Shown here: positions 1 to 64,000 of the stretch, in pieces | How the letters are laid out: every line of letters begins with the position of its first letter | Numbering within the stretch: position 1 is the stretch's first letter | The notes under the pieces: model-generated | Told to the model about the DNA's origin: nothing | Database searches by the model: none | The model's input: only the letters and a program-made list of their open reading frames with translations | Made by a program: the position numbers and the translations under genes | DNA from: Candidatus Bathyarchaeota archaeon | Lineage (GTDB): Archaea > Thermoproteota > Bathyarchaeia > Bathyarchaeales > Bathycorpusculaceae | Reading direction: 5' to 3' | Assembly (NCBI GenBank): GCA_963717465.1 | Contig: OY970340.1 | Span: forward strand, 2,432,001-2,496,000 | Length of the DNA: 64,000 nucleotides

Positions 1-666
1 ATCAGACAAACGTTTAAGCGCTTTTCTCTTATCGTTAATTAGCTTTATTGATTCTTTCAGTTTTACAGGTGTTATTTTGTTTCCTGTTGTCTTTTCCAAC
101 ACTGATTTAAATTCTTCCAGTTCCTTTTGCCACAAGTTTCTAGCTTGGGCTGTATCGGGTTTATGTGGAATTTCCATAACATGCGTTGGTACATGCTCAT
201 TAAGAAGTTCATAAACTTTCTTTTTGCCGTCGCACGTTGTTTCGCCGACTACGATATCGCATGATTGGAAATACGGGCATGTGCGGCCAATTTTGAACCC
301 ATAGAACGATTTTATTAGCGGGCACATGTTTCGGGGCAAAACTGTTTCGGCATCAGGAACAGAGAACTGAGCGCCTCCGCATAAGCCTACCATAGTAGCG
401 TTTGCTGCGTATGCAAGTTCTTCAGGGGCATAAAGGCAAAACGCGCCTATCACCTTGTTTCCTGCTTTGCGAAGTTTTGCTAATTCTTCAACTCTTAAAC
501 CGTGAATTTCTGAGAGAACAAAATCAAAGTAATCCATTTTTTTAGGTCTATTTTTCTGGGTTAAAACGACGTTTGATACTAGTCCAGGTAATGCTCCCAT
601 GAGCAAACCGTGTTTCTCAAGGTCCATTCCAAGACTTTTCCAAAGTTCAACATACTTCTCTGTCAT
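1..666 (-). CDS. Double-cubane-cluster anaerobic reductase / 2-hydroxyacyl-CoA dehydratase (HgdB-like); 3' end outside window
   Basis: Hand translation from ATG at 666: MTEKYVELWKSLGMDLEKH...YFDFVLSEIHGLRV...GAFCLYAPEEL...LCGG...LPRNMCPLIKS...CPYF...GETTCDGKKK. Open to the window edge; absent from the ORF track. Confidence 0.85.
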   Translation of the reverse strand, partial: MTEKYVELWKSLGMDLEKHGLLMGALPGLVSNVVLTQKNRPKKMDYFDFVLSEIHGLRVEELAKLRKAGNKVIGAFCLYAPEELAYAANATMVGLCGGAQFSVPDAETVLPRNMCPLIKSFYGFKIGRTCPYFQSCDIVVGETTCDGKKKVYELLNEHVPTHVMEIPHKPDTAQARNLWQKELEEFKSVLEKTTGNKITPVKLKESIKLINDKRKALKRLSD

Positions 667-743
667 CCAAAGCACCTTCAAATGTATGCAGAGTGTAATA
701 ATAAATTCGCTTATTAATCTTTTTGATTTTAAAAATTAAAAAA

Positions 744-1052
744 TTAAATAGCTAATTGACTGATAAAATCAGTCCGAAGAAATCTATTTCTTAAAAGTAA
801 GCAGCAATTTTTTATTTTAATGGCTTTCTTTATTTTTATGATGAAATCCACTTTTGACTGTGAGGCTTCCACAATTTCATAGCCTTGGTTTTTAGCCCAT
901 TTTTGAATGTTCGCAAATGCTGGAGCGCAATCTCCTACGACTTCCAAGATTTGCCCAGGCTTCATGCTGTCCAGTTTGCGTTTGGTAAGCGCAACTGGCA
1001 TAGGACAAATTTCTCCTTTAGTGTCAAGCTTTTGATTTTCCACATTACTCAC
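744..1052 (-). CDS. TusA/SirA-family sulfurtransferase
   Basis: LDTKGEICPMP motif. The C-terminal tail is longer than typical, so the true stop may be earlier. Confidence 0.85.
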   Translation of the reverse strand: MSNVENQKLDTKGEICPMPVALTKRKLDSMKPGQILEVVGDCAPAFANIQKWAKNQGYEIVEASQSKVDFIIKIKKAIKIKNCCLLLRNRFLRTDFISQLAI

Positions 1053-1417
1053 TAAAACACTATTGTTTTATCACTGATAGCTGTCCAGTCAACAAGTTCA
1101 TTCATAGTTGCTATCTTTACGCCTGCAATTAAATCGTTCTCGGTTAAGCCTCGAGATTGAACGCAAACAACGCAGATTTTCACTTCAAGACCGTCTTTAA
1201 TTAAATCAGCTAGGTATTCGACGATGTTCGCTCCTGAAGCGGCAGACGGTTTTTGGTCTTTCTTTGCAACGTACACGCCATTTTCGATTAAGAAGAGATT
1301 TACTTTATGTCCCTCAAACATGCAGGTTCTGACAAACCTAAGTCCTGAAAATGCCCGCTCCATACCATAAGGGGCTTCGTTTATTATGACTGTGAAAGAT
1401 ACCATAAACTGAGCCAT
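1052..1417 (-). CDS. DsrE/DsrF-family sulfur-relay protein
   Basis: APYGMER, VNLFLIENGV and ICVVCVQSRG motifs; abuts the TusA gene. Confidence 0.85.
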   Translation of the reverse strand: MAQFMVSFTVIINEAPYGMERAFSGLRFVRTCMFEGHKVNLFLIENGVYVAKKDQKPSAASGANIVEYLADLIKDGLEVKICVVCVQSRGLTENDLIAGVKIATMNELVDWTAISDKTIVF

Positions 1418-1586
1418 CCAATTTTTTTATCAGAACTATTAATTTTGCTAATTATAAACATTTTCCAAATTAATCACTTATAGTCGTGTTAACCTTGCAT
1501 AGAAGTGTAAGGAGATTAAGGTCATAAAATCACTAATTCTTCAAAAAATATGGCCAAGTACGATGAAAAAATTGACTGAAGGAATT

Positions 1587-1603
1587 CCCTGATTGATTCA
1601 GGG
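1587..1603. promoter_or_regulatory. Inverted repeat CCCTGA-N5-TCAGGG, candidate operator
   Basis: Perfect 6-bp arms in the divergent dsrE/lysR intergenic region, just upstream of a TATA-like tract. Confidence 0.35.
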
Positions 1604-1666
1604 CAAATAGTATTATATATAACAATTTATGAATGGTTAATTATCTAGCTTTGGAAGCCAAAATGA

Positions 1667-2576
1667 ATGAGATTTGATTATCTTAAAACTTTCTTGACAG
1701 TTGCCAAAACACGCAGTTTTTCAATAGCAGCCAAGGAGTTAAGAACAACCCAGGGCACAGTAAGCCACCAGATCGCTGCTCTGGAAGAATATTTTGACGC
1801 TATCCTCTTTAAGCGTACAATTAAAGGTGTCGAATTGACTGATGCTGGAAAAATGCTTCAAGAAAGTGCAGAACAAATACTTGGAGAGGTTGAAAGTACT
1901 AAAGCTAAAATAAGCTCAACAAAAGACAAGTCTGCAGGCATAATTAAAATTTCAGCAAGCACTATTCCAGGTGAGCACGTGATTCCTGGGCTTATTGCAA
2001 ACTTTCAATTAAGCTATCCGTATGTAAAATTTAAGATTAAAGCAGAAGACAGCATGAAAAGTCTTGAAAGCTTACAGGCCAACGAAGTGGATTTTGCCTT
2101 TGTGGGCACGTCTAAAGGTTTTAACAGATAAATATGAAGCAATCGAAGTTGAAGAAGACAAACTGGTTCTGATTGTTCCAAGCAACCACGAGTTATCAAA
2201 ACGAAAATCAATCAAGTTAAATGAAATCCTAAAGTACTCATACATTAACCGTGAAGAATCATCAGGCACAAGACAAGAAGTGGAAAAAATGCTGAATGAC
2301 TCAAAAATTCCACTTTCCAGTCTCAACACAAAATTAGAATTGGGAAGCACAGAAGCAGTGATAACTGCCGTTTCAGAAGCAAACGGAGTAAGCATAATCT
2401 CCTCCATAGCCGCCCAAAAAGCCCAAGCAGCAGGCCTAGTCAAAATCGTAAACTTCCAAGACATCAATGCTACTCGTAAACTTTACATGATAAAACCAAA
2501 AAGACCACTTTCACAAGCAGCAGAAGCTTTCTGGGAATTTTGCAAAAAACGTGGACTTAAAAAAACCACTTCTTAA
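1667..2576 (+). CDS. LysR-family regulator (CysL/selenium-associated type), one frameshift near 2120
   Basis: LysR HTH (SFSIAAKEL..TQGTVSHQIAALE), ASTIPGEH, REESSGTR, ELGSTEAVITAV. Two ORFs join across a T homopolymer. Confidence 0.85.
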
Positions 2577-2651
2577 TGAAATAAGAATAAACTTTACTTT
2601 TTCAAAAAAAATACGTACTTTATTGTGAAAAAAGAAGTGTTGTTTAGATTT

Positions 2652-2828
2652 TTAAGTTTTCTTTGCTTTGGATGGCTTGCTGGGTTTGGTTTGGGCTTTT
2701 TCAGGTTCTACAGGTTTCATTGGTTCGCCGCAACATACTAACTCGCAAGTTTCACAGCCACATGGGTCCTCAACCATTACTACGAGGCCGCAATCTTCAC
2801 ATTCGTATTTTTCGCCTTTAGTTTTCAA
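2652..2828 (-). CDS. Small Cys-rich protein, desulfoferrodoxin FeS4-like
   Basis: Hand translation from TTG: MKTKGEKYECEDCGLVVMVEDPCGCETCELVCCGEPMKP... (58 aa), with a GAAGGTGA RBS upstream. Confidence 0.7.
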   Translation of the reverse strand: MKTKGEKYECEDCGLVVMVEDPCGCETCELVCCGEPMKPVEPEKAQTKPSKPSKAKKT

Positions 2829-3137
2829 AAAATCACCTTCCTAAAAATTTGTTCTTAGAAGCCGCAAGATAACAATACACATTCTAAAAATATAAGAATT
2901 TCTAAAAAAAGTATTTTTTAGTTATCCATTTTTGAAAGCAAAAATCCGTGCAGAATATTGTTGAGATATTGCGGTCTGGGTATTCAGCGAATGAAATCAT
3001 TGATTACGTGCAGTTTATATTTTTTCGATGACCAAATGTGATTGTGCCGTCCATGTAGCATTGCTTTTTATAGCTGATTCCTCTTTTTTAAATCAGTGCT
3101 TGTTTTTGACAAGTAAATCGTTAATTCGGAGATTTGT

Positions 3138-3685
3138 ATGAGTAAAACCAACGTCTCAAGTGGCTATAGGGCATTAGAAATAATCATTGGCATCATTGCA
3201 ATCATAGTGGCGTTCTTAGTGTTGTTTTACCCTGGAATTGCCGTTGTAACAGCAGTCTTTTTTTTCGGTTTAGCACTGATGGTCATAGGCATTCTTAGGG
3301 TTGGAACAGCTGCTTTTTCAGCGCTTCCAAAATCAGGAAGATACGCTAACGCGGCAATAGGCATAATAGCGATTATCATTGCAGGCTTAATTTTGTTTTA
3401 TCCAGGGATTTCCACTGGTGTTCTGATTTTTTTGCTTGCGATTGGATTGCTGATTTACGGCATAGGAAGAATGGCAATCGGAGGATCAACAAGACAATTA
3501 GGCGGTGGACTTAGGGCCTTGCTCGTAGCGTTGGGCATTCTAATGATTATCTTTGCAATCATTGTCATAATTTTCCCCGCTGTTGGTCTCATCACTTTGG
3601 CAATACTCATATCCATAGCGTTTCTGTTTTTAGGCATTGACAGCTTGGCAAGTCAGGAATAGTCGGTGTACCATTAACATCATAA
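3138..3685 (+). CDS. HdeD/DUF308-family membrane protein
   Basis: Three repeated hydrophobic hairpins (LFYPG / IIFPA). The ORF track ends at 3662; a shifted frame continues to 3685. Confidence 0.75.
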
Positions 3686-3770
3686 TGCCCTGTAGCAAAC
3701 ATTAAAAACCCAAATTTTTTTCCTACATAAAATTTTAGGTTGTATCTTTTTTCTTGCTTACCTAATAATT

Positions 3771-4794
3771 TTAAATAGAATGAGGGATTTGAAAAAAATT
3801 CTTCTTTAATGCTGTAAATATAGTTTCTTTGGATGCTTCAGATGCTTCTTTAAAGCAGCTTATCATGCAGAATTTATTATCGCACTGCGAGGAATCAACA
3901 GCATCAAGATTCAAGTCTTGCCGTTCCATTAAATTGAATAACTTTTCTTTTTTGTAGCATGGAAAAACGTTTAGGTTGCAGTCAAGCGTTATTATTGATT
4001 TACCCGCTCTGCAAGGGTATTTTCTGGGTAAACCGTCAAAGGATCTAAGGATTTCTCTTAGATAGCATGAGGTGGTTGCTACTTTCGAACCGTTTAGTTT
4101 CATCTGTAAAACTTTTGCCACCATATCTCTTATGTGACGAAGTTGGTATTGTGAATTCCGCAGTTTTCCTCCAACTACGAATGTGCCTTCATTAGAGGAT
4201 ATATAAGGGTATGATAATGCAAAAGGAATACCTAAATCGTCATTAACGTAATTGAAGAACTTTCTCCACATCACTGATAGCCCATTGTGGATTAAGAAAA
4301 GTTACGGCGTAGACTTTCATGTTATAAGATTTTGCTGCCTTGATTGTTTGTTGCGCTTTTGTTGATATTCCTGGAACATGCTTTGCTTCATCCCAAACGT
4401 TTTTGTTGTAATTATCCACGGAGACTGAAAGAACATCTAAGCTTTTGCTCATTTCCTTTAGGTTATCTTCAGGAATCGTGCCATTAGTTGTTATGGAAGT
4501 TACTAGCCCTTTCTTCTTAGCGTAGTTAACTGCTTCAACTAAATGTGGATACAGTCCAGTTTCTCCACCCGTGAAATAGGCCACTGAGAAAGAGTTTTCC
4601 GCTAAAACGTCAATGGCAAACAATAAGTCTTGAAGAGGTATATCAAATGGTTTGGAAGCCCAAATATTGCATCTATCTACGCACTTGGCGTTGCATCGTG
4701 TCGTTACGTGCAGTATAGCAAACTTTGTTTCTCAATGATTTTTGACAAAATTGGACAATAAAGTCTTTATCATACCAATTTTCAGATTCTGCAA
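3771..4794 (-). CDS. Radical SAM protein with SPASM/twitch-like C-terminus, interrupted
   Basis: RCNAKCVDRC upstream of the 4243-4623 ORF; FTGGE, TTNG, CRAG..PC motifs. Split across frames. Confidence 0.7.
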
Positions 4795-4924
4795 CCACCA
4801 AAAATAAGATTAAGAAATCGTCTAAATCCGATGAGAAGCAATTTTTCTTTGGAAAAAGCTCGTTATTTATTTATGTAAAATCGCTAATTTAATGATTTGT
4901 TGCAACAACTTGAAGCCTATTTTA

Positions 4925-5631
4925 TCAATATTTTAGTGACTTTTTAAAAGTGGCTAAGGGCTGAAGAATTATGTTTAGTGACTTGCCCATAGTCATGTAT
5001 GATCCAACAGAAAGAATACGCCAACAGCTGCGATGGTGAATCCAAGAAGTCAACTGGTATTTTCCAGCGCTTTTCCCAAGTTGAACTCCATACCAGAATA
5101 GCCAAGCAATGCCGGCTAAATTTGAAATAAACCATGCAAGAGTTTTGTCTTTTAAAACCAAAAAAGGCAGAGCCATTAGAAAACCAACTGCCAGGTAGAG
5201 GGCTATTATTGACAGCCATCCTGAGACTTCATCTTTGGTAATTATTCTGTTATCGCTCGATGGAGGCTTGTGAAACATGTGTGATTATCTGTTGGGCAAC
5301 AGCCTTTTTTCCTTCCTCGTCAAAGGAAGATAAAAATGTGTCGTCTAAGCTTTTCTCGACTTCATTTAAAATGTGCTCTTGTTTAGATAAGGATTTTAGA
5401 AGTCTAAGTTTTTTTCTTGTGTTGTTTCTTTCGATGGAGCTTGGAAATTGCATATATTATTCCATCGATGAAACCCCATCCAGCGCAGGCGCCAAGATTT
5501 ACGACTACAATGTATAGAAAGCCTGTGTTAAGGTTGGATAATGCAACGTAACCGTTGATGATTATGACCATAAGTACAGCGAAGGCTACCTCGCCAGTTA
5601 GGTCACTAAAAGAAAGAGAACTGCGAGCCAA
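4925..5631 (-). CDS. Membrane protein, possibly VIT1/CCC1-like, frameshifted into three ORFs
   Basis: Overlapping ORFs 5404-5631, 5250-5453 and 4925-5278; LGACAGWGFIDG segment and hydrophobic helices. Confidence 0.5.
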
Positions 5632-5871
5632 TTTGACACGCCTATTAATATTGGTTCGTTCCTCGCTATTAATGGTTTCTTAATGGGCTGAACTGGAAAA
5701 GTTGGCTGATTTAAAGAATAAGGGAATTCTAACAGAACAGGAATTTGAGGCAAAGAAAACAAATTATGAAAGTCTAAGTCTGTTTTTCTGGCTCAGACAA
5801 TTGCTGCATATAATTTTTTAATTTTTTGTTTAAAGAATAGTTGGGGGTAAACTTGTTTTTGATTTTGTTTT

Positions 5872-6189
5872 TTAGATGGCTATTTTGATGCGTTTGTAGC
5901 TTCTAGGTATGCATTCTTTAATGTCGGCGCTTGAAGCTATTTCGAGTAAAGTTTTGCTTATTGTGATTATGTCTCCGATGGATGATATGAGTTCAACGGG
6001 CATGCAGACAGTGTAGCTTCCGATTGTTTTTTTGAATCCTAAAGCAACTGCTGCTTTGGTAACTAGCTTCAACTGTAGGTGGGTTATTTGCCATTTTTTA
6101 ATGTCGAACATTATGTCCGTGATTTTTCCAATTTCGTCTCCTTTGAAGCTAACAACTTTTTTTCCAACAAGTTCAGCAACGTTAACCAA
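5872..6189 (-). CDS. PRC-barrel domain protein
   Basis: ELVGKKVV..KGDEIGKITDIMFD...ISSIGDIITI. Confidence 0.85.
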   Translation of the reverse strand: MVNVAELVGKKVVSFKGDEIGKITDIMFDIKKWQITHLQLKLVTKAAVALGFKKTIGSYTVCMPVELISSIGDIITISKTLLEIASSADIKECIPRSYKRIKIAI

Positions 6190-6528
6190 AAAGTTTCACC
6201 AACAAAAAACTTCACTATTATTAGATTCTCAATCCAACGTTATATTGCTTTCGATTCGACAAAATCTCTAAAGTTTGTTTGCTTTTCATGCATGTTAACG
6301 CTTTCAAACAATGATTTCCAATACAAACAGCGGCGTCTTTTTAAGTGAACAGCAATGGAATTTGCCATTCAGGCAAATTTTCCGCCCAGGATTTACGTGG
6401 AATGTTACTAATAATTGTAGTCACAAACTCTTAAGAGGTTTAAAAATTATCAAAAAATGTGAGGTTTAAAATTTTCTTTTGAACCTCGATTCAGAAGAGC
6501 GCTTGCAGCTTAAAGATTAATTCAGGAG

Positions 6529-6855
6529 GTGAATTGGATGTCAAGAACTTTGTCTTATGCCGGATTCATTTTGGCACTAATTGGAAGTATAATACTTATT
6601 ATCGTCGGCATTGCAGGCTTGTTTGGAATATTCTTCTTGATTTTTTATCCCGTGTATGCGTTGGCGTCAGTCTTTTACGGACTTGCAATGCTTATAATAG
6701 GAATATTATGCGCTGTTTCTTCAAGGTTTGTGCATCGTATCGGTCCAGCTATTTGGCTCATCATATTAGCTATAATTGCGATTTTGCTTGGAAGCGTGTT
6801 CGCAGCCTGGCTGATATTGATAGGCGCAATATTAGGACTTATATCGCGACTTTAA
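6529..6855 (+). CDS. Small membrane protein
   Basis: AGGAGG RBS; four hydrophobic segments. Confidence 0.7.
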   Translation: MNWMSRTLSYAGFILALIGSIILIIVGIAGLFGIFFLIFYPVYALASVFYGLAMLIIGILCAVSSRFVHRIGPAIWLIILAIIAILLGSVFAAWLILIGAILGLISRL

Positions 6856-7007
6856 ACAAAACGTGGAATTTTCTTTTCATTTTTTACGCAGTCATTTTTT
6901 TTATTTTGAGCTGATGCGTTTGTGCCGCGCGTTTCCTTTAAGAGGTAGATAGAATATTTATGTGGGTGAATTGTTATTTACTTGTAAGTAGGAATCAGCT
7001 CAGGTGA

Positions 7008-7682
7008 TTGGTTGTGGAAGAGAGAAATTACGAGTGGTTTAAAAAGCGTCATAGAAGTAAGGGTTTAGAATTAGCGCATATGCAAATCAGTAAAGCCTTT
7101 GATACAGTAGCTTGGCTGAATAAGGCTGCTAAGAGTTTTTCAGAAAATGATTTTGATAAGACGTTGGAGTATGTTAGGAAGCTTTACACTTCTGAAGAAG
7201 AAGTTGACAAACTTCGGATTCAAGTGTTCAAGGAGTTGTCTACAGGCGCTGCGTTAATGGCTGATTACCGGGAAGACCTTCTGCACGTTGTAAAAAGGCT
7301 TGACACGTTAGCGGATCATACTAAGGATGCGGCTAGATGCCTTGAAATGTTAGGCAAAGCTGTGATTCCTAAGGAGCTTAGCGAAAAAGTTGTTTTCATG
7401 ACATCTAAACTGATGGAAACCGCTCAGGCCCTAAGCAACGGTATTGAAAAAATTTCATCTAATCCAGAAGGCGCCGTAACTGAGGCGAAAAAGGTAAGTG
7501 ATTTTGAACATGATCTTGACATTGAATACCTTAAGACCAAGAGCCTGTTTGTAAAGTACGGTGAACAAGTGAACTGCGGTGCCATGGTAATCTTCGATGA
7601 CTTAATAGAATTCATTGAGCAGGCAGCAGACATGTGTGCAGACACAGCAGACTACATATCAATACTGGCAAGCGGCGAGTAA
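7008..7682 (+). CDS. DUF47 / PhoU-like phosphate transport regulator
   Basis: EEEVDKLR, REDLLHVVKRLDTLAD, EHDLD, IEQAADMCAD motifs. Confidence 0.85.
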   Translation: MVVEERNYEWFKKRHRSKGLELAHMQISKAFDTVAWLNKAAKSFSENDFDKTLEYVRKLYTSEEEVDKLRIQVFKELSTGAALMADYREDLLHVVKRLDTLADHTKDAARCLEMLGKAVIPKELSEKVVFMTSKLMETAQALSNGIEKISSNPEGAVTEAKKVSDFEHDLDIEYLKTKSLFVKYGEQVNCGAMVIFDDLIEFIEQAADMCADTADYISILASGE

Positions 7683-7933
7683 CAAAGTTAATTTTTTATC
7701 CTTTGCTCATACAAGGCTAAACAAATTATTGGGCTTTTAAACGATTCAAAATCAAGAATAATCGCACCTTTGATTTAGTCATATTACCTTATGTTCCGTT
7801 GCAGATGTCTTATCTGTCGTTCATTCGGCCTTTTCTATCGTTCAGCATTTTACATTACTATTTGGGATGTTAAAAGTTTTTATTACTGCTTGCTCTGTTT
7901 CATTATGCTCCCTTAAAAAACATGTATCTCGAC

Positions 7934-8012
7934 GGGGCCGTCGTCTAGCTTGGATTAGGATACACGCCTGGGGCGCGTGCGATCCTGGGTTCGAATCCCA
8001 GCGGCCCCACCA
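7934..8012 (+). tRNA. tRNA-Pro(GGG), CCA encoded
   Basis: GGGGCCG acceptor stem, CACGC-CTGGGGC-GCGTG anticodon arm, GGTTCGAATCC T-arm, CGGCCCCACCA end. Confidence 0.97.
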
Positions 8013-8205
8013 CATTTCTCTAGGATAAAATCAGTTTTAATGCGTCAAAAAAGTTATCTCTAAAACAGGTATAATCCCACAACTACTCGCCGAGTTTTCA
8101 AAGACAAAATATCCGACATCAGACATAATTGCATTAAAGGAAAATTAATCTCATATTGCAGTAGGTGCTCTAAATGAGCAGCAGCATATTGCTGAGTTTG
8201 AAACA

Positions 8206-8676
8206 ATGGCAACCGCCAATCGTGTATCATTGATTGTTCCTAAGACTGAAAACTTGAATGTTGATAGTATTGGAGCTGGCGCAGGAGTTCATAGTCGACT
8301 ATTTGAACTTGGGCATAAAGCAAATTCAATCCTGGTCAGCATGGCCCCAACTAATGAGATGGATCGTTATCTTAATCAGAAATCGCAACGTTGGTGGCAT
8401 ATAAGAACTCTCTTTGAGCAAGATTTAATCAGCATCCCAAACAACCCAAAATTAATCAGTCAATTATCCCAAATGCGATACGAGTTTACAACAACAGGCA
8501 AAATTAAAATTGTAGACCCTGAAGGCAAAAGCCCCGACTACGCGGACAGTTTAATGTTAACTCTGATTGGTATGGTTAGGCCGTCTCAAGGCTCAGGCGT
8601 AGTATTTAGCATTTCCAAAGATGCATTAACAAATAGAAAAAAAGTTTTGGATATCCATGAAAATGAGAAAGATTAG
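8206..8676 (+). pseudogene. Viral terminase large-subunit C-terminal (nuclease) fragment
   Basis: VDSIGAGAGVHSRL and KSPDYADSLML motifs; ATPase domain absent; lies directly after the tRNA. Confidence 0.75.
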
Positions 8677-8952
8677 TAGCGCTGTTGACGAGAAAAAATG
8701 TAGAGGTTGTAGTAAAAGCTTTCAAGCAAGAACAAAACTGGTTACTGCAAGAAGTGTTTTGGCCGCTTTGTATCAGTCCTGCAGGAATAGCTGCTAAAAC
8801 AAGATATCTGGATAAAACGTCAGACTATAGACATCAAACTTTAGATTTTAAATTTGATTGCATTTTACTTTGATATGCAATTTACTAAATGATTGGCAAT
8901 TAGCAATTTCTTATAGCAAAAATTATAACTGATTCTACAGAAATAGGAATAT

Positions 8953-9510
8953 ATGTCTGCCTCTGATAAAGACAAACGTATTCTTGAATTGGCTAAGAGT
9001 GCATACGATTTTCAAAACGACTTAAGAGAACGCCTAGATTGTAAATTAAACAATTTCGTAGGAATAACTGGAACGGTTTCGACAATTAGCGTCGGCGTTG
9101 CGTTATTTGTCTTCCAAACAATCAAACAGATTAATCCCTTTTATCCTTACTTGGTGACTGCTTTTATCATATTTTTTGGATTTCTCATCTCTGCTATGAT
9201 TATTGGATTAAGAGCCTACAGACCATCAGATTTGTTTATATATCCTGAAGATCCTGAACAAAGTATCATCGACTATTCACAATGTTTGACTGAAACTGAT
9301 GTTATCAGAGTTGTTGCAACTTCTTTCGCAGAGGCAGCTAACGAGAATAAAAAAATGAACAAGACTAAATCTAGCATATGCCAATGGGTGTTTCGTCTCT
9401 TAGTAATTGGAGCAATTGTGTTTGTGGTCTTCGCTATACTAATGGTTGCAAGCTTAGGCAATACGACTACTATAATTCAAACATATGTCACAAATCAAAC
9501 TGGAATATAA
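8953..9510 (+). CDS. Hypothetical membrane protein (about 3 TM)
   Basis: 185-aa ORF with hydrophobic helices. Confidence 0.65.
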   Translation: MSASDKDKRILELAKSAYDFQNDLRERLDCKLNNFVGITGTVSTISVGVALFVFQTIKQINPFYPYLVTAFIIFFGFLISAMIIGLRAYRPSDLFIYPEDPEQSIIDYSQCLTETDVIRVVATSFAEAANENKKMNKTKSSICQWVFRLLVIGAIVFVVFAILMVASLGNTTTIIQTYVTNQTGI

Positions 9511-9937
9511 AAGGCAATCATTCGAAGAATTTGGGTATAAAACTAACACAAATCAAATAAGCATGATTGAACTATAAGAAATATAACAAAGCAAGAAAAA
9601 GGAGTAAAGAAAGTTGAGTAAATCCTGTAAAGATGCAGATACTAAGAGCCGAGCAGCAGCTCAAGCGGGTTGGAAAGCTGATAAAGCTCAAATAAAGAGA
9701 TTAAAAGAAACTAGTTCAGATTAATCCTATTTTTTAGTCCGAAAGTTTGTAAATGAATCTTTGGATTAAAGTTTAATTATCCGCAGCTGGGGGACTCGCC
9801 CGAAACCCGCTACTCCACCAAGTAATTTACAAGTGACCATTTAAAGAGTAATATTTTGGCCGGCTTGTAAGAGAATCGGGTCAATTTGGTCGCATGAAAA
9901 GAATGCTTTCACTTGAGGAGGTTAGAATGGCCCCGCC

Positions 9938-9948
9938 CGGCCCCACCA
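9938..9948 (+). repeat. tRNA-Pro 3' end copy 1 (CGGCCCCACCA)
   Basis: 11/11 match to the tRNA end, in an AT-rich intergenic region. Confidence 0.55.
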
Positions 9949-10476
9949 ACTCAAACAAGAAAAACTACATTTCTTTCTCTTTATCTCACTACTAAACAGA
10001 ATTAAGGTTCAAGGTTTTTCCAAATTTGTTATGGTTTCAGGGAATTTTCCGGATTTTTTGCCATAACAACAGACTATTTTTTCACATATAAGCGTTGAAC
10101 TGTTTGGCATAGAAAAGGCATAGATGAAAACGTATAGGCTTAACTTTAATTCTGGTTAGGTTTTGATAAGTAAATCAATGCCCGTTAGGCTTAAAAGCGC
10201 AGATAAACTTGCCACTCCGTTATGTATCTAGTAATCATAGCGATGAACTGTAGCATAATTCAAACCTCTGTTCAGCGAAAGAGCGTCATGGTTTAGCGTT
10301 GTTTCAGTTCTGTTTTGTGGTATCTCTAATGCTTAGTTGTTAGCTATAACCGGCTTCGATAAAATCGGATATGCAGCTCATTTTTAATAGTGAGGTTTTG
10401 ACAATATTTAATCAAAGAATTTTGGTATTTCAAATCTGAAATAAGCGTTATATATTATGTATTCAATCTCGAGATT

Positions 10477-11082
10477 ATGGATTTCAACGTTAAAAGAATT
10501 ACTGGTTTGCTTTTCATTGTCTCTGTCGTACAGTTTATTTTTGCGACAATCATTTGCGAATCGGTTTATTCTGGCTATAGCGTGGGACAGCAGGTTGTGA
10601 GTGACTTGGGTAACTGGAACTTAGCGGGCAATTACTCCGCTATCTTCAACATATCGATTATTTTGATGGGCATACTTATCATTGTTGGTGCTTATTTCAT
10701 ACAACGAATATTTAAGAGCGCTTTCACGCCAGTTTTCATGTCTCTTGGGGTATTACTAGGCGTGGGTTATATCGGGGTAGGCGTGTTCGCAGAGAATATT
10801 TCTCGATTGCACAACATTTTTGCTCTAATTATGTTTGTATTTGGAGCGATTTTCGCTATTATGTCTTATAAATTCGTAAAATCGCCTTTTTCCCACGTAT
10901 CTATTATCTTGGGTGTAACATCGCTTTTAGCATATTTTCTTTGGATGTTAGGATTACAAATGCCTGTTTTCCATTTGGGCTTAGGCATAGGCGGCATGGA
11001 ACGTTTAATACTCTACCCCATACTCCTATGGGTATTAAGCTTCGGCGCTTACTTAATCGGAGACCAAGGCAACATAAAGTAA
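10477..11082 (+). CDS. DUF998-family membrane protein
   Basis: YSVGQQVVSDLG, GVGVF.E..LH, GGMERLILYP motifs. Confidence 0.8.
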   Translation: MDFNVKRITGLLFIVSVVQFIFATIICESVYSGYSVGQQVVSDLGNWNLAGNYSAIFNISIILMGILIIVGAYFIQRIFKSAFTPVFMSLGVLLGVGYIGVGVFAENISRLHNIFALIMFVFGAIFAIMSYKFVKSPFSHVSIILGVTSLLAYFLWMLGLQMPVFHLGLGIGGMERLILYPILLWVLSFGAYLIGDQGNIK

Positions 11083-11261
11083 AAAAAACATAAAATAAAC
11101 CAGATAACGCCCGAATGTTGACGACTTAATTTTTTTAAGTGTTCAATATCAATTTTCCGTTCAGCGGATTTTACATAATAGTTTTGATTATTTGTAAGAA
11201 AAACGAATAATAAAATAAAATCGTAACGCCACAACGTTAAAAATATTTTTATTATAAGAAT

Positions 11262-12170
11262 CTAGTTAACTTCAGCAGTTGGTTGGATGCTAACTTCAGT
11301 AATTGGTTGGATGCTAACTTCAGTAATTGGTTGGATGGCGCGTATATTATTGACAGCCTTTTTAGGAATGAAACCAATCAGCCGCTTATTTTTAAACAGA
11401 TCTTCATAAGTGGATAAATAAAATAGCCCAAACGCAATTGTCAAATAGACCACTGGTAAAACTAGACCACTTTGGCTTATTGCTACAAAAAATGGATATT
11501 GAAATAGATAGATTGGGTAAGTTAATCGACTTAGTTTTCTTGTTATGGCAGGCGCCTTTTCAATTTTTAATGGCATATGAACAGTTCTAACCCCTACGAA
11601 GAAAACAAGAAGCATGACAGGTAATTCTAAGGCGCAAACGATTAAACTTGGTGATGTTGCAAATTGCATAAATTCTAAAATAAAAGCTACAGTAAAAATT
11701 GATATTGCTATCTTAAATGAAAGCTTATTGACCATGTAAATGCTGAAAAATACGTAACACAGCATTATGAATGGGACAAACCACAATGAAAACCAAGCTG
11801 TTCCTCCAGTGCTAAGGGATTGTAGTAGAAATAAACTGGAAATTTTATAGCTAGAGGTTAGTCCAGGGGTAACGCCGAACGTAAGTACAAGTGCTATCAG
11901 GTATAGCGGATACAGCCTGAAGAATCTTTTAATGACATACTTTACAGGATTAAAATTATCATTTGAAGTAGCTTTGGCCAGAAAACCAGCTGTGTAAGCG
12001 AACAAGGCTACTCCAGTTATACCAATAAGGCAAACAGGCCACTGAAAAACCGACGAAAGCGGGACAGAGAAAATAATAGAATGCTCAATAAGCACTAAGA
12101 TGACGCCTATTACCTTTAAGTAATCAACCGCGGCCGAGTCAGATTGCGTAATACTAGGTTTAGAGTCCAA
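11262..12170 (-). CDS. Acyltransferase-3 (OafA-like) membrane protein
   Basis: VDYLKVIGVILVLIEH, GVALF..AGF, KRFFRLYPLY, TYPIYLFQ motifs. Confidence 0.8.
   Translation of the reverse strand: MDSKPSITQSDSAAVDYLKVIGVILVLIEHSIIFSVPLSSVFQWPVCLIGITGVALFAYTAGFLAKATSNDNFNPVKYVIKRFFRLYPLYLIALVLTFGVTPGLTSSYKISSLFLLQSLSTGGTAWFSLWFVPFIMLCYVFFSIYMVNKLSFKIAISIFTVAFILEFMQFATSPSLIVCALELPVMLLVFFVGVRTVHMPLKIEKAPAITRKLSRLTYPIYLFQYPFFVAISQSGLVLPVVYLTIAFGLFYLSTYEDLFKNKRLIGFIPKKAVNNIRAIQPITEVSIQPITEVSIQPTAEVN
11267..11338. repeat. 3 x 24-bp coding tandem repeat
   Basis: Unit TAACTTCAG(T/C)A(A/G)TTGGTTGGATG(C/G), encoding IQPITEVS repeats. Confidence 0.9.
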
Positions 12171-12179
12171 GGTAATTAC

Positions 12180-12207
12180 TACAACCGATGAAATACAACC
12201 GATGAAA
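12180..12207. repeat. 2 x 14-bp tandem repeat TACAACCGATGAAA
   Basis: Exact duplication just upstream of the acyltransferase start. Confidence 0.85.
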
Positions 12208-12467
12208 ATCGATTATAGCCTTTGTGCGTATAAGCCTTTGACGCAAAATTTGCCATTATCAATTTTATGACTACCCAGCTAGTTACCCAAAATTACTCAG
12301 CTAATTACTCACAAACCGACATAGAATTATTGAATATCATCAAGACTTTGACCTTTGGAAAACATCAGCCAACTTGCCGTTTTAACCGCGATATAACTCT
12401 GTTATTTAAGGCGTAGGAAAGAAAAAAATGGATAATTTGCAGGATATCCCCCATTAGGGGATAAGAG

Positions 12468-12488
12468 CAAATCCCAGCGGCCCAACCA
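12468..12488 (+). repeat. tRNA-Pro 3' end copy 2
   Basis: CAAATCCCAGCGGCCCAACCA versus tRNA CGAATCCCAGCGGCCCCACCA (19/21). Confidence 0.9.
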
Positions 12489-12685
12489 CGACAATCCCGT
12501 CCCAAGAATGGTATATTTATTAACATCATTTTTTTCTGTGAAGGTTTTGCCTTAAATTGGCAAGGAATAGTTGACTTTCCTCCTCGATGAAAACATGTGT
12601 AGCCTTCTTTTAGTTCAGGCCTTCGGTTCGTCTTCGTAACATTAGAGACATATAGTCCAATAGCTTATCATGGAAATAGCAAAGG

Positions 12686-13636
12686 GTGAGTTGGTTGAGT
12701 GATCAGAACATTCGATTGAACATTCGATTGAGGGAAACCAAGCGTTTTGATATGCAACGAAGAGTTGTAGCGCACATGGTTTCGGAATCGTGGTACACTA
12801 TTCCACATGTTTCCTATCTATACGAGCCAGATATAACAGATTTTTATGAAGAATTTAATTCGCTCGCAGAAAATGGAGCTTTTTCCGGGCGCAAAATATC
12901 ATTCAATACTCTCATTATCCGTGTAATAGTCGAAGGCCTCCAATCTGCGCCGAACCTAAACGCTCTAGTTTCATATAACCATAAAAAAGGGGAAGGCGAA
13001 TTGCGAATTTGTGAAGACATCAATGTGGCCATCGCTTGGTTGTTGCCGGACGGAAGGATGATAACACCAGTAATTCTCAACACTGAATCAATGACCTTGG
13101 TTGAACTTTCCGAGGCTATCACCACATTAAAAGAAAAAGTAAAAAATACTAACATAGATGAATTACTTTATCAAGCAGCATATGCAGATACCGTAAAGGA
13201 ACTTAAGAAACTGCATCTAAATGTGCTTAGGCGAATTATAGCTTCTAAAATTAGTTTTCACCGAGTACAAGGACTTTCTGGAAGAAAAAAAGGAAGCTAC
13301 TATAAAATTCCTCAAGGCGATCGTCTAACAGAACAGAACCTGGTCAGCGGTACAGTAACTGTATCTAACATTGGATCACTATACAAAGAGCAAAAAGGAT
13401 ATTTCGGTATCCTTGAAATTATTCCGCCGCAAATTTTCACTATAGGTTTAGGGGCCATGCAGGAAAGACCTGGTGTTTATGTTACTAAGGACGGCGAGAA
13501 AAAAATTGGCGCCCGAAAGGTTCTCCCAATGTGTTTAGTTTTTGATCATCGCGCCATAGATTTTGGCTCAATAATTCCTTTTCTAAAAAAATTAGACGAA
13601 ATTTTCCTAAAACCCGATGCACTTGCTCAATTGTGA
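12686..13636 (+). CDS. Stand-alone 2-oxoacid dehydrogenase E2-type acyltransferase catalytic domain
   Basis: IPHVSY, GTVTVSNIGS, IIPPQ, LVFDHRAID motifs; no lipoyl domain. Confidence 0.85.
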   Translation: MSWLSDQNIRLNIRLRETKRFDMQRRVVAHMVSESWYTIPHVSYLYEPDITDFYEEFNSLAENGAFSGRKISFNTLIIRVIVEGLQSAPNLNALVSYNHKKGEGELRICEDINVAIAWLLPDGRMITPVILNTESMTLVELSEAITTLKEKVKNTNIDELLYQAAYADTVKELKKLHLNVLRRIIASKISFHRVQGLSGRKKGSYYKIPQGDRLTEQNLVSGTVTVSNIGSLYKEQKGYFGILEIIPPQIFTIGLGAMQERPGVYVTKDGEKKIGARKVLPMCLVFDHRAIDFGSIIPFLKKLDEIFLKPDALAQL

Positions 13637-13707
13637 AACTTATAAACGGTTAAAGCTTTTGTGAGCGATTCAACACTCGAACTAAGATATAAAATGGAAA
13701 GCTCATG

Positions 13708-13754
13708 GATGACGCCACCAAATAGCCAATGTTCAAATTCCAGCTGGTCCGCCA
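13708..13754 (+). repeat. 23-bp arm + degenerate tRNA-Pro 3' end copy 3
   Basis: GATGACGCCACCAAATAGCCAAT-GTTCAAATTCCAGCTGGTCCGCCA. Confidence 0.75.
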
Positions 13755-13905
13755 CTACTTAATACCTATTTGCTTCTTGCGTTACCAAGAATCTAGTTAT
13801 TACCGAAGAATTCTGTGCCACATCAATAATTGACTTCGGTGTTTCATAGGATGAAGAAGACAGGATGTCTGAAAATCACGAAACGCAATCGGACGGGTTT
13901 TCTGG

Positions 13906-14598
13906 CTATCTTAACAATTTGATAATTTCTTTGGCTGGCAACACCCTAGCAAAACCTTTTCGCAAGACTCTTAGTTCAGGTTCTTGCATGTCGGGATCAT
14001 CTGTCGAGGTTACATCGCTCCCGAAGACAACTTTGAAGCTTCTTTCGTAGGCTTGACGGGCGGTCACCCCACAGCAATAATTTGTTAGAGTGCCACAGAT
14101 AATAACAGTGTCCTTTCCCATGTTCTTAAGTATCGTCTCTAATTGCGTATCGTAAAAAGCGCCATAAGAAGCCTTGTGGATTACTACCTCATCGTTCCCA
14201 GGTGATAATTCATCCCAAATATGTCCTTCTACAAAAAAGGAAGACTGATCAACATTCAATTCTAAATAGCGATTAGGCATAGCAGAGCCAGTCTTTGGGC
14301 GATCAAGATAATTGTTAGTTTTTGAAAAGACAGTAAAAATGACAGGTATCTTTCTGCCTCTGCAATGTTCTATCAGTCTCTTTATGAGGGGGACCTGCAT
14401 GCTTGCTTCAGGAACCCAGAAAGGTGTCCACCCCGGCTTAACGAACTCGTCCTGCATGTCGATGACAAGCAAAGCGCATTTCTCAGGCAAAATTTCGAAG
14501 CCAGCAACACCTTTTGCGTAGGCGCGTTTGGCGAGAGCTAGAACTTGTTCTTGGGTGTATGATTTATCACTCACAGCTTTCCCCTCGAGAAATTTCAT
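13906..14598 (-). CDS. Isochorismatase-family cysteine hydrolase
   Basis: ALLVIDMQDEF, IHKASYGAFYDT, GTLTNYCCGVTARQA motifs. Confidence 0.9.
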   Translation of the reverse strand: MKFLEGKAVSDKSYTQEQVLALAKRAYAKGVAGFEILPEKCALLVIDMQDEFVKPGWTPFWVPEASMQVPLIKRLIEHCRGRKIPVIFTVFSKTNNYLDRPKTGSAMPNRYLELNVDQSSFFVEGHIWDELSPGNDEVVIHKASYGAFYDTQLETILKNMGKDTVIICGTLTNYCCGVTARQAYERSFKVVFGSDVTSTDDPDMQEPELRVLRKGFARVLPAKEIIKLLR

Positions 14599-14669
14599 TA
14601 GTCGCGCGAAAGCTTTTAGTTTTTGCTATTCTCTTAGGGCTTTTATATTTTCTGTTAAAGATTAAAAAG

Positions 14670-14715
14670 GGTGATTTCATCAAACGTCTGATGTTCAAAT
14701 CCCAGCGGCCAACCA
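14670..14715 (+). repeat. 23-bp arm + tRNA-Pro 3' end copy 4
   Basis: GGTGATTTCATCAAACGTCTGAT-GTTCAAATCCCAGCGGCCAACCA. Confidence 0.88.
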
Positions 14716-14907
14716 CAGGCTTATTTTTCCTAAACAACTTCTTGCCAACATTATAATTAACCAGGCACAATAAAGCTTGTTTTAGAATGGCACACTGCTT
14801 GGTCAGTATTTTGGCTGGTATGGTGTAATGGTTTTTGCTGCTTTGTTTTGTCTCGCGTTTAAAAACCGCATTCCCAACTTTATTTTCCGTTACCAGGAAC
14901 TTGGGTT

Positions 14908-15447
14908 TTAGCGGATGAACATCAAACCAAAATATGTTGGTTGTTGATTATGCGTTTTCAGAACGTCTATGTCAAAACCATTCTTCCTTGCTGTAGCATA
15001 AACGTCTATGCTGGAAGATTCCATTGAAGGTCGAGCCAACCGAGGATAATTGCAATGCTCAAGATTACATTTTTCGCAACGTTCACAGGGACCAGCTGGA
15101 AGCCCAAATGCAGAATGATACCCTGCCAGAAAAATATGCCTCTCCAATTTGGCAACCAAGTTGTGCGTCGCAACCGATTCATCGGGCAGTTTCATTAAAA
15201 TAGCGTTGGAATAACTTGCCAAAACCTGCCTCATCTTTTCAGGCGTAGGACTGTAAGGCGGACAAGTCAAGGATTTTCCAAATCCTCCACAGCCATACTG
15301 GCACTTAAGTCTTACCCAATCTTTGACAACAATACTCTTAGGATCAACCATTTTAGCATCAAGTACGCCCAATCGTTTCGCAAACTTGATAAAACCTTCA
15401 ATATCTTGCTCAAAACTCCTCTTGACCGTTGCGGTTTTCTTTTGCAC
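14908..15447 (-). CDS. DUF2284 metal-binding protein
   Basis: VRLKCQYGC..G.SLTCPP, GPCERCEKC, ARPSMES..IDVY motifs. Confidence 0.85.
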   Translation of the reverse strand: MQKKTATVKRSFEQDIEGFIKFAKRLGVLDAKMVDPKSIVVKDWVRLKCQYGCGGFGKSLTCPPYSPTPEKMRQVLASYSNAILMKLPDESVATHNLVAKLERHIFLAGYHSAFGLPAGPCERCEKCNLEHCNYPRLARPSMESSSIDVYATARKNGFDIDVLKTHNQQPTYFGLMFIR

Positions 15448-15664
15448 ACTGCAGCCCCCTACAACATCTTACGATGATTAAATATATAAAATGAAAAGAA
15501 ACCTGAGAGGCTGAGTGAAAAAATGTGAAGGGTACCTATTAGCCCTGTAGGCTTCGAGTTCCAATGGGCCTGGGACTCCATAGAGCCTAACTCTCTTCAA
15601 GTTTGGGGGTGAGTCCGCCCGATTCATCTTCAAACTGTTTCAAATAGTTCCAAGTGAAAATTTT

Positions 15665-15728
15665 AAAAAAAGGGAAAAACGGGTGATGCCACCGCACATC
15701 CGAGGTACAAATCCCAGCGGCCCCCACC
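15665..15728 (+). repeat. Arm + tRNA-Pro 3' end copy 5
   Basis: A-rich lead, then GGTGATGCCACCGCACATCCGAG-GTACAAATCCCAGCGGCCCCCACC; near-identical to 16510-16572. Confidence 0.92.
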
Positions 15729-15856
15729 GTGATAAAAGCACTCGTTTCATAGCTCTTTTGTCACAATCTGCCAGTTCGAAAATAACGTTCTTTTAAAGAA
15801 CCCTTCACATAGCTTATAAGTAAGAATATTCTTACTTCATTGATTGTGGAAGCAAA

Positions 15857-16114
15857 ATGGAAGCATCAACAACAAAGGTCTCCTCCAAAGGGCAAGTAGT
15901 GATCCCTGCGAACGTGCGAAAAGCTGCTAGCTTGAAGAAAGGCGAAAAAATCCTAGCAATAGCCATAGGTGACACCATCGTCTTGAAAAAAATAGTTGAC
16001 AGATCATTTGAGGAAACGATGAAACCAATTTGGGCCAGAGTTAGGCGAATGGGTCTTATGGAGGAAGAAATAAACGCCCTTATCGACGAAGCGAAAGCCA
16101 AAGATAGTTCTTGA
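15857..16114 (+). CDS. AbrB/MazE/SpoVT-family antitoxin
   Basis: TKVSSKGQVVIPANVRK motif; overlaps the downstream PIN gene. Confidence 0.9.
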   Translation: MEASTTKVSSKGQVVIPANVRKAASLKKGEKILAIAIGDTIVLKKIVDRSFEETMKPIWARVRRMGLMEEEINALIDEAKAKDSS

Positions 16115-16511
16115 TACAAATATTTGGGTTTCAGCGCTACTGTGGGGAGGAAAGCCTGCAGAGATCGTAAAAATAGCTGAAGAAGACAAAGTCTTAATCT
16201 TCACAACTGAAGAAATAGTTGCAGAAATCAGCCAAGTTTTAGCTTATAATAAGCTTGCGAAAATCTACGAAGCCGAAGGCGTACATCGCGACCAATTAAT
16301 GGAAATGGTGCTAAAAATTGCTAAATTAGTAAAGGCAACAAAAAAAGTTACGGTTGTTCTTGCGCATCCCGCCGACGATAAAGTAATAGAATGTTCCTTG
16401 GCAGCCAAAGCAGATTACATTGTAAGTGGCGACAAGCACATTCTCGCACTGAAAAGCCACAACAGAACAAAAATATTGTCTGCTAACGAATTTCTTGAGA
16501 GCATAAAATAA
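16086..16511 (+). CDS. PIN-domain (VapC-like) toxin lacking a canonical start codon
   Basis: Frame is open from ACG at 16086: KRKPKIVLDTNIWVSALLWGGKP...HPADDKVIECS..AKADYIVSGDKH. The ORF track shows only the last 70 aa. Confidence 0.85.
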   Translation, partial: TKRKPKIVLDTNIWVSALLWGGKPAEIVKIAEEDKVLIFTTEEIVAEISQVLAYNKLAKIYEAEGVHRDQLMEMVLKIAKLVKATKKVTVVLAHPADDKVIECSLAAKADYIVSGDKHILALKSHNRTKILSANEFLESIK

Positions 16512-16572
16512 AAAAGGAAAAAACAGGTGATGCCACGGCACATCCGAGGTACAAATCCCAGCGGCCCTACCA
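16510..16572 (+). repeat. Arm + tRNA-Pro 3' end copy 6 (distal end of array)
   Basis: A-rich lead, then GGTGATGCCACGGCACATCCGAG-GTACAAATCCCAGCGGCCCTACCA. Confidence 0.92.
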
Positions 16573-17002
16573 CAACGAACAGAGGCTATTATGTGAGCCT
16601 GCAGAAAACAACTGTAATAGAAGCAAGAGTGGGTTTTTATAAGTCCAAGAACTAAAAAATTGAAGGGACTAATAGAAAATGGGTCATTATGTGGGAATAA
16701 AGGAAAACGCTAAACCATTAATATTTGAGAGCGAAAAAGAACCTAACAAGGAAACGCACGCTCAATACGATATAGTTTACGGACCCTTCAAGAATAAAGA
16801 ATATGCAGAAAAGTACGTTAACACGATGGAACATGGTGTTTGCTGCCATCTGGGTTAACGCTCCCACAAATACCAAATTTTCAATTTTTTCAACAATCGA
16901 CACATGCTACCAACAGAGACATAATATTGTCTCTTAGCCAGTTTTCTCATCAATAAATTATCTTGAAAAAACTCAAATAACCCATTTTAAATTCTTTAGG
17001 TA

Positions 17003-18802
17003 GTGGAGAATAAACCGTTGATTGACAAGCCAGTTACATGGAACCTAACAGAATTTTTCAGCAGCATAACAGACCCCAAAATAAATCTGGCCATAGAAGA
17101 ACCTAAATCTTTGGCTGACAAAATTGAGAAGACTTATCGAGGCAAAATCGCCAAGTTGTCTGCGCAACAACTGCTTTCTTGTCTTCAAGAAATGGAAGCA
17201 TTCACTCTAAAATTTGGCGACTTAGCCTTGTACGCGAGTCTTTCATTTGCTGCAAACATGACACTGCCAGAAACGCAATCGCTAAATGACCGTGTTAGCA
17301 AACTTGATGCTGCCATTAGTAAGCAGTTAGCGTTTTTCTCTCTGGAGCTGGGCGCACTTGTTAAAGCTAAACCTCAGATTATCCAAGAGCCAGCTTTAGC
17401 TAATTATAAACATGTGCTTGAACGAGTCTTGCTTCGGGTTGAGCATCAGCTGTCTGAAGTTGAAGAGCAACTAATTATTGAAAAGGACCAGTTTGGCGTA
17501 AATGGTTGGGAAGAACTTCAGAGCAAGTGGCTTAACACCCGCATGTTCGAAGTAATGGTTATGGGCGAGAAAAAAACACTCTCATATGCAGAAGCAAACG
17601 GATTGCTTTCTCACCCAGACCGCTCAACCAGAGAATCAGCTAACCGATCGATTTATGGACTCTTGGGCAAGGATGGCGAGGTTTTCTCTTCATCTCTTCG
17701 GAACATATGCAATGACTGGGTGAATGTTTCTAAACGCCGCAAATACAGTTCCCCAATAGAATCAAGCATAATTGCAAACGATACCAAACAGAGCATCGTC
17801 GATAACTTGCTCGGCGTAGTTGAAGACGGTGTTAAGACTTATCAGCGGTATTTGAAACTGAAGGCTAAATTGATGGGGTTGCCAGTTTTGGGAAATCATG
17901 ATATCGTCGCACCCTTACCGGGCATGCCAGAATTAAAGTTTTCATTCAATCAAGCACAAAAACTAATAACTAAAGCTTACAGCCGCTTCGACAATCAATA
18001 CGTGGACGCAATTAAGGAAATGTTTGCTAAAAATCGCATCGACGCTCAACCCCGCTTTGGCAAACGCAACGGCGCCTTCTGCGCAAGCTACTATAATGGA
18101 AAATCAGCTTTTATTCTGGAAAGCTTCAACGGAACCTTAAGCGATGTCTTCACTCTGGCACATGAGCTTGGACATGCAACGCACGATTGGTATGCATCGC
18201 GAAGTCAAACGCTCATGAATACGGCTATGCCCTCAATCGTTGCTGAAACAGCATCAATTTTCGGCGAACTCCTACTTACCGACCAAATGATAGAAGACGC
18301 AAAAACAGATGCAGAACGCAAGATGGTGCTCTGCCATATCTTAGATGAAGCGGGCATGACAGCGTTTCAAGTGACGGCACGTGTCTGGTTCGAGCAAGCA
18401 CTCTACGATTCCATCGCAAAAGACGAGTTTTTGGATTACCCAACCATTTGTCGCCACTGGACAAAAAACCGTGACCGCATTTTCGGAAATGCAGTAGAAT
18501 GGTTCCCCGAAATGGAAGCAGAATGGACAATGAAACCGCACTATTTCATGGCGAATTACCGCTTTTACAATTACCCTTACGTTTACGCTCAAATGTTCGT
18601 TTATGCACTATACGAGAAATACCTGCAGGAACACAAATCCTTCGTACCTAAATTGAAAAAGGCCCTTTCAGCAGGCAGCAGCGTTTCGCCAATTGAAATT
18701 GGAAAAATAATGGACTTGGATGTCGCGGATCCAAATTTCTGGAAACTTGGGGTAAAAAGGTTTGAGCACTTTATTACCGAGCTAGAAAAAATTAAAATTT
18801 AA
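17003..18802 (+). CDS. pepF: M3B oligoendopeptidase F
   Basis: GKRNGAFC, TLAHELGHA, AETASIFGE, FYNYPY motifs. Confidence 0.93.
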   Translation: MENKPLIDKPVTWNLTEFFSSITDPKINLAIEEPKSLADKIEKTYRGKIAKLSAQQLLSCLQEMEAFTLKFGDLALYASLSFAANMTLPETQSLNDRVSKLDAAISKQLAFFSLELGALVKAKPQIIQEPALANYKHVLERVLLRVEHQLSEVEEQLIIEKDQFGVNGWEELQSKWLNTRMFEVMVMGEKKTLSYAEANGLLSHPDRSTRESANRSIYGLLGKDGEVFSSSLRNICNDWVNVSKRRKYSSPIESSIIANDTKQSIVDNLLGVVEDGVKTYQRYLKLKAKLMGLPVLGNHDIVAPLPGMPELKFSFNQAQKLITKAYSRFDNQYVDAIKEMFAKNRIDAQPRFGKRNGAFCASYYNGKSAFILESFNGTLSDVFTLAHELGHATHDWYASRSQTLMNTAMPSIVAETASIFGELLLTDQMIEDAKTDAERKMVLCHILDEAGMTAFQVTARVWFEQALYDSIAKDEFLDYPTICRHWTKNRDRIFGNAVEWFPEMEAEWTMKPHYFMANYRFYNYPYVYAQMFVYALYEKYLQEHKSFVPKLKKALSAGSSVSPIEIGKIMDLDVADPNFWKLGVKRFEHFITELEKIKI

Positions 18803-19061
18803 TTCCAAACCTAAACTGACTAACTCAATCAAAATGCCTTGTTATTCGCCAAGTATTTGAGGGCAGAAAAGAAAGATTGGATTCCGAGACTTAGCCTTCC
18901 ACCAATGTCTTCAGTTTGTTTATCTCATTAAAGCGCGCCGCGCTAATAAAAAATTCAAGCGCCACGCCACAAAATTCGTTAAATAATTTTTTTGTACGCA
19001 CGCGACCGACGAAAACTGCTGGTCCCACTATGGTGTCCGATACAGATAGGATCGATCATGT

Positions 19062-19493
19062 TCACTTCTTGGATGTGGGTATAACGCCGAGTTGCTGCAT
19101 CAAGCCCAGAGTGTCAGACCTTGACCAGACTTCCACGGCCTTACCACCGACGAAGCGGTAGATCTCGATTGCCCACGTCGATATTTTCTTATTGGTTGGA
19201 GGGATGCCCATAAATGCACCTTTATGGGTGCCAGTCATCGTATAGCGCAGAACTGCCTTGTCCCCTTCGACGACCATGTCGTCAATGGTGAAATGAACGT
19301 CTGGAAACGCGTCATAGATGGCGCTAAAATTCTGTTTTTGGTCATTGCGGCCGTGTGTAGCCCCGCCAGTGCCACTATGAAAGACGATATCAGTGGCGCA
19401 CGTCTCGTCTATTAAGGCCATGGCGGCCGCCTTCCCCTTGTTGCATTCCTCAATAACACGACGCCCGAGCGTCTTAAGATCTTTTGTCGACAT
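19062..19493 (-). CDS. SnoaL-like ester cyclase
   Basis: AFPDVHFTIDDMVVEGDKAV..GTHKGAFMGIPPTNK; visibly GC-richer than its neighbours. Confidence 0.9.
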   Translation of the reverse strand: MSTKDLKTLGRRVIEECNKGKAAAMALIDETCATDIVFHSGTGGATHGRNDQKQNFSAIYDAFPDVHFTIDDMVVEGDKAVLRYTMTGTHKGAFMGIPPTNKKISTWAIEIYRFVGGKAVEVWSRSDTLGLMQQLGVIPTSKK

Positions 19494-19690
19494 GACAAAT
19501 CACCCATTAATTGTTGTTAACTGCCTCACTATAAATAAATTTACCGCAAGTTTGCTGGCGAAACTAAAATTTAAATTTTCGCGATTATTTTTTCGAACAA
19601 TTACGGGATTAACTGAAAAACTGAAAAAAAGAAAACATTTAAGCGTTCCAAACGTGCTATTTATCTTAACTTAATTGAGGAGATAAGAGA

Positions 19691-20047
19691 ATGTCACAAG
19701 ATAAAGAACAATTTGGCGACGAAGTTATGAACCTTGTAGTAAAAAAACTCAACGATAAAAAATACAATGCAGAGGGTTGGGGACAAACAATTCAACTAGT
19801 TTTTAATGATATCGCAAAATGCTACAAAATGAAATTTGCAATGGATGGAGCCGTATCGATTGAAAAAATTCCGGCTGCGCAAATGAAAGAGGCAGATGCA
19901 ATTTCTACAGTCACATTTGACAAGGTGGAGACTTGGAAGGGCGTCGTTGATGGAGAAATTAATCCGATGGATGCAATAGATAGCGGTTCAATGGTTCTCG
20001 GCGGAGACATGAATGCGTTATACAAACTGATGCCTGCAATTGGTTAG
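19691..20047 (+). CDS. SCP2 sterol/lipid-binding domain protein
   Basis: WKGVVDGEINPMDAIDSGSMVLGGD, the typical SCP2 C-terminus. Confidence 0.75.
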   Translation: MSQDKEQFGDEVMNLVVKKLNDKKYNAEGWGQTIQLVFNDIAKCYKMKFAMDGAVSIEKIPAAQMKEADAISTVTFDKVETWKGVVDGEINPMDAIDSGSMVLGGDMNALYKLMPAIG

Positions 20048-20086
20048 CAAATTTCAAACAGAACATAATGTGAGGTAAGTTAAGTC

Positions 20087-21112
20087 ATGAAGGCCGCATT
20101 ATTATATCCTGATAATACTCCTGAGGGAAAATTCCGCATAGAGGACATACCAAAACCGGAAATTGGAGCAGGGGAGGTTCTTATTAAAGTTGATTTTTGC
20201 GGTATATGCGGTACAGACCTTCACATGCCGTATGATGCTTTAAGAATGGTGCAACGCACGCAGCATCCACTCATAGGACACGAGTTTTCAGGTGTTATAA
20301 CTAATGTTGGAGATGGAGTTAAAAAGCTTAAAGTAGGCGATAAAGTCGTAGGCGAAGCAGTAGTACCCTGCCTTAGTTGTAAAGCCTGCAAAGAAGGCAA
20401 ACTAAACATATGTTACGAACTTAAGTCTATAGGCTTCCATCTTCCAGGGTCATTCGCAGAATACGTTAAATTGCCAGCCTTTAAAGTCCTAAAGATTCCA
20501 GAAGGCGTTTCACAAGAACACGCAGCACTAACAGAGCCTCTATCAGTGGCGCTCCATGGAGTCAACAGAAGCAGAGTAAAGTCAGGTGACTCAGTAGTAA
20601 TTTTTGGTGATGGCCCAATAGGCCTAGGTATGGCACAGATGGTTAGAAGAATAGCCTCCAAGGTTATTTTGGTCGGCGCGGTTCATCAAAGGCTAAAGGT
20701 TGCAGAAGAGCTAAAGGTTGACTCAGCTATAAACGCTACAGAACCAAACTACCAGACTAAACTTAGGAGTGCAGTAGGAGTGATAGGAGCAGACATAATA
20801 CTTGAAGTCAGCGGAAATCCCACTGTACCTCAATTAGCACTGGAAATCTGCGCACGCGGTGGAAGAATAGTACAAACTGGCTTGTCAATGTCCTCTTCAA
20901 CTGTTCCATGGATGCATATCATGTCAAAGGAACTCGAAATAGTCGGTGCAAACGGCTACTTGAATGAGTTTTCCACAGTCTTAGATATGATGTCAAAGAA
21001 AATGATAACGCCTGAGATTCTAATTAGCACTATCAGACCGCTTGAGGAAATAAATGAGGCTATGGCAGCTGCACGTGCTTACCAAGTTAATAAAGTGCTG
21101 CTAAAACCATAA
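20087..21112 (+). CDS. Zn-dependent MDR alcohol dehydrogenase (threonine/sugar DH-like)
   Basis: CGICGTDLH, GHEFSG, CLSCKAC..C, GDGPIG motifs. Confidence 0.92.
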   Translation: MKAALLYPDNTPEGKFRIEDIPKPEIGAGEVLIKVDFCGICGTDLHMPYDALRMVQRTQHPLIGHEFSGVITNVGDGVKKLKVGDKVVGEAVVPCLSCKACKEGKLNICYELKSIGFHLPGSFAEYVKLPAFKVLKIPEGVSQEHAALTEPLSVALHGVNRSRVKSGDSVVIFGDGPIGLGMAQMVRRIASKVILVGAVHQRLKVAEELKVDSAINATEPNYQTKLRSAVGVIGADIILEVSGNPTVPQLALEICARGGRIVQTGLSMSSSTVPWMHIMSKELEIVGANGYLNEFSTVLDMMSKKMITPEILISTIRPLEEINEAMAAARAYQVNKVLLKP

Positions 21113-21175
21113 AGATGAAATTGGTTGAAACAAGAAGTCAAGATAGCAACCAAGCGCCATTAGGAGTAATTAGGT

Positions 21176-21505
21176 ATGTGCTTTAGGCCAATTAGAGCTG
21201 AAAGAAATGAAACTGCGGAACAGCCAATAAAAATGGAAGAAGTGTCCTTTCTTCCCAAACAGATCAAAGTTATTATAAAGAACAAGGGAACTGAAGTTTG
21301 CAGCTTGAGGGGAAGAGTCATGATTCAAGACAGGGCAATACGGAATGAGACCGAGCATCCGGTCACGTGGAGTCAAGAAGATATCCCGCAAGACGGAACT
21401 TCCACGGGGACAATCGACTTTGAGTGGGAAAGCGGAAAAACCTATGACATTGCCACCGCGACATTGGAGGGGCAGGTAATATACGGAAATGGGAAAGCCC
21501 CGTAA
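21176..21505 (+). CDS. Hypothetical protein
   Basis: 109-aa ORF, co-directional with the ADH and preceded by an RBS-like GGAG. Confidence 0.5.
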   Translation: MCFRPIRAERNETAEQPIKMEEVSFLPKQIKVIIKNKGTEVCSLRGRVMIQDRAIRNETEHPVTWSQEDIPQDGTSTGTIDFEWESGKTYDIATATLEGQVIYGNGKAP

Positions 21506-21702
21506 ATTTTTCGTTTGTTCGGCAAAAAAATGTTTCAAGAGATATTTGACTCATATCTGAAACTCGCAGAATTAAGATAAAATCATCAGATTTTGGATTT
21601 GAAGTGGAAACCAGTTGCATTCAAGCTTAAGATTAAATCGCGAATAACCTTGATAATTTGTGGCTTTGAAAACAGATTTCCGATTTTTTTTTGACAAGTA
21701 TC

Positions 21703-22404
21703 TTAAGGTGCGCCTTCAGTGAGTTCTGAAAGAACTTTCTCATCAAATTTCAAAAATGCTTTTGTAATTCTCGCCACCGCTCTATAAAAGTCCTTCTTTG
21801 CGTGTTCCGTTACATCATCTGCCAATTTAGGAACCCATTTATCCAGATGCTGATTAAGGAAGTCTCTTTGAACTTCCAAGAGATTTTTCAATCTCGCCTG
21901 ATCACTATTCTTCAGCGCAGCATCTGTTTTCTCGCAAAGTTGTGCCATGAATGTTAGCTCCAACGCGATGTGATCTTCAGGCTCAAGAAAGTTGCTGGCT
22001 TTTTCCAAGCCTATTATCTTGTACATTTCCATAGCGTTATCTCTGGGTTGCTGCATTATAAAGTGGTCTTTACTTAAGTAAGCGGATTCCGAAGGGTGAG
22101 GTAAATCTGGTTGAATGCCAAGGAATAATGCAGCGTAATCAACGGCAAGCTCTACCTGGACCGCCTTCAATTCGCGGCCTTCCAAAGCTTGAATGTATTC
22201 ACCGAGATTTTTGAATCCGCGTGCAAGCTCGGTGCTTTGGATATCTGGATTTTCGGCCAAAGCTAAGAAAAACTCTTTCTTTTTCAATAAGTCATTGAGA
22301 AACTCTATAGTAACCTCTTTTGCGTAGACGGTTGCCAAAAATGAATAAATAATTTGCCTATTCTTATTCACAGTAACTAGTTCTTCGGAAAAATGATTCT
22401 TCAT
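21703..22404 (-). CDS. TorD/DmsD-family molybdoenzyme chaperone
   Basis: PSESAYL, EPEDHIALELTFM, FLNQHLDKWV motifs. Confidence 0.92.
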   Translation of the reverse strand: MKNHFSEELVTVNKNRQIIYSFLATVYAKEVTIEFLNDLLKKKEFFLALAENPDIQSTELARGFKNLGEYIQALEGRELKAVQVELAVDYAALFLGIQPDLPHPSESAYLSKDHFIMQQPRDNAMEMYKIIGLEKASNFLEPEDHIALELTFMAQLCEKTDAALKNSDQARLKNLLEVQRDFLNQHLDKWVPKLADDVTEHAKKDFYRAVARITKAFLKFDEKVLSELTEGAP

Positions 22405-22547
22405 GACGCTTCACATTTTCGAGTCAGTTACATAAAAGATTAGGTAATATAAAAAAATAATCGCCCCACGTGCCGATCTTATACTCGAAGTTTTCGAGCT
22501 GCAATATAAAGATGGGAGATAATGGTTTGGGCTTGTTAAAAGCCATC

Positions 22548-23414
22548 TTATTTTGTAAGATGACTAACGCAGCACTCCAGCATTACGTCGCCCAAGTAGA
22601 TATCTTTGTCAACGGCAATGTTTTCCATTAGCAATGCGTTGTAGCCTGAGAGTTCCACTCTCAATGTGTATTTGCCTTTATCCAACCCTTCGAAAGCAAA
22701 GTCGCCGTAGTTGTTTGTCGTCGTATCCAGTACTTGTCCTGTCGCTTCATTCTTTAGTGTTACTATCGCGCCATCCACGCAATCATCATTCAAATTGCTG
22801 TAGATTGAACCTGCGAGAAACGGCTTAGTGTGTTTATCCAAGTTAATGTAGAATACGTTTGGCTTAGTGTTATACTCTGGATGCAACTGCTTTGCTGCTC
22901 CACTGGCAACCAACTTGGCTACTTCGCTGGCTGGATCGTCTAAGTCACCAAAGGAAATTGCGGTAACGGGGCAAGAGTCAACGCACCGTGGCTTCTTCCA
23001 TCCTCTCTCAAGCAGATGCACGCAGAATGTGCATTTCTGCGGGATTGCTAATTCGTCATTCCAATAGGGAACACCGTATGGACAGTTTTTCTTCATGCTG
23101 CGTTGTCCAGCGCTTTTCACTGGATCGAAGATTACGATTCCGTCAGGGCGTTTGTATCCTGCTCCAGCTGGAGCTTCCTTAAGGCACATTGGATTATCGC
23201 AGTGCATGCATGGCATGGGTATGTGAGTATTCCAAGCTTTAGGGCATTTTCCGCGTTCCTTCTCGATTACTTTCATCCAGAAGTGTCCCATGTCCGGTTG
23301 GGCTTGGGAGTATGGTGGCCAAGCATTGCCAACGTATTCGTCTCTGCAAGCTAGATAGCAAGTGTAGCATCCGATGCATTTCTTTAGGTCAATAACCATC
23401 CCGTACTTTGTCAT
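22548..23414 (-). CDS. 4Fe-4S subunit with C-terminal beta-sandwich (transhydroxylase BthL-like)
   Basis: CIGCYTC..AC, PCMHCDNPMC, CTFCVH..CVDSCP; tail with TTNNYGDFAFEGL. Confidence 0.85.
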   Translation of the reverse strand: MTKYGMVIDLKKCIGCYTCYLACRDEYVGNAWPPYSQAQPDMGHFWMKVIEKERGKCPKAWNTHIPMPCMHCDNPMCLKEAPAGAGYKRPDGIVIFDPVKSAGQRSMKKNCPYGVPYWNDELAIPQKCTFCVHLLERGWKKPRCVDSCPVTAISFGDLDDPASEVAKLVASGAAKQLHPEYNTKPNVFYINLDKHTKPFLAGSIYSNLNDDCVDGAIVTLKNEATGQVLDTTTNNYGDFAFEGLDKGKYTLRVELSGYNALLMENIAVDKDIYLGDVMLECCVSHLTK

Positions 23415-23417
23415 TGT

Positions 23418-26210
23418 TTATACCCCCTCCACTTGTACTAGGAACCAACCTACGGCGAAACCGAAGCAGTTGGCTGAAATAGTTTTATACGGTGAAATCG
23501 CTGCAACCATGCCGTTCGTATCCATCAACGGATCAGCGGCTGCTGGACCAGCTGGGCGGTAGTTAGCTCCGAATGTCTGGCGGACGACTCCTGGAGGCAC
23601 GAATTCTGTAATGTGTACTGCTGAAAGAACTGTTCCGCGGTCGTTAAAGACTTTGACGATATCACCTTCTGACAAATGTCTGTCTTCTGCGTCGATTGGA
23701 TTCATCCACATGGCCTGCGTCCAGACACCGTTTTTCGCTTTTATCATCCAGCGAGGTGTTGTCTCCCAGAGCCAGGTGGCGCTTCTGTACCTGCTATGGA
23801 ATCCGAATCGTGAGTGAGAAGTTGCTAGGAGCAGTGGGTACTTTCTTCCGCGTTTTGAAAGTCGGCTCTCTTGGTGTGTTATTCCTTCAGCGACGTAGTG
23901 TGGTACTGGCGCTCTTTCTTTGTCGTCTGGGAAGAACTTCTTGAGGTTCGTCGATTCGAATTCGAATTTCCCGGAGGGTGTTCTAAGTCCCTTTCCCTCA
24001 GGCTGGTCATGGTACCAACGGAGTCCGGGGCTTCTCTTGTATGTCTCCATGTCTGGGAACTTTACGACGTAGTATCCTTTCTTCTTGAAGTCGTCAAGGC
24101 TCATGACTTTGCTAGCTGGGCAGTCTCTCTTATAGACCAACTTCATCATTTCGTCCAAAGTCATCCCATCAGAAAACTCTCTTTCAAAGCCTAGTTTTCT
24201 TGCTAGTTCAGTGGTAATTTCAAGGTCTGATTTAGATTCCCCTATTGGTTCGATGCATTTTTCCATAAATGCGTATACGTCGTTACCCCACGCGTTTTTC
24301 CAAATCCATTTCGGAGCAGTACAAGATAATCCAGCATATGAACCGCAGATGTCGTTCTGTTCCATTGGGGTTGTTACCGGCAGAACTAAGTCGGCGAAGT
24401 GACAGTCACCTTCAAACCACGGAACTTGTATACATATGAACTCTAGTTTGGGACTCCTGAAAGCTTTCATCCATTCGTAAGTGCCGTTCCAATTTGCTAT
24501 CATTGAAGCGTAACCACTCCAGTACATGTGAATTTCAGACAGACCAGGGGTTGGATAAGTGGCTTTCCAGAACTGTTGCGTTGGATTAGTATGGAATCCC
24601 CAATCTCCTCCGCTGACTTCCGATGGTGGCCCGCGGGGTGCTTTTCCAGGTTCCACTGTTTCGCCATTGATGCCTCCATACCACGATACTGGGGGGTTCA
24701 GGATGCCGCCTGGGAACTGGGTGTAAAATACACTCTGCATTACTTTATTTTGTGGGAAGGAGTTGTATTGATACATTACCATGCGAGACCATTTTGCAGC
24801 GTCAGGATTGGTTGGTGCGGATGGAGTTGAGAACATGGTAACACCTGGCTTTCCATAACCCTGCATAACCAACAGCAGAATAGCCATTCTACAATGTTCA
24901 CTACCATATGGACCTCTACCTGCCATACAGTGCGTGGATATAGATGTAGTTTTTGAAGCCCATTCTTTTGCAAGTGCCCTTGTTATTCTGGCTTTGACAC
25001 CGGTAATCTTTTCAGCCCATTGAGGTGTCTTTGGAATTCCATCCTCGTCCCCCATGACATATTCTTTAAACTTGTCGAAGCCGATACTGTGAGTCTTGAC
25101 ATATTCCTTGTCATAAGTATCATCCTTAATCCATTGATAGGCAATCGCGGCCATTAATGCTGCATCGGTGCCTGGGTAAATTGGAATCCATTTGTCCGCT
25201 AATTTGCTTGTTAGCTCGTTACAGTCTACGTTGATCGCAACGATCTTTATTCCAAGGTCCTTAATCCAGTTCCACCAAACGTTGCTATCATTTCCTTCTC
25301 CCTCATAGGTTGTAAGTGCATCCTCTGCCCAAACTACAAGAAGCTTGGTGTTCTGCAGAACATCCTCTAGCACATCTAAGCAACCGCCAAGATATCCCGT
25401 TGGGTTAAACATGAAACCGCAGTGGTGATATCCACCCCAGAAAAAGCCTTCTGCACTGTCAGTGTTGCGCACCAGAGGTGTATGCCCGCCGAAAACTGTT
25501 AGAAATCGATCGATCTTTCTTGTATGAAGCCTTGCAGCAATCCCATGTCCACTGTCTTTCATTGCTATTGCTGAGTTCCCATATGTCGTCTTCATCCGCT
25601 TCAGTTCACTTGCTAAGATGTCAAAGGCTTCATCCCAAGTAATTCTAACAAATTCACCCTTGCCTCGGTTCTCAACACTACTCTTGCCGCCTGGTTCGAA
25701 CCCGACACGTTTCAAGGGGTACTTGACACGGTTTGATGCGTAAACAATTCTGCGGAACGCTTGGTCGAAGGTTGAAATGTGTGTCTTCTTTTCAGGAGTG
25801 TAGGTTTTGCCGCCAGCTGTGATACTCCATGGATGCGCTTCCTCTTCAGTGAAAGTCATTGGCGTAACGCGGATAATGCGCCCGGCTTTCGTGTAAACCC
25901 AAGCTGGGGCACCGCCTAGGACATCGCCTACAATAAAAGGATGCCTCTGTTCATCCTCCGCTTGAGGATTAATTGGGTTCGCAGTCACCGTTACGCCGCT
26001 TTGAGCCAAGGGTTTTGACTGCTGCAGAAGCCCGCTTCCACCCTTATCCAAGCCTGCTACCGCTGTGGCAGCTGCAGATAAAACGCGCTCCGACGCTTCT
26101 TTGCCTATTTGCTCCGGATATAAAGTCTTAGGTCCAACAAGTTCATTTGAATCTTCCGATTTCTTGTTTACACCCATATCTGGTAAATTTGCTATAACAT
26201 CCGTTGCCAT
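23418..26210 (-). CDS. DMSO-reductase-family molybdopterin enzyme, pyrogallol transhydroxylase AthL-like
   Basis: GRIIRVTPM..W.I.AGGKTYTP, RNTDSAEGFFWG (Ser ligand region), PGTDAA; no N-terminal FeS motif or TAT signal. Confidence 0.85.
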   Translation of the reverse strand: MATDVIANLPDMGVNKKSEDSNELVGPKTLYPEQIGKEASERVLSAAATAVAGLDKGGSGLLQQSKPLAQSGVTVTANPINPQAEDEQRHPFIVGDVLGGAPAWVYTKAGRIIRVTPMTFTEEEAHPWSITAGGKTYTPEKKTHISTFDQAFRRIVYASNRVKYPLKRVGFEPGGKSSVENRGKGEFVRITWDEAFDILASELKRMKTTYGNSAIAMKDSGHGIAARLHTRKIDRFLTVFGGHTPLVRNTDSAEGFFWGGYHHCGFMFNPTGYLGGCLDVLEDVLQNTKLLVVWAEDALTTYEGEGNDSNVWWNWIKDLGIKIVAINVDCNELTSKLADKWIPIYPGTDAALMAAIAYQWIKDDTYDKEYVKTHSIGFDKFKEYVMGDEDGIPKTPQWAEKITGVKARITRALAKEWASKTTSISTHCMAGRGPYGSEHCRMAILLLVMQGYGKPGVTMFSTPSAPTNPDAAKWSRMVMYQYNSFPQNKVMQSVFYTQFPGGILNPPVSWYGGINGETVEPGKAPRGPPSEVSGGDWGFHTNPTQQFWKATYPTPGLSEIHMYWSGYASMIANWNGTYEWMKAFRSPKLEFICIQVPWFEGDCHFADLVLPVTTPMEQNDICGSYAGLSCTAPKWIWKNAWGNDVYAFMEKCIEPIGESKSDLEITTELARKLGFEREFSDGMTLDEMMKLVYKRDCPASKVMSLDDFKKKGYYVVKFPDMETYKRSPGLRWYHDQPEGKGLRTPSGKFEFESTNLKKFFPDDKERAPVPHYVAEGITHQESRLSKRGRKYPLLLATSHSRFGFHSRYRSATWLWETTPRWMIKAKNGVWTQAMWMNPIDAEDRHLSEGDIVKVFNDRGTVLSAVHITEFVPPGVVRQTFGANYRPAGPAAADPLMDTNGMVAAISPYKTISANCFGFAVGWFLVQVEGV

Positions 26211-26530
26211 TTTCTCTTATCTCCAATTTTCTTTAAGGAGCCCAAACATTTATAAAACTTTCGAGAACGCGGTAACAATTTTTCAAAAATTAGTGATAGG
26301 AAATTGCAACATTTTTTCAAAAAATCTCTAATAACAATAATTTTTCAAAAAATTGTAAAAATAAGGTTTCTTCCGAAAAAATTAAATTCACGCACGTTTT
26401 GAAGCAACTCCTTAGCCACTTTACTTTTAGGCAAAGGTACTATAACAAAAGAACACGTTAAAATAGCCTATGACGGGCTAACGCTTCAAATATAGATTTT
26501 CAACAAACCCGCAACAGGTGGCCCGTTACA

Positions 26531-27997
26531 TTACTCATATTTTTTAAGATCAGCTAATGCTGCTTTACTTTGTTCTATACGAAGTTTAAGTTCTTCTTTG
26601 AATTTTTCATTGTTGTTAATCATGTCAGTGGCTTCTTCCACAATAACGCTTTTTGAATCGCCATATCTTTCAATAGATTCCTGAATTTCTTGAGCTTTCT
26701 TCTCAACTACCGCTGCATCATTTCCCATATTAGCTGCTATCTTTGTTACTTGCGCCACATCGTTAACAACAGTCTCAGCTAATTTCCCAACGTCCTTTGC
26801 GATAACTGCAACGCCTTTAGCGATTTTCTCCAGCTCCTGAGCAGCAGACGTCTGCTCCTCAACCGTAGCAGAAACCTCCTCAGAAGCAGAAGAACTCTCC
26901 TCAGCAATACTAGCAACCTCATTAATCGTCCTAACAACACTATTCAGTGCATTAAGACCCCGATCAACACCACCCGTCAAATCACTCACTTTACTAGTCA
27001 TAGTCTCCATAATCTTAGCAATACCCTCAGCCTCCTTAATCGCATCCAAAACCACCTTCGTACCTTCAGCCGCATTAGTCTGAGACTGAGTAGCAATAAC
27101 ATTAGTCTGCGTTCCTGCATCTTTAATTCCCTTCACAAGGCTAATGGCTGATCCTGCAGCTACTTTTGATTGACCCGCCAAACCTTTAACCGCATCAGCA
27201 ACAACCGCAAAACCTCTTCCAGCCTCACCAGCCCTAGCCGCCTCAATCGCCGCGTTCAAAGCCAACATATTAGTCTGACCAGCAATATCCGACACACTAT
27301 TAGCCATCTGACCAACCTGCTCAACACTATTAACCATCGAAACCACCGCATCAGACACTTTAGTAATATTAGTCTTAATATCCTCAATAGCATGCAAACC
27401 CTGCTGACCCTTCTCATTAGCATACTTAGACTTCCTCAAAGCCTCCCCCGTAACAGAAGAAGCCTCCTTAGCAATAATATCGGCTTCATCCATAACTTTC
27501 TTTAAGGATTCTGTGCTTTTTGCTGCCTCCTGGGAAAGCTCAGCTAACTTTTGTGCCCCAGTAGATACTTGTTGTGATGCAGTGCTAACCTGCTGCATGC
27601 CTAAAGACATCAAATTTGACGTCTTTTCCACCTGCTTGCTCATGTTGTCAACGCTGACACCAGCTTTGGCGACATCTTGGGCACTTGCTAAAACTTTTTC
27701 AGCGTAGCTGCCAGCTTCTTTTGCTGAACCTGCGAATTTGGAAATTATTTCTGATGTGCTGATTGCAAGCTCGGCTGTGTTAACAACTAATACGTTGCTA
27801 TCGGTAACCGAAGTATTAATCTTGTTAGCAGAGTTTATACAACCATCGCTGTTTCCCATTATTTTCTCCGTAAATTGAATATCTTCTTCAAGTTTCTTTG
27901 CGTACATTTGCAGTATTTCTTGGTTCTGAGCTCGAAGCTTTTCAATTTCTTTTTCAAGCTGCTCTATTTTTCCTTTTTCTTGAGGCTCAGCAGTCAT
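26531..27997 (-). CDS. Soluble methyl-accepting chemotaxis protein
   Basis: [31 protein letters not shown] signature; no TM helix. Confidence 0.93.
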
Positions 27998-28409
27998 TTT
28001 TTACAAATCCTTTTTATTTTAATGGATTTGTTATTAATTTATTGATAAGTATCTTGCGACTTTATAATACATAATTAGAATTTTTTAATACAATACAAAT
28101 TTATCAATAAATTGCTTCTAATTAGCGCTTATAACGCAACAAGACAATGTTTGACAAATAAAGCGACCAAAAAGTTTAAAAGAAATCTGGCCCGGAAAAA
28201 GAAATTTTTGATGAGAGATCATTCGTATTCGAGCTATGCAAAAATTATGGTCTTTCATCACTTTCAAGCATCATCTGCATGTTTAACAATCGCTTCTCAA
28301 AAAACAAATAATGAGTCTGATAATGCATATTCTTTGATGGTTTTAGACCTATAAATTTATACAAGAACAAAATTAGAATTATGGGAATTGCAGAATTTTC
28401 CCTGATTGT

Positions 28410-28901
28410 TTATTTTTTGCTTTCTTGGAAGAGTTTCTTTATTGCGTTCATTCTTGCTTTCTGCGCTAGAACATCGCTTGTTACTATTGTTAATGCTTCT
28501 TCTGGGCACCATTTGACGCATTGCGGTTCGCCTTTTTCTTTACACATGTCGCAGACGTAGACTATTTTGGTTTCTGGATGCAGCATTATGGCTCCGTAGG
28601 AGCAGGCTTCTATGCACCAGCCGCAACCGTTACATTTGTCTTTGTCAACGGTAATTGTTCCTGTTTCCTCGGATTGTGTTAAGGCGTCTCTTGGGCAAGC
28701 TGCAACACATGCGGGTTCTTCGCAGAGTCTGCATGTAACGGCCATGTTAGCTAACTGGTTAACTCTGACAGCGCGTATTCTTGATTTTAATGGGTTAAAA
28801 GCTTTCTCTTTGGTCATTGAGCAAGCATACTCGCATATTTGGCAGCCAACGCATTTGTCCGGGTCAGCTGAAACAAATTTTTTCTCGTGAATTTTAACCA
28901 T
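28410..28901 (-). CDS. 4Fe-4S dicluster protein, AOR partner
   Basis: Four Cys clusters; paralog of 33966-34532. Confidence 0.92.
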   Translation of the reverse strand: MVKIHEKKFVSADPDKCVGCQICEYACSMTKEKAFNPLKSRIRAVRVNQLANMAVTCRLCEEPACVAACPRDALTQSEETGTITVDKDKCNGCGWCIEACSYGAIMLHPETKIVYVCDMCKEKGEPQCVKWCPEEALTIVTSDVLAQKARMNAIKKLFQESKK

Positions 28902-28904
28902 AAT

Positions 28905-30766
28905 TTACGCCTTCTTCTCCTCAATTATACTGGAATAATCATTCAATCCTAATTCCTCAAGCTTAGCTTTAGTAGGCACGCCATCCAATGTCCAACCGCG
29001 CGCCTTATAATAGTCATCCAGCAACAGATCAAGTTCATCCTGAGATACAAATGCACCCTTCGTTGGTCCATCATCTGGGATTGGCAAATTCATAACTTTC
29101 CATGGCAACGTATCATCTTTTCTGCCTAAGCCTTCTCTAGTGTTGATGAGTCTTGCAACATTGTTTATTCTTTGACCAGCAGCCGCAATTTCTTCAGGCG
29201 ACATTTCAAATCCTGTAACTAAACTGTAGAGTTTAGCCAGCTCCACCATCTCCTTGTAAAATGTTCCTTTGGCATTCTTGCAGACAATTAATGAATCAAT
29301 AACTGAGTAAGAATCTTCAAGGTCTTCAACCAGTTTTGCCTCGTCCTTTCTCAGCTTTCAACCGATCAACTTTATTGGTTAAGTCTAAAACGTAAGCGCC
29401 GCTTCTATTGTGATCTGCTCCACGGAAAGAAACCGCGTACCCCAACGCTGCAGTTTTAAGGCATCGGGCGTCATATCCTGTAACTTCTAATCCTTTAATA
29501 TGTTGAGCAAGCTTGTCAGAACCTTTTCCAATTTTGGCTGCTGCAGCTTTTACTCCGTCAGCAAGGACTTCGCCGATTCCTTCACGTTTACCCATAAGTT
29601 CAAGAAGCTTTAACATTGCTTCAGCATTGCCAAAGCTGAGCATCAATTCCGCCTAATTCTTCTTTGGAAAGTATGCCTTTTTCATAGCAATCCATTGCAA
29701 ATCCAACAGTTACTCCTGCGCTTTGCACATCCATGCCATAGTAATTGCATAATTCAGCGCCTTTAATTATAGCATCAAGTTTGTCTATGCCACAGTTTGG
29801 TCCAAGAGCCCAGACTGCATCATATTCCATTCGAGCCATGGTTCCCTTGTATGGTCCATCGCGAATTACTGCTTCATGTTCACATCGCATTGGACAAGAG
29901 TTGCAGGCGATGATTTTTGAAATATAAGTTTGATTTAATGCTTCCCCGCTTACTTTATCCGCGTTCATCAAAGTACAGAATTATTGTAATTGCGGGTAGG
30001 CATACAACTTGCTCCGTTATTGATAAGAACGTTTTCAACCGTGCCTAAACCTCGATACTTCTGCGTTGCTGGGCCTTTCATTCTTTCATGAAATTCCTTA
30101 ACCATATCCATAAATTCTTCAGGTTTAGCTACAACTATGTCGTGTGTTCCTCTAACAGCAATAGCTTTAAGGTTCTTTGAACCCATGACAGCGCCTAAAC
30201 CCGTTCTGCCAGCCGCACGAGTTTTCTCGTTCAGTATACTCGCGATTTTAGATTGTTTTTCTCCTGCTAAACCTATTGAGGCCACTCGAACATACGAGTC
30301 TCCAAGCTCATTCTTAATCGCCTCTTCAGTTTCCCACGGAGATTTCCCCCAAACAGCTGCAGCGCCAAACAATTGAACTGAATCATCATCTATCCATAAA
30401 TAAACAGGCCTTTCAGATTTACCAGTCAACACAATCAGCGTCGTAACCTGCTCTTTTTAATTCTGCGCCGAAAGTGCCATGACTTACCGCTTCACCAACG
30501 CCTCCAGTTGCTGGCGACTTTGAAATAAACGCGTGCCCGTTTCCTCCTGTTGGAAACATCGTTCCTGAAACTGGACCAAGAGCTAAAACCAAAGGGTTTT
30601 CAGGGCTAAGCGGGTCTACACTTGCTTTTGAATTAGTTAGCCATAAATGCATTCCTAACCCTATGCCGCCAATGTATTTTTTAGCTGTTGCTTCATCTAA
30701 TTTTTCAATATGAGTCTTGCCATTGGATAAATCAACAAATAAAATTTTTCCTGCGTAACCTAGCAA
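28905..30766 (-). pseudogene. aor: Aldehyde:ferredoxin oxidoreductase with four frame breaks (pseudogene or assembly error)
   Basis: Five consecutive ORF pieces collinear with the intact paralog (SKSPATGG, GAVMGSKNLKAIAVRG, RGADH, DDYYKARGW). Confidence 0.85.
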
Positions 30767-31154
30767 ACCTATTCCTCACCTATATTTTTGAGTGTCTATA
30801 CTCCTTTGAACAGTATATTAAGTTAATGGGTATTAATTTTAAATTTTAGGTTTCTTCTAACCTAAAAAAGATTCATGTAAACAGCAAAGAACACAAGTCC
30901 ATTTAATTCAATTTTCAGAAATATATGAAAAATCTCTAAAAACACTCATATTCATGCGATGACCAAACATCAAGTTAGAAACTTAATAAATATGGAGAAC
31001 ATCCTAAAACATGAAGCTCTGTATGCAAAAGTCGACTTGTGAAACTCAATCTTGATAGACTTGATGGCGCTAGAATTGCTTGAAAGCACTTATTAACCGT
31101 AGACATGTCGGAAGTTGAGAAGTTAATGAATACTGAAAGAAAATCGGACTTGGA

Positions 31155-31658
31155 CTGATCGGGAAAAAAAGGCTAAAATCTAATTCAGATAAAATCGAAG
31201 TTAAAGAATTATTCAAAGCAGACATTCCCGAAATAGAAGCCTTGCTTAAAATAGTCTGGTCAACCGCTTTTGAATATCCCCAAGATTGGAGAAGAAAAAG
31301 GAATGCTGATCACAAGAGCAAATTTTGCAGGAGATGCAAAAAGGTTACCATTATTTTGGAATAAGAATTGGCGACAAACTTGCTGGATTGTACAAAGCGA
31401 TAATCACAGAAAAAGGTTTGCTTGGTGAACACCAAGCGGTTGATCCAGACTTTAGAGGGCAGAGGTCTTGCAACCGCTATGTACCTTCAATTCATGGATT
31501 TTTGCAAAAAGAATAAATGTGGAAAAGTTTACATAAACATTCTTGCGAAACAAACAGCCAGTATAAAAATAATGGAGAAACTGGGTTTCCAAAAGAGCGG
31601 ACAAGAGTACGAGCAGGCAAAAGGCATGCTAGTTCAAATTTACGAGAAAAAAGTTTGA
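31155..31658 (+). CDS. GNAT acetyltransferase, frameshifted; start approximate
   Basis: AVDPDFRG/RGLATAMY split across frames; ASIKIMEKLGF. Confidence 0.7.
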
Positions 31659-31669
31659 GAGGAGAAATT

Positions 31670-32744
31670 TTGAGTTTCACCCGTCTGAAGATTGAGTTGC
31701 TATGTAAGGGTGCTAAAACAAGGGAAAACATAGAGAAGGGACGCAAGGGTGGTGCAGGCCCAACTGGGGGACAATATTTCATTCTTCCTGATGGGACTTG
31801 TGTAGGGATTCCTGTACGTGCAAAATTTGTGGAAAATTCTCCGTTTTCGCTAATACAGAAAGAGGGAAAATGGTTTATTCTAAAAGGCAAGAAAACCGCT
31901 TGTTGAAGTAAAGCCTATACCAAAACCACCTTTTTACGAAAAGACCACTTCTGATGGCACACCGATGAAGAAAATCGCTGTTCTACACGCAAAAGACACA
32001 TTTGCATCAACGGTCTACTCAAAATGCATTCATTGGCGAAATGGAATGGAATGCAAATTCTGCAGCATTGAGCTTTGGGGAGACGAAAGAATAATACAAA
32101 AAGACCCACAGCAACTTGCCGAGGTTGCCCAAGAAGCATTCAGAGAAGGCTCAGTCAAAAACGTGACATTAACAACTGGGACACCGCCAGGACGCGACAG
32201 GGGCGTTCTGCTTTTAGCCCAAGCAACAAAAGCGATTAATGAGCGCGTAAATATTCCTGTGCATGTGCAGCTTGAGCCCTTGCAAAGCAAGAGTCTTCTG
32301 GAAAAACTTCGCGATGCCGGAGTTGACACCGTAGGAATTCATGTCGAATCGTTTGACAAAAAAATATTTGCTTACATTTGCCCATCAAAATCAAATTTGG
32401 AAGCCTACTTCAGATCCTGGAAAGACGCCGTAGAAGTCTTTGGCAAAGGACAAGTTAGCACGTTTATAATTGCAGGTTTAGGTGAAACCGATGAAAGCAT
32501 CCTAAAAGGTGCAGAAAAAGCTGCCCAAATAGGAGTGGTACCCTATCTGCTTCCCTTGCATCCGACGGCAGGAACCATTTTTGAAAATGCCAAGCCGCCT
32601 TCCTCTAGAAGAATGATTAAACTCTATCGGGAAGTCGCAGAAATACTTCATCAGGTTGGCTTAGACCCTACAAAGAATAAAGCTGGCTGCGTGAAGTGTG
32701 GCGCTTGTTCCGCAGTAAAAGAAGCATACTTGGTTCCTCCCTAA
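31670..32744 (+). CDS. Radical SAM protein (MSMEG_0568-like), frameshift near 31895
   Basis: TTG start after GAGGAG; GRKGGAGP, CIHWRNGMECKFC, C-terminal GCVKCGACS. Confidence 0.8.
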
Positions 32745-32839
32745 CTTTTTGCCCTTGAGGTAGCAGAATTGCTATCAGAAAGGAATATGAGCAACAACAT
32801 GCAATTCGTAACTTGAAGTGCTAAAACGGGAAAATCAAA

Positions 32840-33127
32840 ATGAAAATAAATGTTCATTACATAAGCCTCGTTAAGAACTTCACAAAGAAAAGCCAAGACG
32901 AAATTATATTGGAGAATGGGTCTAAAGTCTCAGATCTACTGGATAAAATCGCATCAAACTATGGTAAACCTTTTACACAGGAAGTTTACGAGCCAGGTCA
33001 AAGAGACATGAAAGCCACATTTGTTACGATGGTTAATGGGGTATTAATGGATCAGCTTAAGGGTGTTGATACGTCCCTTAATGACGGTGACAGCATTATT
33101 ATTATGTCGCTAATGACAGGCGGCTAA
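32840..33127 (+). CDS. MoaD/ThiS/SAMP ubiquitin-like sulfur carrier
   Basis: Beta-grasp pattern (VNG...LNDGD) with C-terminal GG. Confidence 0.9.
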   Translation: MKINVHYISLVKNFTKKSQDEIILENGSKVSDLLDKIASNYGKPFTQEVYEPGQRDMKATFVTMVNGVLMDQLKGVDTSLNDGDSIIIMSLMTGG

Positions 33128-33316
33128 GCAATCTTAAACAAGCAATTTTAGTTTCTAGAAGGACTTTGCCAAATTTTGCTGGCTAATTCTCCAGGGGATA
33201 GGTAACACGTGAAAATCGATCCCCCGTTCGGTCATATCTGTCAAGCAGAAGCAAGAAAAAACTCGGATTATAATTTTTCCTATCAGTTCATTCTCTTCGT
33301 TAATTCTAGTTTATTC

Positions 33317-33883
33317 TTATTTCTTTACCCAAACATGGGTGATTTCCCCAAATACAAATTTGCGATAAACATTTGCTTCTTTGTAAGCATCGTTTATAAA
33401 GTCTTTAGCTTCTTGTGAGTAAAAATCATTGGGATTGGCGGTAGTAAGCGCCGTTAATTTACATTCAATAATTAGTCTGGCTTCTTTGAAAGACATATCT
33501 CCGGAAGGAGTTTGAACACTTGTCAATTCAACTTCTTTCATTTTCTCACTATCTCTTCCTGATTTACTTCCCAAAAAGAGTAATTGTTTCCTGTATTCAT
33601 CCGGGAAGTAAGACATCGTATATGTTTGCTCTTTTTGAATCATTTCAAGCGTATAACGGTCTGCTCGAAGAATACACCAAGTGGTGGGTTTCCTTAAAAG
33701 AATCCCCAAGCCACCCCCACTGGCTGTCATGGAATTATAATGATCTTCCTTGCCCGCAGTAATAATCGAAAAAACTTTTCCTACCAACGTAAATACATTG
33801 TCACATATCTCTTCCGGAGAAATTTGCTTAAATAATTGATCAAAATCCATCTCTTTGACATTTACATGATTTGTTTTTTTCAT
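33317..33883 (-). CDS. Flavin reductase-like protein
   Basis: YNSMTAS, RYTLE, LGSKSGRD..K, FGEI motifs. Confidence 0.85.
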   Translation of the reverse strand: MKKTNHVNVKEMDFDQLFKQISPEEICDNVFTLVGKVFSIITAGKEDHYNSMTASGGGLGILLRKPTTWCILRADRYTLEMIQKEQTYTMSYFPDEYRKQLLFLGSKSGRDSEKMKEVELTSVQTPSGDMSFKEARLIIECKLTALTTANPNDFYSQEAKDFINDAYKEANVYRKFVFGEITHVWVKK

Positions 33884-33965
33884 ATAAACCCCTCATATAA
33901 ATTAAATATTTTATTGGTTAAAAAATAAGAGTAAACAAGGCTTAAAGTAGCGCCATGTTTTGGCG

Positions 33966-34532
33966 TTATTTTTTGACTGCAGCTTCTTCCTTCTTAGCTG
34001 GTGCTTCTTCTTTTTTGACAGGCGCTTCTTCTTTTTTGATCAAAGACTCGTCAAACATGCCTCGTACAGCTTTCTGCCTTGATTTCTGCGCTAACTGCTG
34101 AGCACTGACAAAGCTTAATGCTTCTTCAGGACACCATTTGACGCACTGTGGTTCTTTAAATTCATTATCTGTGCAGTTGTTACAAGTAAACACAACTTTC
34201 TTTTCAGGATGCAACATCATCGCGCCAAATTGGCATGCACTAATGCACCATCCGCAACCGTTGCATTTGTCTTCGTCAACTCGAATTATGCCTGTGCCCT
34301 CTTCTTGACTCAATGCATCGCGTGGGCAAGCTGTAATACATGCTGGTTCGGTGCAATGCCTGCAAGCGACGGCCAGATTTATCAATGGACCAAGTCGCAT
34401 CGCACGAATTCTTGATTTAGAAGGATTAAAAGTCTTATCGTTAGCCATTGAGCAGGCATACTCGCATACTATGCAGCCAATACATTTCTCTGGATCAGCT
34501 GTAACAAATTTTCTGTCTTGGGTTCGCACCAT
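33966..34532 (-). CDS. 4Fe-4S dicluster protein, AOR partner
   Basis: Four Cys clusters; KKEEAP repeat tail. Confidence 0.92.
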   Translation of the reverse strand: MVRTQDRKFVTADPEKCIGCIVCEYACSMANDKTFNPSKSRIRAMRLGPLINLAVACRHCTEPACITACPRDALSQEEGTGIIRVDEDKCNGCGWCISACQFGAMMLHPEKKVVFTCNNCTDNEFKEPQCVKWCPEEALSFVSAQQLAQKSRQKAVRGMFDESLIKKEEAPVKKEEAPAKKEEAAVKK

Positions 34533-34533
34533 T

Positions 34534-36510
34534 CTACTTGCCTCCTTGAGCGACAGCTTGTGCGGGTTGGGCTGCTTGTGATGGAGGAGCAGTTTCTTGA
34601 ACTTGGATTTTTGGTGGCATGGGGGTTTCTTTTATGGCTTTTTCAACGATGGGTATGTATTCGCCTAAGCCTAATTCTTTGAGTTTTTCAGGAGTGGGAA
34701 TTCCCTGAGGTGTCCATCCTCTTGAAGCGTAATAGTCGTCTAATCCAAGCTGCATTTCTTCGTCGTTTACGCAAACACCTTTAGCTGGACCCTCATCTGG
34801 AACTGGGAAATGCTTGATTTTGTATGGCACGTCATCGTATTTTCGTGTGCCTTTGCCTTCACGTATGTTGAATACTCGGGCAAGGTTTTCTATTCTGTCG
34901 CCATCTTTCATCATTTCTTCAACTGTGATAGGTATGCCCGTGGCTAAAGTGTAATAGTTAACGATGTCCTTCCAGCCATCGTAGTATGTGCCTCTGCTGA
35001 ACTTGCAAACGATGAGTGAGTCAATAATGTTATACATGTAGCTTTCATCAGTGATCATTTTGCCTCGTCCTTTCTCAATCTTGAAACGGTTAACTTTGCC
35101 TTTCACATCAGGAGAATAAGCGCCATTTCTTAAGTGACATGCACCACGGAAGGCTACCGAAAATCCCAACGCTGCAGTCTTCAAGGTTCTTAAATCGTAA
35201 CCTGGAAGTTCCAAGCCTTTAATATGACAAGCGTACTTGTACGCATCACCACCAATTATTTCAGCAGCTTTCGCTACGCCTTCAGCTAACGCGCTACCAA
35301 GCCAGCCGTCACGTTGGCCAATCTTGTGGATTATTTGGATTAACGCTTCCGCGTTTCCAAAACGAAGATCAATACCGTCAGTTTGCTCTTTAGTTATAAC
35401 TCCATGTTCGTAACAGTCCATTGCAAAGGCAACAACTACTCCGATAGATATGCCGTCCATGCCATACTCGTTAACGATTCTCATGGCTTCAATTATGGCA
35501 TCTAAACGGTCAATTCCGCATAATGGTCCCATACTCCAGAGACACTCAAATTCCAATCTGGAAGTTGAACCTTTGTATGGTCCTTCTGGAACCTGGGCAA
35601 TGTGGTCACAACGCATGCCGCATGTTGCGCAACCAACAACTTTCTTTACGTAATGCTCGTTTAAGTATTCACCACTCACCCTGTCGGCACCCTCAAAGGT
35701 TGCGTTAGACCAGTTCCTTGTAGCTAAAGCAGAAAGAGAATTTAACACTAGAACATTTTCAGGAGTTCCCAGCGTTTTGTACTTCTTTGTTGCTGGACCC
35801 TTCATACGTTCATGAATCAACTTCACGAAGTCCATGAAGCCAGTCCTATTCGCAACGTTAACGTCATGCGTTCCACGCACTGCAACAGCTTTGAGGTTTT
35901 TTGAGCCCATAACTGCACCCATACCAGAACGCCCAATCGCTCGGAATTCATCGTTAATTATGGCTGCGAATCGGCAGAGTTTTTCGCCTGCTTCACCGAT
36001 GGCTGCAACACGAATGTAAAAGTCGTTTAGTTCCTCACGAATACCTTTGTCCGTATGCTCAATCGTGGCATGCTTTAGGTGTTCAGCATTCATGATCTGG
36101 ACTTTGTCATCATCAATCCAAAGGTAACTGAGCTTGGGAGCTTTACCAGTAATTATAACAGCATCATAACCTGCACGTTTAAGGTCTGGACCGAAGAAGC
36201 CATGCGCTTCAGCATTACCGATACCACCGGTAGCTGGAGACTTAGATACCACAGCGTAACTGTTGCCGCCTGTTGGACCCATGGTCCCGCTAAGCGGACC
36301 TGTTAAATATATAAGTGGATTAGATGGGTCAAAAGCGTCTGCACCTGAAACAGAATTGTCCATCAGAAGCTTTATGCCTAAGCCTATGCCTCCGATGTAG
36401 TTTTTTGCTAATTCTTCAGTTAGAGGTTCGGTTTTCGTTTCCCCTGTTGTTAAGTTAACACGTAAAATTTTTCCTGCGTAAGCAAACATTCCCTTTTGCC
36501 TCGGAATCAC
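34534..36510 (-). CDS. aor: Aldehyde:ferredoxin oxidoreductase (tungsten-pterin family)
   Basis: YAGKILRVNL, GAVMGSKNLKAVAVRG, CATCGMRC, GMDGIS, RGACH motifs. Confidence 0.95.
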   Translation of the reverse strand: MIPRQKGMFAYAGKILRVNLTTGETKTEPLTEELAKNYIGGIGLGIKLLMDNSVSGADAFDPSNPLIYLTGPLSGTMGPTGGNSYAVVSKSPATGGIGNAEAHGFFGPDLKRAGYDAVIITGKAPKLSYLWIDDDKVQIMNAEHLKHATIEHTDKGIREELNDFYIRVAAIGEAGEKLCRFAAIINDEFRAIGRSGMGAVMGSKNLKAVAVRGTHDVNVANRTGFMDFVKLIHERMKGPATKKYKTLGTPENVLVLNSLSALATRNWSNATFEGADRVSGEYLNEHYVKKVVGCATCGMRCDHIAQVPEGPYKGSTSRLEFECLWSMGPLCGIDRLDAIIEAMRIVNEYGMDGISIGVVVAFAMDCYEHGVITKEQTDGIDLRFGNAEALIQIIHKIGQRDGWLGSALAEGVAKAAEIIGGDAYKYACHIKGLELPGYDLRTLKTAALGFSVAFRGACHLRNGAYSPDVKGKVNRFKIEKGRGKMITDESYMYNIIDSLIVCKFSRGTYYDGWKDIVNYYTLATGIPITVEEMMKDGDRIENLARVFNIREGKGTRKYDDVPYKIKHFPVPDEGPAKGVCVNDEEMQLGLDDYYASRGWTPQGIPTPEKLKELGLGEYIPIVEKAIKETPMPPKIQVQETAPPSQAAQPAQAVAQGGK

Positions 36511-36698
36511 TTTTCAAGACGATTAACTTAGTTGGTATATATTAACTTAATTGGTATATATAGCAAAATTTAACGTTTGATTTCGACTTGTTTTTCCATA
36601 CATAACACTTAAAGCCATATTTTTTGACAAGCAAACCCTTGATAAAAATAGCGAAAACTTAAACAAACCGCCTGCAACACTCTCAACAGGCGAAGAAA

Positions 36699-37766
36699 TT
36701 GAATCGAATACACGCTCTAAAACAAGTAGCGTTCAAAAATCGAGAAATAGATAGCATAATAATTTTTAGCAATCCAAATTTAACCTATTTTACGGGTTTT
36801 TCAGGAGCAATGGCTCTACTTATCCCTGAAAGAGGCGATTGCATCCTATACGTTCAAAACGTTAACTTTGCCCAAGCGAAAGAACAGGTCCACGATTTAA
36901 CCGTTGAATTAAGAAAACCCAACGAAAACCTAATGGACAAGATCGTAAAGCAAGCAGCGTCGACCAAGAAAATTGGAGTAGACACGCTTCAGATTGAAAG
37001 TTGGCAACAACTCGCTAGAGCCGCTGGCGGAGAAGAAAAACTGGTGCTTTCAGGAAATCTCGTTCGTGAATTACGTAAAATTAAGGATGGGGAAGAAATC
37101 AGTAGTATTCGTGAAGCTTGCAGGCTAGCTCAAGCCGGGATGCAAGCGGCTTTTGAAACAGTAAAACCAGGCGTGCGGGAAATGGAAGTGGCAACTCAAA
37201 TCGAGTTTGACATGCGCAAGAACGGTTCTTACGGAACTGCTTTTGACACAATCGTTGCTTCAGGCCCAAGTTCAGCTTTTCCACACGGCAGCTGTTCGGA
37301 TAGGGTAATTCAGGAAGGCGACTTTGTAGTTGTTGACTTGGGGGCAACCTACAAGTTTTATCGTTCAGACATGACGCGAACTTTTATAGCGGGAAAAGCT
37401 TCTGAAAAACAAAAGAAAATTTACGATACTGTAATTGATGCTCAGGACAAAGCGTTCAAGGCTTTAAAACCAAATATTACTGGCAAAGAAGTTGACACTG
37501 TTGCTAGACAGTTTATTGAAACGGCCGGTTTTAATGATTATTTTTCACATGGTCTTGGTCATGGAGTAGGTTTGGATATTCATGAACCTCCTACGTTGAG
37601 TCAGGAAGGAAATGAAGTATTGAATGCGGGTAACGTAGTAACGGTTGAACCAGGCATTTACATCCCTGGTTTCGGCGGCGTGAGAATAGAAGACACAGCA
37701 TTAGTAACCAAAGAAGGAGCCGAAAAATTAACCAGCAAATTTTACTCTCTGCAAACGGGCAAATAG
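36699..37766 (+). CDS. Xaa-Pro peptidase (M24B)
   Basis: PHG, DLGA..YRSDMTRT, HGLGHGVGLDIHE, EPGIY..GGVRIED motifs. Confidence 0.95.
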   Translation: MNRIHALKQVAFKNREIDSIIIFSNPNLTYFTGFSGAMALLIPERGDCILYVQNVNFAQAKEQVHDLTVELRKPNENLMDKIVKQAASTKKIGVDTLQIESWQQLARAAGGEEKLVLSGNLVRELRKIKDGEEISSIREACRLAQAGMQAAFETVKPGVREMEVATQIEFDMRKNGSYGTAFDTIVASGPSSAFPHGSCSDRVIQEGDFVVVDLGATYKFYRSDMTRTFIAGKASEKQKKIYDTVIDAQDKAFKALKPNITGKEVDTVARQFIETAGFNDYFSHGLGHGVGLDIHEPPTLSQEGNEVLNAGNVVTVEPGIYIPGFGGVRIEDTALVTKEGAEKLTSKFYSLQTGK

Positions 37767-37927
37767 GGTCATTCAGAGAAGTTGCCTTAAGTTTTGTGAA
37801 GATTTAGGTAAAAACGTAGCGTCTTTAGTCTTAAAGATAAAATCCACATAATCGCTTCTGTTAAGCAGGGTAGCATAGTCTTTTTATAGACTCAATCATT
37901 CTTCACATTCTTAGCTGGAGAAGACAT

Positions 37928-38665
37928 TTGGGACTTCCTGAAAGATTACAGAAATCTATAGAAAAGGCATTTTTTAAAAGTAAATCAACTAAAAGAAGCG
38001 TTTATCTGACGTATGTAATCCTGAACGTTGCCTTGATGCTTCTTTTGTTTTATATTGTTCTTAACACTTTTGTTTATGATTGGACTGGGCAACTTTACCC
38101 TGCAGGTTCAGGTTACCGTTTAGATTGGGTCTTCGGAAGTCTTGACAATGCTATACCGTTTGTTCCTCAAATGGTGATTTTTTACGTTTACCTGTTTTAC
38201 CCAATGGTTATTCTTACGATGCTTTATTTTGCATTTGTAAAATACAAAGAGGGTTATGCTTTAGCATGGTCCTTAGTTGTCATAAACGCTGTCGCAGCGC
38301 TGATTTACATTGTGTTTCCTGTTTCAACATACTGGTACCGCCAAGAACTGCTGGCTAACCCGATGGTGAATAACTTTTGGGCAAGCCAGGTATACTCGAT
38401 TTTTGCCCATGATACATCATTCAATTGCTTTCCCAGTCTCCATGCAGCCATCTCTACGATTTGTTTTTACTCTTGGTTCCGGTACAGCCAAACAAAACCA
38501 TCATTAACAACCAAGGCCATAGCCGCAATCGTCTTTGTTATTGCTACAGGCGTAATATTGTCTACTCTCTTCATAAAGCAGCATTATATTGCTGACGAAA
38601 TTGCGGGCATCGCGCTTGCATACGTGGTTGGTAGACTAACGTTCAATCGCCTATGGAAAAATTAA
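37928..38665 (+). CDS. PAP2/Aur1-like membrane phosphoesterase
   Basis: NCFPSLH and STLFIKQHYIAD motifs. Confidence 0.88.
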   Translation: MGLPERLQKSIEKAFFKSKSTKRSVYLTYVILNVALMLLLFYIVLNTFVYDWTGQLYPAGSGYRLDWVFGSLDNAIPFVPQMVIFYVYLFYPMVILTMLYFAFVKYKEGYALAWSLVVINAVAALIYIVFPVSTYWYRQELLANPMVNNFWASQVYSIFAHDTSFNCFPSLHAAISTICFYSWFRYSQTKPSLTTKAIAAIVFVIATGVILSTLFIKQHYIADEIAGIALAYVVGRLTFNRLWKN

Positions 38666-38697
38666 ACATTACACAGTTTCTTATTTTCGCAACTTTG

Positions 38698-39012
38698 TTA
38701 TTTTTCTCTTTCTACTACGATAGTGCATCTTGTTGCTAAGGCAGCAATGGCTCCGAGTGCTGCAAGCCAAGGAACTAATACAAGGCCTATAACCCCGACA
38801 GTTACAGGAATTTCAAGCAATGTTTTGTCTTCTTCGTCTTTGACGATTATTTGCCTGATGTTTCCTTCGTGTATCAATTGTTTGACTTTCTGAACTAAAT
38901 CATCGGAGGAAACAGAGAAAGTTTCTTCAGTTACGCCTTTCCGAGTGCCACAATATGGACAAAAATTCATTTCATCGGACATCTCTTTACCACATTTATT
39001 ACAGAATGACAT
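38698..39012 (-). CDS. Zinc-ribbon + DUF4342 protein
   Basis: FCNKCG..FCPYCG; LIHEGNIRQIIVK..LLEIPVTVG. Confidence 0.88.
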   Translation of the reverse strand: MSFCNKCGKEMSDEMNFCPYCGTRKGVTEETFSVSSDDLVQKVKQLIHEGNIRQIIVKDEEDKTLLEIPVTVGVIGLVLVPWLAALGAIAALATRCTIVVEREK

Positions 39013-39211
39013 GTAGATTTGTCTCCAATTTATGGGGAAAGTATCTGATTTCTTATACCTTTTGGTTCTTAAAAACGCAAATGCAGACTGCTAATAAAAT
39101 AGTTTAAGCAATCGATAACTTCGAAAATCTTAATGCTTAATTATAACAAACAAGTTATTGAAATTAGGAATCATCAACTAATTTTTGGATTGAAAAAGAG
39201 TTGAATGTCAA

Positions 39212-40369
39212 TTGATGCATGATAATAAAAGGTTAGATAAAAGCGTGGAAAAGTCGGAAAGATACGTTCGTCCAATAAGTGAATTGTGGGAAATGTGGAA
39301 ATCGAGAGTAAAAATGCATATTTACCCATTTAATTACGCCATTTATGAAGATTTAGAACATGTGATGACAAGTCTTACCTCTTATGATAGAGATAAGTGG
39401 GCTGCTGCTTTCAGCTCCATTGCAAAACCGTATGAAGAAAAAGCAATCATAGCGGAAAAATCAGGTGATAAGAATAGCGCCAAAGAAAATTATTTGCGGG
39501 CATATCAATACTACAGGCTTGCTCGATATCCAACTATTAACTCGGATGGCAAAAAGCAAGCATACGAAAAGTCAAAAGAGATGCTCTTTAAAGCTTCACA
39601 GTATTTTGATGTCCCACTCGAACGAGTAGAAATACCCTTCAACGGAAAAAGCAATGAAGGCAACAAGATCATTGCATACCTACGCTTGCCTAAAATGAAT
39701 TTGAACTCTTTTCCTTTGCTCATAACCTGGGGTGGAATCGACGGCTTCAAAGAAGAGCAACTAAATGATCCAGCAGTAGAGCAGGGGATAGCAACTTTAG
39801 CTGTTGATGGGCCAGGAGTCGGTGACTCACCAATCAAAGGCTCAGAAGACGCGGAAAGACTGTTTGGAGCATTGTTCGATTGGGCTGGGCAACAGAAAAG
39901 AATTAATTCTCACAAAATAGGAATTTGGGGATACAGCACAGGAGGCTACTGGGCAGTAAAAGTAGCCATCGTCTACAAAGAAAAAATAGCTTGCGCAGTA
40001 AGTCAAGGCGGACCTGTTCACTACGCGTTTGAAACAGAATGGATCGAAAAGCAAGAAAGAGGAGAATACCCATTCGAATTTTTTGAAACTATCTCCTATG
40101 CCTTCGGAGTGTCAGGTTATGACGAGTGGGTAAAATATGCCCCTAAGCTATCTCTGCTAAGACAAGGCATTTTAGACAAGCCAAATGCACCCCTACTTTT
40201 GGTGAATGGAATACACGATTCCGTGTTCCCAATTAAAGACTATTATCTACTTCTCGAGCATGGAAGCCCTAAATGTGCCAGGTTCTTTGAAGCAGGCCAC
40301 ATGGGATTCACAAAAGACACTTTAGAAATAATAATGAAATGGATAACAGAGAAACTCCAGAAACAATAA
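39212..40369 (+). CDS. Alpha/beta hydrolase (FrsA / dihydroxypseudooxynicotine hydrolase-like)
   Basis: ARYP, GGIDGFKEE, DGPGVG, GYSTGG nucleophile motif, GHMG. Confidence 0.85.
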   Translation: MMHDNKRLDKSVEKSERYVRPISELWEMWKSRVKMHIYPFNYAIYEDLEHVMTSLTSYDRDKWAAAFSSIAKPYEEKAIIAEKSGDKNSAKENYLRAYQYYRLARYPTINSDGKKQAYEKSKEMLFKASQYFDVPLERVEIPFNGKSNEGNKIIAYLRLPKMNLNSFPLLITWGGIDGFKEEQLNDPAVEQGIATLAVDGPGVGDSPIKGSEDAERLFGALFDWAGQQKRINSHKIGIWGYSTGGYWAVKVAIVYKEKIACAVSQGGPVHYAFETEWIEKQERGEYPFEFFETISYAFGVSGYDEWVKYAPKLSLLRQGILDKPNAPLLLVNGIHDSVFPIKDYYLLLEHGSPKCARFFEAGHMGFTKDTLEIIMKWITEKLQKQ

Positions 40370-40525
40370 ATAAAAACTGCTCTGCCTAAAATTAAGTTCA
40401 AAGCCGAACAAAAAAATTTTTAGACAGCGAGTAATGAACAAAAAAAAATAATGCCCCTAAAATTTTTAATGACTAAAATTAATTAATCAAAAACAATGAA
40501 AATGCATGCTTGATAAACTGTTTTT

Positions 40526-41109
40526 CTATACAGTAGCAGTTAGGATTTCGTCTGTAGTTTTAAGCAAACCAATTCGTGAAAAAATGTATTTCAGCGTTGC
40601 TTCATGTTCATCCCTGCTGCCTGAAGCCATTGCATCAACGGCAAAGATTTGATTGTATCCTAGCTGATACGCTTCTCTAGCGGTTGTCTCTACCCCAATG
40701 TTCGTTGATACTCCACATAGAACTATCGTGTCTATGCCTCTTCGCCTAAGTTGTAAATCAAGTTCAGTTCCATAAAACGCTCCCCACTGCCTCTTCGTTA
40801 TAACGATGTCTTTCTCAGTAGGCCTTATTTCATCCATGAATTCTGACCAATCGGCAGGTCTCTGAGTTGAACTCCACGGAACTGGCTGCTCTGTTTTGGG
40901 GTGCAATATATCTTTTCCGTCAGCTGAGGCTACATGAACCAAAAAAACTTTAATTCCAACCTCTCTAAACTTCTTCACGAGTTTTGAAACGGTTTCAACA
41001 ATCTGACTAACTGAGCAAGTTCAAGTTTCCTATTCAACGAAACTATGCCCTTCTGCAAATCTATGACAACAAGCGCTGTCCTGTTCAAATCAAGTTTTAA
41101 ATCAGCCAT
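40526..41109 (-). CDS. Isochorismatase-family hydrolase (YecD-like), frameshifted near 5' end
   Basis: ATG at 41109 gives MADLKLDLNRTALVVIDLQKGIV; downstream KRQWGAFYGT..GVSTNIGVETTAR. Confidence 0.85.
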
Positions 41110-41210
41110 AACAAACCCAAGACAAATGCAGAAATTGATTTATTTAAATTTTTCATAAATTATTATTGTGATTGCATCTCGTGGAATACGGGTCTTATCT
41201 TCCATTTGCA

Positions 41211-42086
41211 TTAGGATTCGGGTTTCTTCTGTTCGTCATTAATTTTTACTTCTCCAATGAAAACATGCTTTCTATTAACAGTTTTAAGGTTTATCTCAAT
41301 CATTTGCTCAGCCTTGTCTCTACCTGAATAAAGCCCTAAAAAGTATTGCAGGCTAAAACCCAAAAGAGCAGGCAACAAAAAGCTATAGTAGCGCGGTTGA
41401 GACCCAATCAAAAAACCGTAAATAACATTAACTAAAGAAAGCACGACAGTTATTCCAAACGCTGCGCCGATCAAGTTGAGTAAAGTAGCTTTGTGAAAAG
41501 GTACTGAATTAACACCTGTAACCTTGAACTTTCTAAAATATGGTGAAACTATAGAGGGCACTATACCAGCGCAGAAAACAAAGAAGACCATGATTGGAAT
41601 AATTTCAAGAGAATACTTAAATGAGCCGATAGAAGTTGGCTTCAAGAAAATATCTAAAGATGTAAGTATAGTTTGAATCGCAGGTGTAGGAATAGCTCGA
41701 AAGGTTATTGGAAACGTTAAATCAAGATAATGAACGTTTAGAGCTATTGCCATAGCCACCAAGAAAACTATTGCTGGCATATAGATGATTGAGGGAAAAT
41801 TAGCAAGATTACGTCTGTTTTCATTGGTCTCTTGCAGTTTTATCAGATGCTTAGAACCGTTAAACTTGGAAAAGAAATCAAAAAGATTTAAAGAAGATTT
41901 GCCGCCAAAACCTATTATAGATACGTATCCGAGCCCAAAAAGCGCCAACCCCCCTATCGCCGTTAAAGAAAAAACAAATAGTGCACCCAATCGGTTGCTC
42001 TGTCTAAACGTCAAGAGCGCAGCTGCCAAATATAAAAGCAGTATTAGGCAGAAAAAGCCACCAATTAGTAATTGTTTTTTGCGCAT
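41211..42086 (-). CDS. Hypothetical multi-pass membrane protein
   Basis: 291-aa ORF, about 6 hydrophobic segments, GGTGA RBS. Confidence 0.7.
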   Translation of the reverse strand: MRKKQLLIGGFFCLILLLYLAAALLTFRQSNRLGALFVFSLTAIGGLALFGLGYVSIIGFGGKSSLNLFDFFSKFNGSKHLIKLQETNENRRNLANFPSIIYMPAIVFLVAMAIALNVHYLDLTFPITFRAIPTPAIQTILTSLDIFLKPTSIGSFKYSLEIIPIMVFFVFCAGIVPSIVSPYFRKFKVTGVNSVPFHKATLLNLIGAAFGITVVLSLVNVIYGFLIGSQPRYYSFLLPALLGFSLQYFLGLYSGRDKAEQMIEINLKTVNRKHVFIGEVKINDEQKKPES

Positions 42087-42591
42087 TTAACTCACCGCAA
42101 AATCTTCCTTTCTACAATACGATCTTGACTTCCCCAGCTTTTCATTCAAGCGTAAATTTGAGCTTCTTAACTTTTCCATAAGACGAGATATATTTAAGAT
42201 TTCACCCAAATTCTTTAAAATTAGAAAGATTAAATGCTGTACTCTGATCATAAATAGTGAGATAGAAAAAGGATGTTTTACGGTAATAGCACATGCTTTT
42301 ACAGAGTAATCTGACCAAAAGAAATTCTAACTCAAAAGTTCTCCCTGCTTTAATAAAGCATAGTCAGTTTTCTGCACTATGTTAAAGGTATGTCTTTTTT
42401 TAGTTTTTCAAGAATTTCCCGGATTGTTGACTCTCTTAGGTTTAGAGTGTCTGAAATGCTTTCGACATCTGCTTTTTGCTCGTCAATGATAAAATGAAGA
42501 ATTCTTTTTTCATCGTGACTTTTTTCTAAAGACTCTTTGAAAGGGTCTCGTCTATCATCAAAAGAGAATTGCAGGCAACGAAAATGAAATA

Positions 42592-43491
42592 TTAGCCCGC
42601 GAATGCTTCAACGAGATCTGTAGCGGTGATTATGCCCACCATCTTGCCATCCTTTTCGATTGGCAGTCTTCTAACGTGCTTTGTTGTCATTATCGCTGCA
42701 GCCTCTTGAATGCTTGTCCCCACAGGAGCAGTTATTAATTTCAAAGATGCCTCTTTGCCCACTTCTGCCAGCAACGGCTTACCTTTAACGAAGAAGGTAG
42801 ATAACATGTCTTCCTCCGTGAGCACTCCTCCGTGCCTACCTTTAGCAAGAAAAGTAGTCAGCAAGTCCCGCTCGGTGAAAATTCCAAAAGGTTCACCTTT
42901 ATGTGTTACTATAATGCTTCCAATGTGTTTCTCACTCATGATCTCAACGATTCTAGATACTGGCGTCTTCTCATCAGCAAACTGAACTCGCTTAGTCATG
43001 AAATCATCCACTTTAGCATCGTTTTTCGGAAAATCCGGCATGCTTCTTACAATATCTACAGCTGTTACAATACCAACCAACTTTCCAACTTCAAAGATGG
43101 CAAGTCTGCGCACGTTCTGCCGGATCATCAGCTTAGCAGCTTCCTTTATCTTCACATTAGGTGCTATCGCTATGAGTGGATATGACATTACGGCTTCTAC
43201 CGTCGTTTCTCTTAAATCTTTTCCTAAAGCCAAAACTTTACTAAGCAAGTCGCTTTCGGTCACTATACCCACTGGCGCGTCATATTTTGTTACAATCAAG
43301 CTTCCTATGTTTTTTTCAACCATGACTGTCAAAGCTTCCGCCATAGTTTCCTCTGGATTTATGGTCACAACGTCTTTGCTCATGATATCTTGGACTTCCT
43401 TTCTTTGAAGTTTGCCAAGGTTCTGATTATCCATACTATCCAATACGCTCAGAAATTCTTCATTTGAGTTGGAGTTAGCTTTATTCACCAC
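42592..43491 (-). CDS. Tandem CBS-domain protein
   Basis: Four CBS repeats (IGSLIV..VGIVTESD; VRRL..VGIVT). Confidence 0.93.
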   Translation of the reverse strand: MVNKANSNSNEEFLSVLDSMDNQNLGKLQRKEVQDIMSKDVVTINPEETMAEALTVMVEKNIGSLIVTKYDAPVGIVTESDLLSKVLALGKDLRETTVEAVMSYPLIAIAPNVKIKEAAKLMIRQNVRRLAIFEVGKLVGIVTAVDIVRSMPDFPKNDAKVDDFMTKRVQFADEKTPVSRIVEIMSEKHIGSIIVTHKGEPFGIFTERDLLTTFLAKGRHGGVLTEEDMLSTFFVKGKPLLAEVGKEASLKLITAPVGTSIQEAAAIMTTKHVRRLPIEKDGKMVGIITATDLVEAFAG

Positions 43492-43622
43492 AAACCCTCA
43501 ATTAAACATTGATTTCATCCTAATATAAATGCTCATTTTACATCTTGAATAACGGACAAAAATGATCAGGCAAAAATTGCCATTTTCTTCAAGTTTCTTC
43601 TTGAAGTGTTGAGTAATGCCAA

Positions 43623-44447
43623 TTAAGCTCCCAATTTAGAATCCGCAGTAATTTTTGCCTGCGTATTTTTTGCGACTCCACGTCTAGACCATAACTGATG
43701 AAAACCAACAGTCAAGACTAAAGCGACAATAATTACAGCTACAGCTACTTCAACTACGAGCATCGTTAACGCATAACTGCTCTGTCCAACTGCTATTCCA
43801 ACAAGTGCCCAAACAATAACCAAACTATAGGCAATATCCCGCCGAGTTACAATAACTGCCAAAGTAACAATTAACGCTAAAACCAAAACCACAATAGCCC
43901 AAGTTTGCGCGCTAACACCAAATCCATTCCAGCCAAGATTAAGTAAGGTTACAGAGACATCAGCAATCGTTGCAATCGTCAGCCAGCCTAAATACACGCT
44001 AAAAGGAACATGAACCGCAAGTTTCTCAGTTAAAGAGACTTTTGACCGCCCAATATTTAACCGCAAATAAATAGCAATCAAACTAGCAGTAAAAGCAAGA
44101 ATCAAAACAACAGATAGCACCAAGAAATTGTATTGCCAAAGCAAAATCCAGCCAACATTAAAAATGCTTGTCAAAATGAATAGAAAACTAATCTGCTCGT
44201 GAAACGGCTTATCTTTTTGACTGGGCAAGGCTTGATAAACAATGAATATGCCTAAGAGCACGTAGATAACGCCCCAAATGGCAAAAGTGTAAGTTGCAGG
44301 TGTGATCAATGTTGGATTCGCAAAGGAGACATCGGCAGTTGTCCTGCCGCCAAAAATAGTGGTGTTAGCTAAACTATTTACTATTAAAGTAATAATGTAT
44401 GTTGATATATTTCCAAAGCGTAGCAAATTATAATTTAATGGTTTCAA
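43623..44447 (-). CDS. TspO/MBR-like tryptophan-rich membrane protein
   Basis: ITPATYTFAIWGVIY and PFSVYLGWLTIA motifs. Confidence 0.8.
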   Translation of the reverse strand: MKPLNYNLLRFGNISTYIITLIVNSLANTTIFGGRTTADVSFANPTLITPATYTFAIWGVIYVLLGIFIVYQALPSQKDKPFHEQISFLFILTSIFNVGWILLWQYNFLVLSVVLILAFTASLIAIYLRLNIGRSKVSLTEKLAVHVPFSVYLGWLTIATIADVSVTLLNLGWNGFGVSAQTWAIVVLVLALIVTLAVIVTRRDIAYSLVIVWALVGIAVGQSSYALTMLVVEVAVAVIIVALVLTVGFHQLWSRRGVAKNTQAKITADSKLGA

Positions 44448-44761
44448 AAAACGTCGTCTCCAGTAAAATCTAGAGATTTAAGGATATAAAAATTCTGATT
44501 CATAAACTGACAAGAAATGAAATATTAAGATGTTGCAACGATAAAGTAACAATTCTTTAGATTGAAAAAATAATTATAAAACTTGTTCATGGAACAAGAA
44601 AATCTTTTGCAAAATATTTGTCGGAAATATTAATCAAATTAAAATGAAAATGTTAAAAAATCGAATTTATGTCATAATTGTGTGAAAATATATTATCACT
44701 CAGTAGTTTCCTTTCATAAATTCTATTATGCTTCCTGACGTGTTTTTCAGTTTGAGGACCA

Positions 44762-46636
44762 ATGCAAATACCAAATACTCATAATTCCACTAGCGAGATT
44801 GCACTTTCTAGCAACGAAATAGACTATGAACAAATATTCGAGAACAGCATGAGCGCTTTTGGTTACTGTAAAATGCTCTTTGATAGTAACGGAAAACCAG
44901 TCGACTACGTGTATCTCCAAGTTAACAGTGCAATTGAAAAAATCTTCGGATTAAAAAAATCCGAAATGATCGGGAAAAGAAGTTCAGAGGTAACACCAGA
45001 TGCTTTTAAACAGCATCCTGAAATACTCGAAATTTCAGGCAGAGTTGCTTTAACAAGAAAACCTGAAGAATTTGAACTATTTTTTGAATACAGTAATATT
45101 TGGTTGTATATTTCAATTTTTAGCCCTAAGAAGAACCATATTATCTTCATTATCGATAATATAACTAAGCGCAAGAATTACGAAGCTGAATTGAAAAGCA
45201 GCTTAGAACGATTTTTAGATTTAGCTAATTCCCTTCCAGACATAGTTTTTGAAATAGACCTGAATGGCAAAACAACTTATGTTAATCAAAGCACATTTGA
45301 AATGACTGGTTACACACGAGAGGATATAGACAAAGGATACTTTAACGAAGAATTCTTCACTCCAGAATATCTGGAAAAAGCTAGAAAAGAGTTTGCAAAA
45401 GTAATAGAAACTGCCACAACTACAACACAAGAGTATGTATTGAGGAAAAAAGACGGCACTAAATTTAATGCAATAATAAAAGCAGTCCCAATTAAAGTTA
45501 ATGGAAAGATTGTCGGATTAAGAGGCATTGCCAGTGATGTCACTGAACAGAAAAAAGCTACGGAAACTCTTGTTTTTCAAAGCCAATTGCTTGAATCTGT
45601 CGGACAAGCATTAATTGCGGCGGATAAAAACAGAATTATTCGTTACTGGAACAAAGGAGCAGAGAATCTTTACGGATGGACTGCAGAAGAAACTCTTGGA
45701 AAGAGTATTGACGAAGTTTTAAAGAGCGGCTTTTCTAAAGAACAAATTGACGAGATTTACAATCGTTTTATTTTAGGTGCAAGTTGGTCTAGTGAAAGTC
45801 GCATAAAAAATCGGGATGGGAATAAGGTACCAGTAATAGTCACTATTAACCCCGTATTTAATACTGCAGGCAAGTACATCGGCTCGATAAGTGTCTACAC
45901 TGATATAACTAATCAAAAGAAAATAGAGAAATTACTCGCAGGTTATGTTGAAGAATATGCTTTGGCAACAAAAAAAATTAAAGACTTGAATGAGAAACTT
46001 AAGGTAATTGCCAGCTTAACAAGACATGACGTACGTAACAAACTTGGTGTCTTGAAGGGCTACATGTATATGTTAAAAAAGAAAGTTTCAGATAACGAAG
46101 CAGCAGTAAAGTATTTGAGTAAAATGGATGAAGCCACAAAGCAATTGCTGGATATTTTGGAGTTTGAAAGAGTTTATGAACAAATCGGTTCAGAAGAACC
46201 CGAGTATGCGAATGTTGAAAAGTTTTTTGCTGAAGCATGCGCGCTAATATCTGATTTCAAAGGCATAAACCTGGAATGTGAATGCGACGGGTTGGAAGTG
46301 TTGGCGGATTCTTTGCTGCGTCAACTACTGTATAATTTGATGGATAACACAATAAAGTACGGCGAAAAAACAACTTTGATCCGGCTTTACTGCAAAAAAG
46401 ACGCAGAATCGATGCTGCTCATCTATGAAGATGATGGAAATGGGATGACTGATGAAGTTAGGTCTCATCTTTTTGAGAAAGGCTTTGGCAAAGGAACTGG
46501 TTTTGGCCTCTACATGATAAAACGCATAATTGAAACCTACGGTTGGAACATAGAAGAAAACGGCAAACTAGGCACCGGCGCCAGATTCACAATGAAAATA
46601 CCACAAAACAAGTTTAAACTTAAGGAAAATAGTTAA
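44762..46636 (+). CDS. Multi-PAS sensor histidine kinase
   Basis: Three PAS domains, TRHDVRN H-box, YEDDGNG..GKGTGFGL. Confidence 0.93.
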   Translation: MQIPNTHNSTSEIALSSNEIDYEQIFENSMSAFGYCKMLFDSNGKPVDYVYLQVNSAIEKIFGLKKSEMIGKRSSEVTPDAFKQHPEILEISGRVALTRKPEEFELFFEYSNIWLYISIFSPKKNHIIFIIDNITKRKNYEAELKSSLERFLDLANSLPDIVFEIDLNGKTTYVNQSTFEMTGYTREDIDKGYFNEEFFTPEYLEKARKEFAKVIETATTTTQEYVLRKKDGTKFNAIIKAVPIKVNGKIVGLRGIASDVTEQKKATETLVFQSQLLESVGQALIAADKNRIIRYWNKGAENLYGWTAEETLGKSIDEVLKSGFSKEQIDEIYNRFILGASWSSESRIKNRDGNKVPVIVTINPVFNTAGKYIGSISVYTDITNQKKIEKLLAGYVEEYALATKKIKDLNEKLKVIASLTRHDVRNKLGVLKGYMYMLKKKVSDNEAAVKYLSKMDEATKQLLDILEFERVYEQIGSEEPEYANVEKFFAEACALISDFKGINLECECDGLEVLADSLLRQLLYNLMDNTIKYGEKTTLIRLYCKKDAESMLLIYEDDGNGMTDEVRSHLFEKGFGKGTGFGLYMIKRIIETYGWNIEENGKLGTGARFTMKIPQNKFKLKENS

Positions 46637-46839
46637 ATCCGCTTTTTCTTAACAAAGTTAATGCCTAATGAAAAAAACTTCTAATCTAGAACACTTTTTT
46701 TGGGTTTTCAAAACAATTATTACAACGCTTGCATTATTCTCGTTTACGTCGCATGTATGCTTGCATTAGCTTGTATAGTCTAGCTCATCATTTAAGGACA
46801 TGAATACTTGGCCGGCATTTTTTGTTACCTTAGGTCGTG

Positions 46840-47609
46840 AAGGATCTTCAATTAGTAATGAAACAGTGAAGGTTGTTCCCTTATTAAAGGCGCTTTCTTC
46901 AGATATTTTTCCTCTGTGAGCGTCTACAATTTTCTTGCATATTTGCTAATCCAAAACCCATTCCTTAAGATTTAGTCGTAAACAAGGGTGTGAACATCTT
47001 TCCGATGGAACCTTGAGGTGTGCCAATACCCGTATCTGAAAAAGTAAAGTCTACTTTTTCTCCGTCTTGGCGACTGCGTATCTCAAGCATGCCGCCATTG
47101 GGCATTGCTTCAATAGCATTTTTGGAGAGGGTTAGGAATACCCGTTCAATCTTGTTTACGTCTGCCCAAATTAGAGGGAAGTTTTCAGTGTGATCGACAA
47201 TTTTGATAAACCTTGAAGGCTTAACTGAAAGTATAAGATAATTAATCAATGATTTAGGCGAACATTCTTCCAGCTCAAGGCTTTATTTCTCGACCAAAAT
47301 CGAGAAGGTCAAAAACAGTCTTATTTGCCGCTCAATCGACCTATCGATAACATTCAGCATCTCATTGCCCTTGTCACTTAAGGAAGCACTATCTTTTCCC
47401 TTAAAAAAAATGCTGCGTTCTTAATCGCTGTCAAAGGATTTCGTAAAATCATGACCAACCATTCCAGCCAGCTCACTTATTGCCGCAAGCCTCTCAGACT
47501 CAATAAGTTGGGCTTGAACTTCCGTCACCTGCTGTTGATCTAAAATTTTGCCAGCAAGATTTTTCCCTACAAGTTCTTTGCGATCAAAATCAGGATAGTT
47601 TCCTGCCAT
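46840..47609 (-). pseudogene. Fragmented histidine kinase; boundaries approximate
   Basis: SERLAAI..AGMVGHD and NAIEAMPNGG..DTGIG..PLFTTK lie in different frames. Confidence 0.75.
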
Positions 47610-47676
47610 TTTTTTGGAGAAAGAGTCTCTGTATCCTTTGTTTTTAGAGCTGTTAATCGACTATCTCTCCGTTAAT

Positions 47677-48012
47677 TTAGTTTTTCCAGCCTTTTTCGTA
47701 GCAGTGCTTTGTAATGTTGACGAACTGCTGTAAACTTAAATCTGGAGATAGCCGTCTCGGGCAACTTACTCTTGTACTGATTTTATTAATGATTAAGAGT
47801 TCAAGGTGCCGAGCGCCTAAACCGAAAATTCGTTCAAGAGCGTTTGAGAATCTATCGATGTCGTAAGGGATATTTTGCCTCTTAACCAGAAATGCTTCTT
47901 GCAAATGAGAGTAAATTGACTCTTTGACGTTTTCTCCCAAAATTGCTAATGATTCGTCTATAGAATCCAACAGAATTTCATTAAACGATTCTTTTTGATA
48001 ATTCTTGCTCAA
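47677..48012 (-). CDS. Small archaeal signalling-associated hypothetical protein
   Basis: LDSIDESLAILGE..IYSHL..IP..IDRFSNALERIFGLGA; sits beside kinases. Confidence 0.65.
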   Translation of the reverse strand: MSKNYQKESFNEILLDSIDESLAILGENVKESIYSHLQEAFLVKRQNIPYDIDRFSNALERIFGLGARHLELLIINKISTRVSCPRRLSPDLSLQQFVNITKHCYEKGWKN

Positions 48013-48241
48013 ATCAATCTCACCTTGTTTAAGCTTTCTTATGAAACATTCGTTTCAATTTTATAATTAGAGATTGATTCAACAAATTAAATGCTTTTTG
48101 AATTTCAAATACTAACTACAAATCAAAGATTAAACGAGGTAAATACATAAACTAGAACTTAACTCTTGTATACGTTTTTTGCTTAAAATCAACCTATAAC
48201 ATCCAACTCAGAACACGGAAAAAGAACCGAACAATCAGTTT

Positions 48242-48505
48242 TTAATGTTTATTGCCTTTTCTCTTCTTTGGCATTTCATCCCAGTCTTTATCGAATTCTT
48301 CAGGGGATAACAAATCTTGGCTTGCCAGTTGTTGGCTAAAAGCGTCTAATGCACAAGGATTGTTCAAATAAGCATGGTAAACTTCGATGATTAAATCGAT
48401 AGCCATCGATAACGAAATTGGTTTTTTAGCCATCAAGGTTAATTCTTCAGAGACAACAACTAAATCATCATAAACTTTTTCCGGCAAAATTACCTGCTTA
48501 GGCAT
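48242..48505 (-). CDS. Hypothetical protein
   Basis: ORF MPKQVILPEKVYDDL..., downstream of the flavodoxin-like gene. Confidence 0.6.
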   Translation of the reverse strand: MPKQVILPEKVYDDLVVVSEELTLMAKKPISLSMAIDLIIEVYHAYLNNPCALDAFSQQLASQDLLSPEEFDKDWDEMPKKRKGNKH

Positions 48506-48525
48506 GCAAAACCCTTCTTCCAAGT

Positions 48526-49062
48526 TTAAAGTCCACGAGCAACTTGCTCAGCGTCACTTTTAATCTTTAAAAGTTCTTCTTTTGTGGGTTTTCCCCTAAT
48601 ATCACCCATACAACCCTTTGTGCTATTATCTTCTCTGCCGATAAACTCGCTTAAAACGTACCACTCGCCGACGATATTAAAACCGACATGCTCAAAGTAT
48701 TGTCGCATACATTTTCCTGCGGGAGTCGCTTCATCAATACCCGTATGAGGGCCAGAATATGTGCAAAAAATTAAGGCGTTCTTACCTGGAACTTTTGGAG
48801 CACATAGTTTAATTTTCCCTTTATTACGGTAAAAGGCCAGTTTGCCTTTTAGGAAATCCATCAAGGGCTTGGCAGGTTGCCATTCAATTGAAGGAGAACC
48901 AACACAGACCAAGTCATAATTGAAGTAGTCTAAGTCTTCAGCTTCATCAGGCTTTTTTAATTGCACGGCTAATCCAGCATTTTCTAAGCCTTCTTTAATT
49001 GCTAATGCAACTTTTTGAGTATTCCCAGTTTGTGACCAATATACTATCAGAGCAGATTTCAT
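48526..49062 (-). CDS. Flavodoxin-like protein
   Basis: MKSALIVYWSQTGNTQKVA, YDLVCVGSP motifs. Confidence 0.88.
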   Translation of the reverse strand: MKSALIVYWSQTGNTQKVALAIKEGLENAGLAVQLKKPDEAEDLDYFNYDLVCVGSPSIEWQPAKPLMDFLKGKLAFYRNKGKIKLCAPKVPGKNALIFCTYSGPHTGIDEATPAGKCMRQYFEHVGFNIVGEWYVLSEFIGREDNSTKGCMGDIRGKPTKEELLKIKSDAEQVARGL

Positions 49063-49943
49063 GTTTCTTACCCGCAGTCTATTAAGATGTATGAAATAAT
49101 AAAACTTCACTATTAAAAACATGATTTATGTCAGTTTTAAATCGACTGGCTTTGTGTGATCTCAAATCTTCAGAAAAAACGCTAATAAAATGCCCAACTG
49201 TATGTTCGTTGGAGGTACAGTCTAGCAATTAAGGAAAACCGACGCCGGCGAGCAAGGACACCCCTTGAAAAAGCAATTAGAGGCTTATCATCAGCTTTAG
49301 GTTCTCACACCTTTTATTGATTCTTAAAAGCGTTGCAATCGTTCATGAAACTGCCCGAAATGCTTAATGTTTTTGTTTAGTTTCCAAATGTTCAATCATT
49401 GGTAATTAGAAGACGAATTACGTTTAAACAGCAATTTCTCAACAGGATCAAAATCGATTGACAACATCAAATCAATAATATTGACCTCGTCCTTCGTTAA
49501 ACTTTTTTTCATCTTTCTCCCTCTAATTTGGAACGAGCAAGCGCTAATCCAATGCCTTGTTTGCTCCTTCGCTCTCCTCGCTTTATTCCGTATTTAGGCT
49601 TATGAATGATTTCCAAATAATCTATAGATTGCTTAGAACGCTATATAGACGCAATAAAGCAAAAATGCCCCCATAAACAAATCGCGTTTTGCGAAAAAAT
49701 ATCGAACCTTAAAAAATTGATTCTCTATGCGGTACACATGAGCCCCCGTTGCCTGTAACGCAAATTTGAAAAAAATGTTTTGCCGTATTCTTACCTGACA
49801 ACAGTCCGTCAAATTGTCGCGTGTGAAGCCGTGGGTTTAACCCAGTGACTTGACGGGATTCTGTTTATATATTTGCTTGAATTGTTATTTTTTGATCGAA
49901 GTATAAAAAATCTAAGAATTTACAAAAGGAGATTTAAGAAGAA

Positions 49944-50237
49944 ATGCCTTATTGTCCATATTGTGGTGCTTCGGTTCCTGAAGGTGCAATAGCCTGTGGA
50001 AAATGTGGGGCAACTATGAATGCTCAAGGTGGCCCTGCTTCAACGCCTTTTCAATCTCAACCGCCAAACTCGCAACCACCCCAAGGTTCACCACCATGGG
50101 GAAACAAGCCTAACTATAACCAACCGTCAACACGCTTGGAGAGTGCGCTAAAAAAAACCGAACAATTAAGCTACGTTGCCATTGGCTTGGGTGCTGCCAT
50201 TATTATCATATTCATCGTGCTATATTTGCTACCCTAG
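49944..50237 (+). CDS. Zinc-ribbon protein with C-terminal TM helix
   Basis: YCPYCG..CGKCG, Pro/Gln linker, hydrophobic tail. Confidence 0.85.
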   Translation: MPYCPYCGASVPEGAIACGKCGATMNAQGGPASTPFQSQPPNSQPPQGSPPWGNKPNYNQPSTRLESALKKTEQLSYVAIGLGAAIIIIFIVLYLLP

Positions 50238-50283
50238 CCACATCAAATGATCATAAAGAATAAGAATAGAGGAGATAAAGGAA

Positions 50284-50409
50284 ATGGAGTCCGAAAATAC
50301 AATCAGAAGAATTGAAAAAATAAACACAATACTTAATGGTGTAGTCATCGTAGAAGCAATAGTATTAATATTTCTTGTCTTTAGCCTCATTAGTTATTTC
50401 TTCTCTTAA
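50284..50409 (+). CDS. Small single-TM protein (41 aa)
   Basis: Hand translation MESENTIRRIEKINTILNGVVIVEAIVLIFLVFSLISYFFS; purine-rich RBS. Confidence 0.5.
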   Translation: MESENTIRRIEKINTILNGVVIVEAIVLIFLVFSLISYFFS

Positions 50410-50578
50410 AGCTATCAATTACCCGTTAGCTTAAAACAGGTAATCATCGCAGGAAGGCAATGAAAAGTCTAAGAATGGTTTAAGCTACAATTCAGGAGAA
50501 GAGCCCGGGAGATACCGCCCTCTGGAGTGTAATTCATACTTTTGATGGCAAAAGTATAAAATTGGCTCTAGACGGCAA

Positions 50579-50651
50579 TAGCCCGGGAGAGATTCGAACT
50601 CTCGTCAAGGGCTCCAGAGGCCCCTATGCTTGACCACTACACCACCGGGCT
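50579..50651 (-). tRNA. tRNA-Gln(CTG)
   Basis: AGCCCGG..GGGGC-CTCTGGA-GCCCT..AGTTCGAATCT..CCGGGCTA; A1-U72 as in archaeal tRNA-Gln. Confidence 0.95.
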
Positions 50652-50989
50652 TTAGCGTTCATCAAAAAATGATTCAACATTATTAAACTTTAATGTTGCC
50701 TGTTTTTTTTCAGCGGATCGTCATATTGCATCTTATCGCTGGATTCGTCTTTTGCGAGCGGTTTCATTGTTCTTTCTTAAACTTTAACTTCTGGGTACTT
50801 ATTCTCCATGCTATGCAATTTTCATCTTAAGCTTTATCGTTAGGAGAGGAATAAATAGAGCAAATTTGCTAGTTTTTTTGAGTTTTTTGCTGTTTTTGAT
50901 TCTTATAATTACTAGTTTAGACTTTTAAGCTAAATTGTTAATCCATAAATTGTATATATTATGATGACAGTAAAATTTGCTGGAATCGC

Positions 50990-51406
50990 ATGAGCACAAA
51001 AGTCAATATCCTTGTCATCGATGACGACGAAGCAGTGCGCGAAAGCATAGCTGTTATACTGCGAAGTGAAGGCTACTTTGTAGATGAAGCTGAAAACGGC
51101 AAAGAGGCAATCGCCAAATCTTATGAGAACGCGTACAATCTTGCAATAGTTGACTATCGACTACCTGATATTGAAGGAACCAAACTGCTTGGAAAACTAA
51201 AGGAAACTACGCCGAAAATGGTGAAAATTATGATTACAGGTTTTCCATCAGTTATTAACACTCTTGAAGCATTGAACAACCGTGTTGATGCTTTCTTAGT
51301 AAAACCCGTAGACATCGAGGTATTACTGAAAAAAATCAGTACTCTTCTCAAAGAGCAAGAGCAAACAAGAGAAAAGGTGTGGAAGCCCATTGAAGCCATC
51401 AGCTAA
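50990..51406 (+). CDS. Response regulator (receiver domain)
   Basis: LVIDDD, IVDYRLPDIEG, ITG, KP motifs. Confidence 0.93.
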   Translation: MSTKVNILVIDDDEAVRESIAVILRSEGYFVDEAENGKEAIAKSYENAYNLAIVDYRLPDIEGTKLLGKLKETTPKMVKIMITGFPSVINTLEALNNRVDAFLVKPVDIEVLLKKISTLLKEQEQTREKVWKPIEAIS

Positions 51407-52628
51407 AGACACAATTAAAAATGAGAATCGCCAAGAAACACAAGAAAAAGTGAACTTTGTCATCGATGAAAATATTTCCGACAAGGAATCAAAGTCTACT
51501 AGTTTTTATGTTAAAGATATATCAGCTATTTTTGATAATATGCTCGACGGTTTTGCATACAACAAAATTATCCTAGATGAAAACGCCAAACCCGTTGATA
51601 TGATTATAATTGAAGCAAACAAGGCATATGAAAAAATTATCGGAATACCAAGATCCGAATTTATAGGGAAAAAAACCAGTTTAACGTTTCCCTACCCTGT
51701 TTCCGGTGACGAGTTTGCTGATACAAGGATTGCAATCTTTGAAACTTTTGTGAAAGTCGCACTCACAGGAATGACGATTGATACTGAAATTTACTTTTCT
51801 GAAATTAAGAAATGGTTACATGTTTCAGCTTACAGCCCGAAAAAATACTATTTTGTTTCAATGTTTGAGGATATTACTAAGCGCAAGGAACTTGAGAAGA
51901 AAATCAATGATTACACCAAGGATCTAGAGAAAATTGTTGAGGAAAGGACAAGGCAACTTAAGGAGTCAGAACGCTTAGCCACTATTGGACAAACTGCAGG
52001 CATGATTGGACATGACATTCGTAATCCGTTGCAGGCTATTGTTAACGAATTGTACATCGCTAAAAAAAAGGTCAACAAGGAAGCTGATAGCAAAGAGAAG
52101 AAGGAAATACTTGATATCTTAAATTTAATTCAGGATCAAACAGGATACATCAGCAAAATAGTTGCTGACCTGCAAGATTACTCTAGACCCTTAAACCCTG
52201 AACTATCAGATTTTGATTTATATGAAATAATTTCAAGTGTACTCCAAACTATACAATTTAAGGATAAAGTGAATGTTTTTGTGAATATTACCAGCGGGGC
52301 TAAAATTAAAACTGATTCTGTTTTCTTTAGGAGGATTTTAGGCAACTTGGTCGGTAACTCGATTCAGGCCATGCCTGAAGGCGGCAAACTGAATATTTCA
52401 GCAGCAAAAGAAGAAAATCAGACAATTATTACTGTCTCGGATAATGGCAAAGGTATACCTGAAGAGGCTAAGCCTAAAATTTTCGAGCCATTGTTCACTA
52501 CTAAAGCCAAGGGCCAAGGGTTAGGTTTGGCAGTGGTAAAACGTCTAGTTGAAGCATTACATGGGACGATAACTTTTGAGAGCCAAGAGGGCAAAGGAAC
52601 AACATTCACAGTAGCTCTTCCAGATTAG
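51390..52628 (+). CDS. PAS histidine kinase
   Basis: GHDIRNPLQ, NSIQAMPEGG, FTTKAKGQGLGL motifs. Confidence 0.93.
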   Translation: MKPSAKDTIKNENRQETQEKVNFVIDENISDKESKSTSFYVKDISAIFDNMLDGFAYNKIILDENAKPVDMIIIEANKAYEKIIGIPRSEFIGKKTSLTFPYPVSGDEFADTRIAIFETFVKVALTGMTIDTEIYFSEIKKWLHVSAYSPKKYYFVSMFEDITKRKELEKKINDYTKDLEKIVEERTRQLKESERLATIGQTAGMIGHDIRNPLQAIVNELYIAKKKVNKEADSKEKKEILDILNLIQDQTGYISKIVADLQDYSRPLNPELSDFDLYEIISSVLQTIQFKDKVNVFVNITSGAKIKTDSVFFRRILGNLVGNSIQAMPEGGKLNISAAKEENQTIITVSDNGKGIPEEAKPKIFEPLFTTKAKGQGLGLAVVKRLVEALHGTITFESQEGKGTTFTVALPD

Positions 52629-52849
52629 AAAAGCTAGTAAGGTCTAGCTTTATTTTATTCTTTTAAATAAATGAGATAAGGAAAAAATTCAAGAAATGCT
52701 ACTTTTAGTCATCTAAGTAAATCTAAAGTGAACGTTCCACTCCGGACGCTTTACGAAAAGAAACGCTTCTTCATGAGTTTCAAGCTCTTGCTTATTAAAA
52801 TGTGGATGTTAGTTTTTATTAAGAAGTGAATATATTTTGAGTAGGCAAT

Positions 52850-52871
52850 GGGTCCGTGGCGCAGTACGGAT
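52850..52871 (+). other. Isolated tRNA 5' fragment (acceptor strand + D arm)
   Basis: GGGTCCGTGGCGCAGTACGGAT versus the adjacent tRNA-Arg 5' end GGGTCTGTAGCTCAGCACGGAT (18/22). Confidence 0.6.
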
Positions 52872-52935
52872 TATGGCAGCATGGACGCTGAAATTTCTGC
52901 TATACGGATTGTGAGTCGATAATATATATGCTACG

Positions 52936-53010
<75 letters not shown>

Positions 53011-53316
53011 ATTCTTTTTAAGATACCTATTACTCGTTCTTTTAATCCTTTTCTAATTGTTTTGTTGGTATCCTGAAATTAGAATTTGATTTTGTTATGT
53101 TTATTTTTCTGATTATTATGCTTGTTTATGACGTTTAGTTTAAAGGTTGACCGTGGGTTTATGATGATTTATCTATTGAGTTGAGGTTTAGTTTGTTCTA
53201 TTTCGTGTTGAATGTTGTTTTGTTAGTGTTTATCAGTTTTGCGCGCTTTATCTTTTACTTATTGCAGATTAAAAATTCATAAATTATTTATAATATTACT
53301 TAGTTTCAATTCTTAA

Positions 53317-53673
53317 GTGGCGTTTGTATTGGATAAAAGAATTTGGAGAATTATCAGTTTCGTATTTACAGGTTTTGGAGGAGTTGTTTTAATTGCTGGT
53401 TTAATAATCTGTTTGTCTGCTTTTTACTCAGTTGCAAATTTGCCATCTGTTACTGATTATGCATTACAGTTGGCTAAAACGGCTTTCTTCTTGGGATTAG
53501 TGCCTTTTATTGTTCCATCTGCATGTCTTTTCATAATAGGGGCTGCAATCTGGTATATTGGAAAACCACAAAAGCCTGATTTGTTATATCCTTCAACTTT
53601 TCAAACATCGCCTCTATTTTTCATGCCACAATATCAGAGATGGTATTGTCCTAATGAGAAAAAATACGTCTAA
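53317..53673 (+). CDS. Hypothetical membrane protein
   Basis: Two TM helices; C-terminal QYQRWYCP..KKY. Confidence 0.65.
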   Translation: MAFVLDKRIWRIISFVFTGFGGVVLIAGLIICLSAFYSVANLPSVTDYALQLAKTAFFLGLVPFIVPSACLFIIGAAIWYIGKPQKPDLLYPSTFQTSPLFFMPQYQRWYCPNEKKYV

Positions 53674-54050
53674 TTTCATTTTTTGAATAATCTTTTTAAT
53701 ATAAATTCTTCGATTATTTTGTTCTAATAATTCTTTATGTTGATTTGTTTATTTTATTGTGTTTATTGTTACTTTGCTTGTTAGTGTTGATGTGTGTTAT
53801 GAGCAGTGTGTTCATTATGATGCTTTAATGAGCGTAGACTGAAACAAGAATGTTAAATCCCAGCAAACTTAGACGTGCGCCACATTTTTTGTTTTTGTAT
53901 TTAAAGCAAATTTAATTTTGCATTTTATAGTAAAGTTGCAAAATAAATGATGCAAAAGATGATTTTCTGCAATTTGAATCATAATTTAGAATTCATAATC
54001 TCTAATTAACTAATCAAACAAACCCTTAATGTTTCATGGAATGAAACAAA

Positions 54051-55919
54051 ATGCAAACGACCCGAATAAACAAAAAAATCGGAAAAAAATTGCAATTAGA
54101 GAAAGGAGTGAAATGCGAATCTTTATTTGAAAACATGCTTGACGGTTTTGCCTATTGCAAAATGGTTTTTGGTTCTCAGGGCAAACCTGTTGATTTCATT
54201 TGTTTGCAAATTAACGATGCTTTATTAAAACTCACTGGAATAAAGAAATCTGAAATACTTGGAAAGAGAGTCATTGAAGCAATTCCGAGAATAAAACAGG
54301 AATACCCCGAATTATTTGAGATTTACAGCAGAGTTGCCTTAACTGGAAAAGCGGAGAAAGCCGAATTTTTCTTCAAGCGGCTAAACATGTGGTTGTACTT
54401 TTCAGTTTACAGTCCAAAGAAAGGCTACTTTGTCGCAATATTCGAGAATATAACTGAGCGTAAAAACACTGAAGCTGCTCTGAAAAGTGACGCTGAACGG
54501 TTTACAGCTTTAGCAAATTCTTTGCCTGAAATAATTTTTGAAACAGACGCGAATGGAAAAACAACTTTCGTAAATCAAATTGCTTTTGAAACTACTGGTT
54601 ACACACAGGAAGATATCAACAAAGGATTTCAAGAGTTGATTGCTCCAGAAGATTTTGAAAAAGCTAGAAAAGACTTTGCAAGTGCAATGGTAAATTCTTC
54701 AACTACAACCAATGAGTACGTGTTCAGTAAGAAGGATGGTAGCAGATTTAACGCGATTATAAAAGCAGTGCCAATTAAATCTAGCAGCAACGTTGTTGGA
54801 TTAAGGGGTATTGTTACCGATATTACTGAACAGAAAAGAATGAACGAAACTCTTGTTTTTCAAAGTCAACTGCTTGAAGCTGTCGGGCAAGCCTTAATTG
54901 CGACAGATAAAGACAATGTTATTCGTTACTGGAATAAAGGAGCTGAAAATCTTTACGGGTGGACCGCAGAAGAGGTTCTGGGAAAAAATGTTGATGAATT
55001 TTTAACGACTGAGGTAATTAAAAAACAGATAACTATAGCCTTGGACCGGTTCCTTTCAGGCGAAAGCTGGTCTGCTGAAATTCAAATTAAAGACCGTTAT
55101 GGCGAAATGTTTCCTGTAATTGTCACGATCAGTCCTGTTTTTAACAAGAGCGGCGAATTCGTAGGGTCGATAAGTGCCTACACTGACATAACAGATCAAA
55201 AGAGCGTAGAGCTTGACCTCAAAAACTACGTTAACGAAAATGCTAAGGCAACAAAGAAAATAAAAGAGTTAAATGAAAAACTCCGAGTAATTGCCAGCTT
55301 AACAAGACACGATATCAGAAATAAACTCGGGGTTTTAAACGGGTACATATACCTGCTCAAAAAACAAATTTCAGATAACGAAATCGCAACGAAGCATTTA
55401 GCTAAAATGGATGAAGCCTCAAAACAATTGCTGACCATTTTGGAATTTGAGAGGGTTTATGAACAAATCGGTTCTGAAGAACTCGTTTACGTGAATGTTG
55501 AAAAATTCTTCGCTGAAGCTTCCGCGCTAGTATCTGACCGCAAAGACATAAATTTTGACTGCAACTGCGAAGGATTAGAAGTATTAGCTGACTCTTTATT
55601 GCGCCAATTATTGTATAACTTAATGGATAATACATTAAAATACGGAGAAAAAACTACTCTAATCACTCTTCATTTCCAAAGAAGCGAGAAGTCCCTTCTT
55701 CTCATCTACGAGGATAATGGAGTGGGAATGACCGATGATGTTAGATCTCATCTTTTTGAGAAAGGCTTTGGCAAAGGAACTGGGTTTGGCCTTTACATGA
55801 TAAAACGCATAATTGAAGCCTACGGCTGGAGTATAGAAGAAAACGGAAAATTAGGTGTCGGCGCCAAGTTTACAATGAGAATACCAAAAAACAAGTTTAG
55901 GCTGAAGAGAGATGTCTAA
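54051..55919 (+). CDS. Multi-PAS sensor histidine kinase, paralog of 44762-46636
   Basis: Same architecture and long identical peptide stretches. Confidence 0.93.
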   Translation: MQTTRINKKIGKKLQLEKGVKCESLFENMLDGFAYCKMVFGSQGKPVDFICLQINDALLKLTGIKKSEILGKRVIEAIPRIKQEYPELFEIYSRVALTGKAEKAEFFFKRLNMWLYFSVYSPKKGYFVAIFENITERKNTEAALKSDAERFTALANSLPEIIFETDANGKTTFVNQIAFETTGYTQEDINKGFQELIAPEDFEKARKDFASAMVNSSTTTNEYVFSKKDGSRFNAIIKAVPIKSSSNVVGLRGIVTDITEQKRMNETLVFQSQLLEAVGQALIATDKDNVIRYWNKGAENLYGWTAEEVLGKNVDEFLTTEVIKKQITIALDRFLSGESWSAEIQIKDRYGEMFPVIVTISPVFNKSGEFVGSISAYTDITDQKSVELDLKNYVNENAKATKKIKELNEKLRVIASLTRHDIRNKLGVLNGYIYLLKKQISDNEIATKHLAKMDEASKQLLTILEFERVYEQIGSEELVYVNVEKFFAEASALVSDRKDINFDCNCEGLEVLADSLLRQLLYNLMDNTLKYGEKTTLITLHFQRSEKSLLLIYEDNGVGMTDDVRSHLFEKGFGKGTGFGLYMIKRIIEAYGWSIEENGKLGVGAKFTMRIPKNKFRLKRDV

Positions 55920-56461
55920 ATTAATCTTTGACAAATATTGCATATTGAAGGAATCAGAAGGTTTAGCATTGAATTCTTTGCTACCTAATTCGAGTTTAGG
56001 CTAAAAAGGGCAGCGCCACATTGGTGTTGAAAAAATTTGAAAAATGCAATTATAAATTAATTAATAACCATAATAATCTATTTTGTAGCACAAATTCGAA
56101 TTAAAGTATAATTTAGCTTAAATATTCTGAATGTCAGCTACTATTTCGCGCTCGTTTACCAAACCGTGCGCTATTCACCTCAAGGTGGTGGCTAAAGGAG
56201 AGCCAAACTCCCAACCTTTAGTCACTACCTTCAATACAATTTTAGCGTTAACACGTTTCAATTTTTATTTTTTCTATTATTTCCAAGATATAATGCTTTG
56301 TCAGGTTAAAATTAGCAAGTTTCAGAAGAACTGTGTTGGAAATATCACTCATACGGAGCATTGGCACTTAATGGAGACGATAATTCTTTCTGAACTTTGC
56401 CGTGACAGTCGGGAACTAAAAAAGAAGTTAAAAAAAGAATATAGGATAACTATTTACTTGT

Positions 56462-56869
56462 CTACTCTGGTAGACCTGGAAATTCGCCTTTAATCTGCTG
56501 ATAAACCTTCTTTAATGGCTCTTCAACTGGCATCATGAAACCCAGATCACCCAGGTCACCCGACAACAGTGACATGGCTCCTTGCGAAAACAACGCGTCA
56601 GCACCCATCTTACCAGACCACCAATCATTTAGGTATTTAAGCTTAAGATACTGAATCGCCGCATTAGCCTCATCAACACTACCCTTATTCACAACCCACT
56701 TCTTACCCTTCGAACCAATCTGCCAAACAACATCAGGAACATCACCAATACTCAACTCAACAATCATGTCATTCTCCTGATCCTTACACGCATCAATAAT
56801 AGCAGGATCATCAGCAAGCTTAGAATACAACTTATACGCGAAATTCATCAACTTATCCTCATAAGACAT
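56462..56869 (-). CDS. SCP2-like domain protein
   Basis: WWSGKMGADALFSQGAMSLLSGDL; follows the corrinoid gene. Confidence 0.6.
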   Translation of the reverse strand: MSYEDKLMNFAYKLYSKLADDPAIIDACKDQENDMIVELSIGDVPDVVWQIGSKGKKWVVNKGSVDEANAAIQYLKLKYLNDWWSGKMGADALFSQGAMSLLSGDLGDLGFMMPVEEPLKKVYQQIKGEFPGLPE

Positions 56870-56953
56870 AACATCTATCTCCTTTCATTTTATATTTTTA
56901 CATGCAGATAAAAAAGAAAAAGAAGAATATTTCTGTTTTGGTCTGCTGCCAAT

Positions 56954-57607
56954 TTAGGTTTTGCCTACGAGCATTCGTGCCTTTTTGATTGCGTCTCCGC
57001 AGTCTGCACCCCAAGTATCAGCCTTAATGCGTTTGCAGAAGTCATCAGTCATCGGTGTACCGCCAACAAGAACCTTGTACTTCTTACGAAGACCACGCTC
57101 AACAAGCGTATCAACGAGTGCTCTCTGATAAGACATACTGCTAGTCATCAAAGCGCCCATCGCAACAATATCAGCATGAACTTCCTCAGCCTTCTTCACA
57201 TAATCCTCAGTCGGAATCTCTTCACCTAAATCATAAACATCAAAACCATCAGTACGCAACATATCAGCAATCAAGTTCTTACCAATACTATGAATATCAC
57301 CAAACGCTGTACCGATAACAACTATGCCTTTTGCCTTTGGCAACTTATCTTTGGGATACTTTTCCTTAAGGTAGTTAACTGCAGCAGTCATCGCGTTAGC
57401 AGCCATAATTACGTACGGCAATGGGTATTCGAAGCGGCCAAATCGGTCACCAACTTCCTTAATGCCAACTGATAGGCCTTTCTCGATAGCGTCCATAATT
57501 TCCAGTTTGTTTTCTACTGCTTCTTTAGCCGCTGCAACAGCCGCATCCTCATTATAATCAATGATTGCTTTAGCGAGGTGTTCAAGTACTTCAGCCTTAG
57601 TTACCAT
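56954..57607 (-). CDS. Methyltransferase corrinoid protein
   Basis: GDIHSIGKN B12-binding motif, GALMTSS, VLVGG. Confidence 0.95.
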   Translation of the reverse strand: MVTKAEVLEHLAKAIIDYNEDAAVAAAKEAVENKLEIMDAIEKGLSVGIKEVGDRFGRFEYPLPYVIMAANAMTAAVNYLKEKYPKDKLPKAKGIVVIGTAFGDIHSIGKNLIADMLRTDGFDVYDLGEEIPTEDYVKKAEEVHADIVAMGALMTSSMSYQRALVDTLVERGLRKKYKVLVGGTPMTDDFCKRIKADTWGADCGDAIKKARMLVGKT

Positions 57608-57629
57608 AGATAATCCCTTCTTTGTCTCC

Positions 57630-59204
57630 TTAGAACCTTGCTCCGGTTCCTTTCGTGTCTATTGCATAGCCGCCGATCTGTAGTACTTTGTCGTATTTGG
57701 CTACGATTGAATTCATTCTGTCAGCTACGTCTTTTGGCGGCAGTGGAGCAGGGAACTCCTTAACGATTTTCTGGGTTAGAGCGTATGCGCGGTCATCAAA
57801 GCCAAGTTTGTCTTCAATCCATCGCAAATATTGCCTCAACTCGTATAAGCCATAACCATGGCGCATTGGGAAGAAGCCTATGTCAGTCATGGTCTGTAGA
57901 GTGTGTTTTTCCTTCATGAAGTCGCCTCTTGGACCCTTAGTAAGCCATTGATCGGGCATGAAAGCTTCAGGTGAAAAATCTAAGTCTTTGAAGAACCACG
58001 AAAGCAAACGAAGCACTTCTGCTAGTTCAGTGTAGCCTTCTGGTCTGATTCCGTTTGGACCTACTGTTGTAGCCCAACAGCCACATTGGTCGGTAGCCAT
58101 TTGGAAGGCGTTGAATATGTGGTAAGTTAACATACCAGCTTGTGAGTCTGCGGCAGCTGCTGTGCCTCCCATGTTACATCCTGGCCACATGGTTGCTTTT
58201 GGTGTTGGGTAGTTGTTGTGCCAGAAGCTCACGTGTAAAGCTAATCCTTTGCTGAATTGTTCTTCAGTTCCTGCTAACATTTGTGTGTATGGGTCCATTG
58301 GCATCACTAGGTCGTAGGTCATGTCAGGGATATGGCCTTTCGCGATTCCGCCTTGTCCAAGAGCTAAAGCTACTGCCATTGATGCAGATGCAGCAACAGT
58401 CACTGTGTATGCTCCTGTTATAGTGCATGGACCTTGGAATCCAGGTATGCAAACATCAGTGTGGTCTATAAGTAGAGGTCTGCCTTTTGTCCAACCTTCC
58501 AAAGTTTGGCTCATTCTGTCACTTGTCTTTTGGCCGAAAACTAAGCCTGGTGTGTCTCCATGGTTAGTAATAAATGGTCTCTTAGCGACTTCGTCTAATC
58601 CTCCGAGCACTTCTGCAGCTAAATCAGTATAGCAGTCAATATGATCAATTGCATCAATATGCCAAATGTGTTTGGTAGTGCATTGAATAGTGCTGTTAAG
58701 ATCATGAGTATCCACTGGCAAACCAGCTTCTGCCAAGTCCATAGGCAGGAAAATTGGGCTCGTCATGTCATACTCGGGGAAGTACTCAACAATCTTTTGC
58801 TCTCTCCAGTTGTCAGCGTCAACACAGTCTCTGAATTCATATTGGTGTGTTGCTAGATTCAATTTGGAATATAGTGCCATGATGCCGAAGCCTCCGCGGA
58901 AAACTCTGCCGCTTCCGCATTCCATGAATATGTCGTTGTTTGGCGTTCTTCCTGGCAAAATTTGGTAACTTGGTATTGCATTTATGGCTTCAACTGCAAG
59001 ATTTTGAGGTATCTTTACGATTCCTTTTTTCTCGTCAGCGACGGTGCATCCTAAGTCTTTGTAGACTTTTTGAAGTTTAGGAGTAACTCCTCCCACTCCA
59101 ATTTTATCCAACAGAAACATTGCAGTATTATGGATTGTCATCAATTCTTCTTTTGTTGCTATTGAACGTGTAAATCTTCTAGGTATATTTACTCCTGTTC
59201 TCAA
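57630..59204 (-). CDS. MttB-superfamily methyltransferase (non-pyrrolysine, divergent)
   Basis: IHNTAMFLLDKIGV, GPCTITGA, DSQAG, GPRGDFMKEKHTL; no in-frame TAG. Confidence 0.85.
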   Translation of the reverse strand: MRTGVNIPRRFTRSIATKEELMTIHNTAMFLLDKIGVGGVTPKLQKVYKDLGCTVADEKKGIVKIPQNLAVEAINAIPSYQILPGRTPNNDIFMECGSGRVFRGGFGIMALYSKLNLATHQYEFRDCVDADNWREQKIVEYFPEYDMTSPIFLPMDLAEAGLPVDTHDLNSTIQCTTKHIWHIDAIDHIDCYTDLAAEVLGGLDEVAKRPFITNHGDTPGLVFGQKTSDRMSQTLEGWTKGRPLLIDHTDVCIPGFQGPCTITGAYTVTVAASASMAVALALGQGGIAKGHIPDMTYDLVMPMDPYTQMLAGTEEQFSKGLALHVSFWHNNYPTPKATMWPGCNMGGTAAAADSQAGMLTYHIFNAFQMATDQCGCWATTVGPNGIRPEGYTELAEVLRLLSWFFKDLDFSPEAFMPDQWLTKGPRGDFMKEKHTLQTMTDIGFFPMRHGYGLYELRQYLRWIEDKLGFDDRAYALTQKIVKEFPAPLPPKDVADRMNSIVAKYDKVLQIGGYAIDTKGTGARF

Positions 59205-59227
59205 TTTTTTCCATCCCTTTTTATTAT

Positions 59228-59248
59228 AGCTGACTTAATTGGTCAGCT
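59228..59248. promoter_or_regulatory. Inverted repeat AGCTGAC-N7-GTCAGCT
   Basis: Perfect 7-bp arms between the TATA box and the mttB-like start. Confidence 0.45.
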
Positions 59249-59268
59249 TTATCGATATTTAAGTTAGA

Positions 59269-59335
59269 TTATAAGCAGTTTTTGTTTTTAGCGACAATTT
59301 GGGATATTCTAACAATTTCCATCAACATTATTGCA
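59269..59335 (-). promoter_or_regulatory. TATA box + upstream repeated motif of the mttB-like operon
   Basis: Aligns with 61124-61190 and 61862-61923. Confidence 0.7.
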
Positions 59336-59711
59336 AAATAGACAGCTTTTACAAGAAAATGTAGACTTACTATTTTTAGAATATTTATCAAAGGCATAAA
59401 ACAAGCGTAATCATTAATAGGTTAAAACAAATATTTAATTTATAACTTGAACTTTCATCTCAAACGAACCCTTTTTGCTATGAAAATAGCTAAAAAAAAC
59501 TTCAGGTATATGCATCTATTCTAAAGTAAGTCTTTTTTGATTTCTGATGAGGAAATTGCTGCTACTTTACTATTTTCTATGAAGAGAATGTTTTAGCAGG
59601 TTGATGGAAATATTTTAAATATACAAGTAAGCGCTAAAATAATTTGCAAGCGCTCAATTCAAATCTTTTAAGAAAATAAAGAGATGAGTAATTCATCTCT
59701 CATTATTCCAT

Positions 59712-61073
59712 TTAGCCCCAAGTTGGGTAATCAAAACCCATGTCTTTGAATTCTTTTGTCACTTTTTTGTACAGATCTACACATTCCTTTCTAGGTTTCA
59801 AAGTTTCTTGGTCATAGAATTCGTATAGGTTTCGCGATAGCACACTCCAGTCAAATGCCTTCAATGCAGGTGTAAACTTTGTTATGAGTTCTTTTATTAG
59901 CTTGGTTCCTTCGCTTACCTTTGTGCCAGCTGCTGCTCTTGTGAATTCACTTCCGAATTTTGCGCCCAGAGGAGGTGTACTACCGACTTCCCACATTCCT
60001 TCCATGCCTGAGATGCAAGCAGTCATACAGGCTGCTGCTGTTCCGTACCAGTCAGCTTCAGTCATTGGTATGTTTAAGCCTATTCCACTTGAAATCCATG
60101 GAGCTTTTATGTTTCGGTCTGCAGCTAACGCCATTGCCGAGTTAGCCCAGAAAACGTCTGCGCCTACATATACGTTATCAATTGTGTTGGTCATAGCCTG
60201 TGTGAAGGAACCATCTGCATAGGCCATTTGACCTAGCGAGTGAGCCATAGCTTCAAGAACTGCTTCTTCAGGAGAACTGATGTAACCGTACAGTGTTGGG
60301 CTAGTACTCTGCCATGGAACTATTTGGTGTTGCATAGCGAAGTAGGCAAGATTAACTCTGTCAAGAACAAGACGCATATCCTGAAGTATGTGAACTGGCA
60401 TCATGCAGTTTCGGTTTGTATAGTATCCAGGATCAAAAGCGGAGATTAGAGCGATCATGCTTGTTGCAGTCATAGGTATACCCAGTAACATGCCAGGTCT
60501 TCCAGCGGCGCGTGCACCAGCAGTCAACAGTTCGCATTCAGTGTGAACCATAAGTGACTCAGTAGGTGTGCCACCGGTAGGTTTCTGACCAAAAGAGGCT
60601 TCAATTATATTAGGAATCATGCCGTCAGTTGTAGGTTCCCTGGCAACAAGATAAACAGCGTCTCGCCATTGTGATAAGTCGCTTCCCATCCATCCAGCAG
60701 CATTCAAGCAGTATGGATGTTGTTTATCCTCTGGACCTCTAGGACGCATCCTCAGTATGTCCCTGCCTGTTCCCCACTCAACCTCCTGCTTTCGTGTCTT
60801 CACAACTTCTCTGAGCTCTGTTTCAGTGAATTTCACCAAGTGCTTGGTATCCTTGCAGTACAATCCGCATTGGACAAGCAATTGTATGCTGGCTTCGTAG
60901 ATAGCATCAGCCATTTGTGCATCTGTCAAAATTGGTTCGCCATCCCATTTAATCTTGTAATCTTGGACTAACTGCTTTACTTTCTCGGGAAAAAAGGTAT
61001 TTTCAAATTCGTCTTCCTTCATTATTGGACCAGTTCTGGTTCTTTCCAAAACTTCCCACAATAAATGACCCAT
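59712..61073 (-). CDS. MtmB-family methyltransferase (non-pyrrolysine)
   Basis: EVLERTRTGP..DEFE, MADAIYEA..GLYCKDT, AGRPGMLLGIP; no in-frame TAG. Confidence 0.88.
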   Translation of the reverse strand: MGHLLWEVLERTRTGPIMKEDEFENTFFPEKVKQLVQDYKIKWDGEPILTDAQMADAIYEASIQLLVQCGLYCKDTKHLVKFTETELREVVKTRKQEVEWGTGRDILRMRPRGPEDKQHPYCLNAAGWMGSDLSQWRDAVYLVAREPTTDGMIPNIIEASFGQKPTGGTPTESLMVHTECELLTAGARAAGRPGMLLGIPMTATSMIALISAFDPGYYTNRNCMMPVHILQDMRLVLDRVNLAYFAMQHQIVPWQSTSPTLYGYISSPEEAVLEAMAHSLGQMAYADGSFTQAMTNTIDNVYVGADVFWANSAMALAADRNIKAPWISSGIGLNIPMTEADWYGTAAACMTACISGMEGMWEVGSTPPLGAKFGSEFTRAAAGTKVSEGTKLIKELITKFTPALKAFDWSVLSRNLYEFYDQETLKPRKECVDLYKKVTKEFKDMGFDYPTWG

Positions 61074-61123
61074 ATTTTCTCACCAAGACTAATTAATTCA
61101 ACCTGATTGCTAATTAAACTAAG

Positions 61124-61190
61124 TTATAAGCCAGTTTCAATATTTGCGACAAAGAAGGACATTTCAACAATCATCATCGACATTATTGCG
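61124..61190 (-). promoter_or_regulatory. TATA box + upstream repeated motif of the mtmB-like gene
   Basis: TTATAAGC..GCGACAA..AACAAT..CATCGACATTATTGC, shared with 59269-59335. Confidence 0.7.
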
Positions 61191-61366
61191 TGACAGGGAT
61201 TCTTTTTGAGACAAGGTTGAATGAACCTTTTTTGGCTTACTTATATCTTGAGAAAATGAGAAATTTTCAATCAACTAGTTGAATCAACCTTTTTTAATCT
61301 AAGCTTTGCTAAGTTTTTGGAAGATTAAAAAAAGAATAAAAAAAATAATCTTAAAATCTATGGTTC

Positions 61367-61762
61367 TTAGTATTCAACACCGGGTAGTGTTTTTGAAACT
61401 TCGGATAAACGACCCAACGATTTCTGGTGCTTCATTGCCTTCATCATGTTGAGCTTTAGTTTAGCTTTCTGCGCGTTAATTTCGCCTTTGGCAATACCCG
61501 CATGCATAGCATAAGTAGCGGTGGTACCAAATTCTGTTTGTTTGGAACCAAGATCTGCGGCTTTGGCCTCGCTAGCGGTAACTTTTCCGTTCTCAATAGT
61601 TAGGAGAAAAGCTTTCGGCTGCCCATCTGGACCTAGCACATCAGAGAATACATACATGAAATTTGTAGAAAGCGCTGCTTTCTGAAAAGCTTCATCTTTG
61701 TTCATGGCGTCAGCGTACATCTTATAATATTCTATTGTTCCAAATTTTACCAACATATTCAC
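61367..61762 (-). CDS. SCP2 sterol/lipid-binding domain protein
   Basis: KFGT.EY..YADAMNKD..., TATYAMHAGIAKGEINA..KLKLNMMKAMK. Confidence 0.75.
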   Translation of the reverse strand: MNMLVKFGTIEYYKMYADAMNKDEAFQKAALSTNFMYVFSDVLGPDGQPKAFLLTIENGKVTASEAKAADLGSKQTEFGTTATYAMHAGIAKGEINAQKAKLKLNMMKAMKHQKSLGRLSEVSKTLPGVEY

Positions 61763-62127
61763 CTCCCATAAAACCTTTAAGCAAGAATCCGTTTTTCATT
61801 TTGTTCAACCTGAACGCTTGTTCGTCTTCGATATGAGGTTCCACTTAATATTTAAATTGAATTATAGCTTATTCCAATTTTTTGCAACAAAATAGGCTTT
61901 TATAATAAATATTTGCTACATTGCTGTAGAAATAATAATCATTTTGGCACAAATGTGCAATACTCCAATCTCTTCGAATCAAAGAACAAGATGAGCTTCG
62001 ATAAAACACAAAAAAAATTGTTAAGACATCTGTTTTGCTATGATATTAAAAAATTATCACTTTCGTGTAATTTAATACGCACAACGATAAATAAAACTAA
62101 AAAAAGAGGAAAGTTTATTGCAAGTTT

Positions 62128-64000
62128 TTATGGTCCGTACGATCCGATGTTTGCTGAGTACACTTTAGCAAGCTGAGATTTGAAATTCCAGGCTCCAAGT
62201 TCAGCGCTAAGATGCTCTGGGCTATCTGGAATTGTGACATTGATATTCCAGTCTGTCCAGCCATAGAGCGTTGGCTCCTCAGCTGGCAATTCAGGACGCC
62301 ACCAACCATGCTCAGGAGACACAATCTTTGGATTAACACCAAAATCATACCGCACCGTCTGCATACACCTACCAAGCGGCGTCTCAATGTAGATCCATTC
62401 ACCATCGCCAATGCCCATGTTACGTGCCGTCAAAGGATGCATTTTTACGCGAGGGACTGGACGCAAATGCCGCATCAAGCTGAGATGTCGATGCTCGCCA
62501 TGCTGAGCCTCTTGGAACCGTGCACCGCTACACAGAATCATAGGATAATCCTTAGCGATGTCAGGCGCACTAATCGGAGTCCAAGGATTCTCGACATAAT
62601 ACGGTATCGGGTCATACTCCAACTGCTCCAGTATGGTGGAGTAAAGCGCAACTTTACCCTCAGGAGTTCCAAAGCCTCTGATCTGTCCAGTCTCAGGATC
62701 AAGCTCCTCATACTTCTTAAATCTAGGTTCATACGGCGGAACACCCTTCCACTCCTTTATAACTTGTTTATGCGTCCAGCCAACAGGCTCATAGAACCAG
62801 TCCGCCATCTCCTCTAAAGTTTTCCAAGGCATGGCTGCGTAAGTTTTGTTCTCGCCAACAACTGCAACTGCCAGATCGCGGAATATTATGCTGTCATCTT
62901 TCAGATCCCACAATCCAGGAATTTTCTGAGGCAGCGCCCGATCACCTGCAATCTCAAACTCAACTGATCCCTGAGTTGAAACAGTCCCATAACCAGACGG
63001 CCTCTCAAACTGACTCGTACCAGGCAACACATAATCTGCAAGCATAGCCTCAGGAGTCATCGAAGCACACTCAATGTACACAAACAACTCAAGCTTCTTT
63101 AGAGCCTCATAAACCTTCTTTATGTTCGCATAACACCTCATTGGACCACATTCACCAGCAAACATCGCTTTAACTGGATAGGGCTTGCCAGTCAAAATCG
63201 TATCTATTGTACTTGGGAAATGTGCACCTACTGGTCCAGCATACCCAGCACCCTTCCAGTATCCTTGAGCCGTCTCTGACGCTTGAATAAGACCACCACC
63301 ACTAAAGCCTCCCATCCTGTATGTCTCGCCGCCTATCTGTTTTCCCCAATCGCTGTTAGTCCCGCTAATTGCTGTTTGGAACGCCTCACAAGCAGTGTGG
63401 AATTTGGGTCTTGCATGTAGGTATTCGCCGCCTTCAATGTCGACGTTGCCAGTTAACGCCGGTAGCATATATTTGGATCGAACGTTGTTCATGGAGTTTC
63501 TACCACCTGATTCAATGGCGTAGCCATATGGGAAAGAACATGGACTATTTTCAACTATGAAGTGAGCAGCTTCCCTAATCTTCTCAGCTGGAATCCAAGT
63601 AATTTCCGCAACCTTCTCAGGAGTGTACTGCTTAACACGTTCTTTTAGCTTGTCAAAGCCAAAGCACCATTTCTCCACAAAGTCATGATTATACAAATCC
63701 TCCTCGATGAGAACATTCAGCATAGCCAGCAAAAATGCAGTATCAGTGCCAGGTCTAATGGCCAACCATTTTTCAGAAATCCGAGCGGTCTCAGTAAAAC
63801 GTGGATCTATGCAGAGCATTTTCGCGCCTCCCTCCGTTGCGGCAACGAAACCTGGCCACGCATATGTCCAAGACTCCATAGCATTATTACCAATATTAAA
63901 TATACCCTTAGTCTTACCTGGAATCATCATTGCGTATGTTAATCCCACGCCATAGCCTAATCCTAAGGCTGAGTACGTGGGTCCGGCTCATTGCTGAGCT
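62128..64000 (-). CDS. Molybdopterin oxidoreductase (acetylene hydratase-like), 5' end outside window, in-frame TGA at 63988-63990
   Basis: IDPRFTETA, RPGTDTA, ADYVLP, EHGWWRPE..NIN motifs; upstream frame reads AQQ-TGA-AGPTYSALGLGYG. Confidence 0.88.
63944..63981 (-). promoter_or_regulatory. Candidate SECIS hairpin just 3' of the UGA
   Basis: mRNA: UGA-GCCGGA-CCCACG-UACUC-AGCCU-UAGGAUU-AGGCU-AUGG-CGUGGG. Confidence 0.55.

Follow-up and report, generated by a model that had tools for sequence, protein, structure and literature searches.

The window, 64,000 nucleotides of a Candidatus Bathyarchaeota genome, carries a tRNA-Pro gene, and in the 8.6 kb behind this gene seven attachment-site-like repeats, five of them clear and two decayed, delimit small packets of genes. 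Positions are those of the window, and G followed by a number denotes a compared genome. The features are as follows:

7934-8012, plus strand: tRNA-Pro(GGG), the target gene that heads the array (ARAGORN)
8167-8676, plus: C-terminal fragment of a terminase large subunit, a provirus relic (ORF 8206-8676; PHROG 2, E 1.4e-6)
8716-8772, plus: second short fragment, resembling an ORF of the G121 provirus described below (tblastx, 74% over 19 codons, E 5.5e-6)
8953-9510, plus: predicted membrane protein of 185 aa (weak phrog_23273 match, E 0.015)
9938-9948, plus: site 1, an 11-base exact relic of the tRNA 3' end, without T-loop and without arm
10477-11082, plus: DUF998 membrane protein (Pfam PF06197)
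11262-12170, minus: acyltransferase family 3 (Acyl_transf_3, Pfam PF01757)
12420-12488, plus: site 2, diverged arm and copy (core 12468-12488, 20/21)
12686-13636, plus: stand-alone 2-oxoacid dehydrogenase E2-like catalytic domain (2-oxoacid_dh, PF00198)
13686-13754, plus: site 3, decayed arm and copy (core 13734-13754, 16/21)
13906-14598, minus: isochorismatase-family cysteine hydrolase (PF00857)
14654-14715, plus: site 4, arm and copy (core 14696-14715, one base missing)
14720-14761, minus: relic of an integrase C-terminus, 14 codons (profile score 16.0)
14908-15447, minus: DUF2284 metal-binding protein (PF10050; 85-91% aa identity to G127 and G013)
15518-15571, plus: cryptic seventh site, second arm type and decayed T-loop, common to G013, G127 and G075
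15662-15728, plus: site 5, best-kept arm and copy (core 15708-15728)
15814-16511, plus: AbrB/MazE antitoxin (15857-16114) and PIN toxin (frame 16098-16511), with an upstream palindrome
16508-16572, plus: site 6, arm and copy (core 16552-16572)

The cargo labels given in the preliminary description (terminase fragment, DUF998, acyltransferase, E2, cysteine hydrolase, DUF2284 and TA pair) held in Pfam, with PHROG 2 for the terminase. Its unit sizes (about 1.9, 2.5, 1.3, 1.0, 1.0 and 0.8 kb) matched those measured between the sites (1936, 2540, 1266, 961, 1013 and 844 bases), and cargo orientation was mixed as it had stated, with 3/9 cargo ORFs on the minus strand. The absence of an integrase from the window was likewise borne out: none of the four PF00589 matches of the genome falls inside. 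The arm that precedes copies 3-6, the integrase relic and the cryptic site had been overlooked at first reading. The array is flanked by the tRNA gene and by partial tRNA copies in direct orientation. An Rfam scan of 7700-17100 returned the tRNA only, and a scan for Sigma-70 promoters and terminators, whose models are not suited to archaea, gave results near chance.

Repeat sites and cargo genes

Copies of the tRNA end were scored with a 21-base query running from the T-loop to the CCA of the tRNA 3' end (gapped score, maximum 21). The copies ending at 12488, 13754, 14715, 15728 and 16572 scored 20, 16, 17.5, 18.5 and 20, respectively, and the copy at 9948 scored 13. When up to five edits were allowed, the 8.6 kb contained five same-strand matches and none on the opposite strand, 0.08 being expected at the genome-wide rate; the copy at 9948 was not included. 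Five of the six copies claimed earlier are thus real, and the one at 9948 is an 11-base relic, probable but weak.

Four copies (sites 3-6) are preceded by a conserved arm of about 45 bases. Site 5 was the top match of an arm profile built from relatives only (E 1.1e-5) and shows 87-95% identity with sites of about ten further records; the diverged arm of site 2 was missed by the arm profile at E<5. Sites 5 and 6, which are distal in the array, are the best kept. On the attR side, arm and core are retained at sites 3-6, with the diverged arm at site 2. On the attL side, the cores are retained and no left arm was found in the window: a left-arm profile from 15 integrase-bearing loci gave nothing there (best E 0.11), nor did an integrase DNA profile.

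A 41-kb provirus at tRNA-Pro in G121 encodes a terminase of 435 aa, with residues 304-424 of which the terminase fragment shares 74% identity. The 185-aa membrane protein matched no Pfam or NCBIfam family. For the E2 domain, bacterial records were nearest among the relatives found (61-67%; Bacillota, Chloroflexia), and 36-39% relatives occurred in 5/119 genus genomes; at ten loci of E2 relatives no other window gene lay alongside, and seven genus loci were without an arm site. The isochorismatase was found in 0/119 genus genomes at E<=1e-40 and has relatives of 70-79% in other archaea and in bacteria.

Among 3000 random windows of 200 bases, 0.1% reached the score of the integrase tail, eight junctions having been tested, and the relic lies on the same strand and side as the intact integrases of relatives. 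DUF2284 homology stops at the cryptic site, the presence of which makes the DUF2284 unit a composite; the amidohydrolase that precedes DUF2284 in G013 and G127 is gone in the window, and the right-hand site is retained. The TA pair occurs in 27/119 genus genomes, and the stop codon of PIN lies inside the A-run that opens the arm of site 6. Units 3, 4 and 6 consist of whole genes with flanks of less than 200 bases and no clear relic.

The arm and its integrase family in relatives

The arm was found in 87 of the 101 genomes searched in the order and is usually followed by a tRNA T-loop. A search for an integrase adjoining the same arm tied it to one tyrosine-integrase family in relatives, and the arm marks the far end of elements that encode this family in 12/15 cases. 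Of the 15 integrases for which an arm was listed no more than 45 kb away, these 12 have it on the N-terminal side and on the opposite strand, a pairing based on coordinates and on three elements of which both ends were seen. The arm type of the window closes integrase-bearing elements in G042 (6.2 kb), G058 and G061.

An integrase was present directly behind tRNA-Pro, on the opposite strand, at 15 of 60 relative loci (eight long, seven C-terminal relics), and in relatives about 35-120 bases separate the tRNA from the end of the whole integrase gene. The idea that the arm encodes an integrase C-terminus split off at integration was ruled out, as complete integrase genes terminate across the core from the arm. 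Integrase clades track the target tRNA.

In G121, a 41.2-kb provirus with integrase, terminase and closing copy occupies tRNA-Pro. In G093 and G117, the first unit measures 1.5 kb and is made up of the first 445 bases (85-88%) and the last 302 bases (93-95%) of this provirus. Among 135 junctions, 15 exceeded the 99th percentile for an integrase tail, versus 2/135 and 3/132 in controls.

Of 60 relative tRNA-Pro loci, none contained DUF47 or pepF, and 20 pepF loci were without tRNA-Pro, so DUF47-tRNA-pepF synteny is not conserved. Neither a fixed gene order nor breakpoints away from the repeats, both named beforehand as arguing against the array, was seen: order was not fixed, and the homology that could be traced, that of DUF2284, ended at an att-like site. 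The arm pattern was found in no viral contig and in six metagenome contigs, with an integrase match in none of the six. Rfam searches of seven island stretches of the source genome revealed no missed tRNA, and four site clusters had no assigned tRNA; relaxed ARAGORN gave 525 calls, too noisy for use.

Origin of the array

The array probably arose by tandem accretion and collapse of integrative elements, in the manner of CIMEs. The tRNA-end copies are likely to be integrase attachment scars, the locus having been built by repeated insertion. Units 1 and 5 are relics, with a terminase fragment and a 14-codon integrase tail, respectively, and in relatives a 41-kb provirus has collapsed to 1.5 kb with both of its ends. 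Two options had been offered at the outset: repeated integration and decay is directly supported (by the collapse of the G121 provirus, the integrase tail and the terminase fragment), whereas movement of small units was looked for and not found.

In the proposed mechanism, viruses and islands would be inserted by a Bathyarchaeia tyrosine integrase family into a T-loop, either that of tRNA-Pro or that of a copy left earlier, and every insertion would leave an arm and a tRNA end. Later deletions would then probably remove the integrase and most of the element, so that one or two cargo genes adjoining the right end remain. A process of this kind is on record for CIMEs and for islands of Prochlorococcus. 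The arm may be the arm-binding site of the integrase, with crossover in the T-loop, and units 2, 3, 4 and 6 presumably share the origin of the decayed ones. Simple push-down stacking predicts the freshest sites beside the tRNA, yet preservation is best at sites 5 and 6; because of this, and because arrays mix tRNA ends, some insertions appear to have occurred at inner or distal junctions. The array would now be dormant, since the only intact family member found in the source genome belongs to the clade at the 5' end of tRNA-His.

Several findings count against collapse, among them the good preservation of the distal sites and the failure of the left-arm profile to match the window. About 120 of the 135 junctions have no integrase tail, integrase similarity was found in 5 of 74 units between sites, the intact genes of units 3, 4 and 6 come without a clear relic and the PIN stop abuts the arm. 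In addition, the proven G121-type case has an arm subtype other than that of the window, and mixed tRNA ends in one array require an extra step.

These findings leave some room for units that are non-autonomous cassettes, a reading we hold to be possible but doubtful: an integrase acting in trans would excise the DNA between neighbouring sites as a small circle and reinsert it at the tRNA T-loop or at an array junction, giving integron-like gain, loss and swap. The 74 units have a median of 1.6 kb, 34 of them are 1.5 kb or shorter and 69 are without integrase similarity; integrase-less units of 0.8-3.1 kb stand first behind tRNA-Pro in G078, G046, G108, G100 and G094, one of them with a perfect copy. 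Right ends are conserved (33/210 pairs above null) and left ends mostly are not (10/210), arrays mix tRNA ends, Pro-type sites are present in tRNA-Cys and tRNA-Ser islands, genomes carry up to 42 arms and the cargo is foreign. However, when the 74 units were compared all against all, none recurred, both borders included, at another position in an array. Homology of the TA pair starts at its promoter, and none of the 26 loci examined had the closing copy; the left ends of the window units matched none of 138 collected junctions clearly above null, except at site 4; and units 1 and 5 are relics. It is correspondingly doubtful that Bathyarchaeia possess a tRNA-anchored cassette system, in which zinc-ribbon tyrosine integrases of passing viruses or islands would excise units of 0.5-3 kb at arm-plus-T-loop sites and reinsert them at any array. 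An integron-like shuffling of genes from one tRNA island to another, through double-strand tRNA-derived sites, can be entertained only tentatively.

It is unlikely that integrases merely seeded the sites long ago and that the present units were made by host recombination between arm-T-loop homologies of 50-60 bases, through deletion, duplication or conversion and without a site-specific step. In favour of this, sites 5 and 6 share 95% identity across 58 bases, the source genome and G016 both contain back-to-back arms at a spacing of 61-92 bases, and G016 also has tandem paralogous units. Yet sites 5 and 6 are each as near to the sites of other genomes as to one another, which fits one donor lineage, the window units are unrelated to one another outside the sites, and direct repeats that recombine lose whole units and bring in no foreign genes.

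An archaeal integron array without integrase (CALIN), with the repeats acting as single-strand-folded attC sites, is hardly credible: such CALINs are described in archaea (10.1101/2022.02.06.479319) and the row of small units includes a TA pair, but the repeats are tRNA ends, gene orientation is mixed, no site folded better than shuffles (12 folds, both strands, z -1.7 to +1.6) and two integrases of the family reached 43 and 54 bits on the TIGR02249 integron-integrase model (cut-off 265). The integron likeness first proposed is architectural only, as IntI, the attC fold and a common orientation were all tested and all absent.

Known systems and significance

CIMEs have lost integration and transfer genes, have kept their att sites and accumulate at a tRNA end through one site-specific insertion after another, and composites can move together (PMC5704250). 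The present array resembles them in lost integration genes, sites retained on the attR side and tRNA-end stacking; integration and transfer genes are absent from the window units apart from the 14-codon relic. It differs in being archaeal, with units of about 1 kb, left arms that are mostly not recognisable, an arm common to elements targeting many tRNAs and arrays of mixed tRNA ends. No conjugation module was seen here, and no intact element adjoins the array.

Tycheposon islands of Prochlorococcus likewise lie behind tRNA genes, with elements parted by partial tRNA copies and with fragmented integrases and partial tRNAs as relics (10.1101/2020.12.28.424599). In that account, 910/937 elements encode a tyrosine recombinase, whereas none of the present units does, and newcomers push old elements inward, whereas the distal sites are best kept here. 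Archaeal tandem tRNA-integrated elements, including thaumarchaeal cryptic integrated elements (PMC6563490, PMC8371274, PMC7253208), share tyrosine recombinases that re-use one site and so form arrays, integrase loss after integration and a T stem-loop proposed as core site. Those elements are of 2.6 kb or more and integrase-defined, unlike the present units, and the portions of these papers available make no mention of a common arm with tens of copies in each genome. In the SSV type, the att site lies inside the integrase gene, which is split on integration, whereas the present integrase family is not split. Archaeal integrons and CALINs also show a row of small gene units, a repeated recombination site and a TA unit, whereas the sites of the present array derive from tRNA ends (10.1101/2022.02.06.479319). 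Our literature search found no description of such Bathyarchaeia arrays.

Bathyarchaeia are abundant sediment archaea, for which the literature searched describes no mechanism of accessory-genome assembly. The shared arm is a usable marker of island borders across the order. Since it directs attention to a named family of enzymes with defined substrates, whether the units are relics or live cassettes becomes a question for in vitro work. If the units are relics only, the array exemplifies, with clear marks, a known way of building islands; if they are still mobile, archaea would have in it a counterpart of integrons that relies on tRNA-targeting integrases.

tRNA-Pro and the copies of its 3' end

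The genome is a single contig (C1) of 3.05 Mb, of which the window covers positions 2432001-2496000, and its tRNA introns are archaeal. The last 21 bases of tRNA-Pro were matched five times on the same strand and never on the opposite strand (0.08 expected), as follows:

7934-8012, tRNA-Pro(GGG), target gene at the array head
end 12488, same strand, tRNA-end copy (site 2), score 20 of 21
end 13754, same strand, tRNA-end copy (site 3), score 16 of 21
end 14715, same strand, tRNA-end copy (site 4), score 17.5 of 21
end 15728, same strand, tRNA-end copy (site 5), score 18.5 of 21
end 16572, same strand, tRNA-end copy (site 6), score 20 of 21

The preliminary description had counted six copies; these five are real, and the one ending at 9948 (site 1) reaches a score of 13, an exact match of 11 bases that lacks both T-loop and arm. 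Its unit sizes and cargo labels were correct, as was its statement that the window holds no integrase (PF00589: no match in the window, four in the genome). Genome-wide, 13 of 47 tRNA calls have a downstream tRNA-end copy (at most 4 mismatches, within 25 kb). In relatives, tRNA-Pro is not flanked by DUF47 and pepF. Among the best 60 tRNA-Pro loci of relatives listed, from 58 genus genomes (7 loci with less than 2 kb downstream), a clear downstream copy was found in 13, with a maximum of two per locus, so the window holds the longest tRNA-Pro array seen.

The arm and associated integrases

An arm precedes copies 3-6 and, in looser form, copy 2; it consists of an A-run, the box GGTGAYRTC-CC and some 10 variable bases. 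A profile built from the arms of 12 relatives (tRNA core and window sequence excluded) gave 20 matches at E<5 on this genome, with sites 5 and 6 on top and sites 2 and 3 unmatched, against 0 and 2 in shuffled and 4 in reversed sequence. With an iterated model, for which this genome supplied part of the training set, 32 sites fell outside tRNA genes; nine clusters, each confined to one strand, account for 27 of these. Arm-only matches occur in 50 of 61 genus and 87 of 101 order genomes (counts that include this genome and in which related genomes are not independent), at up to 42 per genome. A strict T-loop consensus follows within 25 bases in 27 of 50 arm matches (36 loci, other genomes), against a background of 1.5%. 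The array is real, and is a member of an order-wide site family.

Mixed tRNA ends are frequent within arrays: Ala- and Leu-like ends stand behind tRNA-Glu in this genome, a tRNA-Pro unit (locus L091) contains a non-Pro end, and a tRNA-Cys array of a relative (G115) contains a Pro-type end. Further single-strand clusters of arm and T-loop sites of this genome lie on C1 at 1109579-1120475, 1224915-1232337, 1547495-1552588, 226522-234770, 530169-531385, 1501067-1501546 and 2064864-2066472; several have mixed tRNA ends, and no tRNA was found near four of the seven. In two genomes, an inverted Pro-type arm site stands about 110-125 bases behind tRNA-Ser(GGA) (L140:5136-5201, L142:16854-16901), inside elements having their own Ser-type closing copy. 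Behind tRNA-Ala (L213-L214, G016:C5) is a tandem pair of related units with proteins of about 1000 aa, each ending in a doubled arm. In units without a tRNA 3' end (L219, L224, L225, L222, L223, L227, L190, L193, L194), the T-loop is followed by left-end sequences of two conserved families, which suggests that such elements target sites other than tRNAs or have left arms of their own.

Of the 60 tRNA-Pro loci of relatives, 8 have a long tyrosine integrase and 7 a C-terminal relic, in each case immediately after the tRNA and on the other strand. The search proposed in the preliminary description, for an integrase linked to the same arm, found this pairing in relatives: a 6.2-kb element of G042 that encodes an integrase ends in an arm of the window's type, as do elements at tRNA-Leu in G058 and G061. 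Among the matches listed, an arm lies within 45 kb of 15 integrases; for 12 of these it is on the opposite strand, on the side of the integrase N-terminus (394 weaker arm matches lie outside this count). Integrase clades sort by target tRNA. The single intact family integrase of this genome (C1:2397348-2398667, L001) groups with members at the tRNA-His 5' end, not with the Pro clade; an integron-integrase model ruled out IntI identity. Its clade (also L234-L240, L244) stands immediately upstream of tRNA-His in head-to-tail order, and other family integrases lie upstream of tRNA-Pro (L044, L060, L066, L070, L078). Partial tRNA 5'-end copies stand in between, and these elements apparently target the 5' end of tRNA genes.

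Probable element decay and possible mobility of small units

The array most likely arose by tRNA-targeted element insertion followed by collapse through deletion, a reading of moderate confidence. Family integrases would insert elements at the T-loop, leaving arm and tRNA end behind; deletions, bound to spare the tRNA, would strip the integrase and element bulk, genes near attR would persist, and junctions would act as further targets. Crossover at the T-loop and arm binding by the integrase are both predicted; the crossover position proposed for Thermococcales integrases agrees with the former (PMC7253208, accessible text).

Such a collapse can be followed in relatives, with an arm subtype differing from the window's. 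A 41.2-kb provirus sits at tRNA-Pro in G121 and includes an integrase, a terminase and a closing copy. In G093 and G117 the first unit, 1.5 kb long, matches the first 445 and the last 302 bases of this provirus at 85-95% identity and carries different cargo in the middle. Window unit 1 retains residues 304-424 of the G121 terminase (74% identity), inverted relative to the tRNA. Directly after site 4 is a 14-codon integrase tail (score 16.0, attained in 0.1% of random windows; the test covered 8 junctions); a weaker match at site 2 is doubtful (0.7%). Integrase-tail scores above the 99th percentile were obtained at 15 of 135 junctions, some of which contributed to the profile, against 2 of 135 and 3 of 132 in controls. 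The DUF2284 gene of unit 5 has 85-91% identity in G013 and G127 (two of five matches examined), where an amidohydrolase precedes it, and all three homologies stop at a common second-type arm and T-loop (window 15518-15571). With the tail after site 4, this makes unit 5 an integrase relic, another element's right end and a 150-base stub.

Live cassettes moved in trans are a possible but distinctly less likely source. Several results fit simple decay poorly. Units between consecutive sites are small (n=74, median 1.6 kb), with integrase similarity in only five, and units 3, 4 and 6 consist of whole genes flanked by little other sequence. Across pairs, right ends are conserved in 33 of 210 and left ends in 10 of 210, and profile and junction comparison found no left arm in the window. 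In the search for cassette movement, none of the 74 units recurred, both borders included, elsewhere in an array; the 2-kb unit common to G099 and G122 (91%) has the same upstream neighbour in both. The toxin-antitoxin pair of unit 6 occurs in at least 27 of 119 genus genomes, with homology starting at its promoter; two copies follow tRNA-Pro immediately, and a closing copy is absent from all 26 loci examined. Host recombination between arms is improbable. The best-kept sites, 5 and 6, are those most distant from the tRNA (87-95% identity to sites in about 10 other records, some away from tRNA-Pro), so the collapse reading also requires that elements entered at inner or distal junctions, or came in as a composite.

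By sequence comparison the cargo looks foreign: the E2 domain has 61-67% identity to bacterial records against 36-39% within the genus, and no close genus relative of the unit 4 hydrolase was found. Three 24-base tandem repeats (window 11267-11338) form the C-terminal end of the acyltransferase. After site 6, a 59-aa ORF without family (16679-16858) has DNA matches of 73-80% in about 10 genus genomes and recurs once in this genome (601456-601614). In this genome's tRNA-Cys array, one unit (L161:11050-13237) carries an eRF1-like release factor, an alanyl-tRNA editing domain and a second DUF2284.

Relation to known systems

An integron, the likeness drawn in the preliminary description, is scarcely credible: the array falls outside integrons as the accessible text of 10.1101/2022.02.06.479319 defines them. 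It works like CIME accretion (PMC5704250) and tycheposon islands (10.1101/2020.12.28.424599), and tandem integration and integrase loss are on record in archaea (PMC8371274, PMC6563490), as judged from the available portions of these sources. The portion available of PMC10848311 mentions Bathyarchaeia virus integrases and no such arrays. No paper describing the arm or arrays of this kind came up in a literature search; supplements and subscription papers, outside its scope, may bear on this. The array is best explained as a variant, hitherto undescribed, of accretion at a tRNA target combined with collapse.

Follow-up and report, generated by a model that had tools for sequence, protein, structure and literature searches.

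Displaced tRNA-Pro ends in a Bathyarchaeota genome carry a conserved arm that probably marks the remnants of integrase-borne elements

The window analysed here, a 64-kb stretch of DNA from a Candidatus Bathyarchaeota archaeon (contig OY970340.1), holds a tRNA-Pro(GGG) gene with five same-strand copies of its 3' end downstream. These copies, referred to below as junctions, delimit blocks of 0.84-1.27 kb that contain one or two genes each and are mutually unrelated. The features of the locus, with positions counted from the first letter of the window, are as follows.

7934..8012, plus strand: tRNA-Pro(GGG), the anchor (attL side), T-loop TTCGAAT (ARAGORN; Rfam RF00005)
8155..8676, plus strand: fragment of a terminase large subunit (phrog_2, E=5.8e-7)
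9905..9950, plus strand: possible sixth junction, heavily eroded (fuzzy match to tRNA-Pro end-like letters)
10477..11082, plus strand: cargo, DUF998 membrane protein (PF06197)
11262..12170, minus strand: cargo, acyltransferase 3 family (PF01757)
12422..12488, plus strand: junction 1, a diverged general-type arm and tRNA-Pro 3' end (score 13; acceptor 12/13)
12686..13636, plus strand: cargo, 2-oxoacid dehydrogenase acyltransferase domain protein (PF00198)
13690..13755, plus strand: junction 2, arm (23-nt part 13708-13730) and eroded tRNA-Pro 3' end (score 24; acceptor 8/13)
13906..14598, minus strand: cargo, isochorismatase family (PF00857)
14654..14715, plus strand: junction 3, arm (23-nt part 14670-14692) and tRNA-Pro 3' end (score 26)
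14725..14764, minus strand: probable decayed last codons of an integrase, facing junction 3 (integrase 3'-end profile, 0.4 bits)
14908..15447, minus strand: cargo, DUF2284 metal-binding protein (PF10050)
15666..15729, plus strand: junction 4, A/G tract, arm (15682-15704), TACAAAT loop and tRNA-Pro 3' end (score 41)
15857..16511, plus strand: cargo, AbrB/MazE antitoxin with PIN toxin, running up to the arm of junction 5 (PF04014, PF13470)
16510..16572, plus strand: junction 5 (distal attR), A/G tract, arm (16526-16548), TACAAAT loop and tRNA-Pro 3' end (score 36)

Between positions 7800 and 17000 the only Rfam family is the tRNA itself, and the arm profile described below has no match at 9905..9950. 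The terminase fragment at 8155..8676 matches, at the DNA level, a segment of a related genome (G121:C7:163333-163718) that lies within a 41-kb element bounded by tRNA-Pro and an attR; it appears to be the remnant of a tailed provirus, left in the tRNA-proximal position. Neither the array nor the rest of the window contains a whole integrase gene, and no integrase frame lies behind tRNA-Pro. A genome-wide search for integrase 3' ends returned none in the window at E<=10; the weak signal at 14725..14764 comes from targeted tests only. This signal was first spotted by eye and has an uncorrected empirical p of ~0.002 against genome windows and shuffles, with one of the 18 sites in that test scoring stronger. 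The nearest whole integrase of the family discussed below lies ~41 kb away at the 5' end of tRNA-His and is the sole whole member in this genome, which also holds several broken ones. DUF47, pepF and four other flanking genes are absent near tRNA-Pro in 37 other loci, and the outer border of the island is therefore not fixed by synteny.

The first-pass annotation had described a 23-bp arm, foreign to the tRNA, before four of the copies. Those four arms (starts 13708, 14670, 15682 and 16526) indeed align without gaps directly before GT(T/A)CAAAT, with pairwise identities of 13, 15, 14, 15, 14 and 22 of 23; the highest value belongs to the two most distal arms, which had rightly been called the most alike. 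At least 13 of 23 identities in all pairs was reached by none of 200,000 random quartets and none of 200,000 random trios drawn from the same region. The arm does not match the tRNA body either, agreeing in register with tRNA-Pro(GGG) at 7, 4, 9 and 10 of 23 positions, and likeness to the 5' side of the T-stem is confined to the final 8 nt in the distal pair of arms (5/8). The suggestion that it might match another tRNA-Pro isoacceptor failed. We also rejected other tRNAs as its source: the best candidate reaches 11/23 among the genome's ARAGORN tRNAs, a set that leaves uncovered any intron-bearing tRNAs missed by that program. The initial description needs amending in three respects, one of which concerns the order of erosion and is taken up below. 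The true arm is longer than 23 bp, with conservation starting ~17 nt upstream in an A/G tract, and the fifth copy (12422-12488) is also preceded by a diverged arm of the same family, its profile score of 13 being that of a member of the training set.

A profile of arm and core, built from 21 sites, identifies 28 sites in this genome at a score of at least 10.5, of which 11 were training members. The motif spans ~45 bp and consists of an A-tract, a 12-bp imperfect palindrome, a short spacer and the T-loop. Across 88 sites the consensus reads as an A-tract, GGG, a short A/T run, GCG, GGTGA(T/C)ATCTCC, AC, a barely conserved spacer and GGGTTCAAATCC; the distance from the end of the palindrome to the loop is 11 or 12 nt in 71 of the 74 sites where it could be measured. 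Genome-wide, duplicates of tRNA ends for Ala, Arg and Cys have the same motif upstream. The arm is thus not specific to tRNA-Pro and is common to elements for many tRNAs. Nearly always a T-loop-like core follows, which is not the behaviour of a motif that frequently occurs without tRNA ends or belongs to an unrelated repeat family.

The distribution of the motif is broad within one archaeal class. A scan of the genus, scoring at most 45 candidates per genome, gave sequence-model matches in 110 of 120 genomes, at least 1,147 at E<=0.01, the weak ones among which may include tRNA T-loops. At the level of the order, an exact form of the general motif is present in 10 of 151 genomes, which belong to three families; the reversed control gave none. 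Of the matches listed in a species collection, 76 of 80 are Bathyarchaeota or Bathyarchaeia records, and from these record titles we take the host group of the arm to be Bathyarchaeia. The Pro-type variant is rarer (six of the 120 genus genomes and four metagenome stretches). Viral contigs yielded no free attP of the Pro-type pattern and two matches to the general pattern, neither accompanied by a whole integrase in the DNA examined. A literature search of titles and abstract openings found no publication on this arm.

Similarity between arms could in principle have arisen locally, by duplication or by homologous recombination between arms, and the distal pair, at 44/47 identical over the longer stretch, is the obvious case. 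Pairs of sites elsewhere (L252/L254 and L199/L205) also switch partner inside or just past the palindrome, as recombination between arms would produce. The distal copies are, however, equally near to foreign sites (43/47 to G020 and G048; 95% over 61 nt to L365), and the genes between the copies are unrelated. Since each distal copy resembles foreign sites as closely as it resembles its partner, the pair can be explained without local duplication, which we regard as quite improbable.

The annotation had proposed that the arm be sought beside integrase genes or their fragments, and in relatives it borders both. We collected ~60 integrase loci from relatives, in most of which the gene for a tyrosine integrase of 380-450 aa lies on the strand opposite a tRNA end and stops 25-80 bp short of it. 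The clearest example is locus L107 of genome G061, where a tRNA-Leu is followed by a convergent integrase frame of 391 aa, 6 kb of further sequence, and then the arm and a perfect tRNA end; beyond this first arm come 2 kb of cargo and then a further arm. The combination of a tRNA-adjacent integrase and an arm-bearing cognate attR was also found in G085 (Cys) and in G092, G114 and G122 (Ala). In 17 of 224 sites the 260 nt that follow the core contain a 3' remnant of an integrase, compared with 2 of 217 upstream controls, and one site (L362) shows a Pro-type arm followed by an integrase tail. The linked integrases match PF00589 and phage integrase PHROGs, and an N-terminal CxxC-CxxC is present in 43 of the 61 integrase rows. 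In a quick tree these rows group by target tRNA, and the six for the 3' end of tRNA-Pro(GGG) form a clade with an SH-aLRT of 100. Of 32 spacers separating the tRNA from the integrase stop, 19 contain a half-site of the palindrome where 1.6 would be expected, a count that is optimistic because the pattern was picked after viewing those spacers.

The arm closes intact elements in relatives and has integrase remnants behind it, and is for these reasons taken to be the element-side (attP) sequence. Judged by these comparisons, the mobile elements in question form a family widespread in Bathyarchaeia, and the arm is their conserved end, left beside displaced tRNA ends. The idea that a single recombinase family built the array accordingly stands at the family level, with the arm tied in relatives to convergent Zn-ribbon tyrosine integrases, but the arm serves elements for many tRNAs and is not private to this array. 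We found no parent element ending in the exact Pro-type 23-nt arm. Two complete tRNA-Pro elements (38 and 41 kb, in G106 and G121) have a different arm, with half-sites spaced apart, and at three further loci with a Pro integrase the DNA examined contained no attR.

The association with integrases might instead reflect coding sequence. The arm could supply the start codon and the codons next to it for the intN part of an SSV-type split integrase, with the reading frame crossing the T-loop: GTG or ATG opens the arm, the frame continues through the core, and split integrases exist in the genus. Yet the frame is broken or shifted in two of the four arms, the spacer varies by single-base indels (11 or 12 nt) among family members, and split integrases form a clade of their own, at whose attR sites the arm is missing. 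The arm-linked integrases are whole and convergent, and L107 refutes the idea in practice, leaving it scarcely credible. The arm as coding sequence for an integrase C-terminus was likewise considered and rejected.

We consider it probable that the arm-plus-tRNA-end copies are the attR and internal junctions of one family of tyrosine-integrase elements, CIME-like remnants of which accreted at tRNA-Pro. The stack is bounded by att sites and shows neither a whole integrase nor transfer genes, as expected of a CIME. In the free circle, the attP would run in the order arm, T-loop, tRNA 3' end copy, 25-80 bp spacer and integrase end on the opposite strand. Crossing-over within the 7-nt T-loop would restore the tRNA and place the arm before the displaced tRNA end, and repeated integration at tRNA-Pro, followed by loss of integrase and replication genes, would leave small cargo blocks between junctions. 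In lambda-like systems, arm-type sites are bound by the N-terminal domain of the integrase. The palindrome at the core of the arm, 11-12 bp from the T-loop, would most likely be a binding site for the Zn-ribbon domain of the integrase or for a helper, and the T-tract on the opposite strand of the arm may end the integrase transcript. Besides the failure to find a parent with this exact arm, two observations count against this decay reading. No integrase remnant accompanies 207 of the 224 junctions, and the blocks are smaller and more uniform than random deletion would obviously give, 36 of 60 arm-to-arm intervals being 2 kb or shorter. In its favour, none of these 60 intervals, whose median length is 1.45 kb, contains a whole integrase.

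The crossover had been placed in the T-loop, and blocks of identity between attR and tRNA support that placement. Of 10 sites whose acceptor part is perfect, 9 have an identity that starts at positions 48-54 and takes in the entire loop; in two tRNA-Pro proviruses it begins at the first T of the loop. A different observation, that all five longer copies read CAAAT where the tRNA reads CGAAT, is correct but lends the crossover no support. In the genus, 91 sequences from 79 of the 120 genomes match the end of tRNA-Pro(GGG); 90 of them read CAAAT, and the sole CGAAT is the tRNA of the window. The copies therefore keep the letter of the genus, and the change lies in the tRNA or in whichever element rebuilt it last. 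We accordingly rejected this difference as crossover evidence and treat it as a private change in the tRNA of this genome. Within the window, one or two loop positions differ between the copies and the tRNA. Junctions 4 and 5 have the loop TACAAAT, which is also found in other genomes, indicating inheritance from an element lineage, and which may imply tolerance of a mismatch or a shifted overlap. A crossover inside the palindrome was rejected as a rule: the two flank-sharing classes have spacer identities of 0.54 and 0.47 (against 0.31 for random pairs), both intermediate, giving a mixed picture of the crossover.

The order of erosion along the array bears on how the stack grew. It had been noted that the tRNA-proximal copy is the most eroded, the reverse of simple newest-first stacking. 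This is true among the four 23-nt-arm copies, but the still more proximal copy at 12467 has an acceptor of 12/13, equal to the distal two, and the reversed order, while present in this array, is not general. Across 25 anchored loci, chosen by strong matches and viewed in windows of 20-40 kb, there is no gradient of erosion (rank correlation 0.07, p=0.6); the proximal copy was better in eight arrays and the distal copy in nine, with three ties. Cognate sites occupy the outermost position in 14 of 20 arrays and 18 of 42 internal positions, a weak trend towards fresher distal sites (Fisher p=0.06). In G085 and G114, where an integrase sits at the tRNA, the inner junctions are eroded or foreign and the outer one is cognate, a pattern that does not follow from simple newest-first stacking and that composite, neighbour-capturing units (cis-mobilisation) or insertion at the outer attR would both yield. 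The fresher distal arms of the window suggest that the outer arm was probably the last used, by a composite unit with captured neighbours or with insertions received at its outer end.

These dynamics invite a second explanation, in which the blocks are non-autonomous cassettes, excised as circles and inserted by integrases acting in trans at any arm-T-loop junction, the outer attR among them, much as in an integron. The newest block should then be distal and the outer core cognate, with inner cores possibly derived from other tRNAs. Consistent with this, the identity of the window's arms to foreign Pro-type arms increases outward (25-34, 33-35, then 30-43 of 47), and of 68 anchored sites five carry the end of another tRNA, 29 being eroded or unassigned; composite elements that switch target would also account for such foreign cores. 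Single-gene blocks with sites in one orientation occur even where no tRNA was detected (five arms in 3.4 kb at L072), and most Pro-type junctions in relatives do not adjoin tRNA-Pro in the DNA examined. Flank sharing among 230 sites is limited to the upstream side in nine pairs and to the downstream side in 22, and covers both sides in one, and G094 and G114 each hold one junction with its downstream cargo at two loci. Against such traffic, none of the 29 loci with homologues of the window's cargo (best two candidates per genome) has a flanking arm, and no block is intact at both ends in two contexts among the intervals listed. The integrase tails behind junctions suggest decayed autonomous elements, and the four sites with the 23-nt arm show no attC-like hairpin (z -1.1 to +0.6 against base shuffles), only the 12467 copy folding. 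We therefore judge the cassette explanation unlikely. Its widest form appears doubtful to a similar degree: a Bathyarchaeia-wide, integron-like capture on T-loops, with the arm as a reusable dock for visiting integrases acting in trans, one-gene circles entering the outer junction and moving between tRNA loci, a T-to-A change in the loop (junctions 4 and 5 and relatives) locking them in place, and a sister integrase clade targeting the palindrome. The more limited proposal that att-by-att recombination occurs inside arrays is plausible across the family, given the foreign tRNA ends, the reassorted flanks and a palindrome-bounded element (L085, a 4.9-kb integrase element flanked by two palindrome copies), all of them observations on the family at large.

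On the reading of decayed elements accreted at a tRNA, the arm would precisely mark hotspots of gene acquisition in an abundant class of uncultured archaea. Over a thousand arm sites in one genus, counted as sequence-model matches, would be invisible to island finders that require an integrase. More generally, our analysis outlines a compact attP (arm, T-loop and spacer) and a family of integrases directed at many different tRNAs. Together these allow a direct test of whether an archaeal integrase uses lambda-like arm sites, and they could yield integration tools for Bathyarchaeia.

Accretion of att-bounded remnants belongs to a known class of mechanism, here in an archaeal group that has been little studied. 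The consulted sections of PMC5704250 set out a path in three steps, in which an element integrates, decays to a CIME and is followed at the site by another integration. The CIMEs and tandem accretions described there around ICESt1 and ICESt3 of Streptococcus thermophilus resemble the present stack in that att sites are kept, the integrase is lost, the regenerated site is reused and tRNA ends pile up; here the host is archaeal, there are five or six junctions with blocks of ~1 kb, and one arm is common to integrases for many tRNAs. The tRNA islands catalogued by Islander share the regenerated tRNA, the displaced 3' fragment and a crossover of the T-loop/T-stem class, and the use of the tRNA 5' end by some family members is a further likeness (PMC4383910). 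As presented in the same excerpts, Islander requires an integrase for each island and its 2168 genomes include only 4 tandems with at least three members; the stack in the window, having no integrase, would escape it. Prochlorococcus tycheposon islands also combine cargo elements with tyrosine integrases at tRNAs, and are said in the portions consulted to be littered with partial tRNAs and integrase fragments (bioRxiv 10.1101/2020.12.28.424599). In tycheposons, new elements displace old ones outward, whereas here the outer junctions are the best preserved (bioRxiv 10.1101/2020.12.28.424599).

Closer to the host, cryptic integrated elements of Thaumarchaeota target tRNAs, reuse sites and have short att sequences (median 17 bp there, about 20-25 here), but the available text of PMC6563490 describes no conserved element-side arm and does not contain the string Bathyarchae. 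Tandem reuse of sites and loss of integrases in Archaea are treated in passages of PMC6563490 and PMC8371274, the latter also touching on binding at arm-type sites. Integrons and CALINs, including those of Archaea, likewise form rows of one-gene blocks with like-oriented sites, often with no nearby integrase, and carry toxin-antitoxin and small enzyme cargo (bioRxiv 10.1101/2022.02.06.479319, in the parts consulted). The present sites differ from them in being derived from tRNAs, in forming no consistent hairpin and in their link to phage-type integrases with a Zn-ribbon. Overall, the stack shows neither the attC-like hairpins nor, in the limited sampling here, the exchanged cassettes of an integron, and probably works like CIME accretion at a T-loop site.

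The arm is the conserved element-side motif that stands directly before the T-loop core and the displaced tRNA 3' end. In three relatives (L160, L161 and L038) tRNA-Pro(GGG) is directly adjoined by the same AbrB/PIN pair as in the window, without an arm. The genome that holds the window (G000) also carries a second class of tRNA duplicates, which are longer, include the anticodon loop, lack the arm and lie 0.7-2.8 kb behind other tRNAs:

G000:C1:100781, long arm-less tRNA duplicate
G000:C1:182480, long arm-less tRNA duplicate
G000:C1:406118, long arm-less tRNA duplicate
G000:C1:625433, long arm-less tRNA duplicate
G000:C1:2756231, long arm-less tRNA duplicate

Within the window, the arm of junction 1 (window:12442-12463) now folds as a strong hairpin, with z of -2.8 and -4.0, and the other four junctions differ in this respect. 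At its 3' end, the acyltransferase gene carries three tandem repeats of 24 nt (window:11267-11338), which add a repeated 8-residue tail to the protein. The window also contains one small reading frame:

window:16679-16858, 59-aa ORF

It has no match in Pfam or PHROG, and is matched at 73-80% DNA identity in several relatives and by one paralogue in G000.

This family of tyrosine-integrase elements also uses tRNA 5' ends, in reverse, and G000 has one such case at tRNA-His (G000:C1:2397194-2398691 and 2412375; L001). There the stop of a whole integrase lies just upstream of the tRNA, and 15 kb away the tail of an integrase accompanies an arm-like sequence and the His 5' end in reverse. The same layout is seen at tRNA-Pro(GGG) and tRNA-Val in relatives.

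At L085:9580-14480 a Zn-ribbon integrase is carried by an element of 4.9 kb that has a copy of the arm palindrome on either side, and in two related integrases (L079 and L084) a site resembling the palindrome precedes the stop. At five loci (L097, L102, L106, L075 and L103) the spacer that separates the integrase stop from the tRNA end contains an additional repeat of the acceptor-stem letters, which suggests a candidate second core-type binding site.

At G000:C1:226500-226843 an arm-like sequence is joined by a perfect tRNA-Arg end and the 3' part of a broken integrase, the matching tRNA-Arg being more than 1 Mb away. A pair of arm-core sites in facing orientation, with 375 bp between them, lies at L066:17513-17984, with no tRNA-Pro within the 40 kb fetched. 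Finally, L072:3024-6475 packs five arms, all in the same orientation, into 3.4 kb with no tRNA detected nearby; the small genes between them include nitroreductase- and VOC-type genes (names assigned by eye), and among the arrays seen this is the one most like an integron.

Follow-up and report, generated by a model that had tools for sequence, protein, structure and literature searches.

An in-frame UGA at the metal-ligand codon of an acetylene-hydratase-like Mo/W-bisPGD enzyme gene in a probable Bathyarchaeon, and a codon-adjacent hairpin as its candidate local recoding signal

In the available text of papers that treat the placement of SECIS elements, those of archaea and eukaryotes lie in untranslated regions, and only those of bacteria lie inside the open reading frame (PMC11881835, 2025; PMC11227280, 2024; PMC4989117, 2016); the bacterial element, bSECIS, is described in general terms in the last of these (PMC4989117). 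The same sources place the SECIS of methanogens and of Lokiarchaeota in untranslated regions, where one element can serve several UGA codons (PMC11881835; PMC11227280; PMC4989117), and the most recent of them indicates that a methanogen SECIS moved near the UGA may aid insertion (PMC11881835, 2025). A structure just downstream of the UGA-Sec codon, the SRE, has been described in a lineage with archaeal-like machinery (PMC8704476). Selenocysteine (Sec) use with a PSTK-aSelB fusion in Bathyarchaeota is not new, having already been published (Mukai et al., Front Genet 2022; PMC8762117); the word SECIS is absent from the main text of that paper, which in its available parts treats neither the recoding signal nor the present selenoprotein family, and the available open-literature text of PMC8762117, PMC9499178, PMC5424206, PMC9723677, and PMC10100899 describes no SECIS for Bathyarchaeota or Bathyarchaeia. 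Among Mo/W enzymes, Sec is known as the metal ligand in FdhF, FdhA, and FwdB, and the available text of the same superfamily review gives the ligand of the acetylene-hydratase family as Cys (PMC10100899).

The gene described here runs off the end of the window, that is, the whole 64,000-nt stretch of DNA that was analysed (G000:C1:2432001-2496000), which belongs to a one-contig genome of 3,053,889 bp. Its 3' 1,873 nt lie on the minus strand at window positions 62128..64000, out of a total of 2,313 nt (770 codons plus stop), and its ATG is found at G000:C1:2496440, 440 nt past the window end. The minus strand at the window end reads GCT CAG CAA TGA GCC GGA CCC ACG..., and from position 63999 it translates as A-Q-Q-TGA-A-G-P-T-Y-S-A-L-G-L-G-Y-G in the frame of the 62128-63948 ORF, in agreement with a first-pass annotation of the window that had placed an in-frame TGA at 63990-63988. 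This UGA (63988..63990, minus strand) is codon 151; it is preceded by 150 open codons that reach to the ATG, with only 10 nt of this upstream part inside the window, and followed by 619. The same annotation had anticipated some 130-170 open codons with an FeS motif beyond the window, and the upstream part found in the genome accords with this, containing Cys20, Cys23, Cys28, and Cys56 within a Molybdop_Fe4S4 domain.

The complete product carries three Pfam domains, Molybdop_Fe4S4 (residues 19-68), Molybdopterin (74-524), and Molydop_binding (645-741), which, combined with a ligand residue at the conserved position, mark it as a member of the Mo/W-bisPGD (DMSO reductase / MopB) superfamily; NCBIfam returned sub-threshold matches only (PhsA, Fdh-alpha, and others). 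Among solved structures, the best match is acetylene hydratase (2e7z, chain 2e7z_A), which aligns over residues 18-761 with an E value of 8.9e-108. The column of codon 151 is occupied by the ligand Cys in this enzyme, in polysulfide/thiosulfate reductase (2vpw), and in FdhA (9vap), so that the proposal that the stop falls on the Mo/W ligand holds for three solved enzymes. Among the best 120 database homologues, all 110 full-length sequences have Cys at the UGA column, which is the Cys/UGA pairing expected of a selenoprotein; the remaining 10, which are also the closest, with identities of 65-91%, are annotated from a point downstream of the UGA and have 442-607 residues. They include the named relatives P0002, P0003, P0004, P0008, P0009, and P0010 on NCBI contigs, with identities spanning the same 65-91%; P0002, P0009, and P0010 come from one sister assembly. 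Ser24, which follows the second Fe-S Cys, aligns with Asp13, the catalytic Asp of acetylene hydratase, and none of the 120 homologues has Asp in this column; the protein therefore belongs to an acetylene-hydratase-like branch and is not acetylene hydratase proper, from which it differs by Ser24 in place of Asp and by Sec151 in place of the Cys ligand. The product is best explained as a Mo/W-bisPGD enzyme of the cytoplasm that has one [4Fe-4S] cluster, and Sec151 as metal ligand replacing Cys.

A tblastn search of the genome found ten further copies with TGA in the ligand column, nine of them 72-78% identical and one 43% identical; by condition, seven copies are intact (the window copy included), three are frameshifted, and two are short fragments. 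No close homologue was found at E <= 1e-50 in 119 other genomes of the genus, the best match among 400 genomes sampled from the rest of the class was 41% identical and had no stop, and a search of genome contigs for related loci returned two bacterial loci only, at 31% identity. The one match from the class that carries a TGA, G181, was rejected as a Sec form: its TGA aligns with Trp, and its ligand is Cys. The eleven copies bear directly on the reading in which the TGA is not decoded at all and translation ends at codon 151, the gene being a pseudogene, a split gene, or the product of an assembly error. Assembly frameshifts in three paralogues would fit such a reading, as would the database calls that make the downstream part a separate protein of 596-607 residues; yet all eleven copies place TGA exactly at the ligand column and none has another stop there, both halves of the gene keep coding conservation, with 72-78% amino-acid identity, and a protein started after the UGA would be left without the Fe-S domain and the metal ligand. 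The same TGA also occurs in a public peat-metagenome contig (run X1, record 2, 157 nt, depth 3.8) that spans the codon and the hairpin following it, and that is identical to the genome in 156 of 157 letters, the sole mismatch lying upstream of the TGA codon and outside both TGA and hairpin; since the run may be the source sample of the genome, its TGA lends weak support. Public runs matching the stretch were three DNA runs, each with a small share (0.05-0.13), and no RNA run was among those listed. Elsewhere in the genome TGA is an ordinary stop that closes 350 of the 1381 frames of at least 250 codons, and a genome-wide reassignment of TGA is therefore excluded.

A complete Sec machinery in the same genome likewise opposes an undecoded TGA. 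Two tRNA-Sec genes with anticodon TCA were identified by ARAGORN and Rfam (scores of 71.8 and 61.8 bits, both above the cut-off of 47); the first adjoins a SepSecS gene (488.9 bits), and SelD is present as well (240 bits), with one in-frame TGA of its own. Matches to PSTK and SelB fall together in a single ORF of 732 residues, and another ORF of this kind, 730 residues long and with an altered GTPase, is located next to the second tRNA-Sec gene. The SelB module aligns with the aSelB of Methanococcus maripaludis (4ac9) over residues 19-478 of 482 and includes the aSelB_III domain; neither SelB frame gave a Pfam match to the bacterial SelB winged-helix domain, and the best SelA match in the whole genome reached 20.5 bits against a cut-off of 267.9. 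With SepSecS and PSTK-aSelB present and SelA absent, the machinery is therefore archaeal and not bacterial; the inference of the first-pass annotation that the organism decodes Sec is supported, and its suggestion of possibly bacterial-type machinery is not. Its assignment of the DNA to a probable Bathyarchaeon fares better: 369 relatives of the PSTK-aSelB fusion were found, and most of those that have a name, the nearest included, carry the label Bathyarchaeota or Bathyarchaeia. In sum, this is almost certainly a real selenoprotein gene whose UGA is decoded as Sec, and an undecoded TGA is hardly credible.

Immediately after the UGA and inside the open reading frame, the mRNA folds into a stem-loop of 38 nt (63944..63981, minus strand), which we regard as a candidate local recoding signal on the strength of folding, synonymous conservation, covariation, and controls. 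It is separated from the codon by the 6-nt spacer GCCGGA (63982..63987, minus strand), an arrangement that recurs in the folds of the paralogues and of HdrA-MvhD. An outer stem of seven base pairs, CCCACG(U)/(G)CGUGGG, is formed by a 5' arm at 63975-63981 and a 3' arm at 63944-63950, all on the minus strand; within it, an inner stem of five base pairs, AGCCU/AGGCU, with arms at 63966-63970 and 63954-63958, closes the 7-nt loop UAGGAUU at 63959-63965. RNA folding reproduces exactly the hairpin that the first-pass annotation had described six nucleotides after the UGA. For the 53 nt from the UGA the MFE is -19.4 kcal/mol (z = -2.86), and none of 200 dinucleotide shuffles is as stable. Each of the 11 TGA paralogues has a hairpin after the TGA, with energies from -16 to -22 kcal/mol; the main stem starts at +6 in ten of them and at +7 in p1822504, and three of the folds show extra flanking pairs before the main stem. 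A twelfth homologue in the genome, 33% identical and with Cys at the column, is without the hairpin (-7.3 kcal/mol), and 29 Cys-type homologues have a mean MFE of -10.6 kcal/mol (z -0.28) and no common stem. For the 54 nt that follow each of 349 ordinary TGA stops, the folding energy is -6.4 +/- 3.4 kcal/mol, with 1.4% reaching -16 and 0.3% reaching -19. When metagenome contigs were scanned for the pattern of the outer-stem arms, at least 120 loci were found; among the matches listed, only two show TGA at position -6, and no relative of the protein is encoded there.

Two tests address selection on this element as RNA. In the seven intact paralogues, codon identity was scored, in windows of 17 codons, wherever the amino acid is degenerate and the same in all copies; the windows over the hairpin are the top eight of 600, with synonymous-codon identities of 0.79-0.83 versus 0.57 gene-wide, and the outer-stem codons for P, T, G, V, and G are invariant. 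In an alignment of the 11 sequences (A1), 90.2% of the cells are paired, compared with 85.1% in shuffles, of which none of 500 reached the observed value, and with 23-46% in controls in which the alignment was slid; these are paralogues within one genome, kin to each other, so that the counts are not independent and the signal is carried by perhaps three or four independent stem changes. Four of the five pairs of the inner stem have changed on both sides, for example by a synonymous Leu change UUA>CUA paired with UUA>UUG. Since the outer stem is invariant in 10 of the 11 copies, it is the synonymous-site test that speaks for it, and gene conversion could likewise produce such invariance. These results also weigh on the possibility that the UGA is Sec and the hairpin incidental, a by-product of the peptide G-P-T...Y-G-V-G, of gene conversion, or of, for instance, mRNA stability. 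A similar peptide is indeed encoded in ten of the 11 copies, those with the invariant outer stem, and across the gene conserved residues already show a codon identity of 0.57. Three diverged copies, however, encode different peptides, and two of these, p2799134 and p1822504, keep the pairing at the same place (p1211628 pairs less well); the compensatory synonymous changes in Leu codons and the Cys-type homologues without a hairpin likewise speak against a by-product.

A second, unrelated gene of the same genome provides a comparison outside the enzyme family. The HdrA-MvhD fusion contains two in-frame UGA codons, each followed by a hairpin whose main stem begins at +6, and the orthologues at 30 loci examined in genomes of the same genus fall into a TGA type and a Cys type. 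In all nine TGA-type orthologues the main stem begins at +6 at either site. At site 1, a 16-bp hairpin is present in all nine TGA-type sequences (mean -26.5, z -6.0) and in none of the 22 TGY sequences (mean -7.8, z +0.4). At site 2, a GCCGGC/GCCGGC hairpin is present in nine of nine TGA-type sequences (mean -23.4), in five of which three extra flanking pairs precede the main stem of the fold; the 21 TGY sequences are without it (mean -11.9). The hairpin arms differ from the corresponding Cys-type sequences at synonymous and at conservative non-synonymous sites, and to judge from these alignments the RNA appears to have shaped the peptide. The further UGA/Cys pairs with a hairpin that the first-pass annotation had thought worth looking for are thus found at both HdrA-MvhD sites, and its central proposal of a codon-adjacent hairpin tied to the UGA is upheld alike by synonymous conservation, covariation, the Cys-type controls, and the HdrA-MvhD contrast. 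With the +6 arrangement at both UGA codons of an unrelated gene, and its absence from 22 and 21 Cys-type sequences, a merely incidental hairpin becomes very improbable.

Two other candidate Sec codons depart from this pattern. The UGA of a URO-D-like gene (2823619) is followed by a strong hairpin with a GGA triloop, at +27 rather than +6. The in-frame TGA of SelD (G000:C1:951702) has no distinctive hairpin (-9.1 kcal/mol, the 20th percentile of ordinary stops), and no hairpin within 90 nt after it is stronger than in four Cys-type relatives; four SelD relatives of the same genus have TGC at this codon, and the TGA could reflect either an error in the assembly or Sec decoding that needs no hairpin. 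Screening by coding potential for the complete selenoproteome gave results too noisy for use, with 676 and then 497 candidates left.

The flanks were searched for a distal signal. A run of seven T at 62099..62105 (minus strand), 23-29 nt after the TAA stop, is a putative archaeal oligo-T terminator identified by comparison of 3' flanks; runs of at least five T start 6-31 nt after the stop in eight of nine paralogues, and the ninth has T4 at +25. The T7 run probably terminates transcription, which would leave a very short 3' UTR of about 30 nt. Beyond the T runs, the 3' flanks of the nine copies share no element, and their 5' flanks match only at the start of the coding region. A simple descriptor of the methanogen GAA/A SECIS motif, applied to the flanks of 12 Sec genes, gave one AU-rich chance match only, and Rfam gave chance matches only (E = 2 or more). 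Beside SelD and PSTK-aSelB no RNA-binding candidate was found; the neighbours encode ABC/CbiQ transport and a xylose-isomerase-like TIM barrel.

These searches bear on the main rival to a local recoding signal, namely that the UGA is Sec and the hairpin only an accessory, SRE-like stimulator that slows termination, with specificity supplied by another signal or factor, for instance by a SECIS at a distance, by an RNA acting in trans, or by the second tRNA-Sec/PSTK-SelB pair. We consider this alternative unlikely, if serious. SREs do sit just after codons for Sec, and in a lineage whose machinery resembles that of archaea (PMC8704476, in its available text), the SelD UGA lacks a hairpin, and no hairpin-binding domain was found in aSelB; but SREs occur in few eukaryotic genes, whereas a strong hairpin follows 15 of the 16 candidate Sec UGA codons of this genome (an incomplete list, for which hairpin strength partly guided selection). 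Genes with two UGA codons have one hairpin for each, and the flanks, with oligo-T 6-31 nt after the stop in eight of nine copies and no shared 5' or 3' motif or structure, likewise tell against a distal signal.

The reading that we prefer, and that we hold to be probable on the sequence comparisons made here, is that of a real selenoprotein with the codon-adjacent hairpin as local recoding signal. The UGA would be decoded by archaeal-type tRNA-Sec, PSTK fused to aSelB, SepSecS, and SelD, and the 38-nt hairpin, in frame and six nucleotides after the codon, would distinguish UGA-Sec from stop. With the UGA in the A site, the hairpin would lie at the mRNA entrance of the ribosome, where it might recruit the complex of PSTK-aSelB and Sec-tRNA, or delay termination until this complex binds; each Sec codon would have its own hairpin, as in bacteria. 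A wider proposal, which we consider evenly poised, is that Bathyarchaeia with PSTK-aSelB use a third archaeal class of Sec signal, in which an in-ORF hairpin at +6 follows each UGA and neither a UTR SECIS nor a winged-helix reader is used. If so, a local signal that needs few changes to arise, synonymous or conservative ones, would make conversion of Cys to Sec codons possible gene by gene; this would explain the split between Sec and Cys forms of HdrA-MvhD within one genus, and also the rise and spread of the Sec-ligated acetylene-hydratase-like family to 11 copies in one genome. Should archaeal-type machinery read a codon-adjacent hairpin, the division of SECIS elements between UTR and reading frame would break down, and the questions of what recognises the archaeal signal, and of which arrangement is ancestral, would be reopened. 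A local signal of 38 nt for archaeal/eukaryal-type factors would also be useful in engineered selenoprotein expression. Since gene callers cut these genes at the UGA, and have truncated every one of the 10 close database entries, annotations fail to show a family of Mo/W enzymes with Sec as ligand in peat and sediment archaea.

Compared with known enzymes, the protein shares with the acetylene hydratase of Pelobacter acetylenicus (2e7z) the full-length fold, the four Fe-S Cys, and the ligand column, in which that enzyme has Cys and this one Sec, and it differs further by Ser at the place of the catalytic Asp; in having Sec as the proposed Mo/W ligand, it resembles the Sec formate dehydrogenases (FdhF, 1aa6, and FdhA). 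The decoding machinery is of the same PSTK-aSelB kind as in the Bathyarchaeota Sec system of Mukai et al. (PMC8762117, as far as its available text goes). Methanogens and Lokiarchaeota share with this genome the machinery type of PSTK, SepSecS, and aSelB; the methanogen SECIS, however, has a kink-turn-like GAA/A loop and lies in the 3' UTR or, in one case, the 5' UTR, and that of Lokiarchaeota lies downstream of the coding sequence, whereas here each UGA has its own adjacent hairpin and the flanks yielded no GAA/A motif. By location, and by the internal loop with GAA and opposite A as sought with the simple descriptor in the 12 Sec genes, the element is thus not a methanogen-type SECIS. To our knowledge, binding of SECIS RNA is not known for methanogen aSelB, and we know of no archaeal SECIS-binding protein.

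The eukaryotic SRE of SELENON resembles the present element as an in-ORF hairpin a few nucleotides after UGA-Sec in a system of archaeal/eukaryal type. Its spacing from the UGA is likewise 6 nt. SREs, however, are present in few genes and operate alongside a SECIS in the 3' UTR; here the search of the flanks revealed no distal SECIS, and nearly all Sec codons carry a hairpin. The bacterial SECIS, with E. coli fdhF as prototype, is an in-ORF hairpin directly after the UGA, as is the hairpin found here, and the likeness extends to G residues located at or near the point where the apical loop begins (here UAGGAUU; elsewhere in this genome, hairpins with GGGA, GGAGUUA, GGAA, and GGA). The bacterial element is read by the C-terminal winged-helix domains of SelB, in contrast to this genome, which has no bacterial SelB and no SelA; without SelB winged-helix domains in the genome, the reader of the hairpin is therefore not of the SelB winged-helix type, and the hairpin would work like a bSECIS yet stands outside the bSECIS family. 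It looks like a codon-adjacent recoding hairpin whose placement, not described for archaea, is the one known from bacteria.

The hairpins that follow the in-frame UGA codons in the source genome (G000; single contig C1) often carry GGA at the start of, or within, their apical loops, which read UAGGAUU, GGGA, GGAGUUA, GGAA and GGA; these hairpins comprise the one in the window (loop at window 63959-63965) and those after G000:C1 1822504, 2799134, 2823439 and 2823619. The loops at the first UGA site of the HdrA-MvhD fusion (AAGUAUA) and in the paralogue p1211628 are without GGA; the triplet may be a recognition motif or the by-product of a glycine codon. A further TGA, outside the window, occupies the catalytic Sec/Cys position of the SelD gene (G000:C1:951702; L069:1702) and is not followed by a hairpin; the corresponding codon is TGC in four Sec-using relatives of the same genus, and the TGA may either stem from an error in the assembly or be decoded as Sec without a hairpin. 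A second PSTK-SelB frame (G000:C1:2827783-2829725; L070), adjoining the second tRNA-Sec, shares 54% identity with the first copy in this genome, and its GTPase motifs are altered (GHCKHGKT, SKID).

Three of the eleven Sec-type copies in the acetylene-hydratase-like family are broken by frameshifts (G000:C1 132694, 617083 and 2799134), and two short gene fragments of this family are found at G000:C1 616127 and 1076551; the cause is either indel errors in long reads or decay of the copies. The Cys-type homologue of another Bathyarchaeia genome (L194; G181:C50) has an in-frame TGA at the conserved Trp of the family, probably an error or the mark of a pseudogene. The window also contains a distant Mo/W-oxidoreductase homologue on the minus strand, at about 24969-25745 (G000:C1:2456969-2457745), with 26% identity over residues 66-292 and no alignment at the ligand column.

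Downstream of the selenoprotein gene, the minus strand encodes homologues of the methyltransferase families MtmB (window 59712-61073; E 1.6e-45) and MttB (window 57630-59204; E 1.6e-15); since both reading frames are uninterrupted, these appear, from their sequences, to be forms without pyrrolysine. The 131-residue ORF that separates the selenoprotein gene from the MtmB-like gene (window 61367-61762, minus strand) had no match in a Pfam search.

The HdrA-MvhD fusion with two in-frame UGAs was found in nine of 30 loci examined across the genus (L195-L224), including that of the source genome, with additional partial matches in two other genomes (G383 and G187). Elsewhere in the genus, genomes carry the fusion in a Cys form; the source genome itself harbors both, the two-UGA form and a Cys copy at G000:C1 1502431-1504851.
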